Shown here piece after piece: positions 1-64,000 of a stretch of 64,000 nucleotides of DNA. Position 1 is the stretch's first letter; every line of letters starts with the position of its first letter. The stretch covers positions 96,472,001 through 96,536,000 of the forward strand of contig NC_091470.1 in NCBI RefSeq assembly GCF_036971445.1, read 5' to 3'. Under the pieces are notes generated by a model. It made no database searches. It was given only the letters and a program-made list of their open reading frames with translations, and was not told the DNA's origin. The translations under genes and the position numbers were made by a program. The stretch is from Narcine bancroftii. Its lineage: Eukaryota.

Positions 1-159
1 TGGCCAGTGTCACCCCCCCAGGTCAGCGCGGTCGCCGTATTTGTCAGCCATTTTGCGAGCTGGTTTGCGTCTCCGTGATCGAATATTTAGTTGGGAGTCG
101 GACTTCCTGGCTACCGCCAAGGTGACCATCACAAACTGAATTTGGTATCTGGACACTTT

Positions 160-530
160 TACCTCGCACTGCCTTGCCTGAAAGCAATGTATCCCGATCC
201 ACGAATTCTAGATCCTTTCTCATTTCCTGAAAATTGGCATTTATTTAGAATCTCAACCCAAGGCCCAGACCAATCCTTCTCCATAATTAACTTGAAACTA
301 AAGGCATTATGATCACTGGATCCAAAACATTCCCCGACACGTACTTCGGTCACCCATCCTGACTCATAGGAGATCCCATATTGCACTCTCTCTAGTTGGT
401 ACCTCTATATATTGATTAGAAAACTTTACTGAACACATTTGACCAACTCCAAGCCCTTTTACAGAATGGGAGCCCCAGCTAATATGTGGAAAATTAAAAT
501 CCCTGCAGCTGTCTTTCTTGTTCTCACAAA
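160..530 (-). mobile_element. CR1-type LINE fragment (endonuclease region)
   Basis: Minus-strand remnants DFNFPHISW..., EVPTRESAIWDLL, VGECFGSSDHNAFSFKL, typical of CR1 APE domain; frameshifted. Confidence 0.75.
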
Positions 531-829
531 TCTTCTTAATGTTGGGCACAATATTAGATGGCTGTATCCTTATACCAGGAGCAGCATTGAGCGGTTTCTG
601 TACTTCGATCCATGAGTCATAATATTGGACGCGTGCAATATTGGTAAAATACGGCCAGCGCCTTTGCACCAGAAGAATTCAGATTCTCCTTGGTTGAAAG
701 TGATGCGCAGGCCTGATGTCTACGCTGCTGACGTCAGGCCTCATGATGCCTTTTTTAATTCTTGGGGTGGAGTGTAAAGTTTACTGCTGTTCCAGAAACA
801 AATTGAATTAAGGACAGAAGAAATAAGTA

Positions 830-1725
830 AATTAAACAGGCATCAGAACAAAAGAGCAGGAGCCGGCCATCTAGCCCCTTATTACTCCCTGTCGCTCCTT
901 TCCACGTATCCCAGTTTGGGAAACCCTACTCCACAGATTTGCTCCTCCAATTTGCATTGAGTTTTGCTGAGTCTTTAACGCAGACTGGTCATACCTTTCC
1001 TGTTTCACAGTTCTGCTTGGAACCTGCTTTCTCCACCCCTCGCTCACAGCTTGACCCCACGGTCCAAAGTCGAGATCCAAAATTGTTGTCCTTTGTAGAG
1101 TTGCAATATGACCTTTCAACTTTTGAACTCAATCCCCCTATTAATGAAGCCCAGCATCCCTTAGGCCTTCTTAGCTATCCTATCAACCTACACGGCGACC
1201 TTGTATGTATGATTTTGGACCCGAAGGTTCTTCCACACTGTTAAGCATTTGACCATTAACCCTTATTCTCAGCCTTCTGGTTTGACTTTCCAAGATGCAT
1301 CACCTCACACTTATCTGGATTGAACTGCATCAGCCACTTTTCCACCCACCTCTGCATCCTGTCTCTATACTCTTGTAAACTACAACAACCTTCAGCAATA
1401 TCCACAACTCCTCCAATCTTCATACCATCTGCAAAAGTACTGACTCATCCTTCCGCCTCTTCATCTAGGTCATTTATAAAAATCACAAAGAGTAGGGATC
1501 CCAGAACAGATCCCTGCAGTACTCCACTGGTCACTGACCTCCAGCCAGAATACTTTCCGCCCACTGCCACTCTCTTCTTTCGACAGACAAGCCAATTCTG
1601 AATCCACACAGCCAAGGTTCCATGGACCCCCGCCTCATGACTTTCTGAATGAGTCTCTCATGGGGGACCTTGTCAAAAGCCTTACTAAAATCCATTTAGA
1701 CCACATCTACCGCCCTACCCTCTGC
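830..1725 (-). mobile_element. CR1-type LINE 3' fragment (RT end and 3' tail)
   Basis: Degenerate RT motifs on minus strand (LDFSKAFDKVP-like, FADG..IGG, W..QF) with CR1-like 3' tail near 830-880. Confidence 0.7.
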
Positions 1726-2544
1726 AAAGGTTAAAACCTTGTTTTTTTGATCTTAGTTAATTTTATGACTATCCCTTTAAGTAAGATTGTTGTTCATAGT
1801 GTTACCATATGATGTCATATGTCGTAATATCTGGCCGTACGGGGAGCTTGCTTTCATTCTTTGAAGAACCATGGAGGAGATGTAAGCATCGAAATACTTA
1901 GAATTCGTCTTATCTCATCATTTTATTTCATTTTAATCATCTTAATTTTGGTTTAACTTTATAAAGAAGAATATTGTTATCATTATACAGTATGCTTTAT
2001 TTACTCAAGTTATGAAACTCTCAATGCGAAGTTATGCAAAATGTTTCATCATTAAAGGGATTAATAAGATAGTAATTTGGAATATCGTTGCTTATGTTTC
2101 TATGAAGATAACATGTTTTGAAATTGGGAAATACAGGAGATTGGAAAGTGTCATCCACACCCTCATGAATTCATTTTGTTGACAATGACATTTCATTGTC
2201 ATTGACTCTTCCTCCACAGACACTCTCTGGCCTGCTGAGCATTTCCAGCACCGTATGCTTTTGTATTCGATCTCCAGCGTCGGCAATTTTTCACCCACAC
2301 CCGTAATAGTTGCGGCCTTATTGTGCTCTGGCCATAGGTATAAATGGAGATTAGATGCAGATACTGGAATTTTTATGTCATAATTCACCAACATTGCATG
2401 ATGGATTGCATTGCCATCCGTACAAAAGGTGCCCGTCCACTAGTTCAGAATGGTTAGTTTGGGATGTGAGTCAGTCTCGACACACATTTTGTTCCTGAAA
2501 CTCATTCCTGATGATTCACAACTTTGTGGATGGTGGTGGCCAGT

Positions 2545-2970
2545 GTCTCCCAGTAGCGCTGTTAGCAGAGGACGGCCACAGACTCCCAGGAGCGCTGTTG
2601 GCGGAGGACGGCCACAGACTCCCAGGAGCGCTGTTAGCGGAGAACGGCCACAGACTCCCAGTAGCGCTGTTGACGGAGGACGGCCACAGACTCCCAGGAG
2701 CGCTGTTGGCGGAGGACGGCCACAGACTCCCAGGAGCGCTGTTGGCGGAGGACGGCCACAGACTCCCAGGAGCGCTGTTAGCGGAGGACGGCCACAGACT
2801 CCCAGGAGCGCTGTTGGCGGAGGACAGCCACTGACTCCCAGCGGCACTGTTTGCCGAATACTGCCGGAGACGCTGTTTGTGGAGAGCATCCATTTACTCC
2901 CAGAGACGCTGTTGACGGCGGGCATTCATTTACTGTCTCCTGGTGGCGGTGTCGTCGGAGGTCGACCACT
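2545..2970. repeat. GC-rich 36-bp minisatellite (~8 near-perfect plus ~3 degenerate units)
   Basis: Unit gactcccaggagcgctgttggcggaggacggccaca starting at 2581, 2617, 2653, 2689, 2725, 2761, 2797; explains the repetitive ORFs in the track. Confidence 0.95.
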
Positions 2971-3082
2971 CTCCATGGGTCCACGGAGCCCGGGCGATGA
3001 TTGCTCTGGACGCTGCGCTGCGTTGACTGGGCCCGAGGCCTGACGAGGCTGGGCGTTCTTCCAGGCCCAGCCGGACATCCCA

Positions 3083-3297
3083 ATGTGCTGCCGCGGCAGC
3101 GACCGGGACCTGCAGAGTTCGGCCCGCCGGATGGGCGCCTCGCTCCTCCTGCAGCTGTCGGCCCACGAGCGGGAGCTCGACCTGGTCTTCCAGGACCACA
3201 ACTATGCCAAGCCGTGGAGCGCCCACCCCGAGGCCAGCGGTTTCCGGCCGGCCCGCCTGCTCTTCGTCACCCCGCGAAGGCACCACGACCTCGGCAG
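3083..3297 (+). CDS. KANSL3: KAT8 regulatory NSL complex subunit 3, coding exon 1
   Basis: [52 protein letters not shown] matches KANSL3 N-terminus; acceptor ttccag at 3064, donor ag|gtgagg. Confidence 0.95.
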
Positions 3298-3439
3298 GTG
3301 AGGGGACATATCCCCGGCTGCCCAGAGAGAGGCACCCACCCCAGTGGATCCTCCTTCCCCCCCCCCCTCCCCTCCCCTCCCTCCAGTGTTTACTGCAATC
3401 TGTTTCACTTTAAGCACATCTATGGACTAAACTGTGAAC

Positions 3440-4050
3440 AAACTGAGCAAATGCAGATGTCCAGTCTCTCTGATGTAGAAGAGACCGCAATGGGAGCACT
3501 GGATGGAGTAGGCAAGCCCTGCAAATTCATGTGAAATGTGGCTTCACCTGGAAGGATTGTTTGGGGCCCCGAATGGTGGTGAGGGAGGAGGTGTGGGCAC
3601 AAGTGGAGCATCTCCTGCAGTCACAGGGGTATGTGCCAAGAGGGTGGTGAATGGGAGGGAAGGAGTGGATGAGTGTTACAGTGGGAGTGGTTGCTGCAGA
3701 AAGGAGAGGGGTGAAGAGGGGAATATGTGGGTAGTGGTGGGATCACATGGTAGATGGCGAAAATGGCAGAGGAGGATGTGTTGGATGCAGAGGCTGGTGG
3801 GGTGGTAGGTGAGAACAAGGGAATCCAGTCCTTGTTGCACGTGTGGGTGGAGTGGTCCAGGGCAGATGTGTAGGTCATGGAGGATATGGATTGATGGTGG
3901 TAAGGGGAAGCCACGTTGATTTGAAGGCGGACATTTGGCACGGAAGTCTTCGTCCTCAGTGTAGATGCGACGGACATGGAGGAATTGAGAGAAAGGAATG
4001 GAGTCCTTCAAGAGGTCTGTGCAGCACATGTTCACAAAGGGGGCCATGTG
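3440..4050 (-). mobile_element. Penelope-like element fragment
   Basis: Minus-strand PLVLTYHP...PKQSFQVK...YIRETG remnants; homologous to the 17830-18565 copy. Confidence 0.7.
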
Positions 4051-4284
4051 ACCAGGGGAGATTAGACTATGCTCAGAATTTAAAAAGTGATTTTTCTAAA
4101 ATCTGGGGTTTGTGGTTATTTTTTTCAGGTGGAATCCAAAGCACAGGAAGTTGTGATGAACATGTCCCAGCACAGACGAGTTGGGTTGAGGTCAGAGGTA
4201 TAGCCAGGTTCTAATGTTAGGGGGAGCAAGCACATAAAAAAGGCAGCATGATTACCCCTGTTCTGCAACAAGCGCACAAAATAT

Positions 4285-5480
4285 TAAACAAAGATCTGGA
4301 CCCACTGCAATTCGCCTGTTGTCACAATCGCTCGACAGCAGATGCAATATCGCTGGCTCTCCACTCAGCTCTGGATCACCTCTAAAACAGCAACTCATAC
4401 ATACGGCTGCTCGTCATAGGCTACAGTTTGGCCTTCAGCACCATTATTCCCTCAGTGCTGGTGGAAAAAGCTACACACTCTGGGCCTCTGTACCCCTCTC
4501 TGCATCTGGATCCTTGACTTTCTCATCAGAAGACCACAGTCAGTATGAATTGGAAACAACGTCTCCTCCTCACTGATCATCAATACAGGCACACCCCAAA
4601 GATGCCAATTGCTCTACTCATTACACATTCCACACAGTGTGGCCAGGCACAATTCCAATGCCATCTACATGTTTACCAATGACACCACAGTTGTCGGCAG
4701 AATCACAAATGGCAATGAGGAAGGGAGATAGATCAGCTCATTGAATGGTTGTTGAATCACAACAACCTTGCTCTCAACATCAGCAAAACCAAGGAGACGA
4801 TTGTGGATTTCAGGAAGGAGTCAGGGGAACACGACCTAGGGCTCAGTAATAGAGAGGGTCAAGAACTTCAAATTCCTGGGTGTCAACAACTACAAAGATC
4901 TGTCCTGGATCCTCCACATTAATACAATTGCAAAGAAGGCTCACCAATGGCTGTACTTTGCGAGGTGTCTGAGGAAGTTTGGTATGTCACTGAAGATTCT
5001 CGTAAACTTCTACAGGTGTACTGTGGAGAGACTTCTGGCTGGTTGCATCACTGCTTGGTATGGGGACGCCAACTCTCAGGACAAGAATAAACTCCAAAGG
5101 GTTGTTAACTCTGCCGCGACATCACAAGCACCAGGCCTCACTCCATCGAGGACATCAACATGAGGCGGTGTTTTTAAAAAGCAAGTGTCTTTCCTCAAAG
5201 ACCCCCCACACCCAGGCCATGCCCTCTTCACTCTGCTACCATCGGAGGAAAAGGTACGGGAGCCTAAAAATGAGCACTCTACAGCACAAGGACAGCTTCT
5301 TCCCCGCAGCCATCAGATTCCTGAATAATCAATGAACCAAAGACGCTGCCTTACTTTTCATGAACTATTATTTTTATAGTAATGTAAGATGGTTATAATA
5401 TGAATATTTGCTCTATGACGCTGCCGAAAAACACCAAATTTCATGACTTGTTCATGACAATAAATTCTGATTCTGAGTTA
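4285..5480 (+). mobile_element. Rex1/Babar LINE, 5'-truncated
   Basis: LDPLQFA..NRSTADAISLALHSALDHL, DDTTVVG-like, KFLGV and DSFFPAAIRFLN motifs; tail atgacaataaattctgattctga. Confidence 0.85.
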
Positions 5481-6015
5481 CCTAAAATACTGTAGTTCAA
5501 AGAACAATAAAATTGTAACTAAAAAATGTTACTTTGGGGTCTTAGTGAGGCTGTCACTGAGACTCGCTGGAGCTTGTCCTTGGCACAGCCAGATGACACC
5601 GATGCCTCACATTCCGTTTCATTTTGTGGAGAGAGCTGCATCTCAGTGTGTGGAGCCCACTTAGTTACAGGCGTCTTCTTAATATGTTAATTGTTCAGAA
5701 AATATATTTTCCACAGCACAGAACACAAATGTAGTTCACCAGGACTTGCTCTCATAAAGCACTGAGACAAGTTGACCACAGCATCTAAATATGCCAGACA
5801 CACACAAAGGTAAACCCATCAACAGGAAGACTCGAAAACTAAGAGATGCAAATGACTGCTTGAATTGGAAAGCTACCAGGTCGTTGCAACCTTTAATGGG
5901 AAAATGGTCCTCTCTGCACTAAAATGGTTGCCTTTGGCATTTCTACCGTTTTCTGCTTTGTGTTGAAGCCCATTTGATCCTGGAACACACCCAAGATATT
6001 TTGTATTTTTTTCAG

Positions 6016-6186
6016 TGATTGCGAGGTGTCTGTGGATGTGGAGACGGTGGTTCCAACACCAACCCCCCTTTACGATAACCAGAAGGCTCGGAGTGTGATG
6101 AACGAATGTGAACGGCATGTTATCTTCGCGAGGTCAGACACTGATGCTCCTCTACCACCTGATGACTGGGAGGACCACATCAACAG
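6016..6186 (+). CDS. KANSL3: KANSL3 coding exon 2
   Basis: [35 protein letters not shown]...WEDHIN; ttcag| and |gtggga; phase 2/2. Confidence 0.95.
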
Positions 6187-6799
6187 GTGGGAGCCCTGTG
6201 TGGTAGTAGCCTCTGCATGGCGGTTTTTGTCAATAATCTTGGTGTCATGAGATTGAGGTTTAACTTCATAATTTGGTGCAGTGAGATTCGCTTCCAACTT
6301 TGGATAATTTCGTGCGGTGAGTTTGTGTGTTGGTTGAGGCAGAGTGATAGATTGTGGGAGGTCACATCACATGCACGGCAACACAAGTGGTTTGTTCACC
6401 GCCTCCCATTGTAGGCACTGGTAGAAACAAAATCAGAAACTGATGGAATATCCAAGGGCTGGAATGCAGTAATTAGTAATGGTTACACGACCCCATTCAG
6501 TCCCCACTTGGAGCACACAATACAGCTGTGAGTTCTACATTGCAGGAAAGATGGATTAGCCTGGAAAGGGCACGATGCAGATTGACCAGTCCGGGATCAG
6601 CCTGAAAGGAGTTCTCATTTTCCCAATTTTGTTGAGAAGCCATTGATCTGAATCATGTGCTCTGTTTCTCTCCCCACGGATGCTCCTTGACCTGGTTATT
6701 TCCAGCATATTTCTGATTTGGATTTTTCCAATAAATTATATAAATGATTTGCATGGGTTAAAATGGTGGTAAAGTTAGGGTGTTCAGCTAATTGGAGAT

Positions 6800-7460
6800 A
6801 ACATAAGAAATAGGAGCAGGAGTTGGCCATTTGGCCTGTCGAGCCTGCTCCACCATTCAATGAGATCATGGCTGATCTGATGATTGGCTCATCTCAACCT
6901 CTTTTCTCCATAATCCCTTAATTCCCTGACTGCAATTTTTAAAAATAATTTTTTATTTAGCACTTCACCTTGAACCACGTCTGTAACAATATATAGATAT
7001 TATATATAAATATTCAGTATAAATATATTCACAGTGACATTTTCATTTTCCCCCCTTCTCCCCACCCCTAAAAGCAGGAAATAAAAGAAGGAAAAAGTAG
7101 TAAATAAACGATGAAATCTGTCCAACTTTGTCTTAAATCTATTTACTGAGGTCGTCTCCACTATTTCAATGGGCAGTGAATTCAACAGATTTACCATCCT
7201 CTGGGAAAAGCAGCTCCTCCTCATCTCTGTCCTAAGTTTGCTACCCTGAATCTTGAGGCTATGTCCCGTAGTTCTAGTCTCCCCCACCAAAGGAATTAAC
7301 TTACCTACCTCAATCTTATCTCTGCCTTTCATAATTTTATGTTTCTATAAGATGCCCTCTCATTCTTCTAAATTCCAGCAAGTACAGTCCAAGACGACTT
7401 GATCTCACCTTATAGGCCAACCCTTTTATCCCTGGAATCAACCTGGTGAACTTCCTCTAA
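6800..7460 (-). mobile_element. CR1 3' fragment interrupted by a short AT-rich insert (~6940-7110)
   Basis: TRTTGHSLKI...RRSCFSQRMVNLLNSLP CR1 C-terminus; tail acataagaaataggagcaggag. Confidence 0.75.
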
Positions 7461-7850
7461 GATGCACGTAGAAAAATAGTTTCCTTTGGTATGTTGAGTC
7501 CAAAATCAGGGTTCCTTACAACTGGGGCTAAGTGATGTCGGGAAGCACTGATTCATCCAAAGGGGTTTGGATAGCTAGCAAGTAAGACTGAAATCTAACT
7601 TTGATTGGTTTTCTGGATCAGAGTGGTAAGAATTTCAAAACCAATTTGGAGATGAAGCTGTGGATCAGCCATAATGTAAGTGAATGGTGGAACGGGCACA
7701 AAGGGTTGAATGGCATCCTCTCTGTTCTTGTGTTTCTCCCTGTCTTCTGCTGCGCTGATGTCTGGGCTCAGAATCTGCCTTGACTCCTACCCCCTTGTCC
7801 CTCTATCACTGTCCACTCCTGCTCATGATGGAAATTATCCTCCCCTCTAG

Positions 7851-7941
7851 GTTGGGATGGACCTCTGCTCAGAACAAGCTGTTCAACAAAATTGTGAAGG
7901 CATTATACTCAGACCGGTTGGCAAGACTGGCCAATGAGGGG
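7851..7941 (+). CDS. KANSL3: KANSL3 coding exon 3
   Basis: LGWTSAQNKLFNKIVKALYSDRLARLANEG; ctctag| and |gtgagt. Confidence 0.95.
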
Positions 7942-8039
7942 GTGAGTGGTGACCGTGAATTGAGACCAGGCTTTTAATTCTCAAATGAATGAATGGTGCA
8001 GATTGACCATAGTTGGAAAGCTAGCTGCCTGGGATAGTC

Positions 8040-8550
8040 AAGTTTATTGTCATCTGATTGTACCTACAGGCAGACGCACAACCAGACATAACACACATAC
8101 ATATACATATGCAGGACAAATAATCATATATACAAATAAATAAATATTGTTTCGTGAATATGAGAGTCGGGGTGGTCAGTGTGAGCCGTTCCTTCGGTGG
8201 TTCAGCGTCCTCACTGCCTGTGGGAAGAAGCTGCTCCTCAGCCTGATGGTGCTGGCTCTGATCCTCCTGGATCTTTTCCCCGATGGGAGCAACTGAAAGA
8301 TGCTGTGTGCGGGGTGGAAGGGGGTCCTCAGTGATTTTGCGCGCCCTCTTCAGACATTGATTCCAGTAGATGGTGTAAATTGGGGGGAGGGAGACTCCAA
8401 TGATCTTATGTTCCTATGGATCCATTTCTTTACAGCAACTGTACCACATTTTGATGGAGGCAGCCAGGGCGTTCTCGATAGCGCTCCGGTAGAAGGTTAA
8501 CATAATGGTGGCCAGTAGCCTTGTTTGCTGATGCACCTTCCTGACTGAGC
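8040..8550 (-). mobile_element. Rex1/Babar 3' fragment
   Basis: Begins tttattgtc (reverse of gacaataaa tail); gggaagaagctg...gtgctggctctgatcctcct block shared with other copies. Confidence 0.7.
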
Positions 8551-8589
8551 CAGGGCTGTAGTGCCCAACTGATGGCTGATCTACCACTT

Positions 8590-10630
8590 AACTCATTGCT
8601 AGGTAGGGTGCTACGGATGAATCAAAAGATCCGCAAAGACCAGATCTGTGACATTTAGGGCTGGGAGATTCCAAAGCATGCAGAAGGTCCACATGCAACC
8701 TGTGGAAGGCCAACACAAAGAGATAATGCCGGACAATGCTGGAGACGCTCGACAACTATGGCAGGGCTTGCAAACCATCACATCCAATAAAGCAAAACAA
8801 GGCTGTATCATCAGTTATGATACATCACTTGCAGATGAGCTGAATGTCTTCTCTGCTCACTTTGAAAGAGAAAACTAATCAGGAATCCTTGTGACTAGTA
8901 GCACTACCATCTACTTTCATGAAATGCTTTGAGAATTTGGTTCAAGCAAATTAACCCCTGTCTCAGGAAGAACTGGGATCCACTTCAGTTCCCTTATTAT
9001 CACAGCAGGTGAAAGCAGATGCCATCTTCCTGGCTGTCCACTTTGTGTTGGATCACCCAAATCACAGGGATACCTACCTGAGGCTGTTGTTCATTTACTA
9101 CAGCTCGGCATTCAACACCCATCATATCAGCAAAACTCATGCCAAGCCAAGGGACCTGGGGCTCTGTCCATCCCTCTGCCACTGCATCCTTGACTTCCTC
9201 ATAGCGCACCCCAATCAGTGCAGATTGGCCCCACCACCCCCTCTGACTACATGACAGCATTTTTTATAAAAAGGTTTGGTTTCTGAAAATAAAAGGCAAC
9301 TATGATAGTCAACTTCAAGCTGAATGGAAAGATAATTTTAGATTTGCTGTGTCACCTAGGAAGTTGGAGAAACATTAAATGAACTTTTATTAAATTTACC
9401 ATGTTTAATCGCATAATGATGCTGACACATTGCGTTAGTTCAACTGACTGAAAAATGTTTTGCCGCTGATTTTCATTTGTACTCTGCATCTGATGCCTCT
9501 TGTGTCAGTGTCCAACAGTAGTTGGCCAGCATTGATGGACTCCAATTGTCTTGATACCACTTTTTCATGACCTGGTGAAACTGTTCGTCACAGACTGTAC
9601 CAGGATCAGCAGGGAAAAAGTCCAAGGGCAAATGCAGTAAATGAATTTTGAATAATATGTTGCACTGCATGGTTTGGTATGCTTGAAGTAGATTTAAAAT
9701 ATGATAGGAAATCACAAAAATAGGTTGTATCTAAAAAGCAGTACATGATAGGAAAAATTTAAGGTGATTTTAATGATCAGCAACTCAAATTCCTTAAAAT
9801 ACACTCAAAGGAGTTCAGGAAACAAAATCTTCAATGCCCAGTGCCATCAACACTGGGCACCCCAAGGCTGTATGCTGAGCCCCTGCTCTATTCCCCGTAC
9901 ACCCCTGACACCACAGCCACTGACAACTCCATCGTTGTTTGTCGCATAACTGGAAATGGGGTCAGAACATAAGACAGAGATTGAGAACCTGGTCGGGTAG
10001 TACTAGTCAGGGCAACGATCTTGCTCTCAGCGTCACCAAAACCAATTGGTGATTTTAGGAAGGAGAGGCTGAGATATCTGCATTGGTGAAACTGAGGTGG
10101 AGAGGGTCAGATTCCTCAAGTTCCTGGGAGGGCATATTGCAGAAGACCTCTCCTGGAGCCAGCACAAGGTAACTGTGAAGAAATAGCACAAATAGCTCTG
10201 CCTTCTAAAGAGACTGAGTCTATTTGGCATGTCAGCAGATACACTTATAGAGATACAATGTGGAAAGTATACTGACTGGTTTGCCAATTCAGGTACCCAG
10301 GAATGCAGAAGGCTGTGGAAGATATTAAACACAGCCAGGTCCATCACAGGCTCTGACCTCTCTTTCATTGCAGACATCTGTGTAAGGTGATGCCTCAAGA
10401 AAACTGCCAACGTCATAAAGGGCCCCAACACCCTGGTCACAACCTCTTCACTGTTACCTTCGGGCAGAAGGCCCAGAGGCTTGAAAACCAGTGCCTCTCA
10501 TTTCAAGAACAGTTTCTTTCTAACATCTTGAACCTTGTCCTATTACAGCACAAAAGGGCTGTCTGCATTATTGCAAATCATTGTTTCTGCATGAGGATTA
10601 CTGTGAATATTTATTATTTATTGAGTATTA
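8590..10630 (+). mobile_element. Degenerate Rex1/Babar LINE interrupted by a DNA transposon (9249-9843); its 3' UTR appears to resume at ~16525-16752 after the L1 insertion
   Basis: ARQLWQGLQTIT, LADELNVF, YLRLLFIYYSSAFNT, PQGCMLSP motifs; tail tgacaataaa at ~16741. Confidence 0.75.
9249..9843 (-). mobile_element. Internally deleted DNA transposon, probably Chapaev3 (CMC)
   Basis: KIHLLHLPLDFFPADPGTVCDEQFHQVMKKWYQDNWSPSMLANYCWTL transposase C-terminus; CACTG terminus at right end; second copy at 20815-21383. Confidence 0.55.
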
Positions 10631-10634
10631 TTCT

Positions 10635-13600
10635 CTTTCAATTTTATTCAATTAGTTTGCTATTAGTTTTTCTTCACAAGTACAGTAGAATCCCCATTGC
10701 AGGTAGACCCCGACATGATGGGGTTTGGTTTTGTGATTCGCAATGTGAGTAGGGGGTCTACCTGGTGCCTCTCCTGCCAAGAGGCCGACCCAACATCCCT
10801 GATCCTGCTGGGACTTTCCGGCGGGAGTGGGGACATCAGCCTCCCGGCGGCAATGGGAGGACAACGTCCCCGCTCCTGCCAGGGAGACCAAGATGGTGCC
10901 TAGTAACTAAGGGCAGCGGCATCACTTCACAACACCCTGTGATTTGGAATGTATGCGCAGATTGCCGTTGCTCTCTTCCCCCCCCCCCCCCCCCCCCCCT
11001 GTTGATCTCTCCTCCCTTGCCGATCTCTCCCCCCTCCGCCAATCTATAGTCAAGCTCCCATGAAATTCAAATATGGCTAAATTTTTTTGAAGATGTCATT
11101 TTTTTTCCTTAAATTATAAGTGATTTTCTCCAGGCGAACACAGCTTTGCATTTCCATGTTCCAGCACGTGATGCTCAGGTAGAAATCAGATTTCTAGGTA
11201 ACCGCTATGCAAACATCACAAGATGAATTTGGACAGCTTCATTGTAAGTTGTGTCCATAATGTTTCCCCAACAGGAACAACTCAGGATCCTGTGGGAATT
11301 CTTTACCTGTGATTTTCCCTCAGGCTTGACCTAGTTCCACCCAAAAGTGTCTCACCTTTGTCCATGTCCTGGTTGCTTGCACAAAGATTCCTGTCTCGAC
11401 GCTGTATCTAAATAATTGCTTTGATAATTCTGATTGAGATCTGTACTATTTTTGCGGTGTCAGCTACAGCTGGTGCAGAAAATGATATGGCTTCAGCCTG
11501 TACTGCACATTGATGGTTGTAGTCATGCTGGTCTGACGTAGGTCGGACCAGTACCTCTCATCAATCACTATTCCTGAGTCTGACTCCCACCTCTGTCTCG
11601 ATTAATGAAGGCCCGGTTTGGGTCCTTCTGACTGGAGCAAGAAATACACCAAATCACGGTCTCCCTTTTGCTGCATTTTGGTGGGGCCATGCTTCCACCT
11701 AATTTGTCGTGTTAGAAAGATCTTATTTGAACATAGCAGTGGAATGTCTTGTTTAATAAACCATACTTTTGTCTGAGTTGTTCGAATTACATAAATTGCC
11801 TCTGTTCGTAACAGTCCTCTGTGCACCTGACAGGTGTCCAGGATCTTGTTACCTACCATTAAAGGTATTAATCTATCCGGAGTCGGGGGAGTTTTTGGGG
11901 ACAGCTCTACTTTGATACCTAAATATTGGTTAATTTTATTCCAAATACCAATGACTTGTTTTAAAATAGGGCTGGCTGCTTTTCCAAATAATTTGACGTC
12001 TTATTTATAAACAAAGTCCTCTGCCACCTTCTCCCCCACCATAAGCAAGCCAATTTGTGCCCAGGATGGTACATTCACCACCACCACCCCCCGCCCCTCC
12101 AAAAGAGTGAGGCGGTACTATTTCTTAAAGTCTGGCAATTGTAAACCGCCCAGACTGTAATTCCAGACCAATTTTTCTATAGAGACCCTGGCCACCTTTC
12201 CATTCCATAGGAAAATTCTTACCCATGAGATTAGATTTTGAAGGATCCCCAGGGCAACGCCATGGACAGTGTCTGAAAGAAGTACTGAAACCTCGGCAAC
12301 ACATTCATTTTAATACAATTGACCCTGCCTGCCACGGTTATGGAGAGGGACATGCACCTATTTAAGTCTTCCTCAATCCTCACCAGCAAGGGTGTATAGT
12401 TCAACCTGTATAAATATTTGTTGTTATCTATTCTCATTTCTAAATATTTGATCCCATTTTGTGGCCACTTTAAATAACCACTTTGCTGACATTGACTGTA
12501 GTCCCCTTTGGTGAGTGGTAAAATTTCACTCTTGTTCCAATTAACCTTGTAGCCAGAGATCTCCCCATAGTTGTCCAGCATAGAGCACAGCTTAGACAAT
12601 GTTTACTGGGTCTGTCAGATATATCAGTACATCATCTGCAAGAAATTGATTTTATGTTCTTCCTGTCCTGCTCCAAAACCTTCAACGTCTAATAGCTTCA
12701 GCTAATGGCTCCATGGCCAATATGAACAGGGCTAGAGACAGTGGGCATCCTTGTTTACTGGATCTTGTCAGTGGGAATGGTGAACAGCTTTGTACGTTGG
12801 TCACAACTTTAGCCTTGGGCGCATGGTACAGCGCCCTTATCCAATTTATGAAAGTTGGCCATATCCCAATATTTTCCAGCACTTTGAATAGAAAATCCCA
12901 CTCCATTTTATCAAATGCCTTTTCTGCATCCAGGGCCACAGCCAGACCCCTCTCATTCCTGGTTTGTGCCAGATACATTCTACTCAACAGTCTGCCAATA
13001 TTGTCTGTTGTCTGTCTGTTTTGCACAAAGCCTGTCTGGTCTTTGTTTATCAGTTTTGACAAATAACTAGACAATCTATTCACCAGAGCTTTGGCAAGTA
13101 TCTTATAATCTGTACTTAACAGTGAAATAGGTCTATAGGAAGACGGCAATAATGGATATTTGTCATTTTTTAGTATCGCCATAATGATTGCTGTTGAGAA
13201 AGATTCTGGGAGGGTATGGGTCTCCATTGCCTGATCCACCACCTCCATATAGAAGGGTATCAGTAAATCCTTGAATTCCTTATAGAACTCAGATGGAAAC
13301 CCATCCTCCCCTGGAAACTTGTTAGTCTGCAGCATATTCAATGCTTTCACTATCTTTTCCTCTGTGAAAGGAAGATCTAGGCTACCCTGTTCTCTGGATC
13401 CAAATTTGGAAGCACTAATTTGGACAGGAACCCATTAATTTTATCAGACCCCCCCCCCATTAGTTCTGATTTGTATAAACCCTCATAAAATTCCTGAAGG
13501 TCTTGTTAATCTTTGGTTTGTATGTGGTCCTGCCCTTCCCATTTTGTATTGCATTGATCATCCTTGAGGCCAGTTCTGCCCTCAACTGCCAAGAGGATTT

Positions 13601-16523
13601 TATGGGCTCCTCCCCCAATTCATAGTATTTCTGTTTTGACCTCATAGGTTTGAAGCGTATTATACTTCATTTCTTTGTTTGCTCGAGTCCTGTACTGGTC
13701 CTCTGAGCCTGATTTCTGGTACTCCTTTTCTAAGTGAGTAATTTCTTGCTCCAATTCATCCACCTCCCCCATACATTCTTTCTTCACTGTCTTGGTGTAA
13801 CCAATTATCTGGCCTCTCAAATATGCTTTGAAGGTATCCCATAGGAGAAATTTATCTGGAGTAGAGGAACAGTTGGCCTTGCAAAATACATCTATCTGCA
13901 TTATAAATCTACAAACCTCCGCCTTCTTTAACAGCAACCCATTAAGACGCCATCTGAATGCCATATCCTGCTTATCTGGCATTTCTATTGTTAGTGTCAG
14001 GGTGAGTGATCTGAGAGAAGTCTTACTGTGTACTCATCCTCCATGATCCTACCCTCTATATGGGCTGAAGGCAGGAAAAAGTCAATTCTAGAATAGGAGT
14101 CGTGTTGTTAAGAGCAGAAGAGTAGTCCCTCTCTCTCGGATGCTTCTGTCTCCATACATCTATCAAATTCACCTCCTTCATATAGACAATGGTAGCACTC
14201 GCCTCCTTTGTTTTAGTTATTTTCTTTGATCCAGACAAAATTTAAAATCTTCCTCCCAATCAGGATGTTCTCCTTTCCTTCTGCCAATCTTAGGAAAGTG
14301 CTCTGTAGAAACTTTGCATCATCATAATTGGAGCTGTATACATTTACTAAGGTCCAGGATTCCGAATATATCTGACAGTGCATCATTACAAATCTTCCCG
14401 TTTTATCTGTAGTCACGTTCTCCACTCTCACCAGAACACACTTCCTTATCAGTATTACCACCCCCCTTGCATGTGAACTGAATGAGGAGGATATTACCTG
14501 GTCTACCCAGCCCTTTTTTTATTTTTGGTGTTCCCGCTCCATTAAATGTGTTTCCTGAAGGAAGGCCAGATCCATCCCCATTTTTAAAAATGTGTCCCAA
14601 GACTCATTTGCTCTTTGTTGACCCGTTCAAATTATTAACGTTAAAACTAACGTATTTCATGTTGTTGATCATTGTCCCGGAGATCCTCCAATCTGTGCTT
14701 TCTCCCATGTCCCCGTCGTCCCTTGTCCGTCCGCCTGACCTTATTTTCCCAGCCTGCTGGGCCTGCAACAAACCCTGAAAAGGTAAAACTGAGACCAGGG
14801 TCATATGCCCCAGAAAGGCAAGTTTTTAAAAAAAATGTGCAACTATAGGAAAAAAAGGGAAAAGAAAAATCAGACGAAGACAAAAGATACTACACCGGAC
14901 TTAAAACTCCTTATCCATGTACTTTCCTTCCCCGCCTCTAATACTTCCTCCCCCCAACCTTTGGTGAATTTTACCCTCCATATCATCCCCCTTGTTTCTA
15001 AAGGTTGTGCATTTTGCACCCATCTACCTCTCACCACTCTCTACCCCCACCCCCTCCCGGACCATTTCCTTTCCAAATATTCTTCCTGTAACTTATTTAC
15101 AATATTGTCAGCAGTATATTCATATAAACAAATTAATCGTTAGGCATTACCCCGTGTATATTACTTCTGGCAGACCAGCAGCCGCTTGGCAAATTCCCTG
15201 GCCTCTGACAAAAACTTTCGGCATTATAAATTTTAGAGTTGCCGGGTACCTTAGGACACATCCGTACCCTGTTTGTTTTGCCATCCTCTATTGGACCAAA
15301 TTCTTTTCCTTTGGCTAAGGAGGGCCACACATATCTGGATAAAATAGTAACTTTTTCCCCTCCAGTTCCATCGGCGCCCCCCCCTCCCCCCTTTGCTTTC
15401 GCCATGATCGCCGCCGCCCTTAAAATTTCTCATGATTCTGGTGACTCAAAGGTTCACCAGGACCGTGTGGTCTCTGTCTGGGGCCCGGGCACGGGAAGGG
15501 CGTCCGATGGGCTCTCTCAAACTCTACCATATGCTCCAATTGTTCCTTTCCCAGGACCTCTGGGAGCCAATGCTGGTAAAAAACCCATGGGATCCTTCCC
15601 CTCCTGACTCTCCGGCAGACCTACAATTTTAATAGTATTCCTCTGGCTATGGTTTTCCAGAGTATCTATTCTCTGCCAGAGATGTTCCCTCTCCATCTCG
15701 CAAGCGACAAATTCGGTCTCCAGTTTATTTATTCTGTCTTCACTATTACCAGTTCTGTTCTCCAATTCAGCTACCCTTCCAGCTAAAGCAGTTAGGGCAA
15801 TCTCCCATTTGTCTGTCTTTTATATAGCTTGCCAGTCTTCTCTCCATGGTCAACATAGCCTTTAATATGTCCTACAGTGAAAGCTCCTTGCCTCCTCCCC
15901 TTCTTGTTGATGCCAGGCTGCTGCTGTGATGAGTCCCAGGTCCACCACCAGTGTCTCCCTCCAGGCTGTCATCTGAGTCTTCCTCACTGGGATCCACACT
16001 GGAGCCATCCCCGATGCGGGGTTAAGGTCTCCAGCTCTCCCAGGTTTTTACCCTGCAGCCCATTGCGCTGTGCTCTTAGGCATACTTCGCACGGTGTTCT
16101 TGGTGGGGAGGGGAAGGGACGTGATGCGTGCCGTGCTCCAGAGCTCGGTTTCCCTCGCAGACCCCAGTTTTCTGATGCTCAGTCATCGGGTTTGGACTCG
16201 GCTGGCGCCGACTTCTTGGACGAGCCTTGCACCTCTTTGGCGGGTTGGGCCTCCGATGTCGGGCCTTCTCTGGTGATGGGCCTGGAGCTGGAAGTGCCAT
16301 CTTGGCTTCTACGAGGAGGGCTCGTTCGGGCAGCAGCAGATCCTCCCAGCTTGTTGGCTGTCTTCCCTTGGCTGCAGCTTTTCTTCCCCATTAGGATAAG
16401 CCTTTATTATTAAGACTTTTTAGTTGTTTTCTTCAAATTTTCTAATTTTAAAGTTTTTTCCCACTTTGCTCAGGGAGCTCAAGGGGTCGACATCCTATTG
16501 TTGGCTCTTCATCACGTGACCTC
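10635..16523 (-). mobile_element. Near full-length but inactivated L1-clade LINE (ORF1 and ORF2, many frameshifts)
   Basis: ORF1 remnant LENHSQRNTIKIVGLPE; ORF2 APE start KYVSFNVNNLN; RT PGEDGFP, YRPISLL, LDAEKAFD, QGCPLS; C-terminal LEKITYNLR. Confidence 0.9.
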
Positions 16524-17027
16524 TGTGCATGCATTCGTTTCGCTGTCACCACTTGCACGGAGGCGAGTCGGGTTGGCAGTGTGAGGAAGGTCCTCGTGTA
16601 AAAGTTTCAGTCAACTGGAAAATTTGCATATCTGACATCCGCAATCCCTGTAGGTGCCAGATAATGGGGATTCTACTGTACATACTTGGCTGCAGCAAGA
16701 ATTTTGAACCCTAACCTGTATGTACACTGTACAATGTGTATGACAATAAACTCCTTGGAGGGGCCATTATGAAGGGCAAAGGAGCAGGTAACCTTGCAGG
16801 AAATTTCTCGAGGAGGGATGGGTTTGAGGAAACAGATGCTCTTTGCTGCTTGTGGTTGACATTGAATCCGACAAAACTGTGATGCAGTTGTGGTTCAATA
16901 ACCAGCCTAGCAAAGGAGGTGTAGGCTGTAGAGAGATGGTGTCTTCCATCCCATGTTGCTGGGCATGTACTTCTCTGGGGAAGGAAGGATTGTCGCTGGT
17001 CATCTGTGTAATTTATTGATTTTTCAG

Positions 17028-17213
17028 GCTAGCAATGAGCCGGTGCTGAGGAGGATCACGGTGGATAAGTGCGCTCGTCGCATTCGCCAGGCCCTAGCCA
17101 GCCTCAACTGGGACACCAAGTTAACACAGTGGCTGCACACAACACTGGTGGAAACACTCAGCCTTCCCATGTTGGCCGCCTACCTGGATGTCCTTCAGAC
17201 ATTGAAGTGCAAG
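17028..17213 (+). CDS. KANSL3: KANSL3 coding exon 4
   Basis: [62 protein letters not shown]; ttttcag| and |gtatgt. Confidence 0.96.
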
Positions 17214-17611
17214 GTATGTATGCATGTGCTTGGCTTGCAGCACCCTTCACTCTGGGCAGCTCAAAGCACACTCCAGTTTCGTGAGTACCCAGAGCATAGG
17301 AGTCATCTGCATATAGCAATATCCCACTGGCAGCCACCGTCAAATAGGTGGTAAATCCAGCCTGGCAGTTGCACTGTTGCTCCTAATCCTATTGTCCGTG
17401 TGATGAGTGGGTAAACTGGCCCCTTTGTTCCTCCCCATATCTTGGTGACACCATTTCGTGCAATCCCAGCTGTTGTGCCTGATTGGTTTTGGAATTTTGG
17501 CTTCTCTGTGGTCCTCCCCACGCTGCCACCTTTGGAATACGAGATTTGCAAATCTATGTCCCAATCTCGCACTTTTCGCATAGCCCAGCCCACCTTTTGT
17601 TTATTTGCATG

Positions 17612-17822
17612 GCTAGCGTAAGGCCGTGACAGTGCCAGCGACCTGGTGGTTTGTAAGGTATTCCCCCATGTCTGTGTGGGTTTCCTGCTCCAGTTTCCTC
17701 CCCACTGTTCAGAATATACAAGGGTTGCAAATTAATTGGGGAAATGTGGGTGGCAAAGACTCATGGGCCTGAAGTGCCTGGCACTGTGCTGTTTGTCTAA
17801 TTTTAAAAAAAAATTAAAATTA
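17612..17822 (+). mobile_element. V-SINE copy (tRNA-derived)
   Basis: Core gtctgtgtgggtttcc..ctccagtttcctcccac and tail gtctaattttaaa. Confidence 0.65.
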
Positions 17823-17829
17823 AGCACCT

Positions 17830-18565
17830 CTAATGCCCATTCATGTCTCCCCACCATCAGCCCCTCCCCAGGACCTTCCCCTGTGGCCACAGGAAGTGCC
17901 ATAATTACACCCAAACCTCCTCCCTCACCACCATTCGGGGCCCCAAACAGTCCTTCCAAGTGAAGCCACACTTGTGTATCCATGGGAGTGATAGACTGTA
18001 TCCAGTGTTCCCATTGTTGCCTTCTCTACATCAGAGAGATTGGACACAGACTGGGAGATTGCATCGCTGAGCACCTTCACTCTGTCGGCATCAGTGACCG
18101 GGGGGTCTCCCAATGGCCAACCATTTCAATTCTGTGCCCAACCCCCATACTCACATATCTGTTCATGGTCTCATGTACTATCCCACCAAGACCACCCGTA
18201 AATTGGATGAACAACACCTGATTTTCCATCTGGGCACTCTCCAGCCGGACGGCATTAACGTCGACTTCTCCGGTTTCTGCTGGCCTACTCTCTGTTCTCC
18301 CTTGCTTCCCATTGTCTTCTTTCCTCTAGCTCTCCACCCCTTTTTCTCTCCATTCACAGAGCCATCCTCCCTCCCTCTTTTATCCACCTATTACCTCCTG
18401 CCTGTGGGTCCATGCTCCTTCTATCCCCCCCTCCACTACCATTTTGTTTGGGAGCCTCCCTGCATTGTGCCCGTATCTTGATGAAATGTCGGTTCTGTGT
18501 CGTTATCTTTGCTATATAAAGGACACTGTTTGATCTACTGAGTTTCTCCAGCTTTGTGTTTTTAC
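17830..18565 (+). mobile_element. Penelope-like element 3' part (GIY-YIG endonuclease)
   Basis: GVIDCIQCSHCCLLYIREIGHRLGDCIAEHL...ANHFNS...KLDEQHLIFHLGTLQPDGINVDFS. Confidence 0.8.
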
Positions 18566-18629
18566 TGTCGTGCCAAGAGGCCAGCCACTGATTCCCGTCC
18601 TCTCCTGCATCACTGTGGATCTGCTATAA

Positions 18630-19075
18630 TCCAAAACTTAAAATTTTCACCTTAAAATCGGGTCGTCCTACACAAAGAGTCTGAAATTCTTATGTTGACG
18701 ACGATATCTCAACACCACTGCCACTTTTCTCTGCCTCCAGTGCAATCTCGCACGTGCCCTGTTAGTTTTTTTTGCGAAGTCTCAGCGCTCCCCCACAGGG
18801 AACGTCCAACCAGTGTGACTGCTTTCGGCTATGTTCAGGGTTTGACCAACAGTGGTTTAAAATATCCAAATAAAATTTAAATGTTTAAATGATCATTTGT
18901 TATTAAAATATTGTTATTTGGCTTTTAACTGCATCCACTGGTCAGCGGTAGGGCCAGATTTTTTTGGGCGGGGGTGTCATCTTATTCAAAGGGTATCGCT
19001 CAAAACAAATATTTTAGGTGGAAATTCCATGGTCGTCCTACACGCACGCTGTCCTATACAATGGCATATACGGTA
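18630..19075. mobile_element. Tc1/mariner-like non-autonomous element; related copy at 21417-21820
   Basis: Two diverged copies share internal blocks and end in atatacggta/atatatggta. Confidence 0.5.
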
Positions 19076-19149
19076 CATTCATTTTAGCTTCTCACAGCCA
19101 CAAAATGCTCCCCTCACCCTTTTCTCCTGCTCTGGATGTTCTCACACAG

Positions 19150-19281
19150 CTTCCAACACTGATTGATAAAATGATCATCTCTTCCACTGCCAAATCTGGG
19201 GCTGCTGGGGCGGAGGCTCTGCCCTTGCTGTTGAAGCGGCCATGGGATCCTGCAGTTGGAGTCCTCTCCCACAACAAACCG
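19150..19281 (+). CDS. KANSL3: KANSL3 coding exon 5
   Basis: [44 protein letters not shown]; cacag| and |gtgagt. Confidence 0.96.
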
Positions 19282-19332
19282 GTGAGTCACAGAAACCTCT
19301 CAAAGTGTGGGACAGTTGCATAAGGATTAAAC

Positions 19333-19487
19333 CAATGGTTCTCAACCTTTTTCTTTCCAATCGCATACCATCTCAACTAATCCCTTACTAACCACAGAGC
19401 ACCTATGCCATCTATACCATAGGTGCTCTGTGGTTAGTAAAGGATTACTTGGTATGTGAGTTGGGAAAAAAAGGTTGAGAACCATTG
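19333..19487. mobile_element. hAT-type palindromic MITE
   Basis: TIR caatggttctcaacc...ggttgagaaccattg flanked by 8-bp TSD gattaaac (19325-19332 and 19488-19495). Confidence 0.9.
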
Positions 19488-19599
19488 GATTAAACCCTTG
19501 CTGTGAATATTGCACATGAAAGTAAAATAAAGGAAGCCAGAATGATGTGGGAACTGGTACATTGGGTAAAAGCAGTGAAACTCTGGGATTACTCTGGGA

Positions 19600-19790
19600 C
19601 GGCACAGTTATCGTTGCGTTTAGCGCCACGCTGTTACAGCACCAGCGATTGGGATTCGAATCCTGTTCTGTCTTGTCTGGAAGGAGTTTGTACATTCTCC
19701 CAGTGTCTGTGTGAGTTTCCTCCGGGGGCTCCAATTTCCTCCCACACTTCCAAACATGCCTGGGTTTGTAGGTGAATTGGGTAGGACATG
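19600..19790 (+). mobile_element. V-SINE copy
   Basis: Head ggcacagtta...gattcgaatcc (A/B boxes) plus V core. Confidence 0.75.
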
Positions 19791-20413
19791 CAACAAACTG
19801 ATGCCCATATCAACTCTGCCCTGGCTTGTGCCCTGAAGAGGCCACTCCAGCTACTATCAGAGTTTCACTACTCGTGGTCGACCATGACTGACGGAGACCA
19901 CAAAAAATGTCTAAATTATTTGGATTTGAACTTCTTTCTGAGGATGTTGTTGCACCAGTGAGTTTGGGATTTCATGGCAATTGATGTGATGAGCCACCAC
20001 TCTGAATTGCTGTCAGCTTGGTGGGATGAGCGCTGGGGTGAAGGTGAGGAAGGGTGCAGAAGATGCCCTTCTGCCGCCCTGTTTTCTGCCTGCAGGAAGG
20101 GTGCAGAACTGGCCATGGGAGCCAGGGCAGCATAGCAGCCGAGTGCTGTGCAGCGGGCAGCGTGTGGTGTGGGACAGCATACATGTCACCACCTGGGGTG
20201 GGGACAGCGTACGTCACTGGGGGTGGGGACACAGTGTACATGTCATCAGGGCTGGGGAAATGGTGAACATGTCACCGGGGGATGGGGAGATGGCATACAT
20301 GTCACCTGGGGGTGGGAGACAGTGTACGTGTCACCTCCAGTGGAGGGGAGGGGTTTGATTAGGACTCCCCACCACAGGAAGAATGTTTTAATGCTTGTGC
20401 TTCTACCTGACAG

Positions 20414-20530
20414 AGTAAAGTGCCAGGGTCTCCTCTGCTCCTCATTGTTCCCAGTGGACCAACAAATAACACCTCGTCTGCATTGCGCAGGAATCGGTTC
20501 TGGTTGTCCCAGCTGTCATGTTTGGGAAAG
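20414..20530 (+). CDS. KANSL3: KANSL3 coding exon 6
   Basis: [39 protein letters not shown]; gacag| and |gtcagt. Confidence 0.93.
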
Positions 20531-20814
20531 GTCAGTTGAGTCAGCTGTGTATCAGGTGTTGGGGTGTTCACTTTCTGGAGAAGTGGTTCAGGCTGCATCT
20601 CCTCGCCGTGGACATTTCCATGAAATGTTATCTAAATAAACTCCAGGCAGAGAGCTTCATGGCCATTTTTGAATACTGCCAAAATATTGAAAGAACAGTA
20701 GAAAGATGGGGTGTCCTCCCTCCATCATGCCCATACGAAGGCTTGGGAACAGGAGCAGTCATCCATCTGGCCCGTCGAGTAAGGTCGTGGCTGACAGCTC
20801 CACCTATCTGCCCT

Positions 20815-21383
20815 TCCCAAAAGGTTTGCTTCCTGAAAAACATACCGGGGATCATGATAGACAACTTCACACTGAATGCAAAGATAATGTCACATTTGCT
20901 GTATCACGTAGGAAGTTGGAGAAACATTAAATTTATTGAATTAAATCGCATAATAATGCTAACACATTGCATCAGTTCAACTGGCCTAAAAATATTTTAC
21001 CGCTGATTTTCTTTTGTACTCAGCATCTGATCCCTCTCATGTCAGTGTCCAACAATAGCCAGAATTGATGGATTCCTGTTGTCCTGATACCTCTTTTCCA
21101 TGGTCACAATGTCCTGGTGAAACCTTTCACCATGTTCGTCACTGACTGCACCAAGATCAGTAGGGAAGGAGCCCAAGCGCGAATGAGAAAATGACTTTTC
21201 AATGACATGTTGAATTTCATGGATTTGTAGCTTGAAGAAGACTTAAAATATGGCAGGAAATCACAAAAATAGGTTATATCTAAAAAAAACGGTACGTGAA
21301 AGGAAAGTTTTTGTGATCAGCAACTCAAAATTTATAAAATCCACCCAAAAGTTTTCAGGAAGCAATATCTTCATTGTCCTGTG
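20815..21383 (-). mobile_element. Second internally deleted Chapaev3-like element
   Basis: Same structure as 9249-9843; remnant DLGAVSDEHGERFHQDIVTMEKRYQ. Confidence 0.55.
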
Positions 21384-22211
21384 AACCTGTCAGCCTTAAA
21401 TACAAACAACCCTGGAACTTAAAAATTTCACTTTAAAATCAGCGGTCCTCCTATATGCCTGGTCTAAATTTCTTCACTTGGCATAATCTTCCCGCTGGTT
21501 CCAACGTAATCTTGCAAAGTTATTTGCAAAGTTTCAGTGCTCCCCTGCAGGGTCCATCTGCCCGGTCTGACTGCTGATGGCTCTGTATAGACTTTAAATG
21601 GTCTGTTACAGGAGTTGACTTTAAAAAAAAAATTCAACTAAAATTTAAACCTTCCAATGATAACTTGTTATTTAAAATATTGTGATTTGGCTTTTAACTG
21701 CATCCATTGGTCAATGGTAAGTGTCCGATTTTGGGGGTCGTCTTATACAAACCCTATCGCTCAAAACCAACATTTTAGGTGAGAATTCTGGGTCATCCTG
21801 TACAGCACCATATATGGTATATTTAAGTATCAATAGCTTAATTGAACTGAGTGAAGTAGGTTCAAACCCCTATCCACTCAACCTTTCCCATTGGGAAGCA
21901 GGAGCACTGGTGAGGGAGGCAGAGGAGGGGGGGGGTTTGGGTTGGGAAGAGGGTCACTGCCTTTGTGGTGGAGAGGGAAAGGGGGGAGAAGGGATTGGGC
22001 TACATTGGGAGAGGGGCATGGTTTGCATGAATGGTATAACGTGGAGGAAATTGGCAGCTAGTTGAGGGAATGACTTTCCCAAGCGTTGCGAGCGGGTGAA
22101 AGGGTAGGGTGGGGTGTGATGCAGCAGATCACGTTCACCATCAGGTCTTCTGAGTGTTGAACGCTATTCTCGAAGCAGGCACATGTTTTACTTCAGGTTC
22201 TTGTCCGACAG

Positions 22212-22313
22212 GTTGTCCCAGTCACTGTACACACTGTGAATGGTGGTTCAGGAGTGAGTGTGTCGCAATGTCTTGAGCACATGATCGGGGCTGTCCGAGC
22301 AAAGATCCTAGAG
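22212..22313 (+). CDS. KANSL3: KANSL3 coding exon 7
   Basis: VVPVTVHTVNGGSGVSVSQCLEHMIGAVRAKILE; gacag| and |gttggt. Confidence 0.92.
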
Positions 22314-22684
22314 GTTGGTAATGCGATGATCCGAAGTTGGTGACAAAACAGGCCTCTTGGGGTCAGAGCCCACACTGCCTGGATTTTCCTACTGTCTGCC
22401 ATCTCCTAGTATTTCAAATCTTGCCAGTGAGCAGATACACCTTGTTATTTATTTGAGTCAAATAGTCACATCTCCTTGAGTTCTACATTTGAGATTCGCA
22501 ATTCTTGTCCCAATCTCTTCCATTCTCTCATTTATTTTGATTGGATATATGATGTGATCTTAGAAATCTAGTATTTGGATGTTGGGTGTAAGGTGGTGAT
22601 GAATTAAAGTTGGTTATTGACAAGTTCACAGAGAATGCTTCAAATTATAACTCGTGTGTGTGTGTCTCTCTCTCTCTCTTCCAG

Positions 22685-22756
22685 CTACAGACTCACTTTC
22701 CAAGCAGACCAATTGTACTGATGGGTTGGAACGTTGCAGCCCTCATTGCTTGCCAC
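22685..22756 (+). CDS. KANSL3: KANSL3 coding exon 8
   Basis: LQTHFPSRPIVLMGWNVAALIACH (human [24 protein letters not shown]); (ct)n ttccag| and |gtaagg. Confidence 0.93.
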
Positions 22757-23082
22757 GTAAGGTCATGCCTGTGAGATCTGGGTTGCTAATTAGCTTGTTG
22801 TTTCCAGATGAATTGCTCACCTCATACATATGCCGAAGGTGGGAGAGTGGCTCCTGCATTAGTTAACATAGTGATGCTTGCAGGAAGGGCCATTCCATTA
22901 ACTCAGCTGCAAACTCAGGGCTTGGCCATAAGAAACATGACTGGTCAGGAAGCTAAGTCACAGTCATGAGAAAGCCAGCCACAGATCAGCAGTGGGAACG
23001 AACAGGATCCATGCCAAGGATTGAAGAACTGAAGGCCTATTGATAAATCTGTGTTGACTTTGCACATGCAACCAAAAAAAGG

Positions 23083-23325
23083 GTAGTACAGTTAGGGCAA
23101 TGCTGTTACAGCACCAGTGACCAGGGTTCAAATCCTGCGCTGTCCAAAGGGAGTTTGTACATCCTTCCTGTAACTGCATGGGTTTCCTCTGGGTGCTCCA
23201 GTTTCCTCTCACCCTCCAAAAATTTACCGGGGTTGAGGTCAATTGGGTGTGATTGTGCCGCACAGGCTTGTGGGCTGAAAGGACCTGTAACCGTGCTGTA
23301 TGTCTAAATTTTTTTAAATTAAAAT
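23083..23325 (+). mobile_element. V-SINE copy
   Basis: gggttcaaatcc B box, V core, tail gtatgtctaaatttt. Confidence 0.75.
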
Positions 23326-23634
23326 TTATCCTCTGGTTTGGCTGTACACTGCATTCTCACGGTGTGTCCATGTTCCAGAGAAGACACGGTCCTTTCTGCT
23401 AGAGCTCAGGTGGTTCGTACTTGCAGCCATGAGGGAGTCCAGTTGTTGCCTCAACCTCCTGACTTGCCCTTCCCTTTCATCCCTGCATTCATATGCTCTG
23501 CTTGTACACAGAACATTAGAGCACAGTATAGGCCCTTCGTCCTACAATGTTGTGTCGACCTATACAAACCTACTCAACAATATAAAATTTCCCTAACTTG
23601 TACCCACAACTCTTTTTCTTGCATCTCTGTGCCT

Positions 23635-23707
23635 ATCTCCGATAGTTCAGTGGTTAGAGCACTTGCCTCGTAAATCAGGGGTCATGAGTTCATTCTTGCT
23701 GGGGCCT
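23635..23707 (+). pseudogene. tRNA-Thr-derived sequence (pseudogene or SINE head)
   Basis: ctccgatagttcagtggttagagcacttgcctcgtaaatcaggggtcatgagttcattcttgctggggcct aligns to vertebrate tRNA-Thr(TGT) body; stems and T-loop damaged. Confidence 0.7.
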
Positions 23708-23866
23708 CATGAGGGGCACTTGACTAGACAAAGTTAAAGAATTTCATGATATGTTACATTCTATATATAAACATTCTAATACTGGAACCTTTACTTATCT
23801 AAAACCACTTTCATGTGTTCTGATAGAAGATTAGGCGCCTGCAGGTACAGCTAGCAGAGCCCAGCT

Positions 23867-24750
23867 GGCACATTCAGGTGGCCACAAAATGGATGGCTTT
23901 GTGGCACCTAAACGTGCCAGCTGACTGCTAGCCGCCTAGCAGCGAAAGCTGGCTACTCTGGACAGGTGCCTAGTCCCACCTACGCTGACCTCCCGTCATA
24001 GCAGCGTGTCAAGGCATGCCTGACAAATAGCTCAGGCCATGACTTGACTCCCGCTGCCCGTCTCTCGCCTACCCGACTCCCGCTGCCGGTTTCCCCCTTG
24101 CCCGCCCGACTCCTGCTGCCTGTCTTCTCCCCCCCCACCCTCGCTCGCCCAACTCCCGTTGCCGCTGCTGGGAACCCCCACCCTCACCCGGCCGACTCTC
24201 GCTGCCAGTCTCCCTCCCCCCCCCCCCCCCCACCACTGCAGCTGCTTCGGGGATTGGGGGGGAAGGAGACTGGCAGCGGGAGTTGGGTAGGCGAGGGTGG
24301 GGGTGAAGAATGGCGGCGGGAGTCGGGCAGGCGAGGGTTGAGGGGGATGGGAGACTGGCAGCGGGAGTCGGGCGGGCGAGGGGGGGAGACCAGCAGCGGG
24401 AGTCAGGCAGGCGAGGGTGGATGGGGGAAGAAACCGGCAGCAGGAGTCGGGCGGGCGAGTGTGGGGGGGGCGGGGGGGGGGGGGTGGGGACCGGCAGCGG
24501 GAGAGGGTGCAAAATAAAATTTAAAGAAGTCTACTTTAGTCTGCGAATTCATCAGCCTGCCCCCTGGCAGCCCGGCCGCTTTCAGCTACCACAGTCAATA
24601 CTCCGAGCAGGATAGTTATGTCTTTCAGAGAAGGGTTAGGTGAGTAACCCTCCTGGCCGGCTTTTCCGGTTTCAGATGGCCACCCGACAGCCACACAGGA
24701 GTCTTCTGTGCGACTTTACAGCGGGGCTTTGTGGCCACCTGAAAGTGGCT
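23867..24750. mobile_element. PIF/Harbinger-like MITE with internal GC-rich inverted repeat array
   Basis: Terminal inverted repeats ttcaggtggccacaaa / tttgtggccacctgaa, right end followed by TAA; interior 24045-24510 is a C-rich array mirrored by a G-rich array. Confidence 0.55.
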
Positions 24751-25177
24751 TAAGAATCCCTCTTGTACCAGCCTCCGCCACCACCCCGAGCAATGCATTT
24801 CAGGCACACCCACTATTCTGTTTTTAAAAAAAACTTGCCCAACTTCTCCCCTAATCTTTCCTACCCCCACCCTCTGCAGATGCCCTCGTTTTTCTGCAAC
24901 ATGCCCTTTGTTTCTGCTCACTCAATATATTAGAGATTTGCCACTGTAGGATGTTCCAAAGTGGCCCTCAGCCAATGTGGATTGAGATACAGAATAAAAT
25001 TTGCTCTTTTGTGGCAAAAAAAATTAACTAATTCAACACAAAATTAATTATCTTCAACTCGTGTTTCTTGTGGCTGGTCAAATGACTTGGGTTCGCATTA
25101 TAGAAAATTGGGATATCGGTCACAACCCTCCTACCTTGTACCAGGAGTGGCTAGGTTGGAGGGAAGCACTGGCTTCC

Positions 25178-25301
25178 TGCTGTCAGGATGTGTACCGTGA
25201 GTGTTACAGGTGTGTAAGGAAAAACTGCCTCCAGTTACCTGCTGTCAGGATGTGTACTGTGAGTGTTACAGGTGTGTAAGGAAGCACTGCCTACGGTTAC
25301 C
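25178..25301. repeat. 62-bp tandem duplication just upstream of the exon 9 acceptor
   Basis: tgctgtcaggatgtgtac(c/t)gtgagtgttacaggtgtgtaaggaa... present twice. Confidence 0.9.
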
Positions 25302-25320
25302 CACTGTGTTTCTGTTGCAG

Positions 25321-25395
25321 GTTTCAGTAATGGAATTTGTCTCGGCTGTTGTTTGCCTGGGGTTTCCTCTTTTCACTGTGGATGGGCCAAGAGGA
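25321..25395 (+). CDS. KANSL3: KANSL3 coding exon 9
   Basis: VSVMEFVSAVVCLGFPLFTVDGPRG; ttgcag| and |gtgagt. Confidence 0.95.
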
Positions 25396-25679
25396 GTGAG
25401 TGTCAAATTGACTTAATTCCTTTTAAGAAGTATTTTTGGGATAATAATTTGTGCCTATTTTTCAATTTAAGGCACATCCTCATGCACAGAATAGGCTAGA
25501 TAGGAAGTAAAGCACCCACTCCAACGGTCTTAAAATGCATCACACTGGAAGGGAGGGTGCAGTAGAGAGGTCAAATGAAGATGATTCCAGAATTTGTTGC
25601 TTTGGATTCAGGAAGTGTGACTGTCTCCCTTTTGGGAGGAGTGTCCAGGCCGATGGCTCCCAGGCCACATCTCTAGTCC

Positions 25680-26275
25680 CACACACACACCCACTTACTG
25701 TATACATATAAACACATACTGTATACTAAAACGCTATACATATAAACACATACTGTATACATAAACACTGTATACATAAACATACTGTATACGTATACAT
25801 GTGAATACTGTGTACATATAAATGCACATACTGTTTACATAAGCATTCTGTACATATAAACGCGCATACTACATATAAACACATTGTATACATATAAACA
25901 CTATATAAACACATACTGTATACATATAAATGTGCATACTGTATACATAAGCACACACACTGTTTACATAAGCATACTGTGTACATATAAACACACTATA
26001 CATATAAACACACATACTGTGTTTATATAAACACATACTGTATACATATAAATATACACACTACATAAACCCATACTGTATACATATAAATGCATAAACA
26101 TGCATACTGTGTACATATAAACACACTATGCATTATAAGCGTGCATACTGTGTATATATAAACACACACATACTGCATACATATAAACACACGTTATAAA
26201 CACTCGCATACTGTGTACATATAAACATGCATATATAAACACACACTGTATACGTATATACACACAAACACAAAC
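25680..26275. repeat. Degenerate (CA/TA)-rich tandem repeat
   Basis: Repeating catactgtatacatataaacac-like units. Confidence 0.9.
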
Positions 26276-27001
26276 CCCACCCACCTCTTTCTTGGTATTA
26301 AGTCTACTGCAAATTTAAAAGCTGATGTATTTTGGAAATAAAGCACAGTAAGCCAATTTATTTAGCAGTATGAAAGGGTCAACTATGCTGTCGTCACAGT
26401 TTCCACACTACATCGCCTACACTCCTTTTTTGTTGCAGTGCTGCGGCCATATTTTAATCTGCAACAAAAAATATAAGTTCTTTGTAAAAAACAAACCATG
26501 CCGATCACAACAAAATGTAGCAGAAAACAGAAGGAAATATAACAGCGATACAGAACAATTACTAGGAAAAGTCCATGATGCAATAATGCAAGTAAGAATG
26601 TGAAACTAAAATAATCAAATACATAAGAACTACTTAACATTAGAAGTTACAGTAAGACATAAATACCTCGTATGACACGGTTTTGAACAGCACGGACTTT
26701 GATAAAACATGGTTGGTCCCCAGCCCAAGTGGGTGGTACCCATCCCGAGTGGTTCCGTTCCAGCCAGTCGCCTTCCCCAGTTGATGGTAACTTGCAATGC
26801 TTAGAAACCTAGAGCCTTGGCCCTAGCAGGCGTGAAAATGCAAGGATCACCCGTCCCCACGGCGTCTGCTGTCTGATCTGGCTGGCGTGTAGCACGTGTC
26901 AATCCAGACTAGGTCACCAAGATGCAAACAAGCGTTCAGGCCCCCCTCTTTATCCTCACCACCCCCTTTAGAAATGACTGGTTCAGGCAATGTGGCTGGG
27001 T

Positions 27002-28010
27002 GGCACAGTTAGTGTAATGGTTAGCACAATGCTATTACAGCGCCAACCTGGGTTCCAATCCCGAATCGGGAATTTGTACGTTCTCCCCACATTTGTGTGG
27101 GCTTTCCCCATGTGCTCCAGTTTCCACCCACTCTCCAAAAAAACTGTATACGGGGCTCCAGGTTAATTTACAAGTAATTGGGTGGCATGGATTTAAAAAG
27201 CCAGAAGTAAATAAAATAAAAAATGTGAAAAATCTGTGGCATTGCTGACAGATCCGCTGAAACTGGATTGTCTGTGGCACTGATCATGTGGAGTATGCAT
27301 GTCCTCCCTGTGACTGCATGGGTTTTCCCCGGGTGCTTGTTTCCTCCCACATTCCATGTATGAATTGGCCTGCTGAAAATTGCCCCTGTTGTGTAGATGA
27401 GTGGAAGTGTTAAGTTTACGGTCACCTGATTGCACAAGTACTACCTGACAAAACAGCATTCTCCGGTCCTTGGTACAAAACACGCAGACATGCATCACTA
27501 GACATAACGCACATACAGACAAACAATACATATGAAGGACAAGTATTTGTGTTTACAATAAATATTGCTTCATAACTATGAGAGGAATGATTAGTGTGAG
27601 CTGTTCCTTTAGTCGTTCAGCGTTCCCACTGTCCGTGGGAAGAAGCTGTACCTCAGCCTGATGGTGCTGGCTCTGATCCTCCTGCATTTCTTCCTTGACA
27701 GGAGCAGCTTAAAGATGCTGTGTGTGTGGTGGAATGGGTCCTCAAAGACTTTACACACCCTCTTCAGACAACGATCCCAGTAGATCACATGGGGGGGGCG
27801 GGGAGGGGGGGAGGGAGACTCCAGTGATCCTCTCTGCCACTTATAGTCCTATTGATTGACCTTCAATCCATTTCTCTGCAGCAAATGTACCACCCTGTGA
27901 TGCAGCTGGCCAGGACGCTCTCAATAGAGTCCTGCAGAAGGTTGCCGTGATGGTGGCCGGTAGCCTTGCCCACTTCAGCCTTCTCAGGAGGTCCAGTCAT
28001 TGTTGCGTGT
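27002..28010. mobile_element. Cluster: V-SINE (+, 27002-27215), V-SINE fragment, Rex1/Babar 3' fragment (-, 27410-28010)
   Basis: V core sequence plus the Rex block shared with 8040-8550 and 57533-57850. Confidence 0.65.
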
Positions 28011-28166
28011 CCACGATATGTTAATGCTAGAGTGAGCATTCTCTACTCTCTCCACTGCAGAGTGGATGAGAACATGAGGTTAATACTGATGGGCTGAAGG
28101 ACCTGCTCCCTGAGCAGGTACAGCTTGGCAAAGTTCCATTAACTGCTCAGGACTTTTTTTCTCCAG

Positions 28167-28324
28167 GACGTTGATGACCCACTTCTGGATATGAAGACCC
28201 CTGTCCTGTTTGTGATCGGGCAGAACTCTGTGCAGTGCAGTATGGATGCTGTTGAGGATTTCCGAGAGAAACTTAGAGCTGAAAACAGTCTAGTGATCGT
28301 TGGAGGCGCTGATGATAACCTCAG
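28167..28324 (+). CDS. KANSL3: KANSL3 coding exon 10
   Basis: [52 protein letters not shown]; ctccag| and |gtaact. Confidence 0.96.
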
Positions 28325-29624
28325 GTAACTGAGATGGCATTCCATTGACAAGGTTCAAACCCCACTCCAGAATTTTGAGCCAGTTTTAAGAGCAAAATTA
28401 TGAGATTTGGGTCCTGCTTGCTTTCAAAGGTGAGTGTAGAAGACTGTTGTTGGTGAGTTGTTGGTGAGTTTTCACCCTGCTGGTGTCCATTTGACCTGTC
28501 GGGTCAGTGCTAGCTTAGCAGAGCACTCCTATAAGTTCCATCTCCACCTGGCATCAAACCCTGCAAAATATTCAACATAATTTTAAATCCTAATTGACTT
28601 TCTCTCACCTTTGCAGGCATCAATAATTGTGGGGACTTCTGGTACAAATGTCCTGCATTATAGTAATGGCAACCCTTTAGAGAGGTTCAATAGGAATGGG
28701 CCTGTAATCGTCAGGATTCGCAAGAACATGTGGTGATCTCCATGAAGCAACCCAAAGTGGTTTAGTCATAGACAGGGGAGATCTAGGGATGGATTTTCCC
28801 CAACCTAATGTGTGGAGAAACAGTTCAGGATACACAAGAAGAAATTCTTTATCCAGAGGTAGTGAGTCCTTGGAACTCTCCTCCCAGGTGACTGTCGAGG
28901 CTTGATCACTGACTATAGACAGACTTTTGATTTTAGGAGACGTGGTGTATATGGGATTAGTATGGGGAAACTGGTACTGACGTAATTGCCACATCTTATT
29001 GAATGGAGGGCAGGCTGTCCTGGGTCACCTGATGACCACGCTCCCAGACTCCTGGTGCTTTATCAAAGTTCACATCTATTGTCAGAGTATGTACTTGACA
29101 TCACGTATAATCCTGAGATTTCTTAGTGCAAAAAAAAATTGTACTCAACGTACACATGTGAACAAACAAAGAAACTTAAATGATGTGCAATGTAGAGAGA
29201 AAAAATTAATAAAGTGCCCAAGTGAGAGTCCTTAAATGAGCCCCTGATTGCGTTTGTCGTTGAGGAGTCTGATGGTGGAGGGGGAGCTGCTATTCCTGAA
29301 CCTAGCAGTGAGAACTGAGCATGTGCTGGGTGGTGTGGGTCCTTCATTACTGCTGCTCTTCAATGGCAGCGTTCCCTGTCGATGTTCTCAGTAGTGGGAC
29401 GACTATGATGTTTTGGGCTGTGTCTAACTACCTTTTGCAGGGTTTTCTGTTTGGGGGTATTGTTGTCCCCATACCAGACTGTGATGCAGCAGGAGATTCA
29501 CGTACTCCAGGCATGCCTCTTGAATCTGGCTGCAGCAGTCAGGAGCTGAGCTAATGTGCCAAGTGGCTGATCAAAGGGGTGTGGGTTTGGCTGGTTTACC
29601 TAAAACACCGTTTCTCAACCACAG

Positions 29625-29688
29625 AATCAGCAAAGCAAAGAAGAAGCTGGAGGGTCTGACACAGAGCATGGTGGACAGGTGCATCCAG
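29625..29688 (+). CDS. KANSL3: KANSL3 coding exon 11
   Basis: ISKAKKKLEGLTQSMVDRCIQ; cacag| and |gtgagc. Confidence 0.95.
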
Positions 29689-29993
29689 GTGAGCTCCCTT
29701 CCACCTACCTTCCGCCACACTTCCACTCATTCACATCAACCTTCAATCACACTACTTGTGTCAACTCATTCTTTACACTTTTGCTCATGTCCTCCACCAG
29801 TCCCACCATCCCTTCTGTTGTCTGCATGAAGTGTGGCACAAGCCTCAGCTTTCTTCTCCAGAGGGTCAACCCCTCATGTATCCCCACCCTCATGCCTCAT
29901 TACTCACTCCAGATGCTCCCTTTCCTCTTCTCAAGGCCCTGCTATCAGGAATTGAGATGGGCCCGGTGCTCATTGTGGATCTTTTCACCTCAG

Positions 29994-30191
29994 GATGAAA
30001 TTGGTGATTTCCTCACTGGAGTCCTGACCAAGACTGAAACGCAAGCGGGGTTTGAAGCCAAGGAGGTCGACATGGAGAAGAGGAAGCGGTGTCGGGACAC
30101 ACGTCGGGACTTGGCTTTTGAGCTTTCGGATCGAAACAGCCAACCTGCATCACCTTTAAGCCGGGTCCCAGCTTCTCCCTCTGGCTCTGAG
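29994..30191 (+). CDS. KANSL3: KANSL3 coding exon 12
   Basis: DEIGDFLTGVLTK...RRDLAFE...PASPSGSE; ctcag| and |gtacat. Confidence 0.95.
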
Positions 30192-30441
30192 GTACATTGC
30201 TCATGTCCATGTGTTCACTGACTTCAGTTCACAGTTTGTCTCTCCCTATCACTGTCACCTCGTCTGGCCCTGCAATTTGTAGAGACAGTTATAGGTTCAA
30301 ATCACACTTCATGGTATTGAGTTCACAGTTTTGACCAGTACAGAGCAAAGGGAGTGTCATGAAATGAGAATTTTAATGAACAACTGATTTTACCTTGGTA
30401 TCTTTGAACAATATTTGTCCATTAACCTTTAAAGTTGATTA

Positions 30442-30628
30442 TAGTAAAACCCCTAGTGTCCGGGTTAGTTAATTTTCCGGTTGCTTGAGATTGCATAATT
30501 GGCGAACTAACGGAGAGCCGCGCCAATTTTAAATTTTTGTATTTTTTACCTATTTATTTTCCACAATTTTTTTGCTGGTTGCTTGAAGCTGCCAGTTGCT
30601 TGAATTCCGGATAACAGGGGTTTTACTG
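30442..30628. mobile_element. Tc1/Tigger-like MITE; other copies 44773-44983, 56322-56508, 58815-59007 and an interrupted one at ~45790-46557
   Basis: TA + (c/t)agtaaaac...gttttactg + TA termini and shared ggttgcttga internal motif. Confidence 0.75.
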
Positions 30629-32664
30629 TATTTAGTGAGCGTTTTCTGTAAAATCCCTGTCATGACCAACATTTACGAGCTACCTTAAACTGCCTTGAGA
30701 AGAGCCATTACATAAACTTCTGGATTATTTGAAGATAATTTTTAAGGAATAAGTTCCAGGATTTAGACAAAATGGCAAAGAACGAATGTTGATACATTTC
30801 CAGATTAGGGAGGTAACTTTCCAATTGCTTCCTTGGCCTTCTAGGGGATTAAGGTTCTGTGGAAAAGTCATTGGGGGAAATGATGTGTGTTGCTGGTAGG
30901 GAATAAATCTTTAGGGTGGTCATTGGGTTGCCAACAGGTGGTGGTTAGGTCCTGAATCATGTTAAACTTGTGAGTGCTGTGGAAGGTTACTCATCCATGC
31001 AAGAGAAAAGTGGGGAGTGAAAAGTGAAAGTCTGAAGATGCTGCGATTATAGTAAAAACCCACCGAAATGCTGGAAGAACTGAGCCAATCTCAGAATCCA
31101 TAGGAGGTAAAGATATATTACAGATGTTTCTGCCCGAGCCCTTAGAACCATAGAGTACTATAGCACAGTAACAGGCCCCTTCAGCCCTTTTAGTCTGTGG
31201 CGAAGCATTTTTTGTCTAGTCCCACTAATCTGCACCTGTCCATACCCTTCCCATCCATGTACCTGTCCAAATTCTTCTTGAATGTTAAAATTGAACCTCA
31301 TTTCCCCACCTCAATTGGCAGCTCATTCCGCACCCCCACTAATCTCTGTTTGAAGAAGTTCCCTTTCACTCTTAACCAATATCCTGTGGTTTGTATCTCA
31401 TCTACTTCTGAAAAAAGCCCATCTACATCATACCTCTATCAAATCTCCCCTCAATCTTCTATGCTGCAGGGAATGAAGTCCTAACTGTTTAACCTTACCC
31501 TGTAACTCAGTTCCTGAAGACTGGGCAACATTTCTGTACTCTTTCAATCTTATTGTTATCTTTCCTGCAGTTAGGTGACCAAATGGCACACAGTACTCCA
31601 AATTTGGCCTCACCAAGGTCATATATAACTTTACTATAACATCCTACTCAGTACTTTGATTTATAAAGGCCAAAAGGTCTTTTTAGAACCCTATCCAACT
31701 GTGATGCCACTTTCAGGGAATTCTGTATCTATTCCCAGGTCCCTCTGTTCTACCATTAGTGCCCTACCATTTACTGTGTATGTCCTTTCTTGGTTAGTCC
31801 TTCCAAAATGCAACGCCTCCCACTTGTCTGCATTAAATTCCATCTGCCATTTTCTGGCCCATTTTTCCAGCTGGTCCAGATCCTTCTGCAAGCTTTGAAA
31901 ACCTTCCTCATTGTCCACAATGCCTCCAATCTTAGTGTCATCTGCAAACATGCTGATCTAATTTCCCACATTATCATCCAGATCATTGATAACAGACAAC
32001 AATGATCCCAGCACTGATTTCTGAGGCACACAACTAATCACAGGCCTTTAGCCTGAAAAGCAATCATCCACCACTACTCTGACTTCTCTCATCCAGGCAT
32101 TGTCGAATCCAGTTCACAATGAATACCTAGCATTGGAACCTCCCTGACCAACTTTCCACGTGGGACCTCATTAAAGGCCTTACTAAAGTCCATGTAGATA
32201 ACATCCACAACCTTTTCTTCATCAACATTCCTGGTGACCTAAAAAAAACAATAAGATTGGTTAAGCACAACTTGCCATGCACAAAGTCATGGCTATCCAA
32301 ATAATTGTATATCTGATCTCTTGGAACACCTTCCAATAATTTTCCTACTATTGATGTCAGGCTCACTGGTTTGTAATTTCTACGGTTACTTTTAGAGACT
32401 TTTTTAAACAACGGAACAACGTGAGCTACCCTCCAATCCTCTGGCAGCACTCCAGTGGCCAAGGACATTTTAAATATTTCTGGCAGAGCCATGCAATTTC
32501 TACTCTAGCCTTCTTCAATGTCCGAGGGAATATCTTGTCAGGCCGTGGAGATTTATCCACCCTTATTTGCTTAAAGATAACAAGCACTTTCTCCTCTTTA
32601 ATCTATATGGGTTCCATGACCTCACTGCTTGTTTTCCTCACTTCCCTCAACACTGCCCTTTTCC

Positions 32665-35083
32665 GGAGGGGAGTCACGTGATGGAGTAGTGGCCGGACGG
32701 TGAACTCCAGCCCTCTCCAGAAAAGTCGGGAAAAACAAAGGAAAACACAAAGGCACAGAAATAAAAGTTACAGAAAAGTGAGTATAAAGGTGGAAAGAAG
32801 ATGGCGACAAAAAAAGAAAAATCGAAAGCAACGGTAAGAAAAGAGGAAGAGAAGACAAAGGAGGAAAAAGGTGAAGGCCTTACCTGTCCGAAGAGGCCCG
32901 CTGCGGAGAGAGAAACCCGCTCCCTCAGGTCGGTAAATAATGGACTACAAAAATGGCTCGCAGAGCCGAGTAAAAGTGCGCAACCGCGCATGCGCGATAC
33001 TGTGCGCATGCGCGATGCGAATGAAAAAAAACACACCGACGGGAGGGGGGACCAGCTGGGGAGTCGATCTCCACAGCCGGCAACGACAGCTGCAGAACAC
33101 CTGCAGCAAGAAGAGACCACAGAAGACAATAGAAACAAGAAAGAAGAGGAGGAAAGGGCAACAAAGAAACAACAGATGGTCAACCCAGAGGAAGAAGAAG
33201 AGGAAGAGGAAGAGTACAGGGAAATAGAAGAAGAAAAGAAAGGCAAGGTAAAGGATATACTTGCTCTTATTAAAGGATACATGGAGTCATTTAAAGAATG
33301 GCAAACACAGGAATTTAAGGATTTAAGAAAAAGAATAAACAACACAGAAGAGAAAATAAATAAAATGGAGATGACCTTAACAAAAATGGGAAAGAAAATG
33401 GACAAGATGGAAGAGCGGGCAGTAGCAGCAGAAATGGAGGTAGAAGACTTAAAAAAGAAATTGGAGGAATCTAATAAAAAAACTAAAGAGACACAAGAAC
33501 TACTAGCTCAAAAAATAGATACAATGGAAAACCATAACAGAAGAAATAACATAAAGATAGTGGGCCTTAAGGAAGATGAAGAAGGCAAGAATATGAGGGA
33601 GTTTATAAAAGAGTGGATCCCTAAGACCCTAGGATGTCCAGAACTACAGCAAGAAATGGAAATAGAAAGGGCACATAGAGTATTGGCCTCTAAACCACAA
33701 CCACAACAAAAACCAAGATCTATTGTAGTAAAATTCCTAAGATATACTACAAGAGAAAAGGTACTGGAGAAGACAATGGAAAAAGTAAGAGAGGGCAACA
33801 AACCACTGGAGTATAAAGGGCAAAAAATCTTCATTTATCCAGATATAAGTTTTGAACTCCTAAAGAAGAGAAAAGAGTTCAATACAGCAAAGGCGATTTT
33901 ATGGAAGAAAGGGTATAAATTTATACTAAAGCATCCAGCAGTATTGAAAATATTTATTCCAGGACAACAAAACAGACTATTCTCGGATCCAGAAGAAGCA
34001 TGAAAATTTGCAGAACAATTACAAAAATAGACTGAGGGAGGAAGACGGGTAATGAGAGTTAAAATGATCACGATTGATATGTATGTGGGTAAAGACAAAA
34101 ATAGACTGAGGGATGAAGACGGGTAATGAGAGTAAAAATGATCACGATTGATATGTATGCGGGTAAAGAGGTATAAGAGTGAATAGAGACAATGAGCATA
34201 CGTGAATATATCTGTACTTAGAGGAAAATATAGATAGTATAGACAAGAATTAATAAGGGAAGGTAATGGAATAGAGAGAATAAGGAGGGAATTAAAAGAG
34301 TGATCTTTGTGACATATGAAAAGTTAAATCTTTTCTGGGGGAGGCGGGGTGGGGGGAAATAGCGGTCACTGCAAAATCAGTTGACGCTTGCGAGTGGATT
34401 CGCAAATCCAAATGGAGAGGGGAGATGTGGTTGTCTGACAAGGGATAAAGGACAACTCAGGAGGTGAAGGGGAGATTGGGGATAAATAAGATAGAAATAG
34501 GAGAATAAGGAAAATGTTGGATGTTGTAGGAATGTTGTCTTATAAAGAGTTGAAAATAAGAAAACAGAAATGGAAAAGGAGGAAAGGTAATGATGGAAAA
34601 ACGGAAAGAGAAGATAAACAAAATATAAAAGGGCTACACTGAACTATATGTCTTTAAATATTAATGGAATACATAACCAAATTAAAAGGAAGAAACTACT
34701 AAATTTAAATGAATAAATGTATTCCATTAGAAAAAATAACATATAGGTTAAGAAATAATATTGAAATATTCGAACAAGTATAGGAGCCTTACATTAAATA
34801 CAATAGCGAAAACCTACCGGGGACAAACATTACCTAAGTTGATGGAAGGAGAAGGAAAGAAAAGAATGGACTCAGTAGAATTTCTGGTGTAATTTTGTTG
34901 AATGACAACATCGTCTGACTGGCTTAATGCAACCTAGATTGTATACCTAAAATGGATGAGAGGGGGGGGTGGGGGGTGGTTTGGTAGGAAAGGGGGGGGG
35001 AGAAAAAGTCACTGTATATGTGTGAAAAAGAAACAGTGTATATCATGGCTAATGTGATTTATGGTGTGAAAAATTAAAAAAAA
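32665..35083 (+). mobile_element. ORF1-only L1-derived retrotransposon (HAL1-like), copy A
   Basis: 16-bp TSD aacactgcccttttcc (32649-32664 and 35084-35099); 5' end ggaggggagtcacgtg; poly(A); ORF1 plus ORF2 scar. Confidence 0.9.
32801..34003 (+). CDS. L1 ORF1 protein (coiled coil, RRM, CTD), copy A, 7 aa short owing to CGA>TGA
   Basis: RRNNIKIVGLKE, EIERAHR, PRSIVVKFLRY, IFIYPDIS, ILKHPAVL are L1 ORF1p motifs. Confidence 0.88.
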   Translation: MATKKEKSKATVRKEEEKTKEEKGEGLTCPKRPAAERETRSLRSVNNGLQKWLAEPSKSAQPRMRDTVRMRDANEKKHTDGRGDQLGSRSPQPATTAAEHLQQEETTEDNRNKKEEEERATKKQQMVNPEEEEEEEEEYREIEEEKKGKVKDILALIKGYMESFKEWQTQEFKDLRKRINNTEEKINKMEMTLTKMGKKMDKMEERAVAAEMEVEDLKKKLEESNKKTKETQELLAQKIDTMENHNRRNNIKIVGLKEDEEGKNMREFIKEWIPKTLGCPELQQEMEIERAHRVLASKPQPQQKPRSIVVKFLRYTTREKVLEKTMEKVREGNKPLEYKGQKIFIYPDISFELLKKRKEFNTAKAILWKKGYKFILKHPAVLKIFIPGQQNRLFSDPEEA

Positions 35084-35994
35084 AACACTGCCCTTTTCCT
35101 GAGTGAATACAAATGAAAAAAAAATTTCAGATCTCCCCCATCGCTTTTGGCTTCATACAAAACTGACCACTCTGATCTTCAAGAGGACTATTTTTTGCTC
35201 TTAATATACATGTAGAAACCCTTAGAATTTTTCTTCAAAGAAAAATCTACCAAAGCAACCTCATGTCATTTTTGCCTTTCTGATTTCTTTTTTGAGGTTT
35301 TTCTTGCATTTTTTATACTCCTCATGAACCTCATTTGCTCCAAGTTGCCTGTACCTGTTATACACCTCTTCTTCCAAACTAGATTCCCAATATCCCTTGA
35401 AACCGAGGTTTCCTATGCCTTCTAACCTTGCCTTTAATCCTGATAGGAACACACAAACTCTGTACTCTCAAAATTTGAAGGTCCTTACACATTCTTGCCT
35501 GAAAACAATTTAACGCAATCCACATATTCTAGATCCTTTCTCATTTCCTCAAAATTAGCCTTTCTCCAATTTAGAATCTCAACCCAAGGCCCAGACCTGT
35601 CCTACTCCATACTTAACTTGAAACTAATGGCATTATGATCACTGCACCAAAAATGTTCCCCTATACATACTTCTGTCACCTGTCCTGTCTCGTTCCCAAA
35701 AAAGGAGATCCCGTATTGCATTCTCTCTATATTGATTTAGAAAACTTTCCTGATCGCATTTGACAAACTCCAAGACATCCAGCCCTTTTACAGTATGGGA
35801 GTCCCAGTCAATATGTGGATAATTAAAATTACCAACCATCACAGTCTTGTGTTTCCTGCAGATGTCTGCTATCTCTCTACAGATTTGCTCCTCCAATTTT
35901 CGTTAACTACCCATGTGACCTCAGTAGTTGAGCCCCCTGGTCTGTGCTGCCTGAGCACAGCTATGATATTTTCTCGTCAAGCAATGCCACTCTT

Positions 35995-38432
35995 GGAGGA
36001 GTCACGTGATGGAGTAGTGGCCGGACGGTGAACTCCAGCCCTCTCCAGAAAAGTCGGGAAAAACAAGAGAAAACACAAAGGCACAGAAATAAAAGTTACA
36101 GAAAAGTGAGTATAAAGGTGGAAAGAAGATGGCGACAAAAAAAGAAAAGTCGAAAGCAACGGTAAGAAGAGAGGAAGAGAAGACAAAGGAGGAAAAAGGT
36201 GAAGGCCTTACCTGTCCGAAGAGGCCCGCTGCGGAGAGAGAAACCCGCTCCCTCAGGTCGGTAAATAATGGACTACAAAAATGGCTCGCAGAGCCGAGTA
36301 AAAGTGCGCAACCGCGCATGCGCGATACTGTGCGCATGCGCGATGCGAATGAAAAAAAACACACCGACGGGAGGGGGGACCAGCTGGGGAGTCGATCTCC
36401 ACAGCCGGCAACGACAGCTGCAGAACACCTGCAGCAAGAAGAGACCACAGAAGACAACAGAAACAAGAAAGAAGAGGAGGAAAGGGCAACAAAGAAACAA
36501 CAGATGGCCAACCCAGAGGAAGAAGAAGAGGAAGAGTATGGTGAAATAGAAGAAGAAAAGAGAGGCAAGGTAAAGGATATACTTGCTCTTATTAGAGGAT
36601 ACATGGAATCATTTAAAGAATGGCAAACACAGGAATTTAAGGATTTAAGAAAAAGAATAAACAACACAGAAGAGAAAATAAATAAAATGGAGATGACCTT
36701 AACAGAAATGGGAAAGAAAATGGACAAGATGGAAGAGCGGGCAGTAGCAGCAGAAATGGAGGTAGAAGACTTAAAAAAGAAATTGGAGAAATCTAATAAA
36801 AAAACTAAAGAGACACAAGAACTACTAGCTCAAAAAATAGATACAATGGAAAACCATAACAGAAGAAATAACATAAAGATAGTGGGCCTTAAGGAAGATG
36901 AAGAAGGCAAGAATATGAGGGAGTTTATAAAAGAGTGGATCCCTAAGACCCTAGGATGTCCAGAACTACAGCAAGAATTGGAAATAGAAAGGGCACATAG
37001 AGTATTGGCCTCTAAACCACAACCACAACAAAAACCAAGATCTATTGTAGTAAAATTCCTAAGATATACTACAAGAGAAAAGGTACTGGAGAAGACAATG
37101 GAAAAAGTAAGAGAGGGCAACAAACCACTGGAGTATAAAGGGCAAAAAATCTTCATTTATCCAGATATAAGTTTTGAACTCCTAAAGAAGAGAAAAGAGT
37201 TCAATACAGCAAAGGCGATTTTATGGAAGAAAGGGTATAAATTTATACTAAAGCATCCAGCGGTATTGAAAATATTTATTCCAGGACAACAAAACAGACT
37301 ATTCTCGGATCCAGAAGAAGCACGAAAATTTGCAGAACAATTACAAAAATAGACTGAGGGAGGAAGACGAGTAATGAGAGTTAAGATGATCACAATTGAT
37401 ATGTATGTGGGTAAAGACAAAAATAGACTGAGGGATGAAGACGGGTAATGAGAGTAAAAATGATCACGATTGATATGTATGCGGGTAAAGAGGTATAAGA
37501 GTGAATAGAGACAAGGAGCATACGTGAATGTATCTGTACTTAGAGGAAAATATAGAGAGTATAGACAAGAATTAATAAGGGAAGGTAATGGAATAGAGAG
37601 AATAAGGAGGGAATTAAAAGAGTGACCTTTGTGACATATGAAAAGTGAAATCTTTTCTGGGGGAGGCGGGGTGGGGGGAAATAGCGGTCACTGCAAAATC
37701 AGTTGACGCTTGCGAGTGGATTCGCAAATCCAAATGGAGAGGGGAGATGTGGTTGTCCGACAAGGGATAAAGGACAACTCAGGAGGTGAATGGGAGATTG
37801 GGAATAAATAAGATAGAAATAGGAGAATAAGGAAAATGTTGGATGTTGTAGGAATGTTGTCTTATAAAGAGTTGAAAATAAGAAAACAGAAATGGAAAAG
37901 GAGGAAAGATAATGATGGAAAAACGGAAAGAGAAGATAAACAAAATATAAAAGGGCTACGCTGAACTATATGTCTTTAAATATTAATGGAATACATAACC
38001 AAATTAAAAGGAATAAACTACCAAATTTAAATGAATAAATGTATTCCATTAGAAAAAATAACATATTGGTTAAGAAATAATATTGAAATATTCGAACAAG
38101 TATAGGAGCCTTACATTAAATACAATAGCGAAAACCTACCGGGGACAAACATTACCTAAGTTGATGGAAGGAGAAGGAAAGAAAAGAATGGACTCAGTAG
38201 AATTTCTGGTGTAATTTTGTTGAATGACAACATTGTCTGACTGGATTAATGCAACCTAGATTGTATACCTAAAATGGATGAGAGGGGGGGTGGGGGGGTG
38301 GTTTGGGAGGAAAGGGGGGGGGGAGAAAAAGTCACTGTATATGTGTGAAAAAGAAATTGTGTATATCATGGCTAATGTGATTTATGGTGTGAAAAATAAA
38401 AAAAAATTAAAAAAATAAAAATAAAAAAAAAA
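35995..38432 (+). mobile_element. ORF1-only L1-derived retrotransposon (HAL1-like), copy B
   Basis: 16-bp TSD aagcaatgccactctt (35979-35994 and 38433-38448); 5' end ggaggagtcacgtg; long poly(A); near-identical to copy A. Confidence 0.9.
36129..37352 (+). CDS. L1 ORF1 protein, intact 407 aa, copy B
   Basis: Same ORF1p motifs as copy A; open to ...PEEARKFAEQLQK*. Confidence 0.9.
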   Translation: MATKKEKSKATVRREEEKTKEEKGEGLTCPKRPAAERETRSLRSVNNGLQKWLAEPSKSAQPRMRDTVRMRDANEKKHTDGRGDQLGSRSPQPATTAAEHLQQEETTEDNRNKKEEEERATKKQQMANPEEEEEEEYGEIEEEKRGKVKDILALIRGYMESFKEWQTQEFKDLRKRINNTEEKINKMEMTLTEMGKKMDKMEERAVAAEMEVEDLKKKLEKSNKKTKETQELLAQKIDTMENHNRRNNIKIVGLKEDEEGKNMREFIKEWIPKTLGCPELQQELEIERAHRVLASKPQPQQKPRSIVVKFLRYTTREKVLEKTMEKVREGNKPLEYKGQKIFIYPDISFELLKKRKEFNTAKAILWKKGYKFILKHPAVLKIFIPGQQNRLFSDPEEARKFAEQLQK

Positions 38433-39097
38433 AAGCAATGCCACTCTTCCCCCTTTCATCCCTCCCATTCTATCGCATCTAAAGCAACGGAAGGTCGGAA
38501 CATTGAACTGCCAGTCCTGCCCCTCCTGCAACCAAGTTTCACTAATGGCCACAATGTCATAATTGCATGTGCCAATCCACGCTCTAAGCTCATCTGCCTT
38601 TCCTACAACACTCCTTGCTTTGAAATAGATGCACTTTAGAAAATTTCCCATGTATAACCCGCTGACTTCTAATGGTGCATGCAATTTTCACATCATCTTT
38701 TTCCCTCCTCCACTCCTCTGTCTGTTCTGGCACTCTGGATCCCATCCCCCTGTAAATCTAGTTTAAACCCACTGGAGCAACACTAGCAAACCTTCCCTCA
38801 AGGACATTAGTCCCCCTCTAGTTCACTATCCCTGGAAGAGAGCCCACAGAACCTCACATTTGTCCCCTTAACTATGGAAAACTCTATCACTACAGCTCAC
38901 CTCCTCCTCCCTTCCCTTCTTAACCACATGACCAGACTCCGTGCCAGAGACCTGCAAGGAGGTGGCTTGTCCCTAGTAGATACCAACTCCCCTTACCCCA
39001 AGCAATATCCAAAATGGTATACTTGTTATTAAGGGGAACGGCCATAGGGGTGCCTGCCTGTTCTCTTTCCCTCTCCTGTCACCCATTGGTTGACATA

Positions 39098-39322
39098 TCA
39101 GTTAGCACAACTTCATTAAAGCGCTAGCAGTCAGGATCTGGGTTCGAATCCCGCGTTGTCTGTAAAGAGTTTGTACATTCTCCACGGGTCTGCATGGGTT
39201 TTCCCTAACTACTCTGGTTTCCTCCCACTGTTGAAAACGTACTGGTGTGTAGGTTAATTGGGCAGCACGGACTCGCGGGCTGAAATGGCCTGTTACCATG
39301 CTGTGTGTCTAAATTTAAAATT
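39098..39322 (+). mobile_element. V-SINE copy nested in CR1
   Basis: gggttcgaatccc B box, V core, tail gtctaaatttaaaa. Confidence 0.75.
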
Positions 39323-39478
39323 TATGTCCTACTCCTGCCTCCCAGGTGTGATATTGTCCCTGTAACCCCTATTTACTACCCCCTCTGCCTGCCGAACGAT
39401 CTGGGGTACATCCAACTCCAGCTCCAGTCCCTTAACTCAGTTTGTCAGGAGCTACAGCTGGATGCACTTCTTGCAGAG

Positions 39479-39685
39479 GAAGTCGTCAGGGATATGAAGT
39501 CGTCAGGGATATGAAGTCGTCAGGGATATGAAGTCGTCAGGGATATGAAGTCGTCAGGGATTATGAAGTCGTCAGGGATTATGAAGTCGTCAGGGATTAT
39601 GAAGTCGTCAGGGATTATGAAGTCGTCAGGGATTATGAAGTCGTCAGGGATTATGAAGTCGTCAGGGGTATGAAGTCATCAGGGA
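39479..39685. repeat. 17/18-bp tandem repeat, ~12 units
   Basis: gaagtcgtcagggatat followed by variant gaagtcgtcagggattat. Confidence 0.95.
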
Positions 39686-40039
39686 CACTGCTGGCTTACC
39701 TGACCGTCCACATTCTGCAAGAGGAGCATTCCCCCAGTCTTGGCTACTATTCCCATTATTTATGACTAGAGGAACAAAATATATATCAAAAATCTGCCCT
39801 AACCTGTGCCTACCTGCTGAATCATTTTTGTTCCTTAGGAAGGGTGGCCCTTTCTTACTTCAACTTCTGCTATTCCTTGCCTCTGACCTTTTCTCACTGA
39901 AGCCTGTTGAGCCAAAGCCTTACCATTCTGACTCAGCCCACTGCAACGATGATCGCTCCCTCAATGTCCTCCCTTCTTCAAGGAATAAGCAAAGAAATTT
40001 ATCTCTAAGAGGTATTACATATTCCAAAGTGAGGCCCGA

Positions 40040-40700
40040 AGCTGGTTGAGGGAGAGATGGGAATTGGACTCGGGCACAACAATCACTGAAGAGCGGTGTA
40101 CCTCTCACCACAAAACTTATACGAATCAAAACCTGAAATTGAAGAAATGGGCTTTAGATGTGGTGTAGAGGTTGGAGCTTTTGTCCACTCCACCTGGCTG
40201 TGCACAAAGGTGAGACCCTTCTGAGAGAACCTGAGGGACACTCTGGAGAAAAAAAAATGACAAAGGTGGATTTTCCATAGGATCCAGAGATGTACCTTCT
40301 GGGAGATATTGAGGACGTGAGTTTTAGACTGACCAATGATCAAATTCCATTCGTGAAGGTCGCTTTGGCGGTAGCCAGGAAGTGCATAGCAGTTTCTTGG
40401 ATGTCCATGATGGAATATGGAAATGCAGAGTTGAATTCCCCTGGAGAAAATCGCATACAATCTAAGGAAGAAATATGACACATTCGTTAAGGTGTGGCAA
40501 CCTTGCTTGAAATATATTGGCACACAGATTGATTAGTTTCTCCCCCCCCCCCCCCCCCCCCGCCATCCTACCCCTTTCGAAATAAAGGTACGATGGTATT
40601 CCATCCCAGTAGGGAAACAAGAGTGACCAAGAAAGTGGGATATGGTGCAGGCAATGTGCTTTTTTAGTTTCGTTTTAAGATTTTTTTTTTAGCCTTTGTT
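40040..40700 (+). mobile_element. L1 ORF2 3' fragment
   Basis: MYLLGDI...VALAVARKCIAVSW...IPLEKIAYNLRKKYDTFVKVWQP. Confidence 0.75.
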
Positions 40701-41179
40701 ATTCAGCCATCCTGGTTCTTTTTTGCCTAGGTTCTGCAGGGGGTCTATGACCCCATTGGAATTTGTATCTGAACAATTTAATTGTGTTTTCAGTAGAGTA
40801 AGGGTGGGATAAACACAGGAAGGCGTCAGAGTAAAGACTGAAAACTGGCCGGGGGGGGGGGGGGGAGGAATCCAGACCAACAAAAGGTGTTAATTGAATA
40901 TGATAAGAGGAGAGGTGAAAAATTGATTTTTGCCTCTCAGAAAAGAGTCAGGGAAAAGGGAAGAGAGAGACAGACAGCTCGGGGAAAAGTGACAGGGAAA
41001 AGAAGAGGGGGGGGGCAGTGTTTATTGGAGAAGGGAGGTTGATGTTAATGCCCAGGTGGAACACGAGGCGTTATTCCTCCAAACTAAGAGCTGTGTGTCA
41101 CAGAAGGTATCAGATGTCCCAAGATACACACTGTTGTAGCTCCAATGTTTCTGCCTGATGCAGATGAACTTTTGGTCAG

Positions 41180-41745
41180 GAATAAGGATTTATTGTCATG
41201 AACTGTTTTTTGACAGCATCATAGTGCAAAGATACATATTATAATCATCTTACTATTTAAAAAAAAAACAATAACAGGGCACGAAAAGTAAGGCAGCGCC
41301 TTTGGTTCATTGATTATTCAGGAATCTGATGGCAACGGGGAAGAAGCTGTTCTTGTGCCGTTGAGTGCTCTTCTTTAGGCTTCTGTACCTCCTTCCCGAT
41401 GGTAGCAGAGTGAAGAGTGCGTGAGGGTCTTTGAGGATAGAGGCTGGGTTTTTTTTTAAAGACACCGCCTCATGTAGATGTCCTCGATGGAGGAAAGTCT
41501 ATTGCCTGTGAGTTAACCTCCCTCTGGAGTTTATTCTTGTCCTGAGAGTTGGCACCTTCATACTAGGCAGTGATGCAACCAACCAGAATGCTCTCCATGG
41601 TCCACTTGTAGAAGTTTAGGAGAGTCTTCGGTGACGTACTGAGTCTTGTCAGACACCTCACAAAGTATAGCCGCTGGTGAGCTGCCTTTGTGAGGACAGA
41701 TCCTCAGAGATGTTGACACCCAGGAATTTGCACTGATAGTCCCTG
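41180..41745 (-). mobile_element. Rex1/Babar 3' fragment
   Basis: Reverse-complement similarity to the 4870-5470 region. Confidence 0.75.
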
Positions 41746-41859
41746 GGATGTTGATGGTAGGAGGCTCATTCATGTGCTTGGATGTTCAAATGATTACTTG
41801 TCTCCCATCAGCCTGTTGTCTGGCCTTTGTTCCCTGAAGCCTTTGCTGCTTTGTTATCT

Positions 41860-42195
41860 GCAGTTCTTCTTTGGCTTGGCTTCGCGGATGAAGATTTATG
41901 GAGGGGGTAAAAGTCCACGTCAGCTGCAGGCTCGTTTGTGGCTGACAAGTCCGATGCGGGACAGGCAGACACGGTTGCAGCGGTTGCAGGGGAAAATTGG
42001 TGGGTTGGGGTTGGGAGTTGGGTTTTTCCTCCTTTGCCTTTTGTCAGTGAGGTGGGCTCTGCGGTCTTCTTCAAAGGAGGTTGCTTCCCACCTAACTGTG
42101 AGGTGCCAAGATGCACGGTTTGAGGCGATATCGGCCCACTGGTGGTGGTCAATGTGGCAGGAACCAAGAGATTTCTTTAGGCAGTCCTTGTACCT
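41860..42195 (-). mobile_element. RTE-clade LINE 3' end
   Basis: YKDCLKKSL..CHIDHHQW...PCNRCNRVCLSRIGLVSHKRAC C-terminal zinc finger; gaa tail. Confidence 0.75.
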
Positions 42196-43654
42196 GCTGT
42201 AATTATGTGATTTTCACGCTGTTCAGTTGCTATGTCTGACTTTGACAGCCATTAACATAGTCATCAAAGGTTGTTGAGACTGGGATGATGCCTCATCACC
42301 AGCAATCACAGCCATCTCTCTCCAACCAATTAATTTCATTTTTACTTCTTAATTCCACACTTGGTCAATCACAGCCTTGACGCCAAAGGAGGATGCACAT
42401 CACAACTGGATTCACCTCTTTAGTCCCTGATGGGACCATAGAAGTGTTGGGCATTGCAACTGCAACGTCCATGTGAAATACTAATGAGTGATTTAACAAG
42501 GAAATGATGTTTGATCCCACCTTCCATAGAGCAAATCTTTGTGAGAAGACTGGCTGATAATTGGAGGCACATGTTACAGGAACATCCCAAGCCACAGATT
42601 TATTGTCAGAGTACATTCGTGACATTGCATACAACCCTGAGATTCCTTTTTTCCTGTGGGAAGGGCAGAATTATCACCCATTGGTCATGCAAAATAACTG
42701 TACTCAACATACACATGTAAACAAATAAAGAAATGTCATACAGGTGCCTTGCTGTTCGGCATGGGTGATCATGTCTCCATCTGTCACGATCTTTGATCCT
42801 CCAAATTGTGGATGTTGCCTCCCTGTTCTCCTTTGAGCTGAGACTGTAGTCTATGTTGAGTTCATGATTATACAAGGGAAAAATACTGAAGGGTTTCCCG
42901 TTTCCTTCTTCAGTTGCAATGTCCATACTGGACGGGAAACCCTGGCCATTGATCCACAAATTCATCTGCCCAGCGTTTTTAGTCTTACAACCGTAAATTC
43001 CAATTTGTAGAATCTGCTTGTTAAAAAAACCATCCACCGTTTGCAATCCATGGCTTCACATGACCCTGATTGGGAGGCTAAACAGGTCCTCCACCTTGCC
43101 CAAGAATGAGCAGTTGGACGGAAGGAGTGCCTTACACCCCCTTTTTGCTGATCAATTGTAAAGAACTGGCATTCAAAATATAAGCAAACAGATAAAGAAA
43201 TTTCAGCAATACAAATGGTGGAGAAGAGTAGCAACTGTTCCTGAACCTGGTGGTGTGAGACTTGTGGTACCGATACCTCTTTCCTGATGGTAGCAGTGAA
43301 AAGAGCGTGTGCTGGGTGGTGTGGATCCTGGATGATTGCTGCTGCTCTCTGACGGCAGTATTCCCTGAAGATGTTCTCAATGATGATGGGGGGTGGGGGG
43401 GGGGGGGAGGGGCTTGCCTCTGATGTCTGGAGTTGTGTCCACTAAATTTTACAAGGCTTTTCACTCGGGCATTGGGAGCGTATCTAATTGTTTGAAGTTG
43501 AACATTGCAGCAGAGGGGACCTTTGCAGGCAGCCTGGATTGGTCATTCTTTTTGACTGAAAACTGTTGACTAATAACCATGGGGCAGATCTTTGGGTGGT
43601 CTGTAAGTTCTGAAAAAGCTTTCAAAATCCAAGACATTTCTCCTTTCTCCCAAA

Positions 43655-43897
43655 GTGGCGTGGTCAGCGTAGCAGTTGGCGCAACGCCTTTACAGTACAG
43701 CACCAGTGATTGGGACTGGAGTTCGAAACCCACGCTGTCTGTGAGGAGTTTATATGTTCTCATTGTGTCTGCATGGGTTTCCCCAGGGACTCCTCTAAAT
43801 GTACTGGAGGTGTAGGTTAATTGGGTATAAATTGGATGGCACGGACTTCTGGGCTTAAATGGCCTGTTACCATGTTGTATGTATGTTTAAGTTTAAA
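43655..43897 (+). mobile_element. V-SINE copy
   Basis: tggcgtggtcagcgtagc head, gagttcgaaacc B box, V core. Confidence 0.75.
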
Positions 43898-43970
43898 TGT
43901 CAAAGGCTGCACCATCACAAGAGCCAACTTCAGCCAATTTGATTTGCTCCATCTGATCCCACTAGATACA

Positions 43971-44077
43971 GCTGTTGCTGTCCAGTGGTTCTAGGGGCCC
44001 ACAGTTTGTGCCTGTTCCCGACTGTGCTTTCCTCTCCCAGTGCCAGAGTTAACACAGTCTCCTCAAGGCTAAAGAAG
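43971..44077 (+). repeat. 107-bp direct repeat, partner at 45549-45655
   Basis: One mismatch seen between the two copies. Confidence 0.95.
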
Positions 44078-44277
44078 GGGGTCAGACCACACTGGGGCTG
44101 CTCTGCTTCTGGATTAGTCATGCTGTTTCACTACAGTAACAATGCTGGAATCTACCTGACAACATGGAGGCAGTGGTAGTGCCTTCGGTCGCCAGCCTGT
44201 ATGGTGTGGTGTGAGGGAGGTCAAGGGGAGCGAAACTGAAAGTTAGAGGGCTTAACCCCACCTTCCATCTCTTGCAG

Positions 44278-44479
44278 GGCACATCGAGTGTGTCAAGCAG
44301 TCCTACCTCCAGCCCGAAGACGAAGAGCTCGTCCTTGTCACCTGCCCAGAAGGCCAGTCTGATCACAGCCACTGCCACTGCTGCCAGCCAATCCCCCAGC
44401 CTTTCCGCCCAGTTCTCCCACATCCTGAAGCAGCACATGCAGAAGACGGGGACAGTGTTAACTCAGAAACAAGCTCAAG
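44278..44479 (+). CDS. KANSL3: KANSL3 coding exon 13
   Basis: [16 protein letters not shown]...[18 protein letters not shown]; ttgcag| and |gtaaac. Confidence 0.93.
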
Positions 44480-45440
44480 GTAAACGCACCCGTTTCTTCC
44501 CCAAATTAGGGCAGCCATCGATCAGTAAATAGCTGCGCATTTACAACAGGTTGCAGCTCCCACAATCTGGCACATTTTAATCCATACTACCAACCTTGAT
44601 TAATGAATATTCTCGATAAGATCTATAATCAACCAAGGTTTGTACTAATCTGTAGCCCACCAGATAATATTTGCAATTTCAGCTGACATTTCCAACAGGA
44701 ACATTTTGTGCTTCGAACAGTTCTGAGAACTCTTGTGTATCCCAGGGAATGCCTGTACTTAAAACATAAATACAGTAAAACACCTGGTATCGGCACCTCT
44801 GGGGACTGACTGGTGGGTGCTGGATAGGTGTGTTTTCCGGTTGCCTGAGAATGCATGTTGCATGAGTGGTGAACTAATGGCGAGGCTCACCAAGTTTAAG
44901 CGTGTACTTTTTACCTACCAGTATTTATTTTCCTCTTTTTTTTTTGCTGGTTGCTTAAATTCCAGATAACAGGGGTGTTACTGTAGTTCTACCACTTTGA
45001 AAAGGTGAATGGGGACATTTTCTGTGTTCTGGCTCCAGTCAGGTTTCATAGTGCTGGACCAGGACATTTCAATATGTGTAAACAAACTGGCTGTCATTAA
45101 TCAGGGTTTGCAATGGTGATGGATGAAGGTCTGGCTCTGTGCTTACACGACTTGTGTGTGATTGAACAGATTCACTGGCTTTAGAAATGTCTGTGCTGGT
45201 TATTTTTTTTTAACTGCCTTTTATTGTCAAGTTAACCTTGGATTCTAGGGCAGTTGTCTTCTTGGGCTTGCACCCTGGACGTTATGCTGTGTCGGATTTC
45301 CCCAGACAAGCGGCTCAACCTGAATTGGTTCACTGCTGGCAAATCCTGTTTAATTGTGGAGGAATAAATCCGTGTCTAAAACTTGTGTGGCTTGCACTGC
45401 ATGCCTTGTGATCTGTTGATTTTTTTGTGATTGATTTCAG

Positions 45441-45518
45441 CTCAGTTTGCTGCTTTCCTAAAGCAGAATATGTTGGTGAAGAAGAATTCAAGTCCATCCA
45501 ACTCATCCTGTGTCTTTG
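45441..45518 (+). CDS. KANSL3: KANSL3 coding exon 14 (78 nt, symmetric phase 1/1)
   Basis: AQFAAFLKQNMLVKKNSSPSNSSCVF (human AQFAAFLKQNMLVRK...SCLF). Confidence 0.92.
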
Positions 45519-45945
45519 GTACGGGCGTGTGCATGAGCTCTCTCATCCGCTGTTGCTGTCCAGTGGTTCTAGGGGCCCACAGTTTGTGCCTGTTCCCGAC
45601 TGTGCTTTCCTCTCCCAGTGCCAGAGTTAACACAGTCTCCTCAAAGCTAAAGAAGAACTTGCCTCATAGTACTTCATGCTGTTTGAAAGTGCAGTCAAAC
45701 TTGGGTCTGAAAGTACAAAGGTATTAGGGCAAAATTGGCTGAAGTGGTCTGGGAAGGCAACTTAAAAGATAAGATTATAATCAAACAGTGGTAGACATTT
45801 AAGGAAAAATCAAAGCTCCCCACCAGAAGAAAGCCCCAACCTGGTTGACGAAATAAAATTCCCAGTATCAAGCAATTGCAGGGATTGGAAGATGCCAGAT
45901 ATGCAAATTTTCTGGTTGCTTGAGATTCACTCTTACAATGTTTAA

Positions 45946-46320
45946 CTGTGGTTCTCAACCTTTTTCTTTCCACTCTCACACCATTTTAAGTAATCCCTCT
46001 ACCATCAATGCTCTGTGATTAGTAAGGGATTGCTTAAGGTGGGATGTGAGTGGGAAGGGAAGGTTGAAAACCACTGCTGTAGACCCATTTGTTACTGAAA
46101 TATTTTGCTTGAGAAAAATGGTCATTGGCCCATTTCCTTTGGAGTTCTGAAACCATGCACATAACGAGTCAATGAGGGACAATTAAAACAGTGGGTTTCA
46201 AACTTTTTCTTTCCACCCATATCCCACCTTAAGCAAACCCTTACTAATCACAGAGCACCGCTGGCAGAGGGATTACTTAAAGTGGTGTGTGAGTGGAAAG
46301 AAAAAGGTTGAGAACCACTG
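45946..46320. mobile_element. Composite hAT MITE: two palindromic units (45946-46077, 46189-46320) around a ~110-bp spacer
   Basis: Same TIR family as 19333-19487. Confidence 0.75.
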
Positions 46321-47277
46321 GTTAACTAATGTACCAGCATTAAGAATAAACAGTTTAAAACAGTGCAAAATGTAAAGTGATTTTTTAAAAAGCCCTTAAT
46401 TAGTAATTAGAATCATAGCCCCATAATTCAATACGGCACAGGAATTGCCCTTTGGTCTTTCTAGTCTGTGCCAAACTTATTTATTTCCTCAATTTTTTTT
46501 GCTGGTTGCTTGGAGTTGCTGGTTGCTTGAATTCCGGATAACGAGGATTTTACTGTTTTAGATTAAAGGGGAATAATGAGTAGTGAGTGGGCAACAGTGT
46601 GGCCAGTCATTTATAAATATTGCAAAAATGCAACCCTAAAGACATCTGTGGAAAAACCAGAACTGTTGAGCATTTTGAAATGCTGACAAATTAGAAAAGG
46701 CTGATTCTCAAAAAGGACCTGGCCTTCCTGGTCCAGGTAACTGAAGGCTAACTGGCAGGTGCAGCAGGCGAGAGACGAGCACAAGGAGATTAACTGCCTA
46801 CGATGATGTGAGTCTTGGTGAGACCATGCCTGGGGTGCATTGGGCTGTTTGGTCTCCTTTCCCGTTTGGTTCAGGAATAGCGTGTTTGTCAAAGAAAGAA
46901 GCTACTTAGCACTGAAAGGAGGAGACATTTATCTGCGGTCAGGGTGGTGAATCTGGGATCCTGCACCCCTGGGAGTGCAGAGGCTCAGTCGTTATTTGCA
47001 TTCAATGCAGAGGTTGATAGATTCAAGATATTGATGGAATAAAGAGGCATGGAGGTTGGCCAAGAAAATGGTGGTGAGGCAGAAGGTCGCACTGTGGTTG
47101 GAAGACTGAAGAGTCACCTTCTTGTTCTGTTCTTGATGCATAAGGTTTTAAAAGAGCAGAGGTAGGTAAGTGAGATAAGGATTACCCTCTCAGAACAGGA
47201 TGCATGGGGGTGGGAGGGAATCTGACCTGATCTCTATTGTTGTAATTTTGATTGTGTAGTCTTTGGATCTTCTACAG

Positions 47278-47494
47278 CAGTCATTCTCAACCTTTTTTCC
47301 ACCATGCCACCCCACCCCTCCACCCATCATACTCTGCTTCAGGTTTATGGGCCCATTTCCCTGTGAAGGAGATAAATATATTTATGATACATGAGGTGAA
47401 AAGAAAACAAGGCTTTTACTGAAATGTGTTGTTCTCACACCCCCCTCCCCCGGGGAGGGGGACTGGCCCTTAGGGCTCCTGTTGAGAATGGCTG
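47278..47494. mobile_element. hAT-type MITE
   Basis: TIR cagtcattctcaac / gttgagaatggctg; 8-bp TSD ttctacag. Confidence 0.85.
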
Positions 47495-48447
47495 TTCTAC
47501 AGTGTTAAAACAGAGATGCTGGAGGAACTCACCAGGTCTCACAGCGTCCACAGGAGGAAAAGATATATTTCCAACATTTCGTTTTGGGCCTTCCTCAATG
47601 TAGAAGATGTCTTAAGGAAGGGCTCAGGCCCGGAACGTCGGTGATATAATCTTTGCCTTCTATGGACACTTAAGACTGGCCGAGTTCCTCCAGTATCTCT
47701 GTGTTTTGACTGCAATCACAGCGTCTGTATATTTTTGTGTTTCATGTTGTTCAACAATGTTGGGGTGGGAGATGTGGTCACTGTCTGGCACACAGTGAGG
47801 TGGCCAAATTGCACGCAGTTAACTGAGGGGCGACCATCCAGCCCCACTCCACTCCTGGCAGTGCCGTCAGCCCAATTTCATCCTCCGGAGAGGTGGGCTG
47901 GAAACTGCTCCACTGGTCAGACCACATCTGTGGGCGCTTGGGGGTTCAGTTTAGTATCATCGGAAGCTGTGCGGCACTCCCTCAGCACTCATGGAGGCGA
48001 GTGTGATGATTCTCTGACCCTGGACCCCCTCAAGCAATGATGAATGCCAGAACGAATCCACCAATGGAATGAAACACGAAAGTCTGCAGATGCTGTGATT
48101 GCAATAAAAATGCACAGGAATGCTGGAGAAACTCAGCCGGTCTCGCAGCGTCCGCAGGAGGAAGGGCTCAGGCCCGAAACATCGGTAATCTCTACTTCCT
48201 TTGGAGTTGTGAGACTGGCTGAGTTCCTCCAGCATTTCTGTGGAAAACAGTCTCCATGAGATGCATGAAAAGAGCAGTATGTATTTGTGCATGCAACAGA
48301 GCTTTAGTTTAATTTGGATGTCATGTTGGGCCAGATATTGTGGGCCAAATGCCTCTTCTGTGCTGCATGGGCCACTGAGTTGCCAGTAACGTTGGTCACC
48401 TCCAATTCCCCGATTCCTCTAATCTGTAAAAATCCGTTGGCCTGTAG

Positions 48448-48636
48448 TTCCGGTGTCCTCGGCCCAGCAGGATGCTGTGGAGAAGGAGGATGTGAAGGCG
48501 CAGCTGAAGCGGCGGCAACTTTCCACCCCGAGCCCCGTCTCCAAACCGGCAAAACGAGCCAAGATCAAGGTCACCATTCTTTCCCACGGGGACACACCTG
48601 GGGCTGCAGCCATGCCCTACCCTGCATCCAAGGAGG
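48448..48636 (+). CDS. KANSL3: KANSL3 coding exon 15
   Basis: VPVSS...EKEDVKAQLKRR...KPAKRAKIKVTILSHGDT; tgtag| and |gtgaga. Confidence 0.92.
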
Positions 48637-49298
48637 GTGAGAAACATGCGCTGCTTCGGCCTCTGGCTCACTGACCTCATGCCCCACTGAAGGGGTGAGG
48701 TGGGAGGAGGTGGGAGGGGTCTTGGGTCGAAAGGTTAGGTGCTGAGGAGATGGGGATAGGTTGGGGAGGCCTAAAGAGCAAGTAGAGAGATCTTTCTCCT
48801 TGTTTTAAATTCAGACAGTGGTCTATAAGGAGTTTTTGAGCCCCGGTCCTGATCGCTGGCGCTGTAAAAGTATTGCGCTAACCGCTATGCCAATCCTGCT
48901 GCCCAGACATGATATGACAAACATAACAGGAGGACAATATTCAAAATGGTAACTCCGGAATAACACCCCCCAAATCCCCGCTCCTGGTCCTGAAAGGTTT
49001 GTGTCCATTGGCAAGGCCTCATTGTGAGCAGCCAGAGAAGCAGATCTGCAGCAGAGGTACCCCATGCACTGAGTTGGTGAGCAGATCCAGCTGTGGTTCG
49101 CACCCAATTGCCAACACATCCCTGGATCTCCCATCTGCTCCTTTCCAAGATTTATTTGTATTGGGTTGGGGCCTGCAGTCTGAGGCGCTGGGTAGTTTAG
49201 GGAATGGAGCAAGGGAAGGCGATCAGTTTCTGAGCATCTGATGTGCTGGCCAAGGATCACTGGCAGTCTGACCTTGGGTTTATTCTTCCTTCTGGCAG

Positions 49299-49383
49299 GT
49301 GGAGTACCGAAACCCTTGACTTTATCAGTCAGTCAGCCAGGTACAGGCACCAAGGAGCTGACCGGATTGCTGTCAGGTCAAAG
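49299..49383 (+). CDS. KANSL3: KANSL3 coding exon 16
   Basis: GGVPKPLTLSVSQPGTGTKELTGLL (human KPITMTL...KELTGLL); ggcag| and |gtgagt. Confidence 0.88.
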
Positions 49384-49589
49384 GTGAGTGTGCCTTGGAG
49401 AGGAGGAGTCCGCATTCGGCTGTTCCTGAATGGATCTGGCCGTGTGCTGGGTCAGAGGGGATGGAGTCTACTAATCAGAGGGGCCACATCGGTGTCTAAC
49501 ACAATGTCGTGCCTCACTCAGCATGGGACTTTGCCCTGAGGGAACTGCAGTCATGGAATCATGCTGAAATAAGTCAATGTGGCATTAAT

Positions 49590-49840
49590 TTAAATTTTAA
49601 GTTTTAAATTTAGACATACAGCACGGTAACAGGCCCTTTTGGCTCACAAGCCCGTGCTCCCCAATTACATCCAATTGACCTACAACCCCTGGTACATTTT
49701 GAACAGTGGGAGACAACCGGAGCCCTCAGGAAAAACACGTACAGGTACGGGGAGAATGTACAAGCTCCCTACAGACAGTGTGGGATTCAAACCCTGGTCG
49801 CTCAAGCTGTAACAGTGTTACATTAACCACGCTGACCATG
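49590..49840 (-). mobile_element. V-SINE copy (reverse)
   Basis: Reverse complement of the V-SINE family seen elsewhere in the window. Confidence 0.75.
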
Positions 49841-49849
49841 GTGGAGATG

Positions 49850-50045
49850 TGTTGAGGGGACAATGCTCAGATGGAGGGAAGGGGAAGTGCTGAGGGAACA
49901 CTGCACTGGAGGGGGAGTGCTGAGGGAACGCTCCACTGGAAGGGGGAGTGCTGAGGGAACGCTGCACTGGAGGGTGGAGTGCTGATAGAACACTGCACTG
50001 GGGGGGGGGGGGGGAGGGTGGAGTTCTGAGGGAACACTGCACTGC
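49850..50045. repeat. ~31-bp tandem repeat gtgctgagggaacactgcactggagggg, possibly from a DeuSINE-like element
   Basis: About 6 degenerate units visible; SINE origin is an inference. Confidence 0.7.
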
Positions 50046-50298
50046 CAAAGGTGCCACCTTTTCTGGTGTGTTTAAGACCGTATCCCGTGATCCCTCTTTC
50101 CTGGTGTCCTGATCTCAGTGGAGCAGTTTCACTGAACTCTGATCTGGATGTCCTCACGTAAGCCGGTTCTGGAGGCCTACGTGAGTTCCTGCCGTCAGTG
50201 ACCCCCATTCATAGCTGAAACCTTGGATTCTGTGGGAGGTCTATTGTGTCCTACTCCGGGAATGCTTCTTTACCCTCTCATTCTCTCCTGGTGCCCAG

Positions 50299-50462
50299 AT
50301 CAGCCTCTACATCCTCATTCTCCAGCTACCCGAGTACAGTGCCCTCGACTTCCCTGCCCACCAATACAACGGCCAGTGCCCTCCACAGTATCCAGGCCCG
50401 AATGTCCGCTGTGCCAGGCTCCTCTGCTCCACCACCGAGTCATTTGGGCTCCGCTACACCAG
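50299..50462 (+). CDS. KANSL3: KANSL3 coding exon 17
   Basis: SASTSS...TTASALHSIQARM..PGSS (human SALHTLQSRL); cccag| and |gtacat; phase 2/1 fits neighbours. Confidence 0.85.
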
Positions 50463-50669
50463 GTACATTGTCCAACTGTTCATCCTTGGCATCACTACGG
50501 GGCAACTCTCTGCAGCAGAAGGGTTGAACTCAGGTTGGGGGTGGACTGGCTGCAGTTGCTGGAGGCAGAGAGGTGAGTCTTGTGTTCAGGCAGCCAGTTG
50601 AGTGTGTGCCTGAAAGGTCAGTGGAAGAAGAATTGCTGGGAAATTTCAAAATTATTGGATAGAGGAGAG

Positions 50670-51220
50670 GGAGATGCAGATGCTGTGATTGTAATACAAA
50701 CGCACAGTAAATGCTGGAGGAACTCAGCCGGTCTCGCAGCGTCCATAGGAGGTAAAGACATATCACCGATGTCCCTGGCCTGATGGTGCAAACAAAGAAT
50801 GGGAACTGAATAAACACTGAAGACTAGCCAAGGGGAAGAGTCCAGAACAACAAAAGGTGTTAGTTAATTGGATATGATAAGAGGAGAGGTGAGAATTGAT
50901 TTTTGGCTCTTTGAAAGGAAACAGAGGGAAAGGGGAAGAGAGACATGAAAGACGACAAGGGGAGGACGGAAATGGTGGGGGGGTGGTCAACGGAAACCAG
51001 AGAAGTCAATGTTAATGCCATCCAGTTGGAGGGGGCCCAGACGGAAGATGAGGTGCTGTCCCTCCAATTTGCAGGTGGTCTCAGTCTGGCAGTGTGTGAG
51101 GGACGGGGAATTGAAATGGGCGGCCATTGGGAGATCCACACAGTTGCAACAGACAGAGCCAAGGTGCTCAACCAAGTGATCTCCCAGTCTGCATCCAGTC
51201 TCTCCCATGTAGAGAAAGAA
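50670..51220 (-). mobile_element. Penelope-like element 3' part
   Basis: MGETGCRLGDHLVEHL...AAHFNS...KLEGQHLIFRLGPLQLDGINIDFS. Confidence 0.8.
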
Positions 51221-52514
51221 AGGAGGGACCGGATTTCTGTAAAATCATGGCTGACCTTCAAGGTTCCTTTTATTGTCACATTATAATACATTATAACATT
51301 CATGATATACTTTAATTTTTTTCTCCGTAAGGCAGAGCCGCCATGTTCAAGATTATTTTATTGTCAGGTAATAAAACGGAAACTGTATTGTACAAAATTT
51401 CCTTTAGTCTAACGTAAGGCAGAAAAAAGATTCGCCAACAGCATGAATTACCCGGTGCCCCTGAGAGCCAGAGAAAGAGAAGCAGAGTCGTCCCTTGTGT
51501 CGTGTGTCGTCGTCGTGTCCCCCCCCCCGGTCACTGAGTGTGCATGGATTCCTCACCGTGCTCCCACTGCCTCCGCAGCCACTAGATCTGAAACATCAGC
51601 ATCCCGAGCTCCAGGTTCACACCTGTGGCATGTTGAGGAAGCCCTCTGTACCACTTCCCTACACTAACCCTGTCCACCTCTGGGGTGAGCAGACCAACTG
51701 AGCCAAAGGCCCGCTGCAGTCTGAGTGACTTGGGTGCAGCCCCTACTCTGGCAGGGGAGCATTCTCTCTGCATCTGCCCCAGTCCCACAGAAAGCTGTTG
51801 TGCCTTCCCATAAGATCATCTCTAAACACCAGTGTTTTGTAGCTCCTCACTGAATAATCCCCTATCCCAGTGAGTCCACAATCTGGGGCTGCCGATTTGC
51901 TGTCACTTTGTGTGAAGCATAGGACCCACTTGTGGCACATCAGTGCATGGGAGTCTGTGTTCCAAAACACCATCAATTCCCCCCACCCCATTTATACTCA
52001 TCCTTGGCCTCTGGAATTGAGGGGTGGGGGGTTAGGAAACCACGCAGGCTGGGGGCTGCTGGAGACTGGCTGAAGGGGTACCTGATATCAGAACCGGGAC
52101 ACAAGAGGATGCTGAGGGCCCTGAAGGGTTCGTGTTGGAGGTTTGAATCTGGAGCTCAGGTTGATGGCTTGGACTAGACTGTGAGGCTGTGGAGGTTGCG
52201 AGAGCACTGGAGGCGAATCCACGGACACTCGGTGACTCTGAGGGCAACTTTTTGCATCTCTTTTTCTTGACTGCTTTAGATAATTTCAGCTGATGGCAAA
52301 TCTGTCCGCCTTACAGCAGACAAAAGTAATTTTGTGTTATATGACATGGATTTTAATTGCATGGCAATAAATTAAATCACAAATCTTGAAGATTGTTCAC
52401 TAGGGGAGGAGCCATGATCTTACTCAACAGGGTGGCAGGTTTGGGAACAGTTGCATCAGTCGTTAGGTGGCAGCCGTACAGATTCCGCTTGCTAACTTGG
52501 AGCTCTGTGTTCAG

Positions 52515-52612
52515 GGGCGCCATCTGCAAGCAGCCTGCTCCAGGGATTGAGCTTCAGCCTGCAAGACATGGGAACAAAGGGCACCAGTTTGAGCTCTGCT
52601 AGTTCGAGTCAG
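52515..52612 (+). CDS. KANSL3: KANSL3 coding exon 18
   Basis: GAPSASSLLQGLSFSLQDMGTK (human SASSLLQGLSFSLQDI); ttcag| and |gtacat. Confidence 0.92.
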
Positions 52613-52797
52613 GTACATCTCCCACCTCTCACAGGGGCCAAGCATGAATGGGTTTGGGAGCCTGTGATGGGAGTCCTGTGGGGTGGAGTCTGTATGGGAG
52701 AGGAGTGATTGGATTGCCTGGCTGATTGCGGGAATTGGTGGTGTTCTCGACCTGAGGTGACTGGTTGCTCTGTTTCACTGCCTTGATGTCGTTGCAG

Positions 52798-52978
52798 ACC
52801 CAAAGTGTGAAGAGCTCGAGCACCACCTTGGGATCTGTCACCCCCACCAATCCCATCGTGCGCACTGTCAGTGCCTCGCCGGTGTCAGGAACCCTGAGTG
52901 GAAAACCTAGCGCCGTTCAACACCTGCTGAGCAATGGCGGTCTGGCCAAACTGACCAGCAGTTCGACCACATCAGCAG
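52798..52978 (+). CDS. KANSL3: KANSL3 coding exon 19
   Basis: PIVRTV...GKPSAVQHLLSNGGLAKL (human GKPTAIHQLLTNGGLAKL). Confidence 0.92.
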
Positions 52979-54195
52979 GTACCATCAAAACCACAAGCAT
53001 CTGAACATGCAGCCAAGTTTTCTGCCCTCACTCCAGTCACTCTGATGGAGGAATGCAGTAGCCATTGTGAGCACAGCAAAACTCCATTACAATGGTGATG
53101 ACCAGATAATTGCCCCTGAGGCACAAGAAAGGTTTCACGGCACGTGACTCACCTGGGGAGCCCACCATTCCGGGAACTTGGCCACTGTCCCCTCAGACAC
53201 CATAGGTGCCTAGATGTAATCCCAAGAGGGGCAGGCAGTCAGCTCACCCTGATCCCTTGATCGCCTGTTGCCTTGACCTGTGAATAGAAATCTTGGCCAG
53301 GCCCAGCAACTTCCCACATGGATGCATGGAGATCTTCTGAGTGCCTCACACCCCCTCCCCACCTGGTGACCGTAAATTAGGAGGGTCGGTCTGGTGTAGC
53401 CAGATATTGCGGAGGATGCTTGTTGTACATGTATCTCTGCAGGGCCCTGAGACGGAGGGCTGCCAATGGCTACGGACGCATACCAGCGTCTGATTACCCT
53501 CCTCGATCAAGAGACTCAGAACCGCTCATGGCAACAAAAGCCGTGGGTGGGACCAGAGTGACCTGCCGGTACTACAGCATCAAGGCCACCAGAGCTGATT
53601 GATAACTAGTGCCCTGCCCCAGTACAAGATGGTGTGGAGGAGACCCGACCTGCTCCCCAACCACTCGGAGACCTTCGCCTGCAGGTCCTGCCAGTTGGTT
53701 AGCCGGGACTCCCTAACTGTACTCCAGTAGACCCCATCTTCTCGGGCAGGGAGTCCCCTGCTATTGTCCTACCAGAAGGGCTGAGCACTTTGCCCAGTTG
53801 ACTCTGGCAGAGAATGCAGCTGAGAAGAGCTTCTGGCACTTGTACATCCTCTGCAGGTCAACCAAAGTAAGTGACCATGAGGAGGACATCTTTGGCATAA
53901 GCCGACAGGATGACCTTCATTCCCCCCCGACAAACTTCCGGCTAATTGCTCGAACTGCATAGTTGGAGACAGCAGAGCTTTAATCACAAACAGCGGGCTT
54001 CTGAACAAGACGCCTGCCTGAGCACTCCCATACAAAACCTGCATTTCAAATCTCATTTCAGCCGTTTAAATCACTTAAAGTATCTTTCTCCGTCTTCCTG
54101 GGAGTGCTGACTATGACTTCTGCACTAGCAATTCACCTCTCCAAATGTGACAGCTTTGTGCATTGACTTCTGTATTTTTCCTTCCTGTTGTGCAG

Positions 54196-54341
54196 GGACC
54201 AAGCCTCCGACTACCATCACTGTGACCCTGAGGACTCAGGCTGGCCGAGTGTCCTCCCTGAGCCAGTCCTGCTCTGCAGGCAACCTCAGCCTTGAGGGAA
54301 TTGACCAAGAAGAAAGAGTTCCTGCTGCCCGGACTCAGCAG
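54196..54341 (+). CDS. KANSL3: KANSL3 coding exon 20
   Basis: GTKPPTTITVTLRTQ (human KVPTTITLTLRGQ); tgcag| and |gtgaga. Confidence 0.9.
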
Positions 54342-55013
54342 GTGAGAGGTTTGCTTTGAGTCTCGCACCTTTGATGACGTGGAATGCTCTTTCATAACCA
54401 TCCTTATGTAGGGATGCTTTCTACAAACATGACCTTCCCAAAGTCAAAATCAGAGGGAATGAGGTGGCGTGGAGGGGGCTGGGAGGCTGTGAGTACAACT
54501 ACCCCAGACATTAGGACTTTTCACACTGCCAGCGAGCAGTGACTCTACTTGGACCTGGGTGAAATTCGCCCTCCTCGGCAATAAGTGGTGGGGGGGGGGG
54601 GGGGGTCCGCCCTCTGCGATGTCACGGTACACATAAGGCTACTTACAGTTCTCAGGATCTCGGAATTGGACCTTTATGTTGCTTCCCATTGCCCATTGTG
54701 CATCCAAACTGACCTTCATTGGATACAGGGTGTTTATTTCATCACGTTAATACATGTCTTTAAAGCATTTCTTTGAGATTCAGATTTGGTGATATCGTCC
54801 AAACGTTTATTGAGACCCACCCCCCCCCCCCCCCCCCCACTTCGAGCCCACTTCAGGACGTTGCAGCGGTGGTACAATGCAGCATCAATGGCCGACTTTG
54901 TTTCCTATAATCCCTCACGCAGCTGGAACCGCTCTGGGAAATACACAGGTTGTGTATGAGGTGGAAGCTTCTTGCATCTTAGTAACTCTAATGCTTTCGT
55001 TATCACTCTGCAG

Positions 55014-55164
55014 TGCTCTGACTCTCTGCTCCCAGTCCCAAGATCCCAAGGTGTTGGCACTGTTGACCAGACCAAAGCACGAGATATGAGCAAAGGCCAT
55101 TCCCCAGAGGAGTCATTTTCCTTGGAAAAGGGTCCAAATCCCCAGAGCTTGTGCTCATCTGCAG
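55014..55164 (+). CDS. KANSL3: KANSL3 predicted coding exon 21 (no human counterpart recognised)
   Basis: ctgcag| acceptor, cag|gtgagt donor, open frame, phase 0/1 bridges exons 20 and 22. Confidence 0.7.
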
Positions 55165-56566
55165 GTGAGTCTGCCATGTAGGCATTGGCTGGCCTCTCTA
55201 TTCCCCAGGTAACTCTGTCATCCTTTCGGAGACAGGCTGTTGGTTCAGCCTCTATTATGTTGGTGCAAGGATTCACAAAATGTCAAATTTATTCAACATT
55301 TGTTTGAGATTTAATGATCAAACTATAATGGAAATCCTAAAATCCAGATGGCTTGGGGATTGGGTCAGTCTGGATTCTTGGGCTGTTCTTTTGAAATTCA
55401 AATTTAAGAGATGAACAGGTAAAATTTGATAGTTTATTCATTAGCAAATACAGCAGGCTTCATTTATCAAAATGAGCAGTTTAAAGAGAAAAAATGGCAC
55501 TTGTGCATGCACGCAAAATTTTAAAAGTTTGAGTTTTCAAAGTCCTCATTTTTGGGTGGTCCAGATTTCTCGCTTCTGGATTTTTGGACTTCTACTGTTA
55601 AGGTTTTTTCCTGAAAAATATTTACCCACTAGTTTGAGGGTAGATGAGCAAGAGTCATGAGAAGTGTCTGAAATTAGAGTCCATAATAGTCACCAGTTGA
55701 AAGTAAAACTGCAATATGATGTGATTTTGGGACTGAGTGAGGGAAGTTGTGGAAATTTAGCAGTGATGGGATCAAAACTGCCCTGATGTACCTCAGGGAG
55801 GAAATGCCATCTTTACCTTGGTGCTTTGTGATACCCCAGGCCCTCAGCGTGACTGACAGCAGGATCGCCATCTGTATCTTGTGTTTGAATAACAAAAGAA
55901 TGGGCCATGTGCTATTGACCTCAGAGTTAAGTATGGCCATGACAGTGACTTGCAGTTCTCCCCTCAGTCACCTGCCCATTAGGACTCTGTCCTAAGATGA
56001 ATTGAGCATCAGCCCGATTGATGCACAGAATTTACCTTTGATATGTGCAAGACTTTTCCATAACAATCCTTGTGTAGGATGCTTCCAAGGAACAGGGTCA
56101 AGGGCAGCAAGCCCATGGGAAAACCAGCAGGTGGATTGTATTCCCAAGTTGAAAATGATAGTTCCTTCAATCACTATGTCTAGAAGGCCCCCCCCCCCCT
56201 CATGGTGGGAGTTCCTTCAAAAGGTTGTTCACACCACTCCAAAGGCAGTCAATCACCAAATCTACCTCGAACTCAACTTTGTTCATTTTGTCCAAGTCTG
56301 CATTGTCTCAAAGGCCTAATACAGTAAACTCCCTGGTTAACCAGGACCTACGGGGTTTGATAGATGCTTGATAAGTGAATTTTCTGGTTGCTTGAGATTG
56401 CATGATGTGTGATTGGCAAACTAACAGCTAGGTGCTCCAATTTTAAACCCGTATTTTTTATCTATTTATTTTCTAGTTACCTGAATTCTAGATAATGGGT
56501 TTTACTTTAAGGAGCTGCACACTTCAGTGTTCAGAATGGGAGTCATTGTTTGCTTTTATTTTCCAG

Positions 56567-56988
56567 TTACCACAAGTCCAACAAAGACTCTTTATGTGAT
56601 GTCCGATGCCAAGATGTCTGCCCTCACCAAATCTATTATCACTCCTCTCGAAGTCTCGACTCCGAGGTCTCTGGGGACTCCTCCTGTGAACACGGTCGGT
56701 CCCCTTCTCAGCCCTTCCATCGCCAGCTCCACCTGTAGTGTGATCCTTTCCAAAGTGGGACCTGTTCTTCGGAGTTCCTCCACCACCACAACCCTCTCTT
56801 CAGGCAAGACTGAAATGAAACTGGCCTCAGGCGAACGATTCAGCCTAGCAAAGACACTGAGCTCGGGGTCTGTGAGTACAGAGACCTTGGGCAAAGTGCC
56901 CTCAGTGATGGACCAAGGGAGCACCATTCTCCACACCACAGAAACTCCTAGCCTGATGGGTTCCCTGGCAACCAGTACACAGCAGTGA
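56567..56988 (+). CDS. KANSL3: KANSL3 predicted terminal coding exon 22 (Ser/Thr-rich)
   Basis: Strong acceptor ttttattttccag|, ~140 open codons VTTSPTKTLYVMSDAK...TSTQQ*, followed by AATAAA. Confidence 0.75.
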
Positions 56989-56997
56989 CCTCTACCG

Positions 56998-57003
56998 AAT
57001 AAA
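56998..57003 (+). terminator. KANSL3 proximal poly(A) signal candidate
   Basis: AATAAA 10 nt after the stop codon. Confidence 0.4.
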
Positions 57004-57226
57004 GGCTGGAGCGTGTGCAGGACAATAGTGAGAAATGTACAGAGCTAATAATGTGTTTCTTCCTTATTTTTGTAATATTTCATTGGATTTGTTGGGTCAT
57101 TTAGTAGATGCTTGGTGCTCATCCGACAGCAATGTCAGCATCCAAGAGATCTGCTGGAAGTGGGAGGAAGGGGTACAGTGAGCCCCTATAGCACTGAGGT
57201 TACTACTGTCTCTGTGAGAATAACAA

Positions 57227-57232
57227 AATAAA
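57227..57232 (+). terminator. KANSL3 distal poly(A) signal candidate
   Basis: AATAAA with T-rich sequence ~35 nt downstream. Confidence 0.55.
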
Positions 57233-57265
57233 GATCGGAAAGAAAGGATGTGGACACAAGATATC

Positions 57266-57271
57266 TTTAAT
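57266..57271 (-). terminator. COX5B poly(A) signal candidate
   Basis: tttaat on + equals ATTAAA on -, ~90 nt after the COX5B stop. Confidence 0.55.
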
Positions 57272-57362
57272 ATTTTATACTCGTAAACAGTAAAGTACAC
57301 CAAGTTGGCAGATGCCCTAGGAGTGCTAAACATTGGGCTCCAAACCATGAAGCAAGATTCAT

Positions 57363-57469
57363 TCAGTGCTTGTGAGGTACGAGCTTGTAATGTGCTCCAC
57401 AGGATGGACAGCGTTGAGCATCACCCTCGTGAAGCCAGAACCAGATCACTGCAGTGTTATCCTCCTCGC
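57363..57469 (-). CDS. COX5B: Cytochrome c oxidase subunit 5B, exon 4
   Basis: [35 protein letters not shown]; zinc-binding CxxC. Confidence 0.97.
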
Positions 57470-57532
57470 CTACAGAAACAAAACACTCAGTCAATCATTT
57501 GACGAGGTTATCAGGATGGTAGTGCAACACGA

Positions 57533-57850
57533 AGTTTATTGTCAGCTGATTGCACAAGTACAACCCGATGAAACAGTGTTCTCCGGTCCTCAGACCAAAA
57601 CACGCAGGCACAACACAAACTAATTCATCTATACAAGGGTCTGGGACGGTGAGTGCGAGCAGTTTCTCTGGTCGTTCAGCATTCTCACTGCCCGTGGTGC
57701 TGGCCCTGACACTCCTGGATCTCTTCCCCAACAGGAGCATCTGAAAGATGTGGGGTGGAAGGGGGGTCCTCAATGATTTTGCGTACCCTCTTCAGACAAC
57801 GATCCTGGTAGATCACGTTGATGGGTGGGGGGAGGAGCGAGGACTCCAGT
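57533..57850 (-). mobile_element. Rex1/Babar 3' fragment in COX5B intron 3
   Basis: Same family block as 8040-8550. Confidence 0.7.
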
Positions 57851-57948
57851 GATGTATGCGGAGGCAGTGATACATCCTCATGCTAGCGCATCAATGCAGC
57901 TCTGATTGTTGCTGAACCTTGTCCCACCCACAGTAGTGAGTTACTTAC

Positions 57949-58048
57949 ACACACAGCCCACCAGCCTCTTGTTGGTGATAGACGGAACAATGTGAGGATC
58001 ACTCTTCGTCCCAGCGTACTCCTTAGGTTTCAGGACATTGTATGGATC
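57949..58048 (-). CDS. COX5B: COX5B exon 3
   Basis: [33 protein letters not shown]; ttcag| and |gtaagt. Confidence 0.97.
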
Positions 58049-58409
58049 CTGAAGGAAAAGATCAGAGCCAGTCAGCACCTGCATTGCAGTGGCAGCTCAT
58101 TGCTTTTGGGTCAATGCACTAAACTGTCACTAAGTTGCATGCAGAGCAGACAACTTCTTGGGACAGATCTTGAGCAGTAATGTCACGGATACACAGCCCC
58201 GATGGCCCAAGACTATGCTGATCAGTGAATTAGGTCAAGTGTGAAGAACCCATGTACACATCTCACTCACCTCGATCTGAGTAAATCTACAGGGCCTAGG
58301 TCACCACCCAATTCCCAGGTTTATTGGTTACAATCCCAAGCTCTATCTCTACTTGAGACAGTTCAAGATGACTAGTCTGCACGGGAAACTGCCAGAGCTC
58401 CTTATGTAC

Positions 58410-58480
58410 CTTCCCAGTTTTCATTGCCTGCATGATGATCTTTTCCAAGCCCGTGGCTTGTTCTTCATCAGTTGGGATTC
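58410..58480 (-). CDS. COX5B: COX5B exon 2
   Basis: GIPTDEEQATGLEKIIMQAMKTGK; ctgcag| and |gtacat. Confidence 0.97.
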
Positions 58481-61400
58481 CTGCAGTTCAGAGGGAAAAG
58501 CACATCAAGTATTTTTGTTTTGCATTCAGCATTGGGAGGTCTGATCCCGGAGCAAGTGCAACTTCACACCCTTCAAGCATCTCAGAATAAAGGAAAACAA
58601 CAAATAAATAACCAATCAATATTCACACTGCAATGTCTCCAAAAGGGAGGAGGCCAACACATTCTGCCTCTACAGTAACCAATACTCAATTTAGTAATCA
58701 CCTCCGTTTCCTGTGTGCCAAAAGATTTGACAGCTCATGTGAGTCCTCCAGTGAAAAATTATTCCATGGCCTGGTTATCCTCAAAGAAACCAGCCTCGAA
58801 AGATCACTGTTACACAGTAAAATCTCTGTTATCCAGAATTCAAGCAACCGGCAAACGAAATCGCAAAAAATAATTGGTTAAAAATATGGATATTTAAAAT
58901 CGCACACCTCGCCGTTAATTTTCCACACAACCCGCAAACAACCAGAAACTTAAATTCATCCAGTATCTGCCAATCACTGCAGGTGCTTGGATACCAGGGT
59001 TTTACTGTATCTCCTTTATTCCCAATCCTGTCTATGCCACGATGTTCAGAGTCGTCACTGGAATGCTGGCACGAATCATAGCATTTCCATTCCACAACAT
59101 TGGCAGATCGTTGCTGATACATTCACAATGTTTCCCCCATTTCCTATTAACATGACCTTGGATACCTGGCCTTTCTCAGTTGAATTTAGCTTGTTAGGCC
59201 TTCAGGAAAATCCAAGGAAGTTGAAACAACTCTATGCAGAGATGGGAAATTGGCTCAGTTTAACCACCATAACTGGGTGATAAAGGTTTTTTTTTTAATC
59301 CTCTCTGAGCATTTCACCCAAAGAAGTCTCATCAAATCCTGATTCAACCAATCCTGGGGTCAGCAGATCCAACACAGCCAAAGAGCGGGCTGTGCAAGGG
59401 AAACAACCAGTGTTGTTCTTCACTCTGCTGGGCTCTCTTCATGTCGGCTCAGGGACACCCCATAATCTCAGTTTTGAAGGACTTGCCTTCACATTCTATT
59501 CAAAAGAGGAGCCAAATGTGCAGACAAACAGCTGCTTCACCAGTGTCAGTTGTCGAAACGGGCATGCCACACTGCTCCATCTGATGGCACCAATGTTAAG
59601 TTACAGGCTAGGCAAGTTTGACAGAATATTTCAGTCCATGTAAAGCAAACAGCCACAGCACGAGAGTTAGAGCATCTGTGGTTAACATATTAGCAATCCA
59701 GAGAAGTTCAATATGCATTATAACAGCCACAACATTTTGTTAATTGAAACATTGGGAGCCATCATGACCAGGAACCCATCAACCCCAAATGGTTCACTAA
59801 TATCCTTCAGGGAATTCCTGACCCACACAACGGGACTCACTCTGAACTTTCCACACTGCAGGTACAGAGGGGCCCAGGGAGACCTCTGCACAAATTTGTA
59901 CCCAAAGAAGTCCTGTGCCTTTAGATGAAACCTGGACCAACTTGTCATCCTCCCTCATACATAATGTTGAGCAACACTTTGAAGCGCTGTGGGGGGGGGG
60001 GAAATAATGACGACACAATGAAAAGGTGTATTCTGTGTGAGAGACTTCAACTCTCATCACCAAGTGCGGCTCAGGTACACCAAGGGTGTCAAACGAACAA
60101 TGTCTACAGGTGCACCATCTAAAGCAGACTTGCAGGATGCATCAGTGCAGTACTGGAGTTCCTATACCCAAGATCAGAAAAAAAACTACAAAGACTGAGT
60201 GCAGGTCAGAGAATAACACAAAGTTCCCTATCCTCCATGGGCTCTATCTAAATCTCCCTTTGCCTAGGAAAGGCAGCTAACATACTGAAGGTCCCATCGC
60301 ACCCCAGATACACACTCTTCTCCTAATAGGCTCAGGAGAATGAAAGCGTACACCCATAGGCTTAAAAGCACTTGCACTCCCACAGCTTCTGAATGAACCC
60401 CACAACATTGTTCTCGTGCGATCTGTAAATTGTGCTCTTTACACAGATGTATGAATGTTAAAGATAACCTGTTAGTCTGCTCACAGAAGTACCCTTCTTC
60501 CTGCACTAGATGTGACAAATATAAGGACAAGTTGCCAGTCTGGGCCTTTAAAATGCAGTGGGCAGTCTACTTGACCTCCCATCTGCTGCAGAAGTAGCTT
60601 ACAGACTCCTACAGTCCTGTGGAGACAGGCCCCAACGTCACTCTCGGAGTCTGTGACAGCCCCCACAAATACTGTGGATCAACAACAGCAGGATCACTAG
60701 CCTCGCAGCCCAGCATATCCCTTGCTCTCACATTACTACTGACCATGGGTGGACCAGGATTCTAAAAAGTGAGATGCCCTGGCAAAGGTTCACAGTTCAA
60801 CATGCATACTAAACCCAAAAGCAGCATGCAACAGACAGAGCAAAGTGATCCAAAAACCAACAGATTAGATCAAAGCTCTGCAGTCTTACCACAACCCAGC
60901 CACGGCTGATGGGGCCAATTTTACAGCCAACAGAAGTGGCAGTGGTTCTGAAGAACTCTCTCATCTTCAAGAGCAGGCAGTTCAACACGGAAGGAGCAAG
61001 GACAGGTCGAAGTCTTTCCAACCATGCTTGGCCAGGAGTGCTGAGTGGCGTGGATGGTCGCTTTTTGACCCCCTTCGTCCAGATTGGTGCTACTCTTCAA
61101 GTGTACAGTGAGGAACAGAGGATTTGGGCACTTTAGTTTCTTGGTACTCTATTATATACAAGCTTGGTGGGAGGTCACTCACCCCCAACATACAATTACA
61201 TTGGTTTGTATATCCCGCCACAATCTGACGACCAACAAAAAAAAACAATTTCCTCCATGTGACCAGCATGACCCTATCAGCATGAAGCTACACACTATTC
61301 ATCTGCAAAGCGTATTGTTGTGATTCCCTTTATCAGGTAGTGTACTTGCATCACCTGATCTGGGGAAACTCCAGGCTGATGGAAATTTACTGGCATGGCT

Positions 61401-61677
61401 CAGGTTGCCCAAGTCATGGGGCCATTCACTGAATATTTTCAACCCTCTGCATTCTTTTACAAAGCATTAAGGAACAAGTAGACATGAACTCTCACACTGA
61501 TCATCCTACACCTATCTCCACCAAGCAGACCCTTAGTTCCACAGTAAACCATCCACATCAATTTCTACCTGATGGAAAGAAATGGCTGAGAATGACCCGG
61601 GTGCAATGGCAGATCTACATTCATTAACTGAAATCTGGTCAACTCGATGTCATAGTTACAGCATTGACATCTCTTAC

Positions 61678-61701
61678 CGTGCAACTTTGCCCCGGTTAAT
61701 T
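61678..61701 (-). CDS. COX5B: Candidate 24-nt alternative microexon of COX5B (ELTGAKLH)
   Basis: tttctttttctttggacag|aattaaccggggcaaagttgcacg|gtaaga; frame-preserving and stop-free in phase 1. Confidence 0.5.
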
Positions 61702-62649
61702 CTGTCCAAAGAAAAAGAAACTAAGTAGAAACACACAAAATGTGGATACCAGAATCTGCAGTTTAAAAAAAAGTTGGAGGAACACACCATCCATCAATGC
61801 ACTAATGCTTGAGCTCTGGGACCCTTTATTGAGGCTCCTGACCCGAAATATTAACCAGTCCTCCCCAGAGGTGACCTGCTGAGTCCACTGGCGACTTTTT
61901 ATTGTTGTCTAACTGGACTAACCCACAATCAGCAGCAAAATGATGCAAATATTGTTAGCAGTGCCACCAAGAAGTACTTATTAAACAATAACCTGCTCAC
62001 TAATGTCCAGGTGTCTTTAACAGGAAACGTTTGACTCCAGACCTTATCACAGCCACTGACCAAAGATGTAACTAAGGACCAAATTCCAGAGGGGATGTGG
62101 AAGTGACTGTCCTTGGCATCAGAGTGTGGCATGAAGGAACCCAACAATAAATCTATCCCAATAATAATCATGGGAAATGGTTGTAGTTGAAGGACATCCA
62201 TCATTTAAGCCCTAGGTCATTACTGCACGTTCCTCAAGACAATATCCAAAACCATCAATGACAATTTAGTGTTGATGGTGCAGAGTACAATGACAGGATA
62301 AACTGATAATTTCAAAGTAATGATTGCATCAGACAAGAGCGAGCCTCAGTCCATTGAATCAACACGCGAATATACAGAACAAATTGCAAGTCAGAAGGCT
62401 GAATAGAATGATTACAAAATTAATAAAGAAGAAAGAAATAAATTGCATGCACTTGGAGGGAGAGAAAAATATAAAAATCACTTCTGCTCCTACTGGGTGT
62501 GTTCCAGATTCCCCAACCCTCACCCTTCAAAATGGCCTCTGGTGCCCCTTCACCCAGCCCAACAGCTCCCTTCATCCACATCTCCTTCCACCCCATGAGT
62601 GCTCCCCGCCTGACCCAACTTCCTGCCACACAGTTCCCTTTTACCTCTC

Positions 62650-63030
62650 AACCCCCTCCCCTCCTAGCCTCCCCTCTCCCCTATTAACCTCTGCCAACAC
62701 ACACCACCCCACTGCACCTCCCCCTGCCCACCTGCTCTTCTTCCCATATGGGCTCCCCCAACCCCATGGCCTTCCTCTCCTCTACCCACCCTCCCTCCCC
62801 CCTAAACCCTTCCACCTCCCTCCCCCTCTCCCTCCCTCCTCTCCCTCTCTCCCTCCCCCCTCCTCTCCCTCCCTCCCACCCCTCCCTACCCCCTCTCCCC
62901 ACCCTCCTTCCCCCCTCTCCACCCCTACCTACCCTCCCTCCACCCCTCTTCCACCCTCCCCCTCCTACCCATCCTCCCTCACTATATCCCTCCACCCCCT
63001 CCCTCACTCCCTCCTCTCCACCCTTTCTGT
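62650..63030. repeat. C/T-rich low-complexity tract (G-rich in the COX5B pre-mRNA)
   Basis: ccctccc/cctctcc runs. Confidence 0.85.
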
Positions 63031-63133
63031 TTCCCCGACGCGGTCCTGCTCCTGCTTCCGTCCGGTGACCTTCAGGCCGAGGCCTAACCCCCCTCCTCCC
63101 ATTCCCTTGAGCTGCCCCCGCCTCCGTACTTAC

Positions 63134-63266
63134 CCCCGGAGGCGAAACCCCGGTTGAGGACGCGGCCTGCGGCCGAAGCGGAGCCGGGAGCTCGAGTTGC
63201 CACCAGGCCGAGGCCCCGCCTCCCTCCGAGCACGCCCAACACCGCTGCCGCCCGCGCCGCCGCCAT
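63134..63266 (-). CDS. COX5B: COX5B exon 1 (mitochondrial presequence)
   Basis: MAAARAAAVLGVLGGRRGLGLVATRAPGSASAAGRVLNRGFASG; Arg/Ala-rich with no acidic residues; donor g|gtaagt. Confidence 0.93.
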
Positions 63267-63460
63267 CTTCCCCTTTCACTGCCGGCTCTTCCTTTCCCCC
63301 ACCCCCCCAACCCCATGCGCATGCGCGCGGGCGCCCCGAGAGAGGTGGGTGGGTCGAGCGCTCGGTTGCCTAGCGACCGGCGGCGACGGCCCGCGATGAC
63401 GGCGTGCGGCCGGTGAGTTCAAAGGAGCTTCCGGTGAGTTCAAAGGAGTTTCCGGCGAGG
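63258..63460. promoter_or_regulatory. CpG-island promoter of COX5B with YY1, NRF1, RFX X-box and ETS/GABP motifs
   Basis: cgccatctt (YY1, overlapping ATG) 63261-63269; tgcgcatgcgc (NRF1) 63316-63326; gttgcctagcgac (X-box) 63365-63377; ttccgg twice at ~63429 and ~63450. Confidence 0.75.
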
Positions 63461-63627
63461 GCTCGGTGCAGCGCAGGCCATTCAGCCCGTCCTCTGGGGG
63501 GGCGTTGCCTGAGGGAGAGGTTCCAGCAGCCTGTCCCGCCCCTGATCGATGTCAGTCTTCTCACCGTTGCCTTTGTCCTCTCATCACCCCCCCCCCCCTT
63601 CACCACCCCTCTGGTACTGTGTCATTA

Positions 63628-63845
63628 ATGGCACGTTTGGTGTAGAGCTTGACGCCACGGGGTTCGAATCCCGCGCTGTCTGTAAGGAGTTTGCACGCTC
63701 TCCCCGCGTCTGCGTCGGTTTCTCCCGGGGAGGGGGCTCCAGTTACCGCCCACCAAAACGTACTGGGGGGGGGTGTAGGTTAATGGGGTGTGAGGTGGGG
63801 CGGCGCGGGTTCGCGTTATCGTGCCAAACGTCGACGTTTAAAAAT
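63628..63845 (+). mobile_element. V-SINE copy, CpG-rich
   Basis: ggggttcgaatcccgcgctgtctgtaaggagtttgcacg core. Confidence 0.75.
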
Positions 63846-64000
63846 TTTTGATCTATTGTCTGACTACGCACAACCCTGAGCGTCTTCCTTCTGCGGGCGC
63901 GGCAGAATCACCACTTATTGGCCGTGCAAAAAAGATAAACTGTACACAGCGTGAGCAAATAAATGTAAACAAACTGACTGTGCAATGCAGAGAGGGAAGG

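Follow-up and report, generated by a model that had tools for sequence, protein, structure and literature searches.

An abundant ORF1-only L1 derivative and its intact parent in the genome of the ray Narcine bancroftii

Two near-identical elements of 2.4 kb, here called A and B, lie 0.9 kb apart in the window (the whole 64,000-nucleotide stretch of Narcine bancroftii contig NC_091470.1 that was analysed). The locus raises the question of whether A and B were inserted separately, from what element they derive, and which proteins mobilised them. Features were placed as follows (window coordinates, strand, feature):

32649..32664, + strand: left target-site duplication (TSD) of copy A, 16 bp, AACACTGCCCTTTTCC
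32665..35083, + strand: half-L1 copy A, from its 5' end through the poly(A)
32801..34003, + strand: ORF1 of A, 400 aa, closed by a late stop at a CpG site (CGA>TGA, 34001)
32985..33014, no strand: palindrome within ORF1 of A; contains the GCGCATGCGC motif twice
34004..34647, + strand: spacer between the ORFs of A, in which 74 bp are tandemly duplicated (units starting at 34021 and 34095)
34648..34706, + strand: ORF2 N-terminal remnant of A (~20 codons, endonuclease start); deletion junction after 34706
34707..34837, + strand: C-terminal remnant of ORF2 in A, out of frame and carrying an inherited stop (TGG>TAG)
35084..35099, + strand: right TSD of A, AACACTGCCCTTTTCC
35979..35994, + strand: left TSD of copy B, 16 bp, AAGCAATGCCACTCTT
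35995..38432, + strand: half-L1 copy B, from its 5' end through the poly(A); its 5' UTR spans ~135 nt and contains TCACGTGA at 36002
36129..37352, + strand: ORF1 of B, 407 aa, intact
36313..36342, no strand: palindrome within ORF1 of B
37970..38028, + strand: N-terminal remnant of ORF2 in B, with the deletion junction following 38028
38029..38159, + strand: ORF2 C-terminal remnant of B
38433..38448, + strand: right TSD of B, AAGCAATGCCACTCTT

A and B were 98.06% identical across 2,416 nt (41 substitutions), with similarity ending at the element boundaries and the flanks dissimilar. A first-pass annotation had described two separate insertions, each with a TSD, poly(A) and an L1 ORF1. Both points were confirmed by the different 16-bp TSDs, the dissimilar flanks and the ORFs of 400 and 407 aa, and by a tree and diagnostic sites that assigned A and B to different subfamilies, A being the older. 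Their close spacing is what a local duplication or a misassembly would give, but the different duplications, the lack of flank similarity, the different subfamilies and the thousands of dispersed copies genome-wide leave that reading with almost no credibility. One older antisense LINE, which we take to be CR1-like, hosts both elements, and its endonuclease-like and RT-like pieces resume across both. The annotated ORF1-only structure without reverse transcriptase also held, as only short ORF2 remnants remain. In both copies ~20 N-terminal codons are followed by ~43 C-terminal codons out of frame, a feature absent from the earlier description.

By comparison with three copies of a 6.0-kb L1 (L092-L094), the junction between these remnants was defined as a 3,590-bp deletion within ORF2; the half-L1 copies (HAL) were nested in the tree of this parent, which marks them as derivatives of an autonomous L1 that has lost its ORF2, in agreement with the annotated L1 origin. 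The genome contains 2,852 perfect matches to the junction 35-mer, and the family comprises ~2,900 copies, all from one ORF2 deletion. Two sets of fetched matches carried the junction throughout (30/30 and 40/40), and all 40 matches scored among 3,150 candidates were full length at at least 99%. TSDs of at least 10 bp were recovered for 54/63 HAL and 37/43 parent copies (median 16 bp in both classes), mostly beginning AA after TC or TT. Many full-length copies with a common junction and distinct TSDs, as the annotation anticipated, were thereby found. Position-ordered samples were drawn from one contig, within its first 120 Mb, and one locus analysis behind the insertion and structure evidence took in 27 of 30 loci. 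In sequencing runs coded organism B and C, contigs crossed the junction with 24-30 letters per side, which is below the 31-letter bridging threshold and is therefore a hint only; among the matches listed, none crossed it for the run coded organism D, and an empty-site joint for copy B was not among the joints listed, with 387 further joints outside the listing. None of the runs listed as containing the sequence was an RNA run, which has no bearing on expression.

The ORF1 protein (ORF1p) matched human L1 ORF1p (PDB 2ykp, E=5e-13) over residues 195-402 of the 407-aa ORF, and a match to Pfam Transposase_22 (E=0.025) scored below the curated cut-off. Its closest protein relatives were from Narcine bancroftii (93%) and Hemitrygon akajei (46%), which fits the cartilaginous-fish host named in the annotation. 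An ORF1 of 398-412 aa was present in 17/40 junction copies, and an ORF-less bipartite LINE derivative (RIME or Bov-A type, with ends only and no protein) was rejected on that count. The element is of the HAL1 (half-L1) type: L1-derived, encoding ORF1p and no ORF2p, and dispersed as unit copies.

The parent is still present in the genome with both ORFs open, providing the ~6-kb autonomous partner that had been proposed. In L093 and L094, ORF1 encodes 406/407 aa and the ORF2 frame runs for 1,269 codons without a stop and matches endonuclease, RT and, weakly, zf-RVT. Both ORFs were open in copies behind 12/83 sampled 5' ends, of a total of 4,824 such ends. The parent is notable in its own right against the earlier picture of Chondrichthyes with only L1 fragments (a 2016 survey, PMC5203782) and of low-copy non-mammalian L1 families (PMC5381506).

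HAL and the intact lineage evolved in parallel to 5.4-5.6% divergence (identity of HAL with the young parent, 94-95%); each contains near-identical young copies. Two HAL copies at different loci with different duplications (L119 and L147) differed at 0/2,030 sites, bearing out the annotated recent activity. All 73 HAL copies in a spacer/ORF2-start tree fell into one clade (support 0.90), as did all those included in a 3' tree (support 0.76); the tree of the RRM-CTD segment gave no resolution. The 88-sequence tree left out L116, L118, L121, L129, L163, L177, L181, L184, L186 and L190 (fragmentary, carrying insertions or lacking the junction motif), and the 121-sequence alignment left out L101, L103, L107 and L110. 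HAL was separated from the young parent by its own alleles at 66 sites, which together with the clade indicates that HAL copies descend from each other. Single mosaic copies point to exchange between the two lineages, and the nesting of HAL in the local L1 tree suggests an origin separate from that of mammalian HAL1s.

Human SpIREs are likewise internally deleted L1s with intact ends; they arise by splicing and are generally dead on arrival (PMC5860796). Under such an origin the short elements would be repeatedly spliced 6-kb L1 RNAs, each inserted once, and the parent does have an AG directly ahead of the 3' breakpoint. However, the deleted segment begins with AC or CT in place of GT, so that the junction is not GT-AG, and its antisense reading offered an acceptor-like tract and no donor. 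Splicing was rejected for want of a GT donor, and the inherited HAL-specific alleles, clade and subfamilies, unlike SpIREs, mark a propagating lineage; we hold a spliced origin to be highly improbable. The deletion itself may have arisen by a template jump or by DNA deletion at 1-bp microhomology. A second, independent ORF2-deletion family that keeps ORF1 had 54 matches. Two ORF1-keeping deletions were thus amplified (2,852 and 54 matches) and two ORF1-damaging deletions were single-copy each, a 2-vs-2 comparison that is tiny and in which the damaging deletions could be post-insertion.

The reading that we consider likely is that A and B are separate insertions of this ORF1-only family, founded by one ORF2 deletion in a still-intact L1, whose RNA is coated by its own ORF1p and reverse transcribed by ORF2p borrowed from the parent. 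Transcription would start from the retained internal 5' promoter, HAL ORF1p would bind its own RNA in cis, and parent ORF2p would engage the poly(A) tail and carry out target-primed reverse transcription; the two lineages would at times exchange sequence by template switching or gene conversion. We infer mobilisation by parent ORF2p in trans; HAL and parent have the same TSD length and target preference and overlapping activity.

Whether ORF1p is needed in cis was addressed by counting disabling changes in 70 copies (leaving out the mosaic L148, L227, which probably duplicates L226, and a copy whose 3' end was not recovered). All 15 frameshifts and 8 stop sites in ORF1 were private. No inherited knock-out was seen where 5.7-7.3 were expected (P 0.003-0.0007, with frameshifts included, 5/15 of which lie in homopolymers and could be assembly errors; P=0.08 on stops alone). 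A stop at codon 399 (CpG) was present in 3/70 copies that are not sisters, and the late CGA>TGA stop of A is found again in L191 and L203, which are not sisters. By contrast, the ORF2 remnant has inherited a stop (2,659 matches) and has a frameshift common to 8/70 copies.

Ratios of non-synonymous to synonymous changes (N/S), obtained by parsimony on a FastTree topology, did not differ between internal and terminal branches for HAL ORF1 (42/19 vs 133/61, p=1.0) or its RRM-CTD (6/1 vs 46/26). The young parent lineage gave no difference either (39/17 vs 56/26), and the test therefore has little power here; only the older parent ladder yielded one (p=0.043). Many identical changes occurred on both lineages at codons 117-187, implying mosaic history or tree error and weakening the dN/dS test further. 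Constraint on the RRM-CTD relative to the spacer reached p=0.085. A need for ORF1 in cis is supported but not proven, since dN/dS looks neutral; the annotated supply of ORF1p in cis is favoured indirectly by the missing inherited knock-outs, with dN/dS neutral. Were ORF1 protein dispensable in cis, a family of the same origin would take both proteins from the parent, and the region would be kept for promoter or RNA signals, or a few source copies would have happened to stay open. The neutral-like dN/dS favours this, as does the CpG-rich start of ORF1 (first ~320 nt, o/e 1.07 vs 0.19 for the remainder) with its two GCGCATGCGC motifs and the palindrome. Against it, besides the knock-out count, the full 407-codon frame stayed open over a lineage depth of ~0.05 substitutions per site in two young subfamilies, and, the palindrome aside, ORF1 shows a single inherited indel, which changes 6 bp and keeps the frame. 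We regard dispensability as unlikely and retain ORF1p coating in cis as the preferred reading.

Comparable systems have been described. Rat RNHAL1 is HAL1-like, an L1 minus ORF2 with ORF1 only, has ~7,500 copies, is thought to be still propagating, and is 98% identical in its 5' part to a currently active L1 (PMC2241872). The ray element shares the ORF2 deletion, the lone ORF1, the thousands of copies and a 5' part close to an active L1; it differs in host, in its total length of 2.4 kb, in being 94-95% identical to its young parent, and in descending from a fish-type L1, from which an independent origin would follow. With the rat element, a young and still propagating HAL1 close to the L1 that gave rise to it had been published before (PMC2241872), which lessens the novelty. 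Mammalian HAL1 families are likewise ORF1-only L1 derivatives, of several origins, and long-kept ORF1 coding in guinea pig HAL1 was read as a requirement for ORF1p in cis and ORF2p in trans (PMC5753468, PMC3627910, PMC13756887). The accounts consulted describe them from mammals; in the single ray genome the breakpoint can be placed exactly, and the parent ladder, another independent deletion family and mosaic copies can all be seen. HeT-A (Jockey clade) and Ag-Sponge (CR1 clade) also encode only an ORF1/Gag-like protein and need an autonomous partner (PMC5786205), a dependence that the ray element probably shares; unlike these insect elements of other LINE clades, it occupies dispersed sites. 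A literature search by title or abstract, with most subscription papers outside it, returned no non-mammalian or chondrichthyan L1-derived HAL1, and within that reach the range of HAL1 extends beyond mammals. The case is unusually complete: the breakpoint is exact, the parent is intact, copies number in the thousands and are mostly full length, such elements arose twice independently, and copies lacking ORF1 provide natural controls. Natural copies one deletion apart allow direct tests of the role of ORF1p and of the basis of cis-preference.

A broader picture is put forward tentatively, as possible rather than probable: a cartilaginous fish with a mammal-like, ladder-evolving, highly active L1 and an ORF1-only parasite, with about equal numbers of protein-competent copies and swapped ORF1 segments, both carrying a palindromic promoter-like element in ORF1 whose recurrent frameshifting deletion would retire ageing copies. 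If true, HAL and its parent would together form a natural experiment on the role of ORF1p in cis. No ORF1 palindrome hotspot was found in the literature by title or abstract (most subscription papers being outside the search). Across the family the ORF1 palindrome was a hotspot of deletion and loop inversion, and the GCGCATGCGC motifs presumably resemble NRF1 sites.

Two ORF1-only derivatives of L1 (half elements), each of about 2.4 kb, were located in the window.

Window 32665-35083: half-L1 copy A, flanked by its own 16-bp duplication.
Window 35995-38432: half-L1 copy B, flanked by its own 16-bp duplication.

The two elements agree with their description in the first-pass annotation. Sequence comparison gave 98.06% identity between A and B and no similarity beyond the element ends. 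A and B are both inserted into a single older LINE in antisense orientation, whose minus-strand ORF2 is split by the insertions into three pieces (window 31691-32492, 35100-35994 and 38449-38700). ORF1 encodes 407 aa in copy B and 400 aa in copy A, and ORF1p residues 195-402 align to human L1 ORF1p (E=5e-13). The protein relatives are consistent with the cartilaginous-fish host named at first pass: the best carry the labels Narcine bancroftii (93%) and Hemitrygon akajei (46%), and bony-fish L1 proteins come next. The database proteins P0002, P0003 and P0004 (named FAM122B, GrpE-like and tRNA-specific adenosine deaminase 1) also match half-element ORF1p, and may be gene models that took in L1 ORF1 sequence. 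A 74-bp tandem duplication (window 34021-34169 and 37343-37491) starts within the final ORF1 codons, and is reduced to a single unit in 5/70 copies.

The genome-wide count proposed at first pass returned thousands of junction-bearing copies, with distinct flanks at the processed loci. A 35-mer spanning the junction, where the N- and C-terminal remnants of ORF2 meet, had 2,852 exact matches in the genome, exact-match counts being lower bounds. The junction was present in 30/30 first matches and 40/40 later matches inspected. The 5' motif was found in 37 of the 40 later copies (L191-L230) and 1 further copy aligned from base 6, such that 38/40 reached the 5' end and 5' truncation was rare; an ORF1 of 398-412 aa was retained in 17/40. 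The 5' end was reached by 13/20 parent-type loci (L091-L110), a hand-picked and biased set. DNA search with B as query yielded 3,150 candidates, and 40/40 of those scored were full length at ≥99%. ORF1 was 407 aa in 26/27 loci processed (B included; set skewed towards B-like copies), with different flanks at each. The 5' 35-mer shared with the parent occurred 4,824 times, and its first 83 matches comprised 28 half elements, 51 parent-type elements and 4 fragments or others. ORF1 was 403-409 aa in 13 of these 28 half elements and both ORFs were open in 12 of the 83 matches, so that protein-competent half-element and parent copies were about equally abundant in this sample, which took in only elements bearing these 35-mers.

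The autonomous partner of ~6 kb sought at first pass was found. L093 and L094 each measure 6.0 kb and have duplications; their ORF1 is of 406/407 aa, and their ORF2 reading frame, uninterrupted over 1,269 codons, holds endonuclease and RT domains. Among the 83 sampled 5' ends, the full-length 6.0-kb L1s with both ORFs open were L093, L094, L125, L136, L151-L153, L155, L161, L180, L183 and L188. The half-element 3' sequence was preceded by intact ORF2 at 10,186 occurrences (older subfamilies counted in). Compared with the parent, the half element has an ORF2 shorter by exactly 3,590 bp; the breakpoint shows a 1-bp microhomology and lacks a GT splice donor. The N-terminal ORF2 remnant spans ~20 codons and meets a stop two codons past the junction; the C-terminal remnant (~43 codons) is out of frame.

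The 5' tree was ladder-shaped, with a single origin of the half element (support 0.95; L148 excepted), and both branches reach the present, with tips 0.05-0.06 from the split. The parent copies with both ORFs open (12 of the 83 sampled 5' ends) suggest that the genome holds hundreds of these, and a ladder-like L1 history in a non-mammal. B differed from the young parent copy L161 at 114/2,030 sites. Recent activity, as claimed at first pass, was evident from near-identical copies (half elements L119 and L147, 0/2,030 sites different; parent copies L161 and L188, 3/2,037), and nearest-neighbour divergence was <0.3% in 11/63 half elements and 7/43 parent copies. In half elements and parents alike, duplications had a median of 16 bp, mostly followed TC or TT and began with AA, as would be expected if a single ORF2p inserts both. 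Individual mosaic copies showed exchange between the lineages: in the parent copy L168, 12/13 consecutive diagnostic sites within ORF1 have the half-element allele, L148 joins an old-parent 5' part to a half-element 3' part, and the spacer of L113 includes three parent alleles.

In support of a need for ORF1, no clade-defining ORF1 frameshift or stop was found among 70 half-element copies; with the ORF1 palindrome set aside, all 15 frameshifts and all 8 stop sites were private. On the same side, a second ORF1-keeping family (described below) has 54 junction matches, and two ORF1-damaging deletions are each single-copy. With expectation scaled by the ratio of shared (46) to private (146) substitutions, 7.3 inherited ORF1 knock-outs were expected and 0 seen (P=0.0007); 5.7 were expected with homopolymer indels omitted (P=0.003), and 2.5 for stops alone (P=0.08). 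Unlike ORF1, the ORF2 remnant inherited a stop, now at 2,659 places, as well as a frameshift in 8/70 copies; the oldest half elements (L111, L164, L191) retain TGG at the stop site. Against a need for ORF1, the N/S of internal branches did not differ from that of terminal branches in half-element ORF1, a test that the young parent fails too. Inherited change was distributed unevenly, with 18 shared vs 24 private changes in codons 149-245 and 4 vs 47 in the RRM-CTD (p=1.4e-4). Residue differences between B and L161 in three ORF1 regions were 25/148, 11/97 and 7/162. The observation made at first pass was real and correctly interpreted as separate insertions of a recently active ORF1-only L1 family; the full mechanism proposed for the half element, in which it would supply ORF1p in cis and borrow ORF2p in trans, is likely to hold.

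ORF1 also contains a palindrome at codons 62-71, with two GCGCATGCGC motifs.

Window 32985-33014 (A) and 36313-36342 (B): ORF1 palindrome.

The motifs resemble NRF1 sites, and the palindrome may have a promoter role. The loop occurs in either orientation in both lineages. Deletions of ≥12 nt (mostly 31 or 18) were found in 23/73 half elements and 22/47 parent copies, the 31-nt deletion being a frameshift, and rose with terminal branch length (youngest bin 4/34, oldest 14/15; p=7e-5 and 7e-7). Because intact and deleted copies are intermixed in the tree, the deletion would represent recurrent loss after insertion. Matching 32-nt skips were present in short-read contigs, the sequencing run (X1) possibly being from the assembly's own sample.

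A second family, of independent origin, lost another part of ORF2 through a deletion that keeps the reading frame.

G000:C1:28092405 and 53 other places (including L189, L190 and L231-L242): second ORF2-deletion family, ORF1 kept.

Of its 54 exact junction matches, 8 lie in one tandem array (C1:384.07-384.19 Mb). The deletion leaves a mini-ORF2 of ~186 codons. With dispersed copies 94-99% alike, the family looks older and is probably extinct.

In the passages and abstracts consulted, HAL1 elements are a known class of L1 derivatives with ORF1 only and several origins in mammals (PMC5753468), and their maintained ORF1 has been interpreted as a sign of cis need (PMC3627910). Rat RNHAL1 is the nearest precedent described there for the ray half element (PMC2241872); HeT-A and Ag-Sponge are analogues from other clades (PMC5786205). 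No non-mammalian L1-derived HAL1 was found in the passages and abstracts searched; Bao and Jurka 2010 might include such cases. The lifestyle is known, but its host group, its scale, a traceable origin and built-in controls make the ray family a good test system.

Elsewhere in the window, minisatellites were noted at 2538-2851 and 39479-39685 (units of ~36 bp and 17-18 bp), together with a direct repeat of 107 bp (99%; at 43971 and 45549) and an inverted repeat of 137 bp (88%; 45942-46325).
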